Source: Clostridiales bacterium (GTDB taxonomy: Bacteria; Bacillota; Clostridia; Saccharofermentanales; Saccharofermentanaceae). Taken from it: DNA of 49,782 nt. The position numbers were made by a program, and so were the translations under genes. The notes below the pieces were generated by a model that worked only from the letters and a program-made list of their open reading frames with translations, had not been told where the DNA came from and searched no databases. The stretch is taken from the NCBI GenBank assembly GCA_017513085.1, contig JAFWDK010000031.1, positions 1 to 49,782 on the forward strand, in the 5' to 3' direction. Below, piece by piece: positions 1 through 49,782 of this stretch. The stretch's first letter is position 1, and the number at the start of each line of letters is the position of its first letter.

Positions 1-27
1 ACTACAAATATATATTGCTTCGGCGAC

Positions 28-69
28 GAGTACCAGCCCAGCCTCGGCTGGGCTGGTACTCCTTTTCTT
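28..69 (+). terminator. Rho-independent terminator of a gene outside the window
   Basis: Perfect 16-bp inverted repeat GAGTACCAGCCCAGCC-TC-GGCTGGGCTGGTACTC followed by CTTTTCTT. Confidence 0.7.
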
Positions 70-236
70 ATTGCAAGAGTAAACTCGACTTTTTCTGCTT
101 TATTCTGTTTTCAAAGTTCAGTGTTAATTTTTCAATCAACGCTTCAATTATTCATTACTTAATTATAAACGCTGTCCGTATATACGGACAGCGTTTTTTG
201 TACCATTGGTTTAGCAAATATGAAAGGAGAATTTGT

Positions 237-1178
237 ATGGAAAACGAGATGGTTTTATTTGAAACAAAGGACAAAGAGATCAAGTTGAACGTGTCTATTG
301 TCGATGATACTGTATGGCTTACTCAAGAACAAATGAGTTCACTTTTTGATACGGCCAGATCAACAATTGCATATCACATCAACCAGATTTTTAAAGAAGG
401 AGAACTGAACAGGGAGACTTCTGTCGAAATTTTCGACAGAAGTACAAATACAGCTTCTCGCCCGCCACAGTACTATAACCTTGATGTTATCATCTCCGTT
501 GGGTACAGAGTGAAATCTCAACGCGGTATTGAATTTCGCCAGTGGGCAAATTCAGTATTGAAGCAGTATATCATCAACGGATATGCCATAAATGAGAAGA
601 GACTTCTTGCCCTTCAGAAGACTGTGGAGATTCAGTCGAGGATGCTCGCGGATACGTTGTCTGTTGAACAGCAGGATGTACTTCGAACGGTGAGTCAATA
701 TACAGAAGCATTGTTGCTTCTTGATCAATATGATCATCATGATCTGGAAAAACCTGAGGGAACAAAGCCTTTATACAAACTCACATACAAGGACTGTCGA
801 GACATTATCTCACGCCTGGAAACGGAATACAAATCAGATGTATTTGGTGTTGAGAAGGAAGCCGGCAAGGTGGAGGGCATTCTTGGCGCAGTTTATCAGG
901 ATGTCTTTGGTGGAGAGGTTTATCCGTCTTTGGAAGAGAAGGCGGCCAATCTTTTATATTTCATCATAAAGGATCATCCCTTTAATGATGGATGCAAACG
1001 AATTGCCGCATCGCTGTTTTTAGAGTTTCTGAATCGAAACGGCTGTTTGTTCAAGAATGGTGAAAAGACGATAAGTGATGGAACTCTGGTTGCGATTACA
1101 CTCATGATAGCGGAATCTGATCCGTCAGATAAGGAGATCATGATCACACTGGTCATGAATCTGATGAATATTAGGTAA
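237..1178 (+). CDS. RhuM-family / Fic (death-on-curing) domain protein
   Basis: RBS AAGGAG before ATG at 237; RhuM motifs 'VWLTQEQMSSLF' and 'YYNLDVIISVGYRVKS'; Fic motif HPFNDGCKR. Confidence 0.9.
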   Translation: MENEMVLFETKDKEIKLNVSIVDDTVWLTQEQMSSLFDTARSTIAYHINQIFKEGELNRETSVEIFDRSTNTASRPPQYYNLDVIISVGYRVKSQRGIEFRQWANSVLKQYIINGYAINEKRLLALQKTVEIQSRMLADTLSVEQQDVLRTVSQYTEALLLLDQYDHHDLEKPEGTKPLYKLTYKDCRDIISRLETEYKSDVFGVEKEAGKVEGILGAVYQDVFGGEVYPSLEEKAANLLYFIIKDHPFNDGCKRIAASLFLEFLNRNGCLFKNGEKTISDGTLVAITLMIAESDPSDKEIMITLVMNLMNIR

Positions 1179-1183
1179 CAGAC

Positions 1184-1217
1184 AAAGACCGGCCAAGAAT
1201 TCCCTCAGCCGGTCTTT
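1184..1217. terminator. Bidirectional terminator (part of repeat copy 1)
   Basis: AAAGACCGGC...GCCGGTCTTT stem; homologous copy at 2663-2696 downstream of guaA. Confidence 0.7.
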
Positions 1218-1430
1218 ATAATTCATATGCAATTGTGTGACTCCCACGCCTTACGCGGGAGTGAATCTTTTTCGACAGCGCCTCTCAAGTAATTGAAAAG
1301 CATTTTGCAGGCGTTGCCTTTCCCCACGCAGGAGTAAAGTCTTTTCGACGTTGCCTCCGCAGGCGAAGCCGAGGACAGCAACAGAGAAAAGAACTTTACG
1401 ACTTATTCCCACTCGATCGTGCCTGTCGGC
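1184..1430 (-). repeat. Copy 1 of direct repeat: orphan guaA 3' end (PTGTIEWE*), bulged hairpin and terminator; att-like site
   Basis: Aligns with 2663-2830; 1328-1405 is identical to 2728-2805; carries an extra ~80-bp insert. Confidence 0.9.
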
Positions 1431-1535
1431 CTGTCCGGAATCCTCGTATGTGCTGGCGGAAGACCTGGCGGGAAGGTGAAGCAGGAACTCCTTGGAAGAG
1501 AACTGCAGATAAAATGCTGATATCTTTCTTTTTTC

Positions 1536-1964
1536 TCAGGCGTACTTATAGGGAGCCCAATCGACGTATCTATCGCTTTTCTCGATCTCGTCTTCGGAAT
1601 CAAACGGATTGATGTAAGACTCCACCCTCCAAAGACCCCATGGCCAATATTCGCGTATGGCAAGACGATTATGATAAGAAATCGATTGAAGCGATCTTGC
1701 TTTATTAACTTCGCGTGTGAGTATCGATTCCAGTTTGTCGATCGTCTTATAGAAGGATTTCTTTTGAAACTCTCCCACCGAAAACCTTACACGTCTCAAA
1801 GCAGAATCCACTTCAATATACACGTAGATATCCTGGCCCAGACGGCGGTCACAAGTGATCTTCTGAATGTGCAATCTGTCACAGAATTCCTTCATGTAAT
1901 CATATCGCTTCTTCTGTTCCGGGTTGCGTGCCGGATCACCCTCGAATACAAGATTCCAGGCCAT
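1536..1964 (-). CDS. Hypothetical protein (142 aa)
   Basis: Strong RBS GGAGGT upstream of ATG; protein-like composition; no recognised motif. Confidence 0.65.
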   Translation of the reverse strand: MAWNLVFEGDPARNPEQKKRYDYMKEFCDRLHIQKITCDRRLGQDIYVYIEVDSALRRVRFSVGEFQKKSFYKTIDKLESILTREVNKARSLQSISYHNRLAIREYWPWGLWRVESYINPFDSEDEIEKSDRYVDWAPYKYA

Positions 1965-2054
1965 ATCCTACCTCCAAAGTCGCGAGCCGATCACTTCACG
2001 ACTTACGTCCTTACTTTGCTTTCCTTGTCTCACAATTGTATTCTTCGAATTCTA

Positions 2055-2561
2055 TCAAGATTGTATCATGCTTGGCAGGATCATGTTGATGCGGTCCCAT
2101 TTTTCTTCTTTATAGGGAAAAGCACCGGGGGCTGTATTCCGTTCACTAAAGCCTGCTTTTTCATAGCATCTTTTCGCGCGCGGATTTGCGGAAAAGACAT
2201 TCAAGTGAACAGCGGCGGCTCCCGTCTTTTCAAAAGCATATTGCGCGGCAAGATGCAGCATCTCCTGCGCCGTGCCTTTCCCGCGCTGCTCGGGATCGAC
2301 GACGATGAATTTCAGCATGCCTTCCATCGTTTCCTCGTTCTTTCCGTAAAGGAAGAACCCGACGATCCGTCCGTCCTCGTTTTCCGCAGCAAAAGCACTG
2401 TCGCCTTCTTCTTTCTGTCTTTTCAGAAAATCCTCGAAATCTTTTCTTTCCATCGGGAACCCGATGCGGTTCGCGCTCCACATCGCATGCGTGCGCTCAT
2501 CCGTGATCCAGTTCCGGATCACCTCGAAATCCATATCTATATCAAATGCTCTCAGTTTCAA
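2055..2561 (-). CDS. GNAT family N-acetyltransferase
   Basis: 'VDPEQRGKG' acetyl-CoA motif A; 'N.RAKRCYEKAGF' motif B. Confidence 0.9.
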   Translation of the reverse strand: MKLRAFDIDMDFEVIRNWITDERTHAMWSANRIGFPMERKDFEDFLKRQKEEGDSAFAAENEDGRIVGFFLYGKNEETMEGMLKFIVVDPEQRGKGTAQEMLHLAAQYAFEKTGAAAVHLNVFSANPRAKRCYEKAGFSERNTAPGAFPYKEEKWDRINMILPSMIQS

Positions 2562-2662
2562 AACAAAAGCTTCCTTTCACGTATAATGAACTACATTTTA
2601 ACGCAAACTCCTATCCTTTTGCAGTAATTCATCTTCCGATTTCGTATCCTTGATAGGATAGA

Positions 2663-2830
2663 AAAGACCGGCCAAGGATTTCCTCAGCCAGTCTTTCTTC
2701 AGTCATATGCAATTGTGTGACTCCCAAGCAGGAGTAAAGTCTTTTCGACGTTGCCTCCGCAGGCGAAGCCGAGGACAGCAACAGAGAAAAGAACTTTACG
2801 ACTTACTCCCACTCAATCGTTCCTGTCGGC
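2663..2830 (-). repeat. Copy 2 of direct repeat: functional guaA 3' end, hairpin and terminator
   Basis: Aligns with 1184-1430. Confidence 0.9.
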
Positions 2831-3783
2831 TTTGGTGTCAGATCGTAGAGTACGCGGTTGATGCCCGGTACTTCGGTGATGATGCGGTTGACGATCTTGC
2901 CGAGGAGTTCGTACGGAATCTCTTCGATCGTTGCGGTCATGGCGTCGCGTGTGTTGACGGCGCGGATAACAACGAAGTTCTCAAAAGCTCTGACGTTGTT
3001 CTTTACACCTACGGACTTGTAATCCGGAACGAGTGTGAAGTACTGCCATACTTTTCCTTCGAGACCGGCGTTAGCGAATTCTTCACGGAGGATCGCGTCG
3101 GATTCACGTACCATCTCGAGACGGTCACGGGTGATTGCACCGGTGCAGCGCACGCCGAGACCCGGGCCCGGGAACGGCTGACGGTAGACCATGTTGGCCG
3201 GAAGACCGAGAGCTTCACCGACAACACGAACTTCGTCTTTGTAGAGGAATTTCAGAGGCTCAACGAGACCTTCAAAGTGGATATCGTCCGGGAGACCGCC
3301 TACGTTGTGGTGCGCTTTAACAGGACCGGACTCAAGGATATCCGGATAGATGGTACCCTGAGCGAGAAAGTCAACGTCCGGAAGCTTTCTGGCTTCTTCT
3401 TCGAATACACGGATGAACTCTTCGCCGATGATCTTTCTCTTTCTCTCCGGTTCTTCGACGCCCTCGAGCTTCGTCAGGAAGCGCTCTGTAGCATCTACAT
3501 AAACGAGAGTGGCATCCATCTGGTTTCTGAAAACTTCGATGACCTGTTCCGGTTCGCCTTTTCTCAGAAGACCATGATTAACGTGAACATTGATCAGGTT
3601 CTTGCCGATGGCTTTGATGAGAAGCGCGGCAACGACGGATGAATCGACACCACCGGACAGGGCCAGCAGGACTTTCTTGTCGCCGACCTGTGCTTTGACA
3701 GCGGCGATCTGCTCAGCGATAAAAGCATCGGCCAGTTCGCGGGTGGTAATTCTCTGCATGTCCTCAGGACGTTTGTTTTCCAT
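2803..3783 (-). CDS. guaA: GMP synthase, ATP-pyrophosphatase plus dimerisation domains only (no glutaminase domain)
   Basis: SGGVDS PP-loop, LAQGTIYPD, HHNVGGLP, QPFPGPGL, C-terminal KPTGTIEWE; RBS AAAGGAG before ATG at 3783; 326 aa. Confidence 0.93.
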   Translation of the reverse strand: MENKRPEDMQRITTRELADAFIAEQIAAVKAQVGDKKVLLALSGGVDSSVVAALLIKAIGKNLINVHVNHGLLRKGEPEQVIEVFRNQMDATLVYVDATERFLTKLEGVEEPERKRKIIGEEFIRVFEEEARKLPDVDFLAQGTIYPDILESGPVKAHHNVGGLPDDIHFEGLVEPLKFLYKDEVRVVGEALGLPANMVYRQPFPGPGLGVRCTGAITRDRLEMVRESDAILREEFANAGLEGKVWQYFTLVPDYKSVGVKNNVRAFENFVVIRAVNTRDAMTATIEEIPYELLGKIVNRIITEVPGINRVLYDLTPKPTGTIEWE

Positions 3784-3975
3784 AAGCGGTACTCCTTTGT
3801 ATCGTAATAAATTGAATACAACCATCATAACGCAAAAGCACTATCCCACGCAATGAAGAAATCATTCTTTCGATTCTGCGTTTTTTGTTCATGGAATGTT
3901 CTTTTTTCTGCCGAATTTGTTGCCGAATACAAAAGAGGTTGTCTGATATAATTAGAATAATTACGTTTCGGGGGA

Positions 3976-5085
3976 ATGTTTAAACGTATGCTGGAATTAA
4001 ATGAGAATATTAAGGAAACATTGCGTGCTAGAGAGATGACACAGAAGCAGCTGGCTTCATATCTGGGTATGTCCGAGTGCTCGCTTTCCCGTTATTTGAA
4101 GGGAACCAGAATGCCCAGACCGGAGGATGCGCAGAAGATTGCGAATTTTCTCGGACTTTATCCGAAGGAGTGGTTCGCCGGCTCGGATTCGGAAAACGAT
4201 GAGCAGGTCAATGATTCCAATACACTTCTTAAGCCGTCCCGGCAGGTGTGGGAGAAGCTCCGCACGTGGCCGGAAGCAATTGAAGCTTTGTCTACGACGC
4301 ATACTATTTCCGTACAGGATATCTGTCAGATCCTTCATGCTCCCAGAAGCTGGGTGAACCGCTTTGTGCTTCCGCATGTCGACAAGATCTATCTTCCTGA
4401 CGGTAAGCGTGCCGGAAAAGAAGTGAATACGAACTGGAAAGAAGTAGCAGCGATCCAATTGGGAAAGGACATGCAGGATTCGACCTGGTGTAATAAAGAG
4501 GACTTCGAGAATCTTATTATGGGAAGCATTATTTCCGTAACCAAGCAGACGAAGCTTATTCCGGCGGAACTTCTGGTTCAGGACAAGAAGGCTTTTGCCG
4601 AAGAATATAACTCTTATACAGAAAAGATGGAGGAGTTGGTAGGCTATCTTAAGCAGTATCCGGATTCTCCGATGGACAAATATTCGGAATTGGCGAATCT
4701 GAGAAAAATGCAGAAACAGTGTTATCGCCGTCAGCTCTCCAATGAAGGGCGGCAGATCCTGCGAAGCAATATGCCATCGGCGGCTACTCCGGATAAGACG
4801 AAGAGCATTCCGGTAAGACTTCCGTCTGTACCGATCGAGAAATGGATCGCTCCGGAGGATATGAAGGATTTTGCTGAACTCGAGGAGACCGGGCACAAGT
4901 ATTTCTTCAAAAACGGCTATGTACGGATCCTGTTGTCATTTGTTGAGGCCAATGGCAATGCTGTCAAGAAGATGTTCTACGTGGCGGATGCGGAAACTTT
5001 ATACCACAAATACGTCGAGGAGTATGTGCTCATCAGTGAAGAAGTCTGGCAGATGTATGCGATTCGTCTGATGTCCAGAAGATGA
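3976..5085 (+). CDS. XRE-family HTH protein with large unknown C-terminal region
   Basis: N-terminal 'MTQKQLASYLGMSECSLSRYLKG.RMP' HTH. Confidence 0.75.
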   Translation: MFKRMLELNENIKETLRAREMTQKQLASYLGMSECSLSRYLKGTRMPRPEDAQKIANFLGLYPKEWFAGSDSENDEQVNDSNTLLKPSRQVWEKLRTWPEAIEALSTTHTISVQDICQILHAPRSWVNRFVLPHVDKIYLPDGKRAGKEVNTNWKEVAAIQLGKDMQDSTWCNKEDFENLIMGSIISVTKQTKLIPAELLVQDKKAFAEEYNSYTEKMEELVGYLKQYPDSPMDKYSELANLRKMQKQCYRRQLSNEGRQILRSNMPSAATPDKTKSIPVRLPSVPIEKWIAPEDMKDFAELEETGHKYFFKNGYVRILLSFVEANGNAVKKMFYVADAETLYHKYVEEYVLISEEVWQMYAIRLMSRR

Positions 5086-5206
5086 TTTCCCTCCTTCCCG
5101 GCAAAAATTCCCGGCGCTCCATTCCTGATCTGGACGGAGTGGAAACGCCGTTGTGTTCTTTTCGTGTATAATGGAAAGGAAATCTGGCAGGAGGCGTCTT
5201 AGTTCG

Positions 5207-6088
5207 ATGGATTATAGTGTTCTGATGTCCGTCTATTCCCGTGAAAAAGCGGAATACCTGAAGCAGGCTGTAAGCAGCATGCTGGCGCAGACGATCCTGC
5301 CCAAAGAATTTGTGCTTGTATGTGACGGACCACTGGGTCCGGAGCTGACAAGTGTTGTCGAAGAGTATGAAAAGAATTCTCCTGAACTGTTCAAGATCGT
5401 TCGTCTTCCGGAGAACCGGGGACTTTCCGCGGCATTGAACGAGGGACTGAAAGCATGTACCTGCGACTGGATCGCCAGAATGGACAGTGACGATATTTCC
5501 CTTAGCACGCGTATCGAGAAGCAATGCAAACTTGCACAGGTGACGGGCGCAGGATTGTTGTCCGGAACTGTAGCCGAATTCGGCAGACTCCGGGAAGAGA
5601 ACGAAAATGCCTCGGAAGAACGGGCTGTCCTGTCAATGCTCATACGTGCGGAAGCAGGCGGCCTGGAACTGCCGAAAAGAAGTCTTCCGGAGACGGATGA
5701 AGAGATCCGGAAATTTGCAAGGAAAAGAAATCCTATGAATCATCCGGCCGTTCTGATGCGTCGGGATGCTGTGAATGCAGTAGGTGGGTACAGTACGGAT
5801 TTCCCGTATTTTGAGGACTACGATCTGTGGCTGCGAATGCTGAAAAACGGAGTGAAAGCCGCCAATGAGAAAGAAGTGATCCTTCTGATGCGGGCTGACG
5901 AAGGTCTCTATGACCGGCGCGGAGGAAAAGAATACCGTGCATATATGAAAGCATTCCGGAAGCGTATGCTGAGAGAGAAAGATTGCTCAAGGTGGGACTA
6001 TATCTCTTCCCTGATCGTCCGTTCGATAGTAGCGATCGTGCCTACCGGTCTTCGGAGAAAATTCTACGGAAAGGTGTTGCGTAAATGA
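5207..6088 (+). CDS. Glycosyltransferase family 2 (AmsE-like)
   Basis: 'YSVLMSVY', 'IARMDSDD', 'NHPAV', 'EDYDLW'; start moved to ATG 5207 after AGGAGG. Confidence 0.9.
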   Translation: MDYSVLMSVYSREKAEYLKQAVSSMLAQTILPKEFVLVCDGPLGPELTSVVEEYEKNSPELFKIVRLPENRGLSAALNEGLKACTCDWIARMDSDDISLSTRIEKQCKLAQVTGAGLLSGTVAEFGRLREENENASEERAVLSMLIRAEAGGLELPKRSLPETDEEIRKFARKRNPMNHPAVLMRRDAVNAVGGYSTDFPYFEDYDLWLRMLKNGVKAANEKEVILLMRADEGLYDRRGGKEYRAYMKAFRKRMLREKDCSRWDYISSLIVRSIVAIVPTGLRRKFYGKVLRK

Positions 6089-7170
6089 AGATCCTGATCG
6101 ATGCGAGAACATTCGGAACCAGACCCAGTGGCATAGGGATCTATGCCTATAATTTCCTGTGCGGGATACTTCAGGATTTCGAAGTGATCCTGGTGACAGA
6201 CCTGTCGACCAGTTCCGAGATGCAGAACCTGAAGAAGAAGGGTGTGCGCATCATCGAATACGGAAAGGAAGTATACCGCAGTTCGGGCGTTTTTGCCTAT
6301 TTCCGATTCGTCCGGAAGATCTTGCGGGAAGAACAGCCGGAGTTATTCTGGGAGCCGAATATCCTGGTACCGATCGCGCTTTCCGGATTCCACGGGAAAA
6401 CCGTGATCACGATCCATGATATGTTTCCGGTAACGATGCCGCAGTATTTCGGTGCGAAGTACAGTACATACTTCAAGTTCATGCTGAAGCGGACGCTTCG
6501 CCGGACGGACCTGATCCTTTATAACTCCTACGAAACAAAGAATGAGACAGAACAGTTCTTCCCACGGGCGAAGAATGTGGAGAACCATGTGCTCTATATT
6601 ATCATTCCGAAGGCGTCGTACGAAGGGGAGATTTCCGATGACGGATACTTCTTATATATAGGGAATGTGGAGAAGAGAAAAGGGGTCGATATCCTTCTTT
6701 CGGCCTATGCGGAATATGCGGAAAAAGGTGGAACGAAGAAACTGGTCATTGCAGGAAAGAAGCGCGGTGAAGCTGATGTGGACGCGGCGCTGGATGAACT
6801 TGCCCGGAAATACCCTCAGCAGTTTACATACAAAGGGTACGTGACAGATGAAGAGAAGAATGCACTCTATGCCCACGCGGGGACAGTGCTTTTTCAGTCG
6901 AGAGCGGAAGGCTTCGGACTTTGTGTGATCGAGGCGATGCAGTTCGGAAAGAAAGTGCTGGCGAGTGATCTTTCCATCTTTCGTGAGATCGTGGGCGATG
7001 TGGTGAATTACTTCCCGCTTTCCGGTGGAGCGGAGGCGCTGTCTGAGGCGATGACGAAAGAATTTGCGGCACCGGACCTTTCAAAATATGAAGAAGTTAT
7101 GTCGCGGTATTATCCGGAAACTCTTGTGCCGAGGCTGGTTGAAGTCCTCGACAAGGCGGCAGGAAAATAA
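6085..7170 (+). CDS. Glycosyltransferase family 4
   Basis: 'TIHD', 'GNVEKRKG', 'EGFGLCVIEAM'; ATGA overlap with the GT2 gene. Confidence 0.9.
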   Translation: MKILIDARTFGTRPSGIGIYAYNFLCGILQDFEVILVTDLSTSSEMQNLKKKGVRIIEYGKEVYRSSGVFAYFRFVRKILREEQPELFWEPNILVPIALSGFHGKTVITIHDMFPVTMPQYFGAKYSTYFKFMLKRTLRRTDLILYNSYETKNETEQFFPRAKNVENHVLYIIIPKASYEGEISDDGYFLYIGNVEKRKGVDILLSAYAEYAEKGGTKKLVIAGKKRGEADVDAALDELARKYPQQFTYKGYVTDEEKNALYAHAGTVLFQSRAEGFGLCVIEAMQFGKKVLASDLSIFREIVGDVVNYFPLSGGAEALSEAMTKEFAAPDLSKYEEVMSRYYPETLVPRLVEVLDKAAGK

Positions 7171-7192
7171 TTTATTTTTTTTCAAATAGCAG

Positions 7193-7219
7193 GTAACGTT
7201 TTCCGAAAACAACTGTTTA
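7193..7219 (+). promoter_or_regulatory. Possible ECF-type autoregulatory promoter
   Basis: GTAAC-N16-TGTTTA just upstream of the ECF sigma gene; resembles the generic AAC...GT ECF layout. Confidence 0.3.
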
Positions 7220-7243
7220 ACTAACAGAAAGCGAGGAAACAAA

Positions 7244-7747
7244 GTGAGTGATCTGAATGACTTGGAAGCAGTATATAAACGGTATTCGCTTCCGCTGAAA
7301 AAATACATCATGACGTTATGCCACGATGATTTTTTGGCAGACGATCTGGTTGCAGATACGTTTTATCGGGCGATCACTCATGCGGACTCTTGGCGTGGCG
7401 GGAATGTCTATACCTGGCTATGTACGATCGGAAAGAATCTTTTTCTGAATCACGTCAGGCGCAAAGAGTATCAGAATGTTTCTCTCGATGACGATGAAAA
7501 CCCTTTCGTGATACTGGTCTTTGATGATCCGAATCTGGCTATCGAGAGGGAAGAGCAGAAGACATACCTACAAGAAAAACTGCAGGAATTGTCGGACGTC
7601 GATCGAAAAGTGGTATACCTTCGAGCGTACGCTGACCTTTCCTTTAAGGAGATAGGAGATGTCCTCGGAAAAACGGAGAACTGGGCGCGTGTGACTTTCT
7701 TCAGAAGTAAAGAGAAGCTGCGTCGCCGGATGGAAAGGATGGATTGA
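7244..7747 (+). CDS. ECF RNA polymerase sigma-70 factor
   Basis: Region 2 'ADDLVADTFYRA..TWLCTIGKN'; region 4 'LSFKEIGDVLGKTENWARVTFFR'. Confidence 0.92.
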   Translation: MSDLNDLEAVYKRYSLPLKKYIMTLCHDDFLADDLVADTFYRAITHADSWRGGNVYTWLCTIGKNLFLNHVRRKEYQNVSLDDDENPFVILVFDDPNLAIEREEQKTYLQEKLQELSDVDRKVVYLRAYADLSFKEIGDVLGKTENWARVTFFRSKEKLRRRMERMD

Positions 7748-8556
7748 ATATGGAGAATAAACTTTCGTGTGATGTGATCATGGATCTGCTTCCGTCTTAT
7801 GCGGATGGAATCTGTTCCGAAGAAACAAAGAAGATCGTGGAGGAACATCTCGTATCCTGTAAGGCTTGCCAAGCTTCTTATAATGCCATGAAACAGGATG
7901 AAGAGATCTCCGGTCTGCCTGATTTGAAGGCGGATTCCCCGGCTACGGCAAAGAATACAGCGAAGACGGCATCGCCCAAAATCTCCTCGGCCTCTGGTAT
8001 TAAGATCGATGAACAAGAGATCATGAAGAAGGTCAACCGTAAGATGCACCAAAGAATGCTGACCAACGCTATCATCGGAATCGTAGTCGGGGCGATCATC
8101 CTTACGCTGGCGATATTCTTCTTTAAGCCGGGAAGGACTCTGGCTTCTACCGATTATCTGGTTACATACGAAAACATGGATCTTTCCGAACTCGCAGAGC
8201 ATTCTTTCCAGACTTATTTCGATTACCACAGGATCCCGCAGAACAGTATCCTGGTTTTTGAAGATGGAAAGAGTCTTGACGATTGTCTGTTCATTCTGGT
8301 TTCGGTGCCGGGCTATTCCAATGCCAAGGTGGCTGTTGACAAAGAGTATCTGAGCAAAAACCCGCAGATCTGTCTGGTAACGATCTATTCCCATTATGCG
8401 ATCTCTGAATACCGGGACGAAGTTAAAGAAGAAGACGGAAAGAATATTCTTTATGTGGATCATGTCAAGACGCCGATTTTCGGAAGCGGACAGAGCAGCG
8501 ACTGGATCTCTGTAACAACTATAGAAATGTGCCATATAGATGATGTAAATGCCTGA
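7744..8556 (+). CDS. Zinc-binding (zf-HC2) transmembrane anti-sigma factor
   Basis: 'CDVIMDLLPSY...EEHLVSCKAC' HxxxCxxC motif, one TM helix, overlaps the sigma gene stop. Confidence 0.88.
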   Translation: MNMENKLSCDVIMDLLPSYADGICSEETKKIVEEHLVSCKACQASYNAMKQDEEISGLPDLKADSPATAKNTAKTASPKISSASGIKIDEQEIMKKVNRKMHQRMLTNAIIGIVVGAIILTLAIFFFKPGRTLASTDYLVTYENMDLSELAEHSFQTYFDYHRIPQNSILVFEDGKSLDDCLFILVSVPGYSNAKVAVDKEYLSKNPQICLVTIYSHYAISEYRDEVKEEDGKNILYVDHVKTPIFGSGQSSDWISVTTIEMCHIDDVNA

Positions 8557-8630
8557 TATATGCCATCGCCCCGAAGATATGTATGATATAATACCTAAAG
8601 GAGTATGGTACATATCACAAGGGGCATTAC

Positions 8631-9362
8631 ATGAAATCAGACACAAACACCCGTGTTTATTCTAATAAAACAGATGCGGCCGGTTCGGCGGCGCTACGTC
8701 GGGAGTCTTTCCTCCAGAGAGCACTCCCGAAATATATGTTGGTTCCGCTCATTATCCTGATTGTGGGCAATCTGACTTCCTACTACGGGCCTCACTTTAT
8801 CAATGTTCTGCTGGGCCGTTCCTATGTCAATATGTCCAGCCGCCTGGACGACAAGATCACGGTCCTCCCGGCTTTTACCATCATCTATGTTCTGGCGTTC
8901 CCGTTTTGGTATCTCATTACGTATTACTATCTACGCAAGAGCGGTGAACATGCTTTCCGCTTCTCTTTGTCCAATCTCAGTGCCAAAATCACTTGTGCGC
9001 TGATCTTTATTCTCATTCCGTCTACTCTGGTAAGACCGGCGCTCACGGGATCCGGACTTTCGGTCCGGCTTTTGAGCCTGATCTATCGTAGTGATGCGCC
9101 GACGAATCTTTTTCCGTCGATACATTGTCTGGAGAGCTGGTTCTGCTTCCGCTGTATCTACGATGAAAGAGGTGTTCCGCTTTTGTTTAAAGCGGTTTCG
9201 TTCCTGTTCGCGGTGTTGATCTGTATGTCTACGGTTTTCACTAAACAGCACGTTCTTCTGGACATTCCGGCAGGTATACTTGTGGCAGAGCTTTTCTGGC
9301 GGCTGAACAGTCTCCATCCGATTCGTCGGTTTAATAAAAAACTCGGCCAACTATTCATGTAG
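8631..9362 (+). CDS. PAP2-superfamily membrane phosphatase/phosphotransferase
   Basis: Multiple TM helices; 'NLFPSIH' and 'TKQHVLLD' motifs. Confidence 0.8.
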   Translation: MKSDTNTRVYSNKTDAAGSAALRRESFLQRALPKYMLVPLIILIVGNLTSYYGPHFINVLLGRSYVNMSSRLDDKITVLPAFTIIYVLAFPFWYLITYYYLRKSGEHAFRFSLSNLSAKITCALIFILIPSTLVRPALTGSGLSVRLLSLIYRSDAPTNLFPSIHCLESWFCFRCIYDERGVPLLFKAVSFLFAVLICMSTVFTKQHVLLDIPAGILVAELFWRLNSLHPIRRFNKKLGQLFM

Positions 9363-9368
9363 ATCATA

Positions 9369-9397
9369 TTGCCAGAGTCTTGGGGGCAACGTATAAT
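9369..9397 (+). promoter_or_regulatory. Sigma-A promoter of the lipoprotein gene
   Basis: TTGCCA-N17-TATAAT. Confidence 0.65.
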
Positions 9398-9457
9398 ATC
9401 TTTTTGGTATGAAAATATTGTAAATATATAAGGCTACATAGTAGGAAGGGACAGAAT

Positions 9458-10726
9458 ATGAAGAGTTTCATTAAGAAGATCTCCGTGTTGCTTGCCGGCA
9501 CGATGCTATTAGGATCATTGAGCGCATGTGACTCGGGAAAGTGGAAAGCTAAGGCACAGGAAGCATTACCGGCTGCTTTTGATGACAGTACGATCGGCAC
9601 GATCTATTGCCAGGGAGAAGTGATCACCTTCCCGCTTAAAGTTCAGGACATGCTGGACAATGGTTTTAAGTATCCGAAGAACATTAAAGATATTGATGAT
9701 GAAACTCTGGATTCCAACTGGTCGACCGGTCTTCTGGAACTCCTTTCCAAGAACAATTCCAGTAAAACTGTCGAGATCAAGGCTATCAATATTGGAGAGG
9801 AAACTCTGAACCTTAAGGAGTGCTGGATCGAGACGATGTCGTTTACAAGCAAATCCGGAAATGTCATGCTTCCGGGCGCCATCGAGCTGGGCCAGAAGTT
9901 TGACAGTAAGGAAGCTTTTGAAGCAGCTCTTCCACAGGCTTTTCTGGCCAATGAGCCGATCGGTAACGAGTATAAGGCGGATTATGTATCCGGCGCGGAT
10001 CACTACGCCTGCACGATGAAGATCAAAGCTAAGGAATCAAATGGCAAGTATTCCATCGAGCAAGTTACTTTTGAAAGCGAGTATTACTATGACACCGTAT
10101 ACTTCCTCGACTCGGAGCTGAAGGCGGTAGTTCATAATGACAGTACGGAGTATTCCAAGATCTTCAATGAAGACATTTCCCAATACGCCAAAGACTGGAA
10201 AGATTCTGCTTACAACACTATCCTTAACCTCTATGGCTTCCAGCAGGATGCGCTCACTGATGAGCAGTATGCCAAGTTCGATAAATTCTTCGAAAAGATC
10301 CTGAAGGATGTGACATGGACGCTGGAAAGCAGCGACAAAGAAGTAAAAGCATCCTTCAGTTATCCGAATCTTGACGAGGAGCTGAATCAGGCATTCGAGG
10401 CGGCAATCGACGAATATGCTCAGACGAAGCAGGGGGTTACAGTTGATGAGATGAAAGTGGATCAGGATCTGATCAATGCTTTCATCGATAAACTCTGCGC
10501 AACCGAAACGGCAATCAAGTTCGAGAACGACGGTTCTTTTGTATTCGAAAAACTTGAAGGCGAAAGCATCTCTACTGAAGATTTTTCCGATCTCGTGTAT
10601 TCGTTCTTCGGCCTTTATGGTCCGATCAAAGAGTTCCGTGAAGGTGGACAGCCAGACGGGGCTTCTTCCGAAGAAACCACGATGACTACAGAAACAGCTA
10701 CAGAAACGACACAGGGCGCAGCCTGA
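9458..10726 (+). CDS. Lipoprotein of unknown function
   Basis: Signal peptide with lipobox LSAC; acidic/Thr-rich tail. Confidence 0.8.
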   Translation: MKSFIKKISVLLAGTMLLGSLSACDSGKWKAKAQEALPAAFDDSTIGTIYCQGEVITFPLKVQDMLDNGFKYPKNIKDIDDETLDSNWSTGLLELLSKNNSSKTVEIKAINIGEETLNLKECWIETMSFTSKSGNVMLPGAIELGQKFDSKEAFEAALPQAFLANEPIGNEYKADYVSGADHYACTMKIKAKESNGKYSIEQVTFESEYYYDTVYFLDSELKAVVHNDSTEYSKIFNEDISQYAKDWKDSAYNTILNLYGFQQDALTDEQYAKFDKFFEKILKDVTWTLESSDKEVKASFSYPNLDEELNQAFEAAIDEYAQTKQGVTVDEMKVDQDLINAFIDKLCATETAIKFENDGSFVFEKLEGESISTEDFSDLVYSFFGLYGPIKEFREGGQPDGASSEETTMTTETATETTQGAA

Positions 10727-10748
10727 TTATTGAATCCTCAATAAGAAT

Positions 10749-10788
10749 GGCCGTTTGCGGGAAATCTCCGTAGACGGCCTTTTTGTTT
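10749..10788 (+). terminator. Rho-independent terminator between convergent genes
   Basis: GGCCGTTTGCGG...CCGTAGACGGCC followed by TTTTTGTTT. Confidence 0.75.
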
Positions 10789-10814
10789 GAGTAGGTAAGT
10801 GCTTTTCGCGTATC

Positions 10815-12458
10815 TTAAACAGTGAACTTGATCACGTTCCAGGAGAGAGGTTTGACGTGTGTGTGGAACGATCCGTCGGAGAATTCAGCGTCGGTAACTG
10901 CTTTGGGTGCAAAGAGCGTGTCGTGATCGGGCTGAGTGACGATGGAGAGATCTTCGCTGGAAATCTCGGTGTGCTCAAAGGTAAAGGTGACGGGAGCAGA
11001 TGCAGCTGAAGATTCGGCGGTGCGGGTCAATTTGCCGTCGAAGCCGCGCAGATCGATCGTCACCGGATAGTTTTCGCTTTCATTACGGTTGATGATAAAG
11101 ACGGTCAGTACTCCTTTTTCCGCATCCCAGGCAGAGGCACTGTCGATGTACGGAATGCCGTCCTTCCCGGTGTATTGCGAGGTGTCATCGATGGCGTAGC
11201 CGGGAAGATCGAAGGTTTCAGAATCTACTTTGACCTGCATGGATGTGCCACGTGCCAGTTCCAGAAGCGCCATGAAACAATAGTGTGAAGCAGTTCTCCA
11301 GACTGTGTCGTGATTGGAGGCACAGAGCGCGAAGAGACCGCCGGTCATGCAGCCGATCTTGACGCGGTCGGCGTGACGGAGAAGGGCAAGCTGGATGGAT
11401 GCCATGGAGAGCATATGCTCCATATCTCCTCCCGGGAACGGGCGGTCCGGCATATTATCCGGATCGTGCAGGATGTACTTTCTTTCCGGGTCGACACGGT
11501 AGTGTACACGTGCCATGTTATATCTGCCCCAACCCGGATTCAGAGGAGAGTTCGGTCGGATCATGCCACCGAATTCGTCGAAGGAAAGCATCATCTTTTT
11601 CGGCGAACGATGCTTGGAAGCTACGTAGTCGAACATGGCGACTTCGGTATTGATGTAATCCTCATAGTAGTGGGAACCGCCCAGAAGAGCGAGCATATCG
11701 CCCGGAGGCGCACTGTGGTAGTGGTGGACGGAAACATAATCTACAACGTCGTAGCACTGGTCCAGGACTTTCTCATCCCACTCCGGGAAATGCTCCATAA
11801 AAGGCGCCGAAGAACCACAGACCGCCGTCTTGATCTTCGGATCGATCCACTTCAGTGCTTTGGACAGCTCGTGACAACGGACACCGTAACCGAAGGGGTC
11901 CTTCTCCCAGGAACCGAGCTGCCAGTGTCCATCCATTTCATTTCCGAGATACCAGGTGTCTACGCCATACGGCTTTTCATGACCATTCTTTCTGCGAAGA
12001 TCGGACCAGTACGTGCCGCCTTCGTGGTTGGTGTATTCTACCAGATCCATGGCATCCTGCATCGTACCGGTGCCAAGGTTGATGGTATATAGCGGCGCTG
12101 TGCCGACTTTTTCCGCCCATTGGAGATATTCGTCGTGGCCGACATCGTTCGTGATGTACTGGAACCAGGCAGGATCAAGATGAACTTTGCGCTGCTCTTT
12201 CGGACCGATGGAATCCTTCCATTGCCATGCAGACACGAAGTTTCCGCCCGGAAGACGGACGGCGGGCAGACCTGTTGCGGCAAGAGCCTGAATGAAGTCG
12301 GTACGGAAGCCCTGCTCATCCGCGGTCGGATGTTTCGGGTTATACATGGTTCCGTTGACCATGGTTCCGATCGGTTCGAGAAAAGCACTGAACAATCGTG
12401 GCGAGATCTCTCCGATCTGAAAGTCCGGGTGGATAGTGATCCTTGCGCGTCTGGGCAT
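10815..12458 (-). CDS. GH51 alpha-L-arabinofuranosidase
   Basis: 'RLPGGNFVS', 'WYLGNEMDG' acid/base, 'SFDE' nucleophile; no signal peptide. Confidence 0.9.
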   Translation of the reverse strand: MPRRARITIHPDFQIGEISPRLFSAFLEPIGTMVNGTMYNPKHPTADEQGFRTDFIQALAATGLPAVRLPGGNFVSAWQWKDSIGPKEQRKVHLDPAWFQYITNDVGHDEYLQWAEKVGTAPLYTINLGTGTMQDAMDLVEYTNHEGGTYWSDLRRKNGHEKPYGVDTWYLGNEMDGHWQLGSWEKDPFGYGVRCHELSKALKWIDPKIKTAVCGSSAPFMEHFPEWDEKVLDQCYDVVDYVSVHHYHSAPPGDMLALLGGSHYYEDYINTEVAMFDYVASKHRSPKKMMLSFDEFGGMIRPNSPLNPGWGRYNMARVHYRVDPERKYILHDPDNMPDRPFPGGDMEHMLSMASIQLALLRHADRVKIGCMTGGLFALCASNHDTVWRTASHYCFMALLELARGTSMQVKVDSETFDLPGYAIDDTSQYTGKDGIPYIDSASAWDAEKGVLTVFIINRNESENYPVTIDLRGFDGKLTRTAESSAASAPVTFTFEHTEISSEDLSIVTQPDHDTLFAPKAVTDAEFSDGSFHTHVKPLSWNVIKFTV

Positions 12459-12473
12459 AGTAAGTACCTCCTG

Positions 12474-13886
12474 TTATTTGTTTTCTGCCAAAGCAGTATC
12501 GTCTCCTGTCGAGATCTTCTTGATCCATTTCCTTCCGCGGAGCCTGAGCACACACCAGATCGTCTTGGCGATCTGGTCAGACTTAAGGAAGAAATAGATC
12601 CAGAATGGTGGAAGTTTCAAAATAAAGCCGGCCAGGCATCCTAGTGGAATAGCCAGGATCCAAAGGAAGATATTATCGGCCAGCATCAGCATGGTCGTAT
12701 CGCCACCGCCACGGAGTACGCCTTTGGTCATGATGCTGTTCGTTGCCTGAAAGAGTATGATCAGACTTATCGCGTTTAGTAGCTGGTAAGCGATCGAAAC
12801 GGCCTCTGCAGTTGTTTCTTTGCCGTAAGAAGCGATGACGGGAGTTTTCGTAAAGAAGATGAAGAGTGCCGAAAGAAAGCCGAGAGCAAATCCCAAGCCC
12901 AGGAAGAGCCATCCTTGCTCTTCTGCTTTGTCCCGCTTTCCATGCCCGAGTGTTTGACCGGTGATGATCGCGCCGGCCTGGCAGACACCCTGGATCAGGA
13001 CGGTACTCAGTTGTTGTGTGATCGTCGTGATCGAATTGGCGGCAACAAAGTTTTCACCGAGATGCCCGATGACGATCGTGACTGTATTATTGCCTAAAGC
13101 AAGGATCGCGTCGCTGACGAGCACAGGAATGCAGACACGGATATATTCGTGAAGCAGAGAGCGCGTATTCATGAAGAAATGACGGATCCGGTATCCGATC
13201 TTCTTGTCGTAGACCATAAGGTAGATCAAATCTGCCAACGCTTCACAGACACGGGCGGCGAATGTCGCGATCGCAGCACCGGCAATGCCCATCTTCGGCG
13301 CACCGAAATGACCGAAGATCAGGATGTAGTTTCCACCGAGATTGACGAACAGCGCGCCAATCGAAACATAGAGAGGAAAACGGGACTGACCGACACTACG
13401 TAGAACGATAGCGATGACCAGAGAGATACCCAGGAAAAAGAACGTCAGTGTGGAGTAGCGGAGATAGGTAGCACCTAGATCGACAAACACATCCACATCC
13501 GTGTACATCCGCATGATAAGCCGTGGAATCAGGATGGAGCCGATTGCAAATATCGTAGCAAAGACCAACATCAGACGAAGCATCAACGTGATGGTCTGCT
13601 TCAGTGCTTTTTCCGCCTTCTCGACTTCCGTGTTGGCCTTCTTCATGCCGTAGTAGCGGGAAACGAGGACAGAGGCGCCCATGCCGAGTCCCATGCAAAA
13701 GATCTGGAAAAAACTGATGTAGGCATTGGCCAGGGAGGCCGCGGAGAATGAGTCCTGCGAGTGGTGGCTGAGCATGATGTTGTCGAGCATGCCGACGAAA
13801 ACCGTTACAAATGTCTGAAGCGCTATCGGAAAACCCAGAACCAGAACGCTTTTATAGAAAGGCTTGTCTTTCTTAAACAGTTTCAT
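12474..13886 (-). CDS. MATE family efflux transporter
   Basis: ~12 TM helices; 'DNIML', 'MGIAGAAIAT', 'LRGGGD'. Confidence 0.9.
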   Translation of the reverse strand: MKLFKKDKPFYKSVLVLGFPIALQTFVTVFVGMLDNIMLSHHSQDSFSAASLANAYISFFQIFCMGLGMGASVLVSRYYGMKKANTEVEKAEKALKQTITLMLRLMLVFATIFAIGSILIPRLIMRMYTDVDVFVDLGATYLRYSTLTFFFLGISLVIAIVLRSVGQSRFPLYVSIGALFVNLGGNYILIFGHFGAPKMGIAGAAIATFAARVCEALADLIYLMVYDKKIGYRIRHFFMNTRSLLHEYIRVCIPVLVSDAILALGNNTVTIVIGHLGENFVAANSITTITQQLSTVLIQGVCQAGAIITGQTLGHGKRDKAEEQGWLFLGLGFALGFLSALFIFFTKTPVIASYGKETTAEAVSIAYQLLNAISLIILFQATNSIMTKGVLRGGGDTTMLMLADNIFLWILAIPLGCLAGFILKLPPFWIYFFLKSDQIAKTIWCVLRLRGRKWIKKISTGDDTALAENK

Positions 13887-14032
13887 GAAGTACTTTCTTG
13901 CCAGAATAAATTACATATTTCCCCAATACAGAAAAATATTCTATCACAGAAGAAGTCCGCACAACACCTGATAAAGTATAGAAAAGACCTTGCCGTTTCA
14001 TTTGAATCTTTCGGCAGAAGAACTTCCCCGGA

Positions 14033-15379
14033 TTAATAGTGATAGATCTTCTTCTTTTTGACCAGAAGCGTAACAGTGACGATCAGCGCGAGGATCTCGG
14101 CGGTCAGGCTTGCCGCCCAAACGCCGTTCAGATCGAAGAACAGCGGCAGGATCAGGATCGCAAGGACTTCAAAGAGCAATGTCCTCAGGAACGAAATGAA
14201 AGCGGAGACCCGGCTGTTGTGCAGGGCCGTGAAGAAGGCGGATGTGAAGACCGCAAGTCCCATGACCATGTAAGACAGACTGTGAAGGGAGAAGCCTTCT
14301 TCTGTCATGTGCAGTAATTCTTCATCGTGACCGAAGAACAGTGCGGCAAAAGGACCTTCGATACAAAGCGCGATACCATAGAGAATAAATCCCATGATGA
14401 CTACGAAGGTGGCGCTGCGCTTGAAGGTGTTGTGAAGCCCGGTAAAGTTTTGCTCTTCGTACTGGTAACTGAAGATCGGCGCAACACCTACTGCAAATCC
14501 GAGGAATACAGCGCCGAAAAGAAAGCCTACGTTCATGAGCACACCATAGGCGGCAACACCATTCATGCCGACCAGCTGCATGAGTTTATAGTTGTACATG
14601 ACGCTGGCCAGAGGATGGAAGATCTCGCTGACAAACTCGGAAAGACCATTCCAGCAGACCGGACCGAGGACCTTCTTCATGAAATGCGGACGGACGAAAT
14701 GAATATCGATATTCTTGCTTCCCGCGATGTAGAGGAAAGGCACGATACCGCCGAAATACTGAGAAACCGCTGTTGCAAAAGCGGCGCCGGCGACGCCTTG
14801 GTCGAAGAGCCCGACGAACACGAAGTCCAGGATCAGGTTGAGTGCGGCCGAAACAAGGTTGATCGCAAGACCGATCTTCGGGTGCTCGGCGGCAGTCAGA
14901 AAGCTCTGGAAAACATTCTGCAAAACATAAAACGGGATGCAGGAGATCAGGATACGCCCGTACTTCAGGCAGATCGGGAGCATCTCGGCATCAGCGCCCA
15001 TGATCTTCGCGATCGGCTCAAGAAGAAAATCACCGAGCGCAGCAAGTACGATAGACCCGACAATGGAAACGGCGGTCAGGAATGAGAAGACCTGGCTGGC
15101 TTTTTCTTTCTCGCCGCGGGCCAAAGCCTGTGCTATGACGGCACTACCACCACCGCCGATCATGTAGGCGACCGCACCGATCAGGAGCGGAAGAGGAGTG
15201 ATCAAAGTAACTGCGGAAAACGCTTCTTTGCCGACATAGTTGTTGATGTAAAGACCATCGACCACGCCGTACATAGACGTGAACAGCATCATCAGGATCG
15301 TCGGAATGACGAAGCGGAAAAGACGACCATATGTAAAATTGTCGGATAAACGGATACGCTTATTGTCAAGATGATTCAT
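14033..15379 (-). CDS. MATE family efflux transporter
   Basis: 'YGVVDGLYINNYVG', 'NLILDFVFV', 'GVAGAAFAT'. Confidence 0.9.
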   Translation of the reverse strand: MNHLDNKRIRLSDNFTYGRLFRFVIPTILMMLFTSMYGVVDGLYINNYVGKEAFSAVTLITPLPLLIGAVAYMIGGGGSAVIAQALARGEKEKASQVFSFLTAVSIVGSIVLAALGDFLLEPIAKIMGADAEMLPICLKYGRILISCIPFYVLQNVFQSFLTAAEHPKIGLAINLVSAALNLILDFVFVGLFDQGVAGAAFATAVSQYFGGIVPFLYIAGSKNIDIHFVRPHFMKKVLGPVCWNGLSEFVSEIFHPLASVMYNYKLMQLVGMNGVAAYGVLMNVGFLFGAVFLGFAVGVAPIFSYQYEEQNFTGLHNTFKRSATFVVIMGFILYGIALCIEGPFAALFFGHDEELLHMTEEGFSLHSLSYMVMGLAVFTSAFFTALHNSRVSAFISFLRTLLFEVLAILILPLFFDLNGVWAASLTAEILALIVTVTLLVKKKKIYHY

Positions 15380-15557
15380 AAATCAACAAGTCTCCATTGA
15401 CCGGATATAGATTCCAAGTGCCGGGCACCTGGTTATTCTCTTTTTCTATTGAAACAACCATTAGTTTACAGAAAAGCCCCCGAATTGACAAGAATCAGAA
15501 AGGGCCGGCCTCGAATAGTGTATAATATATTCACGTAAAAAGAGAGGGAGAATAAGT

Positions 15558-17561
15558 ATGAAAAGAAAACTCGTCAGCTCACTATTGGCTTTTACTCTGA
15601 TATTGGGTCTTACGTCGTGTAAGATGCCGCAAAAACATGTTGAAACGACACCCTCCGATCTTCCTACGCATACGACATATGCGGACGAGATCGTTGAGTC
15701 GCAGGAACCCGAAGAGACTTTGCCTGATTACCCGTGTGTAAATCCGGCCTTTGACGGATTATCGGCAGAGGAGATCTGCAGCATGCTTTCACTTGAGGAT
15801 AAGGCGGCGCAGATGGTGCAGGGTGCATGCTATCTGATGGATAAGGAAGACATGCAGGACAAGTGCTATGGTTCAGTGCTTTCCTATGATCAGTCTTTGT
15901 GGCCGTCCTTCACTTTGGAACAGTGGCAGGAACGTGTGCGCGGTTTCCAGGAGGCTGCTCTGCTTTCGCAGACAAGGATCCCGTATATATATGGAAACGA
16001 TTTTTTGCACGGCATCAACAGTGCTTCGGGAACGGTGATCTTTCCGCACAACATCAATCTTGGCGCGGCAGATGACGAAGCGCTTACTTTCGAAATGGGC
16101 GTGCTGACGGGAAGTGATATGGTCCACAGCGGCATGCTTTGGAATTTCTCTCCTTGTGTGGCTGCTGCGCAGGATCCGCGTTGGGGCCGTACCTATGAGT
16201 CGTATTCGAATGACGAAAGTGTCGTCAGACGACTGGCAGTCGCTTATTCCAATGGCCTTTTATCACAGGGCGTCGTGGTTTGCGGCAAGCATTTCCTTGG
16301 TGACGGATATACGAAATACGGAACAGGTGAAGATAGCGATGTTGACCGGCTCATCGATCGTGGCGATGCACAGATGAGTGAAGAGCAGATCAAAGAGAGC
16401 CTGGATACGTACAAAGCACTGATCGATGCGGGTGTGCAGTCCATCATGCTTTCCCATTCTTCGGTCAACGGCGTGAAAATGCATGAAAACGGTGAATTGA
16501 TCCGTAAACTCAAAGAAGAGTATGGCTTCGAGGGAGTGATACTGTCTGACTGGGATTCCCTGCACAATTGCTCAGGCGAATCTTTTAAAGATAATGTGAT
16601 CCTCTGTGTAAATGCCGGTATCGATATGTTTATGGAAGCTGAGCAGTTTGAGGCGACCAGACAGTACATCATCGAGGGTGTCGAAGAAGGAAGTATCTCC
16701 AGCGAGCGTATAGACGATGCTGTGACCAGGATACTCAGAATGAAGATCAACTGCGGCCTTTTCAATGACCCGTTCGGTGAGGAACGTGAGCCGTCCTACG
16801 AATGGAATTCGAAGCATGAACACGAGGTTGCCCGCGAATTGGCGGCCAAGTCCATGGTTCCGTTGAAACTCCCGGAATCCGGTCCTATGAAACTGGAAGA
16901 AGGAAAAAAAGTCTTTGTAATGGGCCCTGCAGCCAATGATTCCGGCGCGCTTTGTGGCGGCTGGACATACATATGGCAAGGATTGAGCGATGCGGAAAAC
17001 GACGGTGAGCATTGGTGCAAAGAAGGCCCGACGATCTTAGAGGCGCTTCAGGCAAACCAGGCCGAAGGTGGATATGAGATCATTACCGATAAAGAGAGGA
17101 TCGACGAATGCGATATGATCCTTCTTTGTGTAGGTGAGATCCCTTATGCTGAGTGGGTCGGCGATACGGAGGATCTGAAAATCGACGGTGAGCTTGGTCT
17201 TGATGGAAACAAAGCAGCTATCGAGTGGGCCCGAGATTCCGGAAAACCAACATTGACACTGATCGTGGCGGGCCGTAACGTAATCATCGATGAATATGTA
17301 GAAAACTGGAATGAGGTCATCATGTGCTATCTTCCGGGATCTGAAGGTGGAAATGCAGTCGTGGACATTCTGACCGGTGCGGTTGAATTCAACGGACGTC
17401 TTCCGATGCCGTACTATTCTTCTGTCTCCCAGATCGGTTCGGAGGAAGGAGAGTGCTGGCTGCCGGCAGGTTATTCCGCTGCAGTGAAGAACAGCACCGA
17501 GAACGCAACAGACGGATCGGACGCTTCTGAGACTTCAGAAACAGAAAGCAATCAGGACTAA
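15558..17561 (+). CDS. GH3 beta-glucosidase-like lipoprotein
   Basis: Lipobox LTSC; 'DPRWGRTYES', 'KHFLGDG', 'LSDW' nucleophile, 'GEIPYAE'. Confidence 0.9.
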   Translation: MKRKLVSSLLAFTLILGLTSCKMPQKHVETTPSDLPTHTTYADEIVESQEPEETLPDYPCVNPAFDGLSAEEICSMLSLEDKAAQMVQGACYLMDKEDMQDKCYGSVLSYDQSLWPSFTLEQWQERVRGFQEAALLSQTRIPYIYGNDFLHGINSASGTVIFPHNINLGAADDEALTFEMGVLTGSDMVHSGMLWNFSPCVAAAQDPRWGRTYESYSNDESVVRRLAVAYSNGLLSQGVVVCGKHFLGDGYTKYGTGEDSDVDRLIDRGDAQMSEEQIKESLDTYKALIDAGVQSIMLSHSSVNGVKMHENGELIRKLKEEYGFEGVILSDWDSLHNCSGESFKDNVILCVNAGIDMFMEAEQFEATRQYIIEGVEEGSISSERIDDAVTRILRMKINCGLFNDPFGEEREPSYEWNSKHEHEVARELAAKSMVPLKLPESGPMKLEEGKKVFVMGPAANDSGALCGGWTYIWQGLSDAENDGEHWCKEGPTILEALQANQAEGGYEIITDKERIDECDMILLCVGEIPYAEWVGDTEDLKIDGELGLDGNKAAIEWARDSGKPTLTLIVAGRNVIIDEYVENWNEVIMCYLPGSEGGNAVVDILTGAVEFNGRLPMPYYSSVSQIGSEEGECWLPAGYSAAVKNSTENATDGSDASETSETESNQD

Positions 17562-17585
17562 TACGCCAAAGAGAAGGGTGATGAG

Positions 17586-17978
17586 ATGAGCGAAGAAAAA
17601 CAACCATACGGGTTCTGTGAAAACTGTGCGGAACCTTTCGATAAACCATATACGCATTGCCCTTTCTGCGGAAAGCCTAACCTGAGACTCGATCAGCAGC
17701 TTCAGAGCGCCAAGAGCAGAACAGAAGAATTGCTTCAACAACAGATGAAGGCGAATCGGGAATGGGCAGCCGCCAACCGCAAGGAAGTAAATGACATGGT
17801 GGATGCACAGCATGAAGCGAATCTGAAGGAGATGAAAGCGAAGCTCAAACCTTCTTTGGGCTCTTCAGGTACGAAAAGCCGTCCGGCCGGAGGATCTTCC
17901 GGAAAGATCGGGACAGTGATTGCTGCAATCGTTCTTCTGATCGTGGCAGTTGCAGTCCTCGCCTGGTTTTTCAGTTAA
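17586..17978 (+). CDS. Small zinc-ribbon protein with C-terminal TM anchor
   Basis: CENC...CPFCG, coiled segment, hydrophobic C-terminus. Confidence 0.7.
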   Translation: MSEEKQPYGFCENCAEPFDKPYTHCPFCGKPNLRLDQQLQSAKSRTEELLQQQMKANREWAAANRKEVNDMVDAQHEANLKEMKAKLKPSLGSSGTKSRPAGGSSGKIGTVIAAIVLLIVAVAVLAWFFS

Positions 17979-18000
17979 AACTGATTTTGTGTATAAGAAG

Positions 18001-18041
18001 ATCCCCTGAGAAACACTTTCTGTTGTCTCAGGGGATTTTTT
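18001..18041. terminator. Terminator between convergent genes
   Basis: ATCCCCTGAGA...TCTCAGGGGAT plus T-run. Confidence 0.75.
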
Positions 18042-18077
18042 ACATGCTTGATTTACGCTCAGATCTTGCTCTTTCCG

Positions 18078-20585
18078 TCAGGAGTCTTCTCCGTTACGGA
18101 TCACATTTCTCTTGATCTTGCCGCTGATCGTTTTCGGAAGTTCTGTGACGAACTCAACGACACGCGGATACTTGTAAGGAGCCGTGTTGGTCTTGACGTA
18201 ATCCTGGATCTCTTTCTTGAGCTCCTCTGTCGGCTCGGCACGACCCGGAACAAGAACGATCGTAGCCTTTACGACGATACCGCGGACGCCTTGCGGGTCA
18301 GGGGTACCGGTGACGGCACACTCGAGTACGTATGGCAGTTCCATGATGACGCTCTCGATCTCGAAAGGTCCGATACGGTAGCCGGAAGATTTAATAACAT
18401 CGTCGACACGACCGACATACCAGATGTAGCCATCCTCGTCCTTCCAAGCGGTATCACCGGTGTGGAAGAAGCCGTCGTGCCAGGATTCGCGGGTCTTTTC
18501 CTCATTCTGGTAGTAGCCGAGGTAGAGACCGCAAGGAACAACTTCCTTTGTATTGATGCAGATCTCACCTGTAGTACCAGGCGGACAGTCATTGCCGTCC
18601 TCGTCAAGGATATGCACATCATACGGTGTGACGGCTTTACCCATAGAGCCGAGGCGGATCGCGGAACCGACGAGGTTACCGATCACGAGGGAAGTCTCAG
18701 TCTGGCCGAAGCCCTCCATCAGACGGATACCTGTCGCACGCATGAACTGGTTGAATACCTCAGGATTCAACGCCTCACCGGCAACTGTCGCATACTTCAG
18801 GGAAGTCAGATCATAGTTCGACAGATCTTCCTTTACGAGGAAACGATACATGGTCGGCGGCGCGCAGAACGTAGTGACGTGATATTTATTGAACATCGGC
18901 AGGATCTCATTGGCATGGAATCTGTCGAAATCGAAAGTAAAGGTAGGTGCTTCGCAGAGCCACTGACCGTAAAGCTTACCCCAGAGGGATTTGCCCCAGC
19001 CGGTATCGGAGATCGTGAAGTGCAGACCGTTCGGATCAACATTGTGCCAGTATTTTGCAGTCGCAAAATGACCGAGAGAGTACTTATGAGAGTGCGCCGC
19101 GATCTTCGGATAGCCGGTAGTACCGGAAGTGAAGAACATGACCATTGTGTCGTTACCCTGGGTCGCGTTGGCCGGACGTGCGAACTCATCACTGAAGGCA
19201 GGCATCTCATAGTTGAAGTTATGCCACTTGGAACTCATTCCTTCCATCGGGAGGAAGCCGTTTCCGCCCTGCTCGAAAAGCACTGCTTCGTTCTTTAATC
19301 CTGCTTCCTCAACAGAGGCTTTTCCTTCGAGTACTTTGAGAAGGTTCACACCGGCTTCGTCGTCGGCGCCATTAGCCATGATGAAAGTGATATCCATACC
19401 GGCGTGCTCGGCCGCTTTCTGCGCTTCGAGTGCCGTGTCGCCGTTACCTGTGATGACGATTGCGGAGACGCCGGCCGACTTAAAGCGATAATCAAAGTCG
19501 TGCTCCTTCAAAAGGTTGGTAGCCGGGATCGCGATGGCACCGATCTTATGGAGTGCAAGGATCGAGAACCAGAACTGATAGTGGCGCTTAAGAACGAGCA
19601 TGACGCGGTCGCCGTGCTTGATACCGAGGCTCTCGAAGTAGTTTGCAGTCATCGAGGTGTATTTCTTCATCTCTTCAAAAGTGAAGCGGTGGTCAGTGAC
19701 TCCGTCTTTTGCGACCCACATCATGGATGTCTTATTCGGGTCTTTGTCAGCCATCGCATCGACGAGATCAAAAGCAAAGTTGAATTTCTCGGCTTCCGGA
19801 GTGTAGGAGATCGACGTCAGCTTGTTGTTGGCATCCAGTGTGTCGATGACATACTTTCTGTAGATCGGATCCTTAACGGCAGCAAGATCGAAATTGGTCT
19901 TGTTATCTTCCACGTAAGAAGTCTGGACGGTCTTTTCGTAGGTATCGCCCTTGGTCCACTTCTCCGGATTGAGAACGATTGCGTAGAAGGTGCAGTCCTC
20001 ACCGCCGAGAGCATATTCATTATGCGGTGTTCTACTGTCGAAGAAGATGGAGTCACCGGGGTACAAGATCTCGGAATGGTCACGGAGCATGACTTTCAGG
20101 CAGCCCTTCGTGACGATATTCAACTCCTGACCGGAGTGGGTGACAAGCTTGTACGGCGGATTCAAGGCTTCCTCGGAATACGGGATCGTGACCTCGAAAG
20201 GCTCACAGAGCTTGTTTCTGAAGAGGTGGCCCAGACGCATGTACTTATATCCTGCACGGCGTGTGATCGGCAGACCCTCGCCCTTTCTTGTAACGGCATA
20301 TTCGCGAAGAGCCGGTGTTGTACCTTCCATCAGCTCGGAGATCTCGACGCCGCAAAGGTTGGCGACTTTATAGACGAAAGTGAAGCTGAAGTCTTCCTGA
20401 CCTTCTTCGTACTTCACATACTCTTCTTCGGAGACCTCGACCTTTTCGGCCATATCCTTGGTGGAGAGGCCCATATCCAGACGCAGTGCTTTGATACGGC
20501 TGGCAACCTCAGAGATCTTCTGCTCCAGAAGACCGCCCTGATCGCCGTTTCTCAATAATGATTCATTCTTTTCTAGTTCGCTCAT
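18078..20585 (-). CDS. XRE HTH-cupin-AMP-binding acyl-CoA synthetase fusion
   Basis: N-terminal HTH, cupin 'THSGQE...PGDSIFFDS..PH', then 'FTSGTTGYPK', 'EGFGQTET', 'TGD', 'PKTISGKIKR'. Confidence 0.9.
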   Translation of the reverse strand: MSELEKNESLLRNGDQGGLLEQKISEVASRIKALRLDMGLSTKDMAEKVEVSEEEYVKYEEGQEDFSFTFVYKVANLCGVEISELMEGTTPALREYAVTRKGEGLPITRRAGYKYMRLGHLFRNKLCEPFEVTIPYSEEALNPPYKLVTHSGQELNIVTKGCLKVMLRDHSEILYPGDSIFFDSRTPHNEYALGGEDCTFYAIVLNPEKWTKGDTYEKTVQTSYVEDNKTNFDLAAVKDPIYRKYVIDTLDANNKLTSISYTPEAEKFNFAFDLVDAMADKDPNKTSMMWVAKDGVTDHRFTFEEMKKYTSMTANYFESLGIKHGDRVMLVLKRHYQFWFSILALHKIGAIAIPATNLLKEHDFDYRFKSAGVSAIVITGNGDTALEAQKAAEHAGMDITFIMANGADDEAGVNLLKVLEGKASVEEAGLKNEAVLFEQGGNGFLPMEGMSSKWHNFNYEMPAFSDEFARPANATQGNDTMVMFFTSGTTGYPKIAAHSHKYSLGHFATAKYWHNVDPNGLHFTISDTGWGKSLWGKLYGQWLCEAPTFTFDFDRFHANEILPMFNKYHVTTFCAPPTMYRFLVKEDLSNYDLTSLKYATVAGEALNPEVFNQFMRATGIRLMEGFGQTETSLVIGNLVGSAIRLGSMGKAVTPYDVHILDEDGNDCPPGTTGEICINTKEVVPCGLYLGYYQNEEKTRESWHDGFFHTGDTAWKDEDGYIWYVGRVDDVIKSSGYRIGPFEIESVIMELPYVLECAVTGTPDPQGVRGIVVKATIVLVPGRAEPTEELKKEIQDYVKTNTAPYKYPRVVEFVTELPKTISGKIKRNVIRNGEDS

Positions 20586-20642
20586 TTTTCAATTCCTCCA
20601 TAAGCTCCCTATCAGCTGCGCCTTACTTTCGCTTTTGAGGCA

Positions 20643-20926
20643 ATAAAAAACGCCCCAACGTCCACTCTTCGGACATTGAGACGGCTATTTACCGCGGTAC
20701 CACTCAATTTGCGAAATCTTTCGCCACTTAATAGGTTCTATCAAACCCGTTGCCTTAACGCGGCCCTAACGTGTACAGTCTACTCAAGTTCGATCGTAAG
20801 ATCTCTCTTATTCGGTGTACCGGCTCGGAAGCGATAGTCATCTGGATCATCCCGGATACCGACTTTCAGCAGTATGTCGGCTCTCTGTGAGGCGAAATGG
20901 TCACGACCTTCTTCGTCATAGCTTTT
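20643..20926 (-). ncRNA. T-box riboswitch, probable Ile specifier (AUC at 20835-20833)
   Basis: GA motif GCUAUGA, AGAGAG and GCUGAAA loop motifs, T-box AAUUGAGUGGUACCGCG, terminator with U-run. Confidence 0.9.
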
Positions 20927-20936
20927 ACTCAAGCAG

Positions 20937-20965
20937 ATAATAATCTCTTTGAAAAAGCTTGTCAA
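20937..20965 (-). promoter_or_regulatory. Sigma-A promoter for the T-box leader
   Basis: TTGACA-N17-TATTAT. Confidence 0.8.
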
Positions 20966-21184
20966 CACTTTTTTTGGATTTCTTCGGAATGAAGAGCATT
21001 TCGGACGCATACGGCGGAAAACGTGAAAAAAGAGGCGTGAAATCGTACACCGGATACCAGCGGTGTAAAGGAATTTCCATATGTTTTTATTTACGTTTGG
21101 GTGTAATAGTGTATAATCAAAACTAGGGTAATGTGTTTGATTGTAATATTTACAATCGATTGACTGAGGTATGATGGAGGCCAC

Positions 21185-21679
21185 ATGAAGACTCTGAAGA
21201 AAATCCTTATTATTTTGATCACGCTGTCTACTTTACTTGGAGTATGCGGGTGCGCTGATAATCCTTTCAAAAAGAAGGAAAGACCTTATGAAGAGGTCAA
21301 ACAGGAAGTTACTGATCTGAGCATGCGTCTCACCAGAAAAATGCTTGAGGGCGATTATGATACGCTTGCGAACTTCATCCGTCAGGAAGAAGCGACAACA
21401 CAGGTCAAGCAGATCATCACGGGAATCAGCCCGACTTTGCATAATGACGTGGTTCTTAGCGTCGAACGCGTAAGCGTGCTTCCGGGCAGTTATTCCACTG
21501 AAGTTGAATACAAGGCAATGTTCCTTTTTGAGAAGACGACGTATTCTTTGTCCTTTGTGATGAAGATCGAACGCCGCGATGACAACTGGGTCATCAACAA
21601 TATGGTGGCGCTGGCGACAGATATGCGTACATTGAATAAAGCATACTTGGATGGTAAAGCGAATGACGAAGCAGAATAG
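21185..21679 (+). CDS. Small lipoprotein (possibly NTF2-like)
   Basis: RBS GGAGG; lipobox VCGC; ends with 'MKIERRDDNWVI' beta-hairpin pattern. Confidence 0.7.
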   Translation: MKTLKKILIILITLSTLLGVCGCADNPFKKKERPYEEVKQEVTDLSMRLTRKMLEGDYDTLANFIRQEEATTQVKQIITGISPTLHNDVVLSVERVSVLPGSYSTEVEYKAMFLFEKTTYSLSFVMKIERRDDNWVINNMVALATDMRTLNKAYLDGKANDEAE

Positions 21680-23939
21680 TATCCGGGTCGACGAGCAGCA
21701 GGGCATCCTGCGGCTGGATACGGCCAATACAACTTATGTTATGGGAATTTCAAATGGCCTTTATCTAGGCCATTTGTATTATGGAGCGAAAATTCCGGCA
21801 GATGATCTTTCTTATCGCACGGCACTGACGACACCCATGTCGCCGGAGAATATCAAGAAGGATTTCTGCGTCTATATGGACAGCACGGATTTCGAATACC
21901 CAGGATGGGGCATCGGTGACAGCCGTGAGGGCGCGATTAAAGTGCGTGATGCACTTGGCTCCACGAGGACGAACCTGATCTATAAAGGTTACCGGATTTC
22001 TTCTTCAAAAGCACTGATCCCGGGTCTGCCTGCGACTTTTGCGTCGGAGTCGGATCCCGAAGATGTATCCACGCTGGAAGTCGATCTTCAGGATCCCGAT
22101 ACAGGATTGCTGGTAACACTCTTTTACAGTGCTTTTTGGGCAGAAGACATTATCGCGAGACACGTGGAAGTGAGAAATGAAGGCAAGAATGAATTAGTTC
22201 TGGAAAGAGTGCTTTCGGCAAGCGTGGATATGCGTGAGACGGACCGTCAGGGTAAAGATTTACGGCTTATGACATTTTACGGGATCTGGGCGAGAGAATT
22301 CACGAAGGAGATCCGTGAGATCGGGCATGGAAGAACCGGCGTATCGTCCATTATCGGCAAGACGAACAATCGCGCACAGCCTTTCCTTGGTCTCGTGTCG
22401 CAAGATATTACGCAAGTGTCCGGCGAAGTTTATGGACTGAATTTTCTGTACTCCGGTAATTTTGCTTCAATGGTGGAGAAGAATCCGAACGGCGGCCTAC
22501 GTGTTTCCGTGGGGATCCATCCGGAAGAGTTTTCCTGGCATCTGGCTCCGGGAGAGGTGTTCTATGCACCTGAGGTCGTCATGACATATTCGTGCTGCGG
22601 TCTGGGAAAGATGTCGAGAAATTTCCATGACCTCTACCGGAAACATCTGATTCGGGGAAGCTATAAGGACAGAAAACGTCCGATCCTGATCAATAACTGG
22701 GAAGCAACATATTTCGACTTTGATACGGAGAAACTGCTTGCCATCGCGAAGAAAGCGAAGGAATGCGGCATTGAGATGCTTGTCATGGATGACGGGTGGT
22801 TTGGTAAGCGTAACGATCCGGACAGCAGCCTGGGTGACTGGTGGGTGAATGAGGAGAAACTTACGGGTGGTCTGGCGCGTCTGGGAAGAGAGCTTGAAGA
22901 TATGGGCATGAAGTTCGGCATATGGTTTGAGCCGGAGATGGTGTCCCCGGATTCTGAACTTTATCGGACGCATCCGGACTGGGCGATCGCGGTTCCGGGA
23001 AGAGAGCCGTCGCGATCCAGAAACCAACTGGTCCTTGATGTTTCCAGAGAAGAAGTGCGTGACCACATTTTCAACAGCATGTATAAGGTCCTTACCAGTA
23101 CGAAGATCTCCTATGTGAAGTGGGATATGAACCGGCATCTGACTGATCTTTATAGCGCAGGATTACCGGATTGCCGGCAGGGTGAGCTGTTGCACCGTTT
23201 TGTTTTAGGTGTGTATGACCTTCAGCAGAGACTACTGACCGCATTCCCGGATCTGCTCCTGGAAAACTGCAGTAGCGGCGGAGCACGGTTCGATCCCGGT
23301 ATGCTGTACTTCAGCCCGCAGATCTGGACGTCTGACGATACGGATGCATATGAGAGGATCCGTATCCAGGAGGGCGCGCAGATGCTGTATCCGCTTTCTT
23401 GTCTGGGTGCACATGTATCTGTCTGCCCCAATCACGTAACGGGAAGAGTAGTGCCTTTTAAGACACGTGGACATATTGCCCTGAGCGGCACATTCGGCTA
23501 CGAACTGGATATAACGAAACTTTCTGAAGAAGAACACGAGATGATCCGTCAGCAAACGGCAATGTACCACAAATATAACGACCTGATCCGGACGGGAGAT
23601 TTTTATCGCATGGCCTCCTTCCGGGAGAACGGCTTCTTCGATTGCTATGGTGTGGTTTCCAAGGATAAGTCGGAGATGCTTCTGACTTTTATCCATGTGA
23701 TGAACCAGCCTTGTATGCCTACAAGATGGATCAGCATCCAGGGCCTCGATCCGGATAAACTCTACGCTGTGGAGCAGGTGGATGACAGTACGATAGGTCC
23801 TTCGGAGCAGGTAACCGATGCGACGCGTAAAGTATGTCAGGCGCATGGAGCAACTCTTGCCCATGCGGGACTCATCGTGCCTTGCCGGTATGGGGATTTC
23901 CAGTCTGTACTCTATCGTATTTCGGAGGTGAAAGAATGA
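21663..23939 (+). CDS. GH36 alpha-galactosidase
   Basis: 'NNWEATYF', 'MDDGWFG', 'YVKWDMNR', 'ENCSSGGAR', 'WTSDDTD'; start at 21651 or 21663. Confidence 0.93.
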   Translation: MTKQNSIRVDEQQGILRLDTANTTYVMGISNGLYLGHLYYGAKIPADDLSYRTALTTPMSPENIKKDFCVYMDSTDFEYPGWGIGDSREGAIKVRDALGSTRTNLIYKGYRISSSKALIPGLPATFASESDPEDVSTLEVDLQDPDTGLLVTLFYSAFWAEDIIARHVEVRNEGKNELVLERVLSASVDMRETDRQGKDLRLMTFYGIWAREFTKEIREIGHGRTGVSSIIGKTNNRAQPFLGLVSQDITQVSGEVYGLNFLYSGNFASMVEKNPNGGLRVSVGIHPEEFSWHLAPGEVFYAPEVVMTYSCCGLGKMSRNFHDLYRKHLIRGSYKDRKRPILINNWEATYFDFDTEKLLAIAKKAKECGIEMLVMDDGWFGKRNDPDSSLGDWWVNEEKLTGGLARLGRELEDMGMKFGIWFEPEMVSPDSELYRTHPDWAIAVPGREPSRSRNQLVLDVSREEVRDHIFNSMYKVLTSTKISYVKWDMNRHLTDLYSAGLPDCRQGELLHRFVLGVYDLQQRLLTAFPDLLLENCSSGGARFDPGMLYFSPQIWTSDDTDAYERIRIQEGAQMLYPLSCLGAHVSVCPNHVTGRVVPFKTRGHIALSGTFGYELDITKLSEEEHEMIRQQTAMYHKYNDLIRTGDFYRMASFRENGFFDCYGVVSKDKSEMLLTFIHVMNQPCMPTRWISIQGLDPDKLYAVEQVDDSTIGPSEQVTDATRKVCQAHGATLAHAGLIVPCRYGDFQSVLYRISEVKE

Positions 23940-24664
23940 TCGAGACGCAGATCTTTCATTTGCTTGAGGGCGCACAGCAGGCGCGTGGAACGACGGTGAT
24001 CATTGATGTGTTCCGTGCTTTTTCCCTGGAGTGTTATCTTTATGCGATGGGCGCAACTCTGGTCCGTCCGGTGGGATCTGTCGAGGAGGCACGAATCTTA
24101 CGGGACAAGATCCCGGATTCGGTTTTAGTGGGCGAACGCCATGGAATCAAGTGTGAAGGCTTTGATTTTGGCAATTCACCGTCTCAGGTACGAAGAGAAG
24201 CAGTCGAGGGAAGAACGGTGATCCACACGACCAGCGCGGGCACGCAAGGGATCGTGAATGCTTTGGGCGCGGAAGAGATCCTGACCGGAAGCATCGTTAA
24301 TGCACGTGCAATCGCGGAGTATATCCTTTCGAAGGAGCAGGCCCGTCCGATGGAGAAGCACTTGGTCTCGTTGGTAGCGATGGGTCTTTCCGCTGCTTCG
24401 AGAACAGAAGAGGATGAGCTCTGCGCGGAATATATCCAGGTGCTTCTGGAAAAACAAAAAATGCCGGACCTTGCGGCCCGGCTTTCAGGTTTAGCCCAAA
24501 CAAGCGGAAAACGGTTTTTTGATCCGGCGATGCAAGAGCATTTCCCGAAGGAGGACTTTGGCTTATGCATCGCGGCGGATTCTTTTCCGTTTGTTCTTCG
24601 TATCGGACAGGATGATCTGGGACTCTTCTCAGAGCGGATCTTTATTCCGGCTGAATCGATTTGA
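23936..24664 (+). CDS. comB: 2-phosphosulfolactate phosphatase family protein
   Basis: 'IIDVFRA', 'GER.G...GFDFGNSP', 'TTSAGT', 'EDELCA'; ATGA coupling, RBS GGAGGTG. Confidence 0.85.
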   Translation: MIETQIFHLLEGAQQARGTTVIIDVFRAFSLECYLYAMGATLVRPVGSVEEARILRDKIPDSVLVGERHGIKCEGFDFGNSPSQVRREAVEGRTVIHTTSAGTQGIVNALGAEEILTGSIVNARAIAEYILSKEQARPMEKHLVSLVAMGLSAASRTEEDELCAEYIQVLLEKQKMPDLAARLSGLAQTSGKRFFDPAMQEHFPKEDFGLCIAADSFPFVLRIGQDDLGLFSERIFIPAESI

Positions 24665-24671
24665 TGACCGG

Positions 24672-26123
24672 TCAGCCGCTTGTAGCGGAATGATCGGCAG
24701 CGACATGCTGTTCTTCTACTGTTACTTCGATCTCGAGTTCCTCGCCCTGACGATAGATCTTAAAGGTGAGCTTACCGCCTGCGCCTGCCTGATCGATGGC
24801 ATCTGACAGATCCTTGGTATCGGTAACTTCTTTGCCGTTGATCTCCGTGATGATATCGTCGGCCTGCACACCTGCTTTTTCTGCAGGACCATCCGGAATG
24901 ACTTCCTCAATCGAAATACCATCCGGGAGACCATAACGCTTCATGTTTTGCGGGACCATCTGACAATATACGCCGACAAAAGGTTTGGTGACCAGGCCGG
25001 TCTCGATGATGTTGTTAATGATGTCGCGGACACCGTCGATCGGGATCGCAAATCCGATATTCTCGATAGAAGCTTCGGTAGCATTGCTGTTGTTGGAATA
25101 CTTGGCGTTGGTGATGCCGATCACCTCACCGTAGAGGTTGAAAAGAGGTCCGCCGGAGTTTCCTGCGTTGATCGCACAGTCAGTCTGGATCAGGTTCATC
25201 GGTGTGTTGTTGATGGTGATCGTGCGGTTGAGGGCGCTGACGCAGCCTGCAGTGAGGGAGAAAGTCAGTTCGCCTAAAGGATTGCCGATCGCAATGACCT
25301 CGTCGCCGACGTTGAGATGTTCTGATTCGCCCAGGATCACCGGAGTCAGGCCTTTGGCTTCCACTTTCAGAACGGCCAGATCGTTCTTGCTGTCATATCC
25401 GATGAGTTGTGCCTGGTATGCATTTCCATCGTATGTGGTGACCTTAATATCCGTGGCACCTTCCACGACGTGGTAATTGGTAACGATGTAGCCGTCCTCG
25501 GTCAGGATAAATCCGGAACCGGAGGCGGCAGCAGAGGTCTTGTATCCATAATAGTTATAATCGATAGATGTGGTGATTCCGACCGTGGCATTTACATTGG
25601 CGGCATAGATCTCCGCCGCGGTATGCTTCTCACTGGTATCAACATAGTCGGTATTGATGGCGGAATAGTCTCGCTTGCCCTGAAGGATCAAAGAAGATCC
25701 GCTATCTGATCCGCTGTTCCCGTCAGAAGCTTTCTTGGCTGCTTTCTTCGCGGCCGCAACAGCTTCGGACCGGATGCTGTCCAAAGAGTGGTTGGCATAA
25801 AGAAACATAGCTCCTGCTCCTGCAACACTTCCGAGAAGACAGCACGCTACGGCAATCGCAGCGATCCTCTTGCCTGATCCGCTTGTTTTCTCTTTTTTGG
25901 CTTTCTTTTCCTTTCGTAACGGAACAGGCTTGGTATCGTTTGCTTCTGCATATACAGGCGGCTGAACAGCTTGTGTCTGCTGTGCTTCGCCCAGAGGGGA
26001 AAGCGGTGCATAGTGCGGCAGTGGTATAGTCGGGATCTGCGGTTGCATCGCCTGACCCGCAGTACGGGCTTGATCCGGAGTGTTGGGTAATCCGTTTGTA
26101 TTTTGATAATCGTTCATCGACAT
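24672..26123 (-). CDS. htrA: HtrA/DegP-type membrane serine protease with PDZ domain
   Basis: TM helix, 'GSGFI', 'TNYHVV', 'DLAV', 'GNSGGPL', C-terminal PDZ; RBS AAAGGAG before ATG 26123. Confidence 0.92.
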   Translation of the reverse strand: MSMNDYQNTNGLPNTPDQARTAGQAMQPQIPTIPLPHYAPLSPLGEAQQTQAVQPPVYAEANDTKPVPLRKEKKAKKEKTSGSGKRIAAIAVACCLLGSVAGAGAMFLYANHSLDSIRSEAVAAAKKAAKKASDGNSGSDSGSSLILQGKRDYSAINTDYVDTSEKHTAAEIYAANVNATVGITTSIDYNYYGYKTSAAASGSGFILTEDGYIVTNYHVVEGATDIKVTTYDGNAYQAQLIGYDSKNDLAVLKVEAKGLTPVILGESEHLNVGDEVIAIGNPLGELTFSLTAGCVSALNRTITINNTPMNLIQTDCAINAGNSGGPLFNLYGEVIGITNAKYSNNSNATEASIENIGFAIPIDGVRDIINNIIETGLVTKPFVGVYCQMVPQNMKRYGLPDGISIEEVIPDGPAEKAGVQADDIITEINGKEVTDTKDLSDAIDQAGAGGKLTFKIYRQGEELEIEVTVEEQHVAADHSATSG

Positions 26124-26167
26124 AGTATCGTCTCCTTTCGTACAAGGTGAACTCTTATTCACTTGTA

Positions 26168-26205
26168 AGTATACTCTATCCCGTCAACCTTAAAATTACT
26201 TTAAA
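26168..26205 (-). promoter_or_regulatory. Direct-repeat response-regulator box and -10 of htrA
   Basis: TTTAAA-N5-TTTAAG-N10-TAGAGT (overlapping TATACT). Confidence 0.45.
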
Positions 26206-26295
26206 GTTATTTTTTCACGATACTTCTTGTGCATATAAGACAAGGCGGGCGATCAATGGTAAAATAAAAAGAGTTGATAGGGGAGGAGAATTCTT

Positions 26296-27777
26296 GTGAA
26301 ACTAAGTGAACTTCTTGTTTTTAACGACATTGTGATCCAGTGTCATGATAACCCTGATGCGGATGCTTTGGCGTCAGGATATGCCCTCTATCTTTTCTTT
26401 AAGAGAGCCGGCAAAGAGACTGAGTTTATCTATCGTGGTCTGAACAAGGTGGGCAAGAGCAACCTGATGATCATGCTGTCTGAACTGGAGATCCCGGTGA
26501 AGTATATGCCGGAATTCGATCGGGTGCCGGAACTTCTGGTGACGGTCGACTGTCAGTATGGCCAGAGAAATGTTACGACTACCGATGCGAAGAATATTGC
26601 CATTATCGATCACCATCAGGTAACGGTAGATCTTCCGAAGCTGTCGGAAGTCAGAAGCAATATCGGAAGCTGCGCTACAGTTGTATGGGATATGATGAGG
26701 GAAGAAGGTTTCCCGATCAATTCTGACAAGAAGCTGATGACGGCGCTTTACTACGGACTATACTCCGATACGAATAAGCTCTCCGAGATGGCGCACCCGC
26801 TCGACCGCGATATGACAGACTCCCTTATGTTCAATGAGGCGCTGATCAAACAGATGAGTAACTCGAATATTTCACTGGGAGAACTATTGATCACGGGAAG
26901 AGCTTTTCTCTCGAATGAATATATTGATAAAGACAAGTGCATCGTTGTAGAGGCAGAGGCTTGTGACCCATGTATTCTCGGTGTGATCAGCGATTTTGTT
27001 TTAGAGACGGATAAGGTCGACGTGTGCGTGGCGTTCTATTCCAGTCCTTTTGAAGTGAAGTTTTCCGTGCGCAGTTGTTCCAAAGAAGTTCATGCCAATG
27101 AACTTGCCTCGTTCCTGGCGGAAGGCTTGGGCGGTGGCGGCGGACACCTGTATAAGGCAGGCGGCACGATCCGTCCGGAGATGCTGACAGCCTCTGCAAA
27201 AGAAGTGATCATGAAGCGCCTTCTGGAGTACTATGACGCGTATAAGATCATGTATGCGAAAGATACTGTCCTTGACCGCGAAGGTATGAAACTGTATGAG
27301 AAGATTCCTCAGAAGGTGGGTGTGGTCAGAATGCTCGACATCTTTCCTGAGTATTCGAGAGTGGATATCCGTACGCTTGAAGGGGATATCAGCGTTCAGG
27401 TCGAGAAGAATACATACCTGATGATCGGCATCGAGGGTGAAGTCTATCCGATTCAGGAAGAGAAGCTACGAAGAAGTTACGAGATCTCCGATCAGGCATA
27501 TGTACACACATTCGAATATGCGCCTTCCGTGAAAAATGCGGTGACCGGAGAGCGGTTCGAAGTGTGCAAGTTTGCCAAGACTGCGGTCGGAAAGGGTGGA
27601 GCCCGCATCTGGGCGAGACCTTTGACCGGCTATGTAAAACTCTTTACTGCATGGGATGAGGAGAAGTACTATGCCGGAGCCCCGGGCGACTATATTGCCT
27701 TCCGTGAAGACGATGAACACGACATCTACATTATCCGTTCGACTCTCTTCGACCAGTTATATTTTGAAGTAAAGTAA
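26296..27777 (+). CDS. DHH/DHHA1 phosphoesterase with C-terminal PGDYG-like extension
   Basis: 'HDNPDADA', 'VDC', 'IDHH', 'GLYSDT', 'GGGGH'; tail contains 'RTLEG' and 'GAPGDYI'. Confidence 0.85.
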   Translation: MKLSELLVFNDIVIQCHDNPDADALASGYALYLFFKRAGKETEFIYRGLNKVGKSNLMIMLSELEIPVKYMPEFDRVPELLVTVDCQYGQRNVTTTDAKNIAIIDHHQVTVDLPKLSEVRSNIGSCATVVWDMMREEGFPINSDKKLMTALYYGLYSDTNKLSEMAHPLDRDMTDSLMFNEALIKQMSNSNISLGELLITGRAFLSNEYIDKDKCIVVEAEACDPCILGVISDFVLETDKVDVCVAFYSSPFEVKFSVRSCSKEVHANELASFLAEGLGGGGGHLYKAGGTIRPEMLTASAKEVIMKRLLEYYDAYKIMYAKDTVLDREGMKLYEKIPQKVGVVRMLDIFPEYSRVDIRTLEGDISVQVEKNTYLMIGIEGEVYPIQEEKLRRSYEISDQAYVHTFEYAPSVKNAVTGERFEVCKFAKTAVGKGGARIWARPLTGYVKLFTAWDEEKYYAGAPGDYIAFREDDEHDIYIIRSTLFDQLYFEVK

Positions 27778-27800
27778 GCAACACTTTTTTCTCGGATTTC

Positions 27801-30800
27801 TCAGAGACCGTAGTTGGTTTTCTGTGCGTCGGACAACTGTGCGCCATAACAGAGCTCGGTGGCTTTCTGGATGAGTTCATCGAGCGTATAGTGATGGAAG
27901 TACCCTATAATACCATTAGTCTTGTTTATGTATGAGATTGCGTAGAAACTGTTGCTTGCTTCACAATAGCCCAGACAATTCGGAATGACTGCGATCTCGT
28001 ACCAACTCTTGATGTCGACGATGGAAAGAGTGGAATTTGTTCTGATATAGAGTTCAGTTCCGTCATCGGACAATATATAATCGAAGTTGGTGCCGAGACT
28101 ATCGATGGTAAGAGATGAAATACCTATGAAGTCTCCGTTGGAAGGATCGTACCGATACATGGTGTTATCGTCAAAGAGAGCGAGAAGAATATCCTTCTTA
28201 CCGTTATGGATAAACTTCACATCGATGCACTTTCTTCCGCCACAGGAGATCTCGATCGGATCTCCTTTCTTTCCCATAAGCATGATCATGCCTCCGTCTG
28301 TTACGGCAAGACAGTTATTTGCCGTGGAATAATCCGCGGAACTGGCAATAGTCCAGGATTCCGGGAAATCCGGTTCGAGTAACTTGTCCGCTTCCATGTC
28401 ATAGAAAAAGTCGCAATCAAACAAAGAGAGGATGGTCAGATCCCTATCCGGGAAAAACATGAACTTTTTTACGTTTGCAAGTGAGTAATGCGAAAGATCC
28501 GGAAGTTCGTAAGTCTCTGTCTTTCCGGTCGAAACATCGTAGATTTCCAAAGAATTGGTCTTATCTTCAACGTTGATATAAGCATACTTATCATCCACGA
28601 TCTTACTTGTCAGATTGGCATTGAAATACGCTTCCGTCAAATTGACTGAATCGACCAGTTCGCCTTCATCAGCATCATATGAAAGAAGCACGGTCCCGCA
28701 TTTTGCATTGACGGCAATTACATAGATCGTATCGTTTGAAATCCCTGCCAAGCTGAAGCTAATGGTTCCGCTTCCTTCCGGGAAAGTACTGTTCAGAGAA
28801 ACTGTCGCGATCCGTTCATGAGCCTTGGCATCGATGATCTGAAGTTCGCTGGTATTTCCGGCCTGTGCAGAGATCGTGGCCAGTATATCTCCGGAAATCA
28901 TACTTCTTGACGAGGAGCCGAGAATAGGATCCTCATCTATGGAAGTGAAATCATTGTCTCCTTCATAAAAATTGTAATAGATGATGTCACATGAATTACT
29001 GTCTGAAGAATAGAAGCCTTTGTCTTCTTTCATTTTCACAAGGGCAATAGAATCACTTAACGCAGGAATCACACTGAGCGCATCTTTCCCCTGTATATTC
29101 AGCGGGGAAACCAGACATCCTTTAGTTGTGATGAAGAGCGGATCTCCGTTTCCGTCCGGATCGCTTATGTCTATAATAGGATCTTCAGCATTGTAGGCAT
29201 GCCGGATCTCGCCGGTTGCCAGATCATAGATGGAACATGTATTTCCCAGGTAATAAGCGATTTCGTTATTGGCGGCAATAGGGAAGAATCTACCTTTACT
29301 GTACCCTCCTTTTACAGTAAAAGCACTTGTCCATAGCGTTTTGAGCCCTGTTGACTTGGCGTCAGTCGTGTCGATACAAAGAATATCCATATCCACTGAG
29401 TTAAGGACTGTTACGCCTTGAACAGTGGTATCGGTCAGGCTTTGATCAGTAGACATAGAGGAAACCAGGAAATGATCTGCGTCAGCCCAGGCAATGTCCA
29501 TCAATCTGGCGTCTTCCACCAGAACTATTGTGGTTTCAGAAGATTGAAGATCTATCGATCCATAGTATTTAGCAGAGAAGCCATCAGAAGCTAAGTATGC
29601 AATTTTCGTACCATCGGGAGATAGCACGCACGTATTCAATATCATAGTTGATCCATCTGTCAAAGGATTACTAAACTTAATTTTGTTGATCTCTTTTCCA
29701 CTCTCTGCATCGATCTCATAGATCGTGTTGTTGAAAGTAGCGACGAACACGGAGGAGTCGTAAAAACATAATTTAATCGAATCGTAGAACACTGACATAG
29801 ATGTGGAATAAGTCCAGTATTCGTCCCCGGATTCAGGATCGATAGCCAGAATTTGGTCAGTGCCTTCAATTATAAGAGTTTCCTCGTCATAGAAAGCGAT
29901 ATCCTGGATCCTCTTAGCGGTATGGTCGAGTGCGAGCACAAGTTGATATGTTTCTGTATCCCAAATGTAAATGTTTCCGACCACGTCATAGGCAACGAGA
30001 TAGGAACCTTCAGGTGAAATTACAAAATCGGAGACTCGGGACGGGAGGGAGTATGTGAATATCGGATTGATCGTGACACCATCATTTGCCGTATACGCCA
30101 AAGTTGCGTCGGTTAGAGCCCGGACGGCTTCAGCTGTGACCGGACGGTCGTTATCTTTGCTTGGCAAAGCAGCCATGGCAAGCAGCATGGCTTCTGTACG
30201 ATGTTTGCTTCGAAGGAGGATCTCCGATTCGTGTGCCAGATAGAGTGACTGGTTCTTCAGAGCCTGCTGATAGTTTTCACGGATCTTCATGCTGCTTCTG
30301 AACATATACGCACCGAATGCCAGCATGACGGCAAAAATGAGAGTGAAAGAGAGAAGAAGTCTTCTGATGCGGTAAGCACGCCGGCGGTTCATAAGTTCAT
30401 CGTAAGAACACCCGATGATCGGGGCAGCAAGTCTCGGCAACTCCTCTTTGTCTGCCTGTCGTCGCGGCAGACGGTAATCGCAGGATAATGGCTCCAGCGG
30501 GACACGGACAGTGTGGGATACACCATCTTTATCTACAAAGGTTTTTTCCTCGGACAAAAGCTCTTCCGGGATCACTTCGTAAGGATCACCCTCGGCCAGG
30601 ACGGTGAGGACATGATCACGTGAGTGGTGCTGCAGGAAATATTGGATCTCTCGTCTGACCCACTCGGATTCTTTGGTCGAGTGGGAGCAGATGACGATGA
30701 GAAAATCTGCATCTTCAAGTGCAGCAGAGATCGTCTCGGAAAGATTACTCGTGATCGGAAGTTCATCCTTATCGCGGAAAACTCTCTGGATGCGCTTCAC

Positions 30801-30926
30801 ACCGGTCTTTTTCCTGATCTTGTCAGGAATGGTGAAGTGCTCAAGTGAATGCTGGATATGCTCAGCGATCTTGGAATCAAGCGGCGCATGCCGATAAGAA
30901 ATAAAAGCATTATAGTGATCGATCAT
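27801..30926 (-). CDS. TIR-domain membrane protein with large C-terminal beta-propeller-like region
   Basis: 'YNAFISYRH', 'VFRD', 'FLIVICS', 'SEWVRREI'; TM helix after RRRAYRIRR; WD40/PQQ-like repeats; RBS GAGGA before ATG 30926. Confidence 0.85.
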   Translation of the reverse strand: MIDHYNAFISYRHAPLDSKIAEHIQHSLEHFTIPDKIRKKTGVKRIQRVFRDKDELPITSNLSETISAALEDADFLIVICSHSTKESEWVRREIQYFLQHHSRDHVLTVLAEGDPYEVIPEELLSEEKTFVDKDGVSHTVRVPLEPLSCDYRLPRRQADKEELPRLAAPIIGCSYDELMNRRRAYRIRRLLLSFTLIFAVMLAFGAYMFRSSMKIRENYQQALKNQSLYLAHESEILLRSKHRTEAMLLAMAALPSKDNDRPVTAEAVRALTDATLAYTANDGVTINPIFTYSLPSRVSDFVISPEGSYLVAYDVVGNIYIWDTETYQLVLALDHTAKRIQDIAFYDEETLIIEGTDQILAIDPESGDEYWTYSTSMSVFYDSIKLCFYDSSVFVATFNNTIYEIDAESGKEINKIKFSNPLTDGSTMILNTCVLSPDGTKIAYLASDGFSAKYYGSIDLQSSETTIVLVEDARLMDIAWADADHFLVSSMSTDQSLTDTTVQGVTVLNSVDMDILCIDTTDAKSTGLKTLWTSAFTVKGGYSKGRFFPIAANNEIAYYLGNTCSIYDLATGEIRHAYNAEDPIIDISDPDGNGDPLFITTKGCLVSPLNIQGKDALSVIPALSDSIALVKMKEDKGFYSSDSNSCDIIYYNFYEGDNDFTSIDEDPILGSSSRSMISGDILATISAQAGNTSELQIIDAKAHERIATVSLNSTFPEGSGTISFSLAGISNDTIYVIAVNAKCGTVLLSYDADEGELVDSVNLTEAYFNANLTSKIVDDKYAYINVEDKTNSLEIYDVSTGKTETYELPDLSHYSLANVKKFMFFPDRDLTILSLFDCDFFYDMEADKLLEPDFPESWTIASSADYSTANNCLAVTDGGMIMLMGKKGDPIEISCGGRKCIDVKFIHNGKKDILLALFDDNTMYRYDPSNGDFIGISSLTIDSLGTNFDYILSDDGTELYIRTNSTLSIVDIKSWYEIAVIPNCLGYCEASNSFYAISYINKTNGIIGYFHHYTLDELIQKATELCYGAQLSDAQKTNYGL

Positions 30927-31124
30927 ATTATCCTCTTTACTACTTGATGAAAGTCCCCGGATTAAGGCTTGAAACAGATCACGACCCCAAATGGATATCG
31001 GGAAATGCAAAAAGCCAATCATCAGTAATAAATACAGTATAAAGCAGGGAAAAGTGCTTTTCAAATCGGAATATACGGAAAAAGAGCTTTTAAATAGCCT
31101 GATCGCGCGTCATAACGCCGAATG

Positions 31125-31153
31125 AAAAGGACCGCCACGATTGCGGCGGTCCT
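31125..31153 (-). terminator. carB terminator
   Basis: AGGACCGCC/GGCGGTCCT stem plus TTTT on the minus strand. Confidence 0.65.
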
Positions 31154-31181
31154 CCTGGTTCGTATTATTTTCGTACAACGG

Positions 31182-34100
31182 TCAGATAATGTCGTTGTGG
31201 TGATCCTGCAAGGACTTGACCGGGAAGTTCGGGTTATTCTTGTATGCCTTAATACCCTCGGCACTTGCCTTGGCAGCTGCCATAGTTGTGATATACGGAA
31301 CTCTATGACGGATCGCTTCCTTACGGATGTAACTGTCGTTGTGCACGGAGGTCTTGCCGGCCGGCGTATTGATGATCAGCTGGATCTCGCCATTTGTGAT
31401 CTTGTCCGTGATGTTCGGGCGGCCTTCGTAGAGCTTGTTGACACGCTCCGCAGGAATGCCGGCAGCAACGATCATCTCGTAAGACTTGCCGGTTGCCAGG
31501 ATGTGGAAGCCGAGCTCATCAAATGCCTTCGCGATGTCGACCAGCTCGTCCTTGTCACGATCACATACGGAAAGCAGTACGTTACCTTCGGACGGAAGTT
31601 TGGTCTGTGTTGCTTCCTGAGCCTTGAAGTAAGCCTCACCGAAATCTTCGGAAATACCGAGGACCTCACCGGTGGAACGCATCTCCGGTCCAAGGACAGG
31701 GTCAACTTCCTGGAACATATTGAACGGGAAGACGGCTTCCTTAACACCATAGTGCTTAATGATGCGGTCTTTGAGCTCCGGTACCGGAGACGGCTTGCCG
31801 GTCAGCTCGGATGTCATGATCTCGGTCGCAACCTTGACCATGTTGATCGCGCATACCTTGGAAACGAGCGGTACGGTACGGGATGCACGCGGATTGGCCT
31901 CGAGTACATATACTACATCATCCTCGATGGCATACTGCATGTTCATGAGACCACGGACATTCATCTCGATTGCGATCTTCTTTGTGTAATCCTTGATGGT
32001 TGCGATCTGCTTCTCGGTCAGATTCTTGGAAGGCAGGATGCAGGCGGAGTCACCGGAGTGAACACCGGCCAGCTCGATGTGTTCCATAACTGCCGGAACG
32101 AAACAATGCTCACCATCAGAGATGGCGTCAGCTTCACACTCTGTAGCGTGATGCAGGAAACGGTCGATCAGGATCGGACGGTCAGGTGTTACACCAACCG
32201 CAGCATTCATGTACACGCGCATCATCTCGTCGTCATGTACGACTTCCATTCCACGTCCGCCGAGAACGTAGGAAGGACGAACCATGACCGGATAACCGAT
32301 CTTGTTCGCGATAGCCAGCGCATCATCCACAGTAACAGCCATACCGGCTTCCGGCATCGGGATGCCGAGACGATCCATCATGGCGCGGAAGTGATCTCTG
32401 TCCTCAGCCAGGTCGATGGTTTCCGGTGTAGTACCGAGAATATTGACGCCGTTCTTCTTCAGGTCAGCTGCCAGGTTCAGAGGAGTCTGGCCACCAAACT
32501 GGGCGATTACGCCGAGCGGCTTCTCCTTATCGTGGATAGACAGAACGTCTTCCAGTGTCAACGGCTCGAAGTAGAGCTTGTCAGATGTGTCGTAGTCTGT
32601 GGAAACCGTTTCCGGGTTGCAGTTGACGATGATGGACTCAAAGCCCATCTTCTTCAGTGCGAGCGCCGCATGTACGCAGCAGTAGTCGAACTCGATACCC
32701 TGACCGATACGGTTCGGGCCACCGCCGAGGATCATGATCTTCTTCTTGTCAGAAGACGGGCTCTTATCTTCGGAAAGGTGATAGGTGGAGTAGTAATATG
32801 CGGCATCCTGTGTTCCGCTTACGTGTACGCCTTCCCAAGCCTCACGGATGTTGTACTGGTAACGGGCGTTACGGATATCTTCTTCCGGAACCTCAAGGAG
32901 TTTGCTGAGGTAACGGTCGGAGAAACCATCGAGCTTCGCCTGGCGGAGGATCTCCTTGGAAGGAACAGAACCCTTGAGCTTAAGCAGGGATTCTTCTTCC
33001 TGAACCAGTTCCAGCATCTGCTCGAGGAACCAATGCTTGATCTTTGTCAGATTGAAAAGCTCTTCCACGGTTGCGCCTTTTCTCAAGGCTTCGTAGAGGA
33101 TGAACTGTCTGTCGGAAGTCGGGTAAGCCAACTTGTGCATCAGTTCTTCCTTGGAAAGATCGTGGTAATTCTTGGCAAAGCCCAAGCCGTAACGACCTGT
33201 CTCGAGGCTTCGGATCGCTTTCTGGAAAGCTTCTTTGTAAGTCTTACCGATGGACATGACCTCACCGACTGCACGCATCTGTGTGCCCAGTTTATCGGAG
33301 GCACCCTTGAATTTCTCGAAAGCCCAACGTGCGAACTTGATTACGACATAGTCTCCGTCCGGTACGTACTTGTCGAGTGTTCCGTATTTTCCGCAAGGGA
33401 TCTCATCAAGTGTCAGACCGCAGGCGAGCATAGCGGAAACGAGAGCGATCGGGAAGCCTGTAGCCTTGGAAGCGAGAGCCGAGGAACGGGATGTTCTCGG
33501 ATTGATCTCGATGACGACGATACGTCCGCTGACCGGATCGTGCGCGAACTGGCAGTTGCAACCGCCGATAACTTCGATTGCGCGAACGATCGAGTAGGAA
33601 TACTCCTGCAGTTTCTTCTGAACATCTTCCGAAATGGTCAGCATTGGTGCCGAGCAGAAGGAGTCACCGGTATGCACACCGATTGGGTCGATGTTCTCGA
33701 TAAAGCAAACGGTGATCACGTTATCCTTGGAGTCACGTACAACTTCAAGCTCAAGTTCTTCCCAGCCGGCGATACACTCTTCAACGAGGACCTGACCAAC
33801 GAGGCTGGCCTGAAGACCACGCTCACAGACGATTTTTAATTCGTCGACATTATAAACAAGGCCGCCACCGGCACCACCCATCGTGTAGGCAGGTCGGAGA
33901 ACGACCGGGTATTTCAATTCGTCAGCGATCTTGACCGCTTCGTCTACGGAATAGGCTACGCGGGATTTTGGCATCTCGATGCCGAGCTTGGTCATGGTGT
34001 TCTTGAATTCGATTCTGTCTTCACCACGCTCGATGGCATCGACCTGGACACCGATAACTTTTACACCGTATTTTTCGAGGACGCCAGCTTCGGAAAGCTC

Positions 34101-34400
34101 TGAACAAAGGTTTAATCCGGACTGTCCGCCAAGATTCGGAAGAAGCGCATCCGGTCTTTCCTTTTCGATGATCTGTGTCAATCTGGCCAGATTCAGTGGC
34201 TCGATGTAGGTGATATCCGCTACATCCGGGTCAGTCATGATCGTTGCAGGGTTGCTGTTTACCAGAACGATCTCATAACCGAGCTTCTTCAGTGCCTTGC
34301 AAGCTTGAGTACCGGAGTAGTCAAACTCACATGCCTGACCGATGATGATCGGACCGGAACCGATGATCAGGATCTTGTTGATGTCGTCTTTCTTTGGCAT
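31182..34400 (-). CDS. carB: Carbamoyl-phosphate synthase large subunit
   Basis: 'GSGPIIIGQACEFDYSG', 'GGGPNRIGQGIEFDY', two ATP-grasp domains, C-terminal MGS-like domain. Confidence 0.97.
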   Translation of the reverse strand: MPKKDDINKILIIGSGPIIIGQACEFDYSGTQACKALKKLGYEIVLVNSNPATIMTDPDVADITYIEPLNLARLTQIIEKERPDALLPNLGGQSGLNLCSELSEAGVLEKYGVKVIGVQVDAIERGEDRIEFKNTMTKLGIEMPKSRVAYSVDEAVKIADELKYPVVLRPAYTMGGAGGGLVYNVDELKIVCERGLQASLVGQVLVEECIAGWEELELEVVRDSKDNVITVCFIENIDPIGVHTGDSFCSAPMLTISEDVQKKLQEYSYSIVRAIEVIGGCNCQFAHDPVSGRIVVIEINPRTSRSSALASKATGFPIALVSAMLACGLTLDEIPCGKYGTLDKYVPDGDYVVIKFARWAFEKFKGASDKLGTQMRAVGEVMSIGKTYKEAFQKAIRSLETGRYGLGFAKNYHDLSKEELMHKLAYPTSDRQFILYEALRKGATVEELFNLTKIKHWFLEQMLELVQEEESLLKLKGSVPSKEILRQAKLDGFSDRYLSKLLEVPEEDIRNARYQYNIREAWEGVHVSGTQDAAYYYSTYHLSEDKSPSSDKKKIMILGGGPNRIGQGIEFDYCCVHAALALKKMGFESIIVNCNPETVSTDYDTSDKLYFEPLTLEDVLSIHDKEKPLGVIAQFGGQTPLNLAADLKKNGVNILGTTPETIDLAEDRDHFRAMMDRLGIPMPEAGMAVTVDDALAIANKIGYPVMVRPSYVLGGRGMEVVHDDEMMRVYMNAAVGVTPDRPILIDRFLHHATECEADAISDGEHCFVPAVMEHIELAGVHSGDSACILPSKNLTEKQIATIKDYTKKIAIEMNVRGLMNMQYAIEDDVVYVLEANPRASRTVPLVSKVCAINMVKVATEIMTSELTGKPSPVPELKDRIIKHYGVKEAVFPFNMFQEVDPVLGPEMRSTGEVLGISEDFGEAYFKAQEATQTKLPSEGNVLLSVCDRDKDELVDIAKAFDELGFHILATGKSYEMIVAAGIPAERVNKLYEGRPNITDKITNGEIQLIINTPAGKTSVHNDSYIRKEAIRHRVPYITTMAAAKASAEGIKAYKNNPNFPVKSLQDHHNDII

Positions 34401-34573
34401 GGTCTCTTCCTCGCTTTACTAATATTCTTTATATAACTCAAGGGCGTTTTTCGCTGGAAATATAATAACAGAAAAAATCCGATTGTGATACCCAAATATG
34501 AATATTGATTCTACATGCTTTTTATGAAAAAGCACAGGATTTGAAATTGCATCGAAAAATCTTAAAAACGGCG

Positions 34574-34602
34574 TTGACTTTTGACTTTTTGGCGTTCATA
34601 AT
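34574..34602 (+). promoter_or_regulatory. Sigma-A promoter of the mgtE leader
   Basis: TTGACT-N17-CATAAT. Confidence 0.65.
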
Positions 34603-34608
34603 TTCAAT

Positions 34609-34958
34609 AGGTATTCCCTGAAACGGGATGCCGTTTTTGTGTCGTGCCTGACGTAGAGCAGAAGCGGCGCAGACATCTCAAGTACAAGGAGGTGACGAAG
34701 TTGGATAGTTGTGATGGCAGTTATCGAAGGTGTGGCCGTTTTGAGAAAAATGATTCAGATGAGAATCACATACGAACGCCTCTTCGTCACATACAGGAAG
34801 ACTGACCGTGTCAGAGCGGTTCTCCTTGGACAATTGACCGGGTATTGACCGGAAAGAAGAGAATCCTTCGATTTTGATTTGAATCTTTTTTCACATAACG
34901 CTTCCCTTATTTGCCGGCGGCAGAATGCCGAAATTAAGCAAGAGGAGGCGGTTTTCAT
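34609..34958 (+). promoter_or_regulatory. Long structured 5' leader of mgtE, putative attenuator
   Basis: uORFs, complementary GTGACGAAG/CTTCGTCAC, anti-SD AACGCTTCCCTT able to pair with AAGAGGAGGCGGTT. Confidence 0.55.
34701..34805 (+). CDS. Putative leader peptide (34 aa, ends ...TPLRHIQED)
   Basis: Perfect SD AAGGAGGTGA 5 nt before a TTG start, within the mgtE leader. Confidence 0.4.
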   Translation: MDSCDGSYRRCGRFEKNDSDENHIRTPLRHIQED

Positions 34959-36353
34959 ATGGAAAACGAGAACAGAACAAGAAGTGTGATCGTCGAGATC
35001 GTCAAGCTCATCCGTGGAAACAAAACAGCGAAGGAGCTTCGCGAAGCGCTTGAGGATTACCATGACAGTGACATCGCGGACGCGATCGAGCTGATCACCA
35101 AAGAAGAACGACAGAAAGTATATCGTATACTCGGAGCAGAGAAGGTATCCGATATTTTCGCATACCTCGAAGATCCGGAAGAATTCATCGCAGAACTTGA
35201 TATTGAGAAAGCGGCCCGAATCATTGAAAACATGGACGCGGACGATGCTGTCGATGTCCTCGAAGAAGTCGATGAGGAGACGCAGAAGAAGATCATCTCC
35301 TTGATGGACGATGAGAGTTCCCGTGATATTCAGCTCATCCAGTCCTACGAGGAAGATGAGATCGGCAGCAAGATGACTACAAACTTTGTGAACATCAGTA
35401 ACAAACTGACGATCAAGCAGGCGATGAAAGAACTGATCCGCCAGGCGGATGATAATGACAATATTTCCACGATCTACGTGACAGACAGAGAGAACAAGTT
35501 TTACGGAGTGATCGATCTTAAGGACCTGATCAAAGCCCGTGCGGAAGTCCCACTCGAGGATCTGATCATCACATCTTACCCGTATGTTCTTGACCACGAA
35601 AAGATCGATGACTCAATCGAAAAGATCAAGGACTACGCCGAGGATTCCATCCCGGTCCTCAACGAAGCAGGAAATGTCTTAGGTGTTATCACATCACAGG
35701 ATATCATCGAGGTCGTAGACGATGAGCTCGGTGAAGACTACGCACGACTCGCCGGTTTGACCGCGGAGGAGGATCTGAAGGAAACATTGGGGCAGAGCAT
35801 GAAGAAACGCCTGCCGTGGCTGGTGACATTGCTTCTTCTGGGACTTGTCGTATCCACTGTGGTGGGTCTTTTTGAAGCGGTCGTAGCGGAACTGGCTATA
35901 GTGGTCTGCTTTCAGAGCCTGATCCTGGATATGGCAGGAAATGTCGGCACACAGTCCCTGGCTGTAACGATCCGCGTTCTGATGGATGAACAACTGAAGA
36001 CGAGTGAGAAAGTGAAATTCGTATTCAAGGAAATGCGTGTCGGATTCTTTAACGGGCTGCTTCTGGGTTCGCTTGCGTTCCTGGGCATCGGCCTTTATGT
36101 GATGCTTTTCAAGCACTATCCGACCGGCTTTTCTTTCGCGGTTGCGGCATGCGTGGGCGGTTCGCTGTGGCTTGCCATGATCGTTTCGAGCATGGTCGGA
36201 ACCTTGGTCCCGATGTTTTTCCATAAGATCAAGGTGGACCCTGCCGTTGCTTCCGGACCTCTGATCACGACGGTCAACGACCTGGTTGCGGTCGTCACTT
36301 ACTATGGCTGTGCTTGGCTCTTCCTGATCAATCTCTTCCATGCGGTGAAGTGA
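34959..36353 (+). CDS. mgtE: Magnesium transporter MgtE
   Basis: MgtE N-domain, CBS pair, 'RLPWL', 'MAGNVGTQ', 'DPAVASGPLITTVND'. Confidence 0.95.
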   Translation: MENENRTRSVIVEIVKLIRGNKTAKELREALEDYHDSDIADAIELITKEERQKVYRILGAEKVSDIFAYLEDPEEFIAELDIEKAARIIENMDADDAVDVLEEVDEETQKKIISLMDDESSRDIQLIQSYEEDEIGSKMTTNFVNISNKLTIKQAMKELIRQADDNDNISTIYVTDRENKFYGVIDLKDLIKARAEVPLEDLIITSYPYVLDHEKIDDSIEKIKDYAEDSIPVLNEAGNVLGVITSQDIIEVVDDELGEDYARLAGLTAEEDLKETLGQSMKKRLPWLVTLLLLGLVVSTVVGLFEAVVAELAIVVCFQSLILDMAGNVGTQSLAVTIRVLMDEQLKTSEKVKFVFKEMRVGFFNGLLLGSLAFLGIGLYVMLFKHYPTGFSFAVAACVGGSLWLAMIVSSMVGTLVPMFFHKIKVDPAVASGPLITTVNDLVAVVTYYGCAWLFLINLFHAVK

Positions 36354-36440
36354 ACATCCGGAGAACTTTTGTGTTACTATTTTATGTAGGTTGGGTGAAG
36401 GGAGAAATAGTAAAAGCCCACATATAGGAGACATTTTGCT

Positions 36441-38093
36441 ATGAAATCATTTCGTAAAACAGGGACTGCTTGCCTGCTTGCGGCTATGACGGCAGCTACT
36501 CTGTTCAGTAGCGCCTGCAAAAGAATGGATACAGATATCACGACTATGTTATCTTCTTCGGAGACAACTCTGGCTTCGTTTTCTGAAACCAAGACATCTT
36601 CGGAGGACAAAGGATCGAGTGAAAGTGAAACATCCGTATCGGTGGAGACGGAAACCTCTGCTTCTGAGCAACAGGTAGAAGTACCTGATCCGGTCTTTTC
36701 GCGTCTTCGTGAGGAACAGATCACGGATATTGAGCAATCTGACGACTATGGCGAGATCTATATTTTCGGAGAAGGAAAATACGGCTTTTTCGACAGTAAC
36801 GGACGTATTATCTGTGATCCGGTATTTACTTCTGTTGTGACACTATCCAATGGAGACTATGTGGTTATCGGCGCAGAAGGGAAAGCAGGATTCGTTTCTC
36901 ATGACGGATCTATCTATACCGGACTGAAGTATGATGATTACTGCATCGATCGTGTAAGTGGAGAACTGCTTTTCCTAAAGAAAACGGAAACAGGATTCCT
37001 CAGTTATACGTTTAACACAGAAACGGGAAAACAGGATGTTGAAAGAGGTATTGAAGTAGACTATGAAGAATTAGGCATAGATGCATCCGCTGATATTCGA
37101 CTCGTCAGTTCCTGGCGTGATTTTGCGGAACTCTATCTTGCTGCATCGAACAGATATATACTGATCGATGGTCTTACCGGAAAAGAGATCCCGGCTCCAT
37201 CAGAAAAATCGGAATGGGAAGGCCGCTTCTTCCTTGAGAAAAGGGATGAGGAAAGCTTCCGTTTTTTCGACGTGCAGGGGCAGGAATTATTCGAAGAGAT
37301 GCAATACAGTTCGATGGAGTCGAATGATAACGCCTATCTTTTGACAGGGAAAAACGAAATTGATCTCTTTGACCGGGATCTTAAGAAACTGGCTTCGCTT
37401 GAAATTGGAGACAGAAAAGTTGAAGATGTCTATTTTATCAAAGACTGCATTTTCCTGTTCTTCGAGGACACGATCGAGCTTTATGATATGGAACTTTCAA
37501 AGTTGAATTCCCTGACGAAGGAAAAAGATGGTTACTATTTCCCGGCAACATATATTTCCACGCAGAACGATGTTGAACCCGGCACGAAAGCAGAGCCTGT
37601 CCTGGAGTGGCACAATGGTGGAAATACGAAGCTGATCAATATGAAGAACGGAAATACTTTGGATTTTTCCGGTGACTGCCATACCTCTTGCGTAGAGGAC
37701 CGGCTGGTGGTGGAAGAAGCAGGTAAGAAGTGGAAAATCATGAGAGCTTCGGATTTTGAGGTGATGGCAGAGGGGACCGGTGATGTGCGCACTTATGCGG
37801 ACCGAATGAATGGTCAGCTCTATCTGGAATCATTTAATGCCGAAAAAAGAGAAGCGGATAATGGAGAAATACTCGTGTTCAGCAGAGTTATCGACCTTTA
37901 TTCCATGACGGACGGAAGTTCTGTGTTGCAGCAGTTTACAGAACCGGGAGGTGACAATGTTCAGCTTCTGGATATCCGCAATGGCTGTTTACTTTTCCGT
38001 ATAAAATGCGGAAATCAGTCAGGAGATGTATTCACGGATACTCAGGGTAATGTAGCCTTCCGAAATTACGGATCTGACTTGTCCGATGATTAA
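36441..38093 (+). CDS. Surface lipoprotein, WG-repeat-like paralog family (member E)
   Basis: Cys after hydrophobic signal, Ser/Thr linker, 'DYGEIY..YGFFDSNGRIICDP..DGSIYTGLKYDDY'. Confidence 0.8.
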   Translation: MKSFRKTGTACLLAAMTAATLFSSACKRMDTDITTMLSSSETTLASFSETKTSSEDKGSSESETSVSVETETSASEQQVEVPDPVFSRLREEQITDIEQSDDYGEIYIFGEGKYGFFDSNGRIICDPVFTSVVTLSNGDYVVIGAEGKAGFVSHDGSIYTGLKYDDYCIDRVSGELLFLKKTETGFLSYTFNTETGKQDVERGIEVDYEELGIDASADIRLVSSWRDFAELYLAASNRYILIDGLTGKEIPAPSEKSEWEGRFFLEKRDEESFRFFDVQGQELFEEMQYSSMESNDNAYLLTGKNEIDLFDRDLKKLASLEIGDRKVEDVYFIKDCIFLFFEDTIELYDMELSKLNSLTKEKDGYYFPATYISTQNDVEPGTKAEPVLEWHNGGNTKLINMKNGNTLDFSGDCHTSCVEDRLVVEEAGKKWKIMRASDFEVMAEGTGDVRTYADRMNGQLYLESFNAEKREADNGEILVFSRVIDLYSMTDGSSVLQQFTEPGGDNVQLLDIRNGCLLFRIKCGNQSGDVFTDTQGNVAFRNYGSDLSDD

Positions 38094-38095
38094 AC

Positions 38096-38134
38096 AAAAA
38101 GCGGCCGGAATGGCATTGCTTCCATTCCGGTCGC
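38096..38134. terminator. Terminator between convergent genes
   Basis: AAAAA-GCGGCCGGAATGG...CCATTCCGGTCGC. Confidence 0.75.
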
Positions 38135-38157
38135 TGATTATTTATCAGTTCATCTGA

Positions 38158-38901
38158 TTACTTTGCTTTGAAGCTTACGGCTACATCTCTTGCGATGGAG
38201 AACGATTTGAAGTTGACTTCGTATACGATATTGTCATTGCCGTCATTCTTCGATTCCTTCTTCAATTCGACAGAGTACTTCAGGCTTGCCGACTTGCAGG
38301 TTGCGTAAGTTGTCTTACCGGATTTTAGGCCTTCAAAATCGTTTTTGGAGAAACGATATGACTTCTGTTCAAGGAAGCTTATCCACTGTTCTGTAGAAGC
38401 AGTTTTCATGTTTTCATCATCGATCAGAACAGAAACTCCGTCATCCTGGAAATCAGGAGTATATTCCAGTTTGTATATACCGCACTTTGCAATCGTTGAC
38501 TTAGTTGCACCGAAATTTCCGAATGTGACTTGTACACCGGAACACTTTGCTGTCGTGTTTGAACTGTCGGTCGGAACACCAATAAAGAAAGCGGTGTTGT
38601 AGATCTCTTTGCCATTGACTTCTGTAGTCATGACATTTCTGACTTTGCCATTCACGTCACAGAGGACCAAACCCTTGTCCAATAAATCCTGACCGCTGTT
38701 TCTTGTTGTGATCTTATTGTTCTCGATCGAAATCGAATGAGAAGATGTGAAAAGAAAGTTCGTAGCCAGATAATAACCGCCGAATGCAAGTGCGGCGAGG
38801 ACAATGATAGTAGTGAAGATCTTAGAACCTGCGCCACCCTTCTTCTTGGCAGCCTTCGTGGTGGTTACGCTTGGAACGCCTTGTTCAGTGTTGTTTGACA
38901 T
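38158..38901 (-). CDS. Hypothetical single-pass membrane protein
   Basis: RBS AGGAGG; basic N-terminus followed by a TM helix. Confidence 0.75.
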   Translation of the reverse strand: MSNNTEQGVPSVTTTKAAKKKGGAGSKIFTTIIVLAALAFGGYYLATNFLFTSSHSISIENNKITTRNSGQDLLDKGLVLCDVNGKVRNVMTTEVNGKEIYNTAFFIGVPTDSSNTTAKCSGVQVTFGNFGATKSTIAKCGIYKLEYTPDFQDDGVSVLIDDENMKTASTEQWISFLEQKSYRFSKNDFEGLKSGKTTYATCKSASLKYSVELKKESKNDGNDNIVYEVNFKSFSIARDVAVSFKAK

Positions 38902-39124
38902 AAGTTTACCCTCCTAAGTGTTAGTTTGCTTATAGCAATTTCCCTCTTTGTTTTTCCTCTGGGGATGTTATTATGTTGAACATTATAGCCCATCTTTATA
39001 AAACATTTAAATAGTTATTAAAGAAATATGACAATGTGTTTTACGATGCCGGAAGAAGAATAGAAGTCTGTTTTTCTGCTTCCGGAAAAAGAGATGATCC
39101 GATTATCACGACAGAAAATGCCAC

Positions 39125-39153
39125 TTGACAAATGAAAATATGCAGAGTAATCT
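39125..39153 (+). promoter_or_regulatory. Sigma-A promoter of the asnS leader
   Basis: TTGACA-N17-TAATCT. Confidence 0.7.
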
Positions 39154-39171
39154 TACTTCAAATTGAATATG

Positions 39172-39467
39172 AAAAGCGATGACGAAGAGAAGTAACCTGT
39201 TTTATCGCTTCCAGCGAGTGGGGGACGGTGTAAGCCCCATAGAGTGAATACAGGTGAATAACACTTCCGAGCTGCAAAATGAAATGCCGATGGCGGCAGG
39301 ACGATAGTCGATGCCGATATGCGCAGAGTAGTGGATGCCGTTAGCCGTGCGTCAGTCGGCAGGGTTTGATAGAGCCCGGTAGAGGAGGCTGTGAAGAGCA
39401 GCAATTCAGGTGGTACCGCGATGAATAATCGTCCTGAAGCAGAGATGCTTCAGGACGTTTTTGTTTT
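39172..39467 (+). ncRNA. T-box riboswitch, Asn specifier (AAC at 39260-39262)
   Basis: GCGAUGA GA motif, AGUA S-turn, GGUGUAAG loop, T-box AAUUCAGGUGGUACCGCG, terminator GTCCTGAAGCA/TGCTTCAGGAC plus U-run. Confidence 0.95.
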
Positions 39468-39583
39468 CTGAAGTCTTTCTGCAAAAGAACTTTTTGATCG
39501 AGCGCCCCGAGAGATTTTTCGGATGCGAGAGATGCGCGGCAGAAGACGTGCAAAGAAAACGAAATGTGCAAAGGAGAAAAGAA

Positions 39584-40975
39584 ATGGACATTTTGGATGT
39601 AAGAGAGATCTTTAGAAACAGAGAGAAGTATCTTGGAAAAGAGATCACCGTCGGCGGTTGGGTGCGCTCGATCCGTGATTCCAAGACATTCGGCTTTATC
39701 GTACTTCATGACGGTACGTTTTTTGAGCCGCTCCAGATCGTGTATCACGATGCGCTCCCGAATTTTGAACAGATCAGCAAGACTAACGTTGGTGCGGCCC
39801 TGATCGTAAAGGGTACTCTGGTAGCGACTCCGGAAGCCAAGCAGCCTTTCGAGATCCAGGCTACGGAAGTTGTTCTGGAAGGTGATTCCACGTCGGATTA
39901 TCCGCTTCAGAAGAAGCGTCACAGCATCGAATACTTAAGAACGATCACACATCTGCGTCCGAGAACGAACTTGTTCCAAGCGGTCTTCAGAGTCAGAAGC
40001 CTTTGCGCTTACGCGATCCACAAGTTCTTCCAGGAGAGAGATTTCGTATATGTACATACTCCGTTGATCACAGGTTCGGACTGTGAGGGTGCCGGCGAAA
40101 TGTTCCAGGTCACTACACTGGATCTGAACAACATTCCCAGAACGGAAGATGGCGCGATCGACTACAGTAAGGATTTCTTCAACAAGCCGACCAACCTCAC
40201 GGTAAGCGGTCAGCTCAACGGTGAGACCTTCGCGATGGCTTTTAAGAACATCTATACTTTCGGACCGACATTCCGTGCCGAGAACAGTAACACGACACGT
40301 CACGCTGCCGAGTTCTGGATGATCGAGCCGGAGATTGCTTTTGCAGATCTCAAGGACGATATGCTTCTTGCGGAGTCCATGATCAAGTACATCATTAACT
40401 ATGTTCTGGAGAATGCTCCGGAAGAGATGAAGTTCTTCAACGATTTCGTGGACAAGGGATTGATCGAAAGACTGAGACACGTGGCTTCTTCTGACTTCGG
40501 TCATGTAACCTATACCGAGGCGATCGAGATCCTCGAAAAAGTCAACGACAGATTCGATTACAAAGTATCCTGGGGCTGCGATCTGCAGACTGAGCACGAG
40601 CGTTACCTTACTGAAGAAGTCTTCAAAAAGCCGGTCTTCGTTACCGATTATCCGAAGGAGATCAAGGCTTTCTACATGAAGCTCAATGAAGACGGAAAGA
40701 CTGTTGCCGCGATGGACTGCCTGGTTCCAGGAATCGGTGAGATCATCGGAGGATCCCAGCGTGAAGACGATTATGAGAAACTCAGCACACGTATCACGGA
40801 GCTGGGCATGAACCCGGAAGATTATGGTTTCTATATGGATCTTAGAAAATACGGATCCGCCCGTCATGCCGGCTTCGGTCTCGGATTTGAGCGTTGCGTG
40901 ATGTACCTTACAGGTGTTTCCAACATCCGTGATGTCATCCCGTTCCCGAGAACGGTAAATAACTGCGAACTCTGA
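39584..40975 (+). CDS. asnS: Asparagine--tRNA ligase
   Basis: 'GWVRS', 'LTVSGQL', '[15 protein letters not shown]', 'GFGLGFER'; RBS AAGGAG. Confidence 0.97.
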
Positions 40976-41024
40976 TGAGAAATAGAATAACAATAAGAAG
41001 AACAAGTATAAAGGAGTGTTGAAA

Positions 41025-42035
41025 ATGGGTACGATCTATATTCCGGACGGGTACAAGAGCCCGCAAACGATTCGTGAGACAGAAGTCGCAATCAAGGAAG
41101 TAAAGGACTATTTCGAGCGCGCGCTCGCAGATGCGCTGAACCTGACACGTGTGTCCGCGCCACTTTTTGTAAAGCCGGAGTCGGGACTCAATGACAACCT
41201 CAACGGTGTAGAGCGTCCGGTATCTTTCGGGATCAAAGAATTGGATGAGAAGCGTGTCGAGATCGTTCACTCTCTTGCGAAGTGGAAGAGAATGGCGCTC
41301 AGTAAGTACGGCTTCAACCCGGGCGAGGGCCTCTATACGGATATGACGGCGATCCGTCGTGACGAAGAGACGGATAACCTTCACTCCATTTATGTGGACC
41401 AGTGGGACTGGGAGAAGATCATCACGAAAGAGCAGAGGAATGTCGAGACGCTGAAAGAGACGGTGTTCCGTATTTATATGGCGATCAAGCAGACAGAATA
41501 CTATATCTGCGGCAAGTATCACTTTATGGATCCTTTCCTTCCGAACGAGATCCATTTCATCACGACACAGGAACTCGAGGATATGTACCCGGATAAGACG
41601 CCGAAGGAAAGAGAGAACCTCATCACGAAAGAATATGGCGCAGTGTTCCTCATGCAGATCGGTGGCGCACTGAAATCCGGAAAACCGCATGATGGACGTG
41701 CTCCGGACTACGATGACTGGTCCTTGAACGGCGATATTCTGGTTTACTATCCTGTTCTCGGTGGCTCTCTGGAGCTTTCTTCCATGGGTATCCGTGTGGA
41801 TGAGAAGGCCATGGCCAGCCAGCTTAAGATCGCAGGTTGCGAAGAGCGCGCAGAGCTTCCGTTCCAGAAGAGTGTTCTCGATGGCACACTGCCGTACACT
41901 ATCGGTGGCGGTATCGGTCAGTCCCGTATCTGCATGTTCTTCCTGCAGCGTGCACACATCGGCGAAGTCCAGTCCTCGATCTGGCCGGAAGACGTTGTGG
42001 AACAGGCAGCGGCACATGGTGTGAATCTTCTTTAA
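41025..42035 (+). CDS. asnA: Aspartate--ammonia ligase
   Basis: 'HSLAKWKR', '[11 protein letters not shown]', 'RAPDYDDW', '[10 protein letters not shown]'. Confidence 0.97.
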
Positions 42036-42046
42036 CAAATAACAAT

Positions 42047-42094
42047 CGCCAACGGTTTCTCGGCACTAGGTCCTCGAAACGTTGGCGTCTTTTT
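42047..42094 (+). terminator. asnS-asnA terminator
   Basis: CGCCAACG..TTTC...GAAACGTTGGCG followed by TCTTTTT. Confidence 0.7.
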
Positions 42095-42125
42095 GTGTAA
42101 ATAGATCGTGAGAGTGACGATTTTC

Positions 42126-44141
42126 TTATGGTGAATCCGGTTCTTCGTCATAATAGAAACTGTCGTCCCAGTAGTGTTCCTGATCTTGCGTCCGGTATAC
42201 ATAACTTAGGAAAAGGATCTCACTTTTATCATTGAACAGAATATTGCAGTTTTCGCCCTGGTAGAAAAACCTTTTATTGCTGAGATCTATGCTTAACATT
42301 CCTTGGATCAGAGACGAGTATTCTTCGGGAAGAGGCTTGGAAAGAATACTGCTTCCGGTAGACGGATCCAGAAGATCGCTGTATTTAAGATTGAAATAAT
42401 CGTCTCCGGTGCCTCTCTTAAACACATATAGAATAGTGTTGTTGCTTTCGAAGTCTTGCAGGAGTTCGACCCAACCTTCTATTTCTTTGATGACATGCAG
42501 ATCTTTCGCATCGATCAATTGGAAAGATCCTCTATTTTGCATAATGATGAATCCTTGCGAAAGATTATAGTTATTGTCAAGTCGTCCTTTCAGCACTTTT
42601 TTCTCAGTAAGATCGTTCGGATCTAAAAAGTGATATTCGAAGGCATACATATAATCGTCCTCATACACCAGGGGGTCATCCGCATCAGTACGGACGATCA
42701 CATAATCCGGTGATGAATAGGTTTCTGTATTCCCGTAAAAAACAACACTCTGTCCGGTAACCGTATTTGTCAGTTTAGCGTAATCATAATTCTTTTCTAA
42801 TTGGAGATGATCAAACCCCAAAGTTTGGTTTGTTGAGGTGCTACTCTCAATCAGGTGAAGATCCTTATCAAAAATGAAGTTCTTGTTTATAGTGTAAGTG
42901 TCGTCTGCGGACGGGAAGTAGACATAAAGAAAGATGTTTGCACCTTGCACTTCAATATATGGACGATCTATGGATCCACCTAAATATTCGTCGTCTTTCT
43001 TTAGCGCTCCAATCAGGTTACCGGAAAGATCCAAAAGCTCGTACCCCTCGTTTGTCTGGAATAAGATACGGTCGTCACTTACGATATATTTCTGATAGTA
43101 TGTCTTCTGCCATAACTGATTCCCGCTATGATCCGTAAGTGTGCAGGTGAACATCGTATCATCATCCCAATGATTCCCATCGCCGATTTGTTCTTCTAGT
43201 AAAAGAGTATTTCCTACGATGAACTGGTGGTTAGAAGTGATGATTTCCATGCCGGTCTGACCGTCGAAGAGGATCGTTTCATTATCTTCATAGGGATCGT
43301 CGGAATCGATATATTCATTGAGTACAAATACTATATAACGATCCAGCACGACTTTTCCCAAGGTCATATGATCCGGGATCTTTGTAAAATCAAAACGGAG
43401 TTCGACCGGATCTCCGGTAAGACCGGTTTTAGTATCATAAGATACAGTTTTCAAGCCATCGGAAGTATATCTGACAAAGTGCATCCTCCCCTCGTCGTCG
43501 AAGTAATAGTCGTCGTAGATGAGACCGGTGTAGAACGAACCGTCAAGGGAGAGAAATCCGACTTTGCGATAAGTTAAACTCCGGTTGTGTTCCACAGCAT
43601 CTGTGCTGACATTCTTTGTCAAAATATAGCCGTTACCGTCTTTGTCCTCCTCGAAGGAATTAACAAACGGCTTACAGATCACTCGACCATTTGCGTCTAT
43701 ACATCCGGAAGAGACAGAAGGAATGTATGTACCATTTATCGTTTCTTTGTAAAAATATATCCGACCGTAATCGGAAGACGGAACGAAATCAGATGGGTGA
43801 TCCTCATCGATCCAATTCATAATAGGATCCGGCTTTTTAGAAGCGACAGGCCGGTAATTGTCCCAGTGTGCTTTGACGCCGGAGGAAGAACCATTGTCAG
43901 GCATAGTGGTTTGCGAGGGTTCGGAAGACTCGTTTGTAGAAGATCCGGTCGATCCAACCGTGGTTGTTTCACTTGCATCGGACGTTGTTGTTTCTTCCCG
44001 GCCGGGTTCGGAAGTGGAAGAAGAGACCGAAGAAGTGATCAAGGAAGTTTCGTCGCTTTTTTTGCATCCGCTCATGCATAAAGAGGAAAGAACGATAGTT
44101 GCAGCTAGAGATATGGCGATGGATGAATGGAATTTTTTCAT
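42126..44141 (-). CDS. Surface lipoprotein, paralog family member A
   Basis: Lipobox MSGC, Ser/Thr linker, 'GVKAHWDNY', 'PSSDYGRI'. Confidence 0.85.
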   Translation of the reverse strand: MKKFHSSIAISLAATIVLSSLCMSGCKKSDETSLITSSVSSSTSEPGREETTTSDASETTTVGSTGSSTNESSEPSQTTMPDNGSSSGVKAHWDNYRPVASKKPDPIMNWIDEDHPSDFVPSSDYGRIYFYKETINGTYIPSVSSGCIDANGRVICKPFVNSFEEDKDGNGYILTKNVSTDAVEHNRSLTYRKVGFLSLDGSFYTGLIYDDYYFDDEGRMHFVRYTSDGLKTVSYDTKTGLTGDPVELRFDFTKIPDHMTLGKVVLDRYIVFVLNEYIDSDDPYEDNETILFDGQTGMEIITSNHQFIVGNTLLLEEQIGDGNHWDDDTMFTCTLTDHSGNQLWQKTYYQKYIVSDDRILFQTNEGYELLDLSGNLIGALKKDDEYLGGSIDRPYIEVQGANIFLYVYFPSADDTYTINKNFIFDKDLHLIESSTSTNQTLGFDHLQLEKNYDYAKLTNTVTGQSVVFYGNTETYSSPDYVIVRTDADDPLVYEDDYMYAFEYHFLDPNDLTEKKVLKGRLDNNYNLSQGFIIMQNRGSFQLIDAKDLHVIKEIEGWVELLQDFESNNTILYVFKRGTGDDYFNLKYSDLLDPSTGSSILSKPLPEEYSSLIQGMLSIDLSNKRFFYQGENCNILFNDKSEILFLSYVYRTQDQEHYWDDSFYYDEEPDSP

Positions 44142-44177
44142 AATAGTTTTCCTTTCCGGTTTGGTTATGAAAATGTG

Positions 44178-46172
44178 TTAGGGTGAATCAGGTTCTTCGT
44201 CATAATAGAAGCTGTCGTCCTGGTAGTGATCCTGATCGCCGCGGAATATGTAACTCAGAAAGAGTACCTCCCCCTTCTCGTTAAACAGCATATAGCAGTT
44301 TTTTCCATGGTAGAAGAATCTGTTCGTATCGGTATAAATTTCGATCAACTCAGGCCTGCTATCGATCAGAGAAGCGTACTCGTCAGGAATCAGACCAGTC
44401 AAAATGCTGTTCCCGGTGGACGAATCCAAAAGATCAAGGAATACTGCATCTGCATAGGGGTCGTACGGATCCTGATCTCCTACGAGCACAAAGTCTTTAT
44501 GGTCAGCAGAGGAACTTGATAGCGGTGAAGCCCCCCCTTCCATTTCCTTGATTACATGAAAATCCTTTCCGTCGATCAATTGGAAGGATTCTTTGTGTTG
44601 CAGGATGATAAGTCCTTTCGAAAGATCATATTCGTTATTGATAAATCCTTTCAGCACTTTTTTCTCTGTAAAATCGTTTGGATCCAAAAAGTGATATTCG
44701 TAAGAATATATATAATCGTCATCTGCTGTGGGGTCATTCGGATCGGTACGGACGATCACATAGTCCGCTGACGAAGCGGGATACACAGTTGCATATCCTG
44801 TAAAAGACGTTTTATTCCCGTTTTGCGTATTCGTCACGGTTGTTATGTCTTGACCTGTTTTTTCGTCATAAATGTTTTCGTAAACGATATCATTGCTGCC
44901 TGATGTATTATCTTCGGATGACTCACTTCTGATCAGGTGTAGATCTTTATCGAAAATATAAGTTGTAAATTTGTAGGAATCCCCATCTGAAGGTTGGGAG
45001 ACATAAAGACAGATTTTCGAATCCAGCACTTCGATGTATGGATGTTCCGAGGAGTTGCCTACATATTCATCACCTTTCTTCAGCGTGCCGATCAGATTGC
45101 CCGAAAGGTCCAAAAGATCATAACCCTCGGTCGTCCGGAATAAGATACGATCATCACTTACGATATATTTCCGGCCGTAAGTTTTCTGCCATAATTGGTT
45201 GCCTGAAAAATCAGTAAGGGTGTACGTGAACGTTGTATCGTCATTCCAATCTTCGTCACCGATCTTTTCTTCTTTTAGAAAAGCATTTCCTATGATGAAC
45301 TGATTTCTTAATACCGGAATCTTACGACCTGTTTTCGCGTCGATGAGAAAATCTTTGCCTGACCCGTGTGGATGATCTTCATCACTCTCGTAATCATTCA
45401 GTGTGAACAGAAGATAGCGATCCAGTATGATCTCGTCAAGCGACATGTTATCAGGGATCGCTTTATGGTCGAAATGCAGGTTGAGCGGGTCTCCACTTTC
45501 TCCGGTCTTTACATCGTAAGATGAGACGGTCAGGCCATCGGATGTATACTTGATAAAGCGGAAATTCCCGGCTCTGTCATAGACGGTGTTGTCATAGATG
45601 AGACCGGAGTAGAATGACCCGTCAAACGCAAGAAATCCATATTTTTCATCCTTGCTTACAATATAACCGTGGGGGTCGTTATAATCATCCAGCCAGTATC
45701 GATCGACAAACGGCTTGCAGATCACACGTCCGTTTATGTCGATACAGCCGGCTGATCCGTAGACCGGCCCGTAATATCCGTAAGACATAGTATCATGGTA
45801 GAAGAAGATCCGACCGTAATCGGAAGATGGAACGAAATCAGATGGGTGATCCTCATCGATCCAGTGCATAACGGGATCCGGAAGTTCGGTAACGACAGGC
45901 CGGTAATTGTCCCAGTGCGCTTTTACGCCGGATGGGGCAGTTGTATCCGGAGCAGACGCGCTTGATTCCGGAGCAGCCGACGTTGTCCCGACGGTGGTCT
46001 CCGAAGAGTTTTCTGTTGTTGCAGATGTGCTCTCTATGACAGTGGAACTGCCGATCGAAGAAGTGGCGTCGGATCCTTCCGGATCATGTTTTTGACATCC
46101 GGTTATCGGGAAAAGCGAAAGAACAACCGTGAAAGCTAGGATGGAAGCCAAGTGCTTTTGTATCTTCTTCAA
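44178..46172 (-). CDS. Surface lipoprotein, paralog family member B (close to A)
   Basis: TTG start after AGGAGGT; lipobox ITGC; same motifs and identical C-terminus DDSFYYDEEPDSP. Confidence 0.85.
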   Translation of the reverse strand: MKKIQKHLASILAFTVVLSLFPITGCQKHDPEGSDATSSIGSSTVIESTSATTENSSETTVGTTSAAPESSASAPDTTAPSGVKAHWDNYRPVVTELPDPVMHWIDEDHPSDFVPSSDYGRIFFYHDTMSYGYYGPVYGSAGCIDINGRVICKPFVDRYWLDDYNDPHGYIVSKDEKYGFLAFDGSFYSGLIYDNTVYDRAGNFRFIKYTSDGLTVSSYDVKTGESGDPLNLHFDHKAIPDNMSLDEIILDRYLLFTLNDYESDEDHPHGSGKDFLIDAKTGRKIPVLRNQFIIGNAFLKEEKIGDEDWNDDTTFTYTLTDFSGNQLWQKTYGRKYIVSDDRILFRTTEGYDLLDLSGNLIGTLKKGDEYVGNSSEHPYIEVLDSKICLYVSQPSDGDSYKFTTYIFDKDLHLIRSESSEDNTSGSNDIVYENIYDEKTGQDITTVTNTQNGNKTSFTGYATVYPASSADYVIVRTDPNDPTADDDYIYSYEYHFLDPNDFTEKKVLKGFINNEYDLSKGLIILQHKESFQLIDGKDFHVIKEMEGGASPLSSSSADHKDFVLVGDQDPYDPYADAVFLDLLDSSTGNSILTGLIPDEYASLIDSRPELIEIYTDTNRFFYHGKNCYMLFNEKGEVLFLSYIFRGDQDHYQDDSFYYDEEPDSP

Positions 46173-46187
46173 AAACGACACCTCCTT

Positions 46188-48074
46188 TTATACTTCGTCC
46201 CGATGCATGGACTTGTATCTGAAAACGACTTTTCCGTTATTGTCGGACAGGGACGTGTTATTGATCTCTCTGACAATATAGCTATCGTAATAATCGTCTT
46301 CGTCAGGCTCACTTGCAAATTCAAATTCAGGAGAATAGGTCATGTAATGGAAATATCCGTTGACGAGTTTGACAGGTACGATCAGAAGAGTTGATCTGTC
46401 CTTTACTTCCCACTTGATTTCACCATTTTCAGGGTCTACCAGTGTTGCATGAAGGCCGGATGAACGATCCTGAAGAAGGAGGAATTCTTTTCCTGTTGCC
46501 TGATCGGTCACGACATCCGTCAGATTTTTACCTTCAAAGATGACGTGCAAATCTTCCGGGTCAAGGTAAACAAATGACGACTCGGTGAAATCTTCTTCAG
46601 AATACCAGGTTTCTTCTTCGCAGATGATATGACCGGAAGAAGTGGCAAATGCTTTGTCAAAAGAACTCATGTCATACGTAGCTCCTGTTCCGATGCTGTA
46701 AAGATATTCACTTCCGGCAGAACTGTAACGGAGAACAGGAGTAAGACCATCTTTCGGAATGCCGATGATAATGCCGCCTTCCGAGATGTAGCGGATCTCA
46801 GACGGATCTGTTTCCATGTTTTCCTGAAGAACGAAACGGGGCTGGTTGCTTTTCTCGAATGTCTTGAGTTCTTTGAAATCCTCATCCATCAGAACGACAT
46901 TCCGATCCTTTATGCCGGCCATATATCCGCCGTAGCCGGAGACTTGGGTCCACTCATGTTCCGAGTTGTCCAGTGTAGATCGAATACGACCATTTTCGCC
47001 GATCAGGTCATATCCGTCATCGCGGGCCATCAGCATTTTATCTGAACTATATGGTACGAAGTTCGTATAATCATAGGGGAGGACCCGGCCTTTTTGGAAG
47101 TCAAAGATATTCCAGATCCGGAATCCTTGTTCGGAAGCATACTTATCCGAGAAAAGAAGCGCCTGCCCGAAAGGACGGGATAAAAAGCTATACTCGATTT
47201 CTTCCAAAAAAGAAAAACCAGGCTTCGAACCGTCACGATGGGTAAAATTTTCAGCAGATGAATAGCCATCTAAAGAATAGGAGAAGCAGACATCATTATT
47301 CAGGGCAAGGAAAATTCCCCAGGGTGCGGGAGTATATGCCAGGTCAAAAGAGTCGATGGTCTCGCGAGTGGAACAGCGGTAGGAGATCACATTGACACCT
47401 TCATCTTTAAGAGTTACCAGATAGAGAGTATCGCAGTTCGGATCTGTTGAGTAAAAAGAATAGTCATCATAGATCAGGCCCGTATAATGTGCGCCGTCAT
47501 GAGAGATGATCCCGTATCGTGAATAGTATTCGGAACGGTTGTATTCTTCACTTCCCCAGTTATAATTCTGATCCTGCTGCGACGGATCTTGTTCTTTGTA
47601 TTTCTTGACAAGATAGTCTCCGCCCGGAAGGATGAGGTAGTCATCGAAGACCGGCTCGCAAAGAAGTGTGCCATTCTCACTAAAGAAGCCTACCGGATTG
47701 CTGCCGTCATAAGAGGCGTCGATACCATCCAAAACAAGCATGTGCTGTGTGTAATAAGGAAATATCTCTCCATAGTCATCAGATGGAACAAAGTCTATGG
47801 CAGGCGTGTCGGGAAGACGTGTAAACAGGTTTTCTTCCACGGTTGCCGATTCATAACTGTCCCAGTGCACTTTGACCCCTGGAGACGTAACAGTAGTTTC
47901 TGAAGAGACAGAGCTTTCAGATGATGTGCCTACGGTATCCCCGGAAGAAGCCGAAGTGCTCTCGGATAGGGAAGACTCAAAGGCTGTTGTGCTTTCAGAA
48001 CCCAACGCCCGACAGGAAGGCAGTAGAAGGGCTCCGGTGAGTATAAGAGAAAACAGAGAATGCTTCTTCTTCAT
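46188..48074 (-). CDS. Surface lipoprotein, paralog family member C
   Basis: RBS GGAGGA; lipobox LPSC; 'GVKVHWDSY', 'PSDDYGEI'. Confidence 0.85.
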   Translation of the reverse strand: MKKKHSLFSLILTGALLLPSCRALGSESTTAFESSLSESTSASSGDTVGTSSESSVSSETTVTSPGVKVHWDSYESATVEENLFTRLPDTPAIDFVPSDDYGEIFPYYTQHMLVLDGIDASYDGSNPVGFFSENGTLLCEPVFDDYLILPGGDYLVKKYKEQDPSQQDQNYNWGSEEYNRSEYYSRYGIISHDGAHYTGLIYDDYSFYSTDPNCDTLYLVTLKDEGVNVISYRCSTRETIDSFDLAYTPAPWGIFLALNNDVCFSYSLDGYSSAENFTHRDGSKPGFSFLEEIEYSFLSRPFGQALLFSDKYASEQGFRIWNIFDFQKGRVLPYDYTNFVPYSSDKMLMARDDGYDLIGENGRIRSTLDNSEHEWTQVSGYGGYMAGIKDRNVVLMDEDFKELKTFEKSNQPRFVLQENMETDPSEIRYISEGGIIIGIPKDGLTPVLRYSSAGSEYLYSIGTGATYDMSSFDKAFATSSGHIICEEETWYSEEDFTESSFVYLDPEDLHVIFEGKNLTDVVTDQATGKEFLLLQDRSSGLHATLVDPENGEIKWEVKDRSTLLIVPVKLVNGYFHYMTYSPEFEFASEPDEDDYYDSYIVREINNTSLSDNNGKVVFRYKSMHRDEV

Positions 48075-48087
48075 ATCCAATCCTCCA

Positions 48088-49782
48088 TTAATCGTCAAAT
48101 GCTTCTGCGGTATAAAGGAAAATGACCTTGCCGTCCTTATCGATCATATATGAAAAGCTGGATTTCGGGCAGTAAAGAAGTATGTTTCCATTATAAATGT
48201 CTTCGGCATACTCCGGGTCGTTCCCGGACAAGAACGGATCGTTATCCTTCGAGAAGATCTTCTCGCCGGTTGCAATATCGATCAGTGAATGCGCGTGGGT
48301 TCCATAATCACGGACATACAGGTAGGCTTTGGATGTGGCTCTGTCATATAGAGGAGCTATCTCTTCCGAAAGCTCTTCATTTGTCAGAACTGTGGAACCG
48401 TCCTTCATATCGATAATTTGCCAAGTGTATGAATATGTATAATCATAATCATCTATTGGAATTGCATTAATGGAATACCCCAATATATACGATGTATTCG
48501 GAATATACTCCACTTGCTCTGCGTCTATCTGCACCTGTGTTCCGGTTTCAATATCCGTTACGACTTTGGAATTAGAAGAGTAGGAATAGTTCTCAAGATA
48601 TCTAGGCGGATCACTTTCGGATACACGATAGTTCGCTGAATACACAAAGTTGGTGGAGTCCGTCGTAAGACCGGGAATTGACAGGACCTGCTTCAGATTG
48701 CTGTCATATATCAGGCCTTCTTTAGTTGTGATGACAAAAACATCCTCACCTCTGACAAAGACGTTCTCTACTTGAGGAAGATCCTTTTTGTCCAGACTGG
48801 CAAGAGTATTACCATTCGGATCGAGAACACGGATAAAATCATTGTCATGGATCAATATGTTTTCCCCTAGACAAGAGAGGCCGACGTCTTCGAAAAGCAA
48901 ATTGCCGTCCGGATCATATGCTTTTGTGTGTTGGATATCTTTTTCGTAGTCATAAATGGAGTACCACAGGAAGTTTCCAAGAATATGGGGATAGTAATCT
49001 TTGATGGGAAGGTCGAGCTCGTTTCCTGTCGTTCCGTCATAGAGTCCCATCACGCTCGACATTTCGTCCAAATAGGCAACATATCTGTCTTTCAGAATGC
49101 AAATGTTTTGTGGATAATAACACTGATAATACTCTTCCGGTTCCATGCCATGAAGATCGACTTTTGCCTTGAGTGTTTTGGGCTCAGATGCTTTTCCTGT
49201 AGAGCGGTCAAAGGTGATATATGTCACATCGGAAAAAGTCGTCTGAAAGAGAATAAGATCGTCACCGACTATATCGTATGCATCGTATTTTGTTCCGGAA
49301 TAAACCGTTCCGTCATTGGAGAGATAACCCAGGAGATATTTCCCGAATTGAGCTTCCGTTTCCGGATAATATCTTCTCACTATGTAGCCGCCCTTTATAG
49401 GGAAATAATCATAAAACACCGGATCGCAGATCAGTTCTCCTTTGGAATTTATAAATCCCACTTTGCTGTTACTATTCCATTCTTCTTCAGAAGTGCTTTG
49501 AATGCCGAGAAAAGGAATCACGTACCCGTAATCGGAGGAAGGGGTGATATCCGAAATGGCCTCGTCCTGGATGCGATGGATCACATCAGCTTGCTTTGTT
49601 CCCGGCTGGTAGGCATCCCAATGAGCCTTGACGCCTGAGGAAGGATCCCCCGGATCAGATGCCCCGGAACTTGTTTCAGAAATGTTCTCGGAGGAAGTGG
49701 TGTCCTGTTCAGAAGTTTCTTCGGAAGTCTCTTCGGAAGTCTCTTCGGAAGTCTCTTCGGAAGTCTCTTCGGAAGTCTCTTC
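48088..49782 (-). CDS. Paralog family member D, 5' end beyond the window edge
   Basis: Frame open to the edge: (EETS)n...GVKAHWDAY...PSSDYGYV; the ORF-track start at 49584 is internal. Confidence 0.85.
   Translation of the reverse strand, partial: EETSEETSEETSEETSEETSEETSEQDTTSSENISETSSGASDPGDPSSGVKAHWDAYQPGTKQADVIHRIQDEAISDITPSSDYGYVIPFLGIQSTSEEEWNSNSKVGFINSKGELICDPVFYDYFPIKGGYIVRRYYPETEAQFGKYLLGYLSNDGTVYSGTKYDAYDIVGDDLILFQTTFSDVTYITFDRSTGKASEPKTLKAKVDLHGMEPEEYYQCYYPQNICILKDRYVAYLDEMSSVMGLYDGTTGNELDLPIKDYYPHILGNFLWYSIYDYEKDIQHTKAYDPDGNLLFEDVGLSCLGENILIHDNDFIRVLDPNGNTLASLDKKDLPQVENVFVRGEDVFVITTKEGLIYDSNLKQVLSIPGLTTDSTNFVYSANYRVSESDPPRYLENYSYSSNSKVVTDIETGTQVQIDAEQVEYIPNTSYILGYSINAIPIDDYDYTYSYTWQIIDMKDGSTVLTNEELSEEIAPLYDRATSKAYLYVRDYGTHAHSLIDIATGEKIFSKDNDPFLSGNDPEYAEDIYNGNILLYCPKSSFSYMIDKDGKVIFLYTAEAFDD
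49711..49782 (-). repeat. 12-bp tandem repeat encoding EETS
   Basis: GGAAGTCTCTTC x5 perfect (49723-49782) plus one degenerate copy; truncated by the window end. Confidence 0.95.

Follow-up and report, generated by a model that had tools for sequence, protein, structure and literature searches.

Among the described systems closest to the locus reported here is GIsul2 of Shigella/E. coli: three att sites with the core GAGTGGGA lie at guaA, and the GIsul2 integrase excises and integrates between them the CR2-sul2 unit, which has no integrase of its own (PMC9376610). Site-specific accretion has also been described, together with CIMEs, in the ICESt1/ICESt3 family of Streptococcus thermophilus. 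In that account CIMEs are decayed ICEs or IMEs that lie between attL/attR-type repeats derived from a gene 3' end, have no integration or transfer genes, and stand in tandem with each other and with functional elements of the same site (PMC5704250). In Firmicutes, Tn5801-like islands are tyrosine-integrase elements located in the guaA 3' end and bordered by short direct repeats, Tn5801 being described as one conjugative element of 25 kb whose repeats measure 11 bp (PMC4844618). Tandem accretion at the 3' end of a gene and the movement of integrase-less units by the integrase of a neighbor are, from CIMEs and GIsul2/CR2-sul2, already known. Here we describe a locus of a Clostridiales bacterium in which repeated integration at the end (tail) of a second GMP-synthase gene, guaA2, has built a tandem array of units without recombinase. 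The array is probably a CIME-like accretion array, integrase-less itself and served by the tyrosine integrases of IMEs.

The window, i.e., the whole stretch of DNA analyzed (49,782 nucleotides), is the complete contig C28 of a 3.06-Mb genome. The anchor gene of the array, guaA2 (2803..3828, minus strand), codes for a GMP-synthase paralog of 341 amino acids with the ATP-pyrophosphatase and C-terminal dimerization domains and no GATase domain. Pfam matched it to PF00958 (1e-36) and to PP-loop families, i.e., the PP-loop and dimerization domains of GuaA are present, and to no GATase family, the N-terminal class-I glutamine amidotransferase of GuaA being absent. Among NCBIfam profiles it scored 434 bits against TIGR00884 (cut-off 338.75), and its alignment to NF000848 was confined to profile positions 196-512 of 512. 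The canonical guaA, of 523 amino acids, is located on a separate contig (C10:194199-195146) and is 56% identical to guaA2; the initial annotation, which took guaA itself as the anchor, has to be corrected on this point. In the 23 other genomes of the genus, guaA2 was found 17 times at 95% amino acid identity or more and twice at 73-74%. Divergent from it lies a gene for an XRE-type HTH protein of 369 amino acids (HTH-369; 3976..5085, plus strand; PF01381), whose family is restricted to the genus (22 clusters, all at least 71% identical) and neighbors guaA2 in every case. HTH-369 as a resident recombinase was unsupported, with an hhalign probability of 4.4% against eight tyrosine integrases. 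Its AlphaFold model (pLDDT 51) was unusable, and the protein is unlike the island protein HTH-337 (BLASTP E 0.39).

The end of guaA2 and the region behind it are present twice, at 1184-1430 (copy A) and 2663-2830 (copy B), with a spacing of 1400 bp. A repeat search detected a direct repeat of 108 nt (1323-1430 / 2723-2830, 96% identity, spacing 1400) and the flanking pieces 1184-1217/2663-2696 and 1223-1249/2703-2729, while by pairwise alignment copy A equals copy B plus some 73-80 extra nucleotides (ca. 1250-1322). The copies are identical over a run of 78 nt (1328-1405 = 2728-2805), present only four mismatches (1327/2727, 1406/2806, 1415/2815, and 1421/2821) and lose all homology at 1431/2831, the final stretch common to both being the 9-mer CCTGTCGGC (1422-1430 and 2822-2830). 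The functional tail B (2803..2828, minus strand) comprises the last eight codons and the stop codon of guaA2 (C-GACAGGAACGATTGAGTGGGAGTAA) and is the proposed attachment site, attL-like. The orphan tail A (1403..1428, minus strand; C-GACAGGCACGATCGAGTGGGAATAA) is attR-like, so that the unit is flanked by repeats of the type found in CIMEs, with the same base at 22 of 25 positions. The coding differences between A and B (GAA/GAG, ATC/ATT, and GGC/GGA) are all synonymous. Behind both tail A and tail B is a region that we call type b, which extends the repeat ca. 140 nt past the stop codon. In copy B (2663..2802, minus strand) an imperfect hairpin of ca. 65 nt with the motif GTCGAAAAGACTTTACTCC comes right after the stop codon and is followed by a rho-independent terminator hairpin (2663-2696). 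In copy A (1184..1402, minus strand) this hairpin recurs, along with a further hairpin module of ca. 73 nt (ca. 1250-1322) and a terminator at 1184-1217.

Between the two copies there are two ORFs and nothing else, both on the minus strand. The first codes for a GNAT acetyltransferase of 168 amino acids (2055..2561; PF00583, 2e-17, plus five other GNAT families, the NCBIfam matches being weak and far under their cut-offs). The second, hyp142 (1536..1964, 142 amino acids), belongs to no family in Pfam, NCBIfam or PHROGs, and its best score in a protein atlas (0.75) was uninformative. Like CIMEs, the unit therefore has no integration or transfer genes. The repeat search, the alignment and the ORF list thus bear out the initial annotation, which had described gene tails duplicated 1400 bp apart around a GNAT gene and a hypothetical gene, with three synonymous differences and no integrase in between; its proposal that the orphan tail was once functional also fits the orphan tails, which look like former functional ends. 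Beyond tail A, and opposite in orientation to guaA2, follows the first gene of the next unit (237..1178, plus strand), coding for a RhuM-Fic/Doc protein of 313 amino acids (PF13310, 1.8e-20; PF02661, 2e-8; Doc-like toxin in PHROGs). The repeat goes beyond what chance would give: searched against the 3.06-Mb genome, it had no match other than its own and one of 33 nt on contig C12. A plasmid collection contained no match to 1184-2830.

The array continues on C12. Synteny in G016, G001, and G005, which are three other species, connects the left end of C28 with this contig. The contig break falls within an insertion specific to this genome and bounded by the 14-nt sequence ATTACTTAATTATA (154..167, repeated at C12:226-239); in G016:C185 and G001:C128 window position 154 runs straight into C12:226. 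As C12 contains three more orphan tails in one common orientation (7188, 17513, which is degenerate, and 25148), the joined contigs make up an array of ca. 28 kb with four orphan tails. No recombinase family was found among the 18 ORFs of C12, and neither C28 nor C12 matched PF00589 or PF07508 (the latter searched in this genome alone) or, in the genus scan, PF00239. Past the last known tail, the regions are non-syntenic between species and do not delimit the array. The suggestion that the 1.4-kb unit belongs to a multi-unit array in which RhuM-Fic opens the next unit holds in view of these further tails and of the RhuM-Fic gene found directly behind a different tail in G001:C128.

We searched 24 genomes of the genus, a sample in which most assemblies are fragmented and many arrays break at contig ends. 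A 17-nt tail pattern matched 39 times, in 18 of the 24 genomes, against none for the reversed control pattern, and 12 genomes (none with the control) had at least two. With up to six mismatches allowed and an intact TGGGANTAA end required, a setting that misses strongly decayed tails, 31 stretches yielded a total of 49 tails, 16 of them functional and 33 orphan; at least two further tail-like BLAST matches (G008:C22 near 5246 and G021:C25 near 7090) lie outside these counts. As in guaA islands of the GIsul2, Tn5801, and ATE-1 kind, the tails form direct repeats of the GMP-synthase 3' end containing the conserved GAGTGGGA end, and up to five follow each other in a row. The units with both tails on one contig (n = 19) range from 1.1 to 10.3 kb (median ca. 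3 kb), mostly have one to three genes, and carry varied cargo (GNAT, Fic/Doc, HipA, SUKH, and ABC transporters). The sequences past the stop codon are of several mutually unrelated types. PF00589 was detected in one of the 27 tail-bearing contigs, as a fragment, and PF00239 in none; the 20 ORFs of small units contained no recombinase family, and thus not the internal tyrosine integrase of guaA islands.

Species have different cargo downstream of the gene, as a comparison of the kind called for by the initial annotation showed. On the other hand, nearly identical cargo is found at divergent anchors: over the cassette and RhuM-Fic, identity reaches 98.9% with G016 and 97.4-97.5% with G005, against only 78.9 and 81.3%, respectively, over guaA2 and its neighbor. 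The GNAT gene adjoins other tails in G002 (94% nucleotide identity) and is truncated in G005. Together with the displaced RhuM-Fic gene of G001, these sequence comparisons suggest that units have recently been exchanged between species and reassorted. The cross-species identity of 97-99%, along with the precedent of GIsul2/CR2-sul2, leads us to infer that the integrase-less unit would be mobilized in trans.

The elements that could provide the integrase are found at the same sites, as the initial annotation had anticipated in stating that tyrosine-integrase islands target this gene end. In five species, as well as on three metagenome contigs, the guaA2 tail is occupied by mobilizable elements with a tyrosine integrase. 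On one of these contigs, L100, the guaA2 tail is followed by an HTH protein, a 370-amino-acid integrase (PF00589, Arm-DNA-bind_4, and SAM_3), a NikA-like protein, a MobA/MobL relaxase (2e-81), and DUF6040; no T4SS family was found among the 10 ORFs scanned, which defines an IME (integrase and relaxase without a conjugative pore). In L100 and L098 alike the IME stands directly behind the guaA2 tail, i.e., there are functional elements of the same site, as with CIMEs; at the guaA2 of the genome studied here none was found. A sister IME occupies the canonical guaA of this genome, on C10. Its integrase is 82% identical to that of L100 and the two elements are 91% identical over 5569 nt; besides, the DNA downstream of 5 of the 16 functional tails is 95-96% identical to this IME. 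Sister IMEs of G002 and G010 have the canonical guaA tail as both attL and attR, G010 with two of them in tandem; for the C10 IME, this assembly yielded no attR. Of the 12 best plasmid matches listed for the integrase, none came from a Gram-negative host of GIsul2. A match to the canonical-tail pattern at 20780-20797 of the window is probably due to chance (ca. 0.01 expected per genome, and the control pattern matched once in 48 strand scans). Against our main reading counts that no integrase of the guaA2-specific type was found in this genome, the resident one sitting at the canonical guaA.

The mechanism that we favor, a CIME-like accretion, would work as follows. The last 26 bases of guaA2 would be a site-specific attachment site. 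Repeated integration there has built the tandem array, in which a separate copy of the tail closes every unit and the GNAT/hyp142 unit is the one nearest to the gene. Since every unit that comes in would supply a terminator and a tail completing the protein, guaA2 would stay intact. The IME integrases may recombine any two tails, and integrase-less units could then be excised as circles and re-inserted, or carried along with an IME, as CIMEs and CR2-sul2 are. The units differ from the CIMEs of the published account, which are decayed ICEs or IMEs (PMC5704250), in having no remnant of integrase, relaxase or IME arm and in their arbitrary left junctions, partly located in truncated genes. The 1.4-kb unit, without IME remnants and with a type-b left end in place of the IME arm (type c), may thus not be a decayed IME, although complete decay of an ancestral one is compatible with their absence. 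The resemblance to GIsul2/CR2-sul2, as that system is described, includes the GMP-synthase 3' end, more than two tandem att sites, an integrase-less sub-unit, and the core GAGTGGGA, also contained in the guaA2 tail (PMC9376610). Unlike it, the arrays of the genus are located at a GATase-less paralog in Gram-positive-type Clostridia, reach up to five tails in a row, comprise 19 different units in all, have no ISCR, and would be served by an integrase that is on a separate IME or absent from the genome. In contrast to Tn5801 as described (PMC4844618), the repeats are of 26 nt, the units small and integrase-less, and the helper an IME of the MobA/MobL type.

The initial annotation had also proposed an accreting, integron-like array. 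The accretion of several units is real, and in function the likeness holds, given the fixed insertion point by a conserved gene and the growing row of small units ended by a site. The integron features themselves are missing. The C10 integrase scored 27.7 bits against TIGR02249 (cut-off 265) and there is no tyrosine recombinase on C28 or C12, i.e., no IntI. The 26-nt tail has no dyad symmetry visible by inspection, and there is no imperfect palindrome of the attC type with R''-L''/L'-R' boxes; what serves as the conserved site is a coding end. Unit genes lie in both orientations and each post-tail region has its own terminator, unlike one-way promoterless cassettes read from Pc. In our reading, the array would work like GIsul2/CR2-sul2 and not like an integron. 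How cargo is first joined to the site is a question that the array shares with integrons.

The edges of the tails count against the accretion model, which does not account for the great variety of left junctions. In the orphan tails, the left edge is sharp exactly at the 9-mer CCTGTCGGC: the base at -1 is C in 32 of 33 whereas -2 to -4 are mixed, and the pre-tail sequences are unrelated, at least one being a truncated gene (the GNAT of G005). G016 and G000 part exactly at the left edge of a tail present in G016 alone, in G008 a deletion stops exactly at the right edge of a tail, and in G006 the edge is at the same position although the tail sequence differs. The crossover of the sister IMEs at the canonical guaA maps beside the stop codon, i.e., at the opposite end. 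The earlier view of the 9-mer as the crossover core has the sharp limit in all orphan tails on its side and the crossover position of the sister IMEs against it. The conserved synonymous sites AAG-CCG-ACA as a sign of the core gave a weak signal: they are (nearly) invariant in 18 functional ends, yet so are several sites upstream.

These edges argue for a gene-capture platform of its own kind, in which the 26-nt tail, with or without hairpins, would be cut at its sharp edges by a non-IME enzyme and units formed from arbitrary DNA. For this enzyme one may think of HTH-369, always beside guaA2, or of a relaxase that would use a hairpin and nick site in the manner of an oriT. The small size of the units, their lack of IME remnants and the absence of any genome with three or more tails among the 118 sampled from other genera of the order would also fit. 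The hairpins are predicted to fold more stably than shuffled sequence: the RNA fold of post-tail copy B has -66.8 kcal/mol compared to -49.2 ± 3.7 for shuffled sequences (z -4.7), and the DNA fold of copy A a z of -4.8. They occur behind tails only (17/23 in relatives, none elsewhere in G000) and match no known RNA family, an Rfam scan of 1-4200 giving only a sub-threshold RsaE match elsewhere. As part of an IME (oriT or arm) they were rejected, since a comparison with L100, L098, the C10 island, and the IMEs of G002 and G010 revealed no resemblance. However, hairpins are missing from IMEs and from many tails, the tail shows no dyad, HTH-369 is unlike tyrosine recombinases, no candidate enzyme was identified, and a known integrase family demonstrably uses the guaA2 tail. 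We consider such a platform unlikely, and hold a similarly low opinion of a capture system that cuts both edges of the 26-mer by an enzyme other than the one responsible for the IME crossover on the stop-codon side.

Ordinary rearrangement is another unlikely candidate. RecA-dependent homologous or unequal recombination between related strains could have duplicated the 170-250 nt of tail plus 3' UTR or inserted the unit, with no site-specific recombinase involved in this case. The ca. 140 nt past the stop codon and the 78-nt exact stretch suffice for homologous recombination, and four successive tails of G002 have type-a flanks of unequal length (35 to >70 nt) that resemble conversion tracts. 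But most orphan tails have just 26 nt in common with their neighbors, too short for RecA, and the edges are identical in 33 cases, in G006 even with a different tail sequence.

The junctions of the unit were checked in other assemblies and in four sequencing runs (as Logan contigs, not reads). The distal junction (hyp142, tail A, UTR, RhuM) is independently contiguous in G016:C185, G005:C167, and a 2270-nt contig of run X9, from which exactly 1258-1330 are missing (joint 1257->1331). The guaA2-proximal junction rests on the original assembly and a depth argument, because the exact repeat, with 78 nt, is longer than the words from which the unitigs are built: in runs X1 and X3 they end within it, the four flanking unitigs being equal in depth, and the contiguous distal junction together with single-copy depths forces the proximal one. 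The contigs of the four runs contained neither a junction of a 1400-bp circle nor an exact empty site, and no joint in which precisely 1400 nt are skipped. Weak joints (1306->2803 and 1282->2803 with five letters between, in X8, and 1430->2929, in X3), with sides of 21-26 nt and low depth, are at most a junction of the G001 type, of a tail with the RhuM-Fic unit. An assembly artefact, be it a collapsed or mis-joined repeat or an empty site alongside a separate circle of 1.4 kb, might be suspected from the metagenome source and from the equal-depth unitig breaks in a repeat longer than the word size, but is very improbable given that the copies differ at four sites and by a 73-nt indel, that the distal junction is contiguous elsewhere, and that 12 of 24 genomes have the same architecture.

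Arrays at a GATase-less guaA paralog did not appear in a literature search, which was not designed to exclude one. What is unusual here is the scale and regularity, with genus-wide rows of up to five tails in which toxin-antitoxin, immunity, acetyltransferase, and transporter units move between species, and the anchor, a second, amidotransferase-less GMP-synthase gene of gut and rumen bacteria. Sister elements sit at the housekeeping guaA in these genomes, so that the ends of two paralogous genes act as sites for two sister integrases. For annotation, contig breaks behind guaA2 in metagenome-assembled genomes mark a hypervariable island hotspot. The sharp, arbitrary left junctions, which partly fall inside truncated genes, are a third unusual trait and offer a tractable case to study how cargo joins a recombination site, which is also the question of integron cassettes. 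If the capture-system reading were true, the array would be a protein-gene-anchored functional analog of the integron in an uncultured genus of gut and rumen Clostridia, and the truncated genes fused to the site would be cassette genesis in action.

The gene at whose 3' end the duplication lies is a 341-aa GMP-synthase paralogue, guaA2 (2803-3828), that matched C-terminal GMP-synthase models above their cut-offs and aligned only to positions 196-512 of the full-length model; family profile searches did not find an amidotransferase domain in it. The housekeeping (canonical) guaA, of 523 aa, is located on another contig of the same genome (C10, 194199-195146) and is 56% identical to guaA2 over their common part. 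The initial annotation was thus right in placing a cassette at the tail of a GMP-synthase gene, although the gene is this amidotransferase-less paralogue and not guaA itself. A repeat search recovered two direct copies of a 108-nt sequence (1323-1430 and 2723-2830; 96% identity) whose starts lie exactly 1400 nt apart, together with two additional matching pieces to the left, and by pairwise alignment copy A (1184-1430) equals copy B (2663-2830) plus about 73-80 additional bases. Script comparison of the 108-nt core revealed only four mismatches and a 78-nt exact run. Three of the four fall inside the coding tail (GAA/GAG, ATC/ATT and GGC/GGA), and homology ends at 1431/2831, directly past the common CCTGTCGGC. 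The enclosed cargo consists only of a GNAT acetyltransferase gene (2055-2561, minus strand) and hyp142, a 142-aa ORF without family (1536-1964, minus strand). The spacing, the three codon differences, the sharp stop and the two-gene cargo had all been read from the sequence beforehand and were confirmed. Copy A differs by a further hairpin module (1250-1322, about 73 nt), which is polymorphic as an indel: in sequencing run X9 a contig of 2270 nt joins 1257 to 1331 without it, and it is also missing in the congeneric genomes G005 and G016.

We call the last 26 nt of the guaA2 coding end the tail (functional tail B attached to the gene, orphan tail A 1400 bp away) and the DNA between two tails a unit. 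Searching 24 genomes of the genus with a 17-nt tail pattern yielded 39 matches, spread over 18 genomes, with at least two in 12 of them, and a reversed control pattern gave zero over the same 24 genomes. The 31 stretches examined contained 49 tails, 16 on guaA2 and 33 orphan, and 19 units (1.1 to 10.3 kb) had both tails on one contig. As the initial annotation had expected, the cargo downstream of the gene varies across the genus: several different GNATs, Fic/Doc, HipA, a SUKH immunity protein, AAA/STAND ATPases, a radical-SAM enzyme, lipoproteins, two-component systems and ABC transporters. Among 118 genomes sampled from other genera of the order, four had two tails and none had three or more. 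Between them, two loci (G002:C18, 8681-10861, and G005:C167, 7000-8627) supply, as unit cargo, HipA kinase toxins whose genes have a small ORF beside them and a SUKH/SMI1 immunity protein; taken with Fic/Doc and the several GNATs, genes of toxin-antitoxin and immunity function appear enriched in the array. One common unit of about 8 kb, judged the same on its ORF lengths (474, 236, 820 and 680 aa), lies right behind guaA2 in two species (G005:C25, 1354-8747, and G017:C91, 582-7975).

Elsewhere in the genus (23 genomes), the anchor gene has at least 95% amino acid identity in 17 and 73-74% in two; the guaA2 query found the canonical form alone in two genomes and, at E ≤ 1e-100, no match in two incomplete ones. 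Across 17 species the protein is 95-99% identical and the DNA just 79-89%. The tail sequence differs in G006, where guaA2 is 74% identical, and an orphan copy of this genome's own tail lies 2.0 kb downstream. Orphan tails were also seen in G021 (98% complete) at C25 3711 and about 7090; a protein query did not find guaA2 in this genome, where the gene may be unassembled or lost. Divergent from guaA2 in the window is an XRE-HTH protein of 369 aa, HTH-369 (3976-5085), whose C-terminal part (300 aa) has no recognised fold; its family is confined to the genus (22 clusters, all at least 71% identical), and tests gave no support to it as a resident recombinase.

The array continues beyond the window, which is one contig (C28) of a 36-contig genome. 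On contig C12 three further orphan tails, all in the same direction, are located at 7188, 17513 (a degenerate copy) and 25148. Window position 154 is continuous with C12:226 in two other genomes (G016:C185 and G001:C128), and in G005:C167 RhuM-Fic is followed by C12:8010-10336. A 14-nt direct repeat (window 154-167 and C12:226-239) brackets an insertion specific to this genome (window 1-167 plus C12:1-239), with the contig break inside it; contigs from runs X1 and X3 extend 1602 nt past the first base of the window. Read from guaA2, the array runs for about 28 kb through C12: tail B, GNAT and hyp142, tail A; RhuM-Fic, NUDIX, DUF4143 ATPase, FMN reductase, lipoproteins and a tail; HTH protein, lectin-like protein, AraC/Cass2 regulator, ECF sigma factor, solute-binding protein and a tail; and TetR regulator with ABC transporter and a tail. 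RhuM-Fic does therefore open the next unit of a multi-unit array, as proposed. The AraC-type regulator (C12:9341-10261) has a Cass2 domain, described in Pfam as an "integron-associated effector binding protein".

The cassette had been described as integrase-less, and this held for the array at large: the 27 tail-bearing contigs had no resolvase match and only one to PF00589, where G008:C25 ends in the C-terminal fragment of an integrase some 850 nt away from a tail. The block that reaches from the UTR to RhuM-Fic and includes GNAT, hyp142 and tail A is 98.9% identical in G016 and 97.4-97.5% in G005, against 78.9% and 81.3%, respectively, for guaA2 and its upstream neighbour. The parts are also reassorted: the GNAT gene stands alone in front of another tail in G002, in G005:C25 a tail directly adjoins a truncated GNAT, and a different unit precedes the RhuM-Fic unit in G001. 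Such comparisons suggest that recombinase-less units move between species.

Integrase elements do occupy the guaA2 tail, in keeping with the expectation that tyrosine integrases target this gene end. In five species (G019, G013, G009, G008 and G001) the functional tail is followed by DNA 95-96% identical to the element after the canonical guaA of the window's genome (C10:195149-206950), which encodes HTH-337 and a tyrosine integrase of 368 aa whose domains are arm-binding, SAM-like and catalytic. Scanning metagenomes for the tail-plus-flank junction gave three contigs, one of which (L100) reads guaA2 tail, terminator with paired 9-mers, HTH protein, 370-aa integrase, NikA-like protein, DUF3847 protein, MobA/MobL relaxase, DUF6040 protein and ABC transporter; over 5.6 kb it shares 91% identity with the C10 element, and the integrases are 82% identical. 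All 15 canonical guaA ends examined (L083-L096 and L048) read ...TIELE with a following terminator, 14 have paired 8-9-nt direct repeats of four sequence families past it, and five have an integrase on the same contig, so we read every housekeeping guaA of the genus as occupied by an integrase element. A second canonical tail marks the far end of such an integrative mobilisable element (IME) in G002 and G010, and in the latter another IME follows, giving two in tandem. Sister integrases therefore serve both paralogous gene ends, and accretion in tandem is usual in the genus. A 134-aa ORF of the window (20600-20797, minus strand) also has ...TIELE before its stop codon and fits the canonical tail pattern, probably by chance; a putative T-box leader follows it, ahead of an 835-aa gene.

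The sister IMEs of G002 and G010 have an attR tail that goes with the IME right end and an attL tail that varies with the host, which places their crossover beside the stop codon. At five freely variable third-codon positions the orphan tails carry the same alleles as functional ones in much the same proportions, and only 13 of 825 bases deviate from the coding consensus; orphans thus look like former functional tails, bearing out in kind the suggestion that tail A once completed a gene. Base -1 of the orphan tails is C in 32 of 33, with -2 to -4 mixed, and the sequence to their left is unrelated case by case (a truncated GNAT gene in G005). G016 and the window's genome are 98% identical exactly up to the left edge of a tail absent from the latter, and neither this sharp edge, the tail-less junction nor the crossover side is explained by the integrase model. 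Sequences behind the tails fall into types a, b, c (the IME arm) and d; hairpin modules make up types a, b and d (fold z -4.7 and -4.8), occur behind tails only and are absent from the IMEs.

Homologous recombination may have shaped the 170-nt repeat of the window, but it cannot explain the 26-nt repeats at other sites. An assembly artefact is very unlikely: two species and the 2270-nt contig of run X9 each carry the distal junction uninterrupted and independently, and the X1 and X3 unitigs have equal single-copy depth. The array initially called integron-like is not an integron: neither IntI nor attC was found, and orientation is mixed.

Tandem tails, recombinase-less units with variable cargo, near-identity across species and an IME family at the guaA2 tail are all observed. 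We propose that the IME integrase could recombine any two guaA2 tails, units leaving as circles, re-entering at the functional tail or travelling joined to an IME. A repeat as long as the window's (tail plus about 140 nt) would then follow if the incoming unit and the resident site both had a type-b flank; this flank type lies behind 7 of the 49 tails and directly behind guaA2 in G017. The GIsul2 integrase was shown by experiment to excise and integrate the integrase-less CR2-sul2 unit between three att sites at guaA that have the core GAGTGGGA (PMC9376610), and the likeness lies in an integrase-less unit between att sites at a GMP-synthase gene tail. Tn5801-like islands use the same target in Firmicutes (PMC4844618), and the guaA2 array fits the accretion scheme described for CIMEs, cis-mobilisable elements that lack integration and transfer genes (PMC5704250). 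The accretion array of integrase-less units at the tail of this guaA paralogue is thus real and genus-wide, and by analogy it would work like CIMEs and GIsul2/CR2-sul2.
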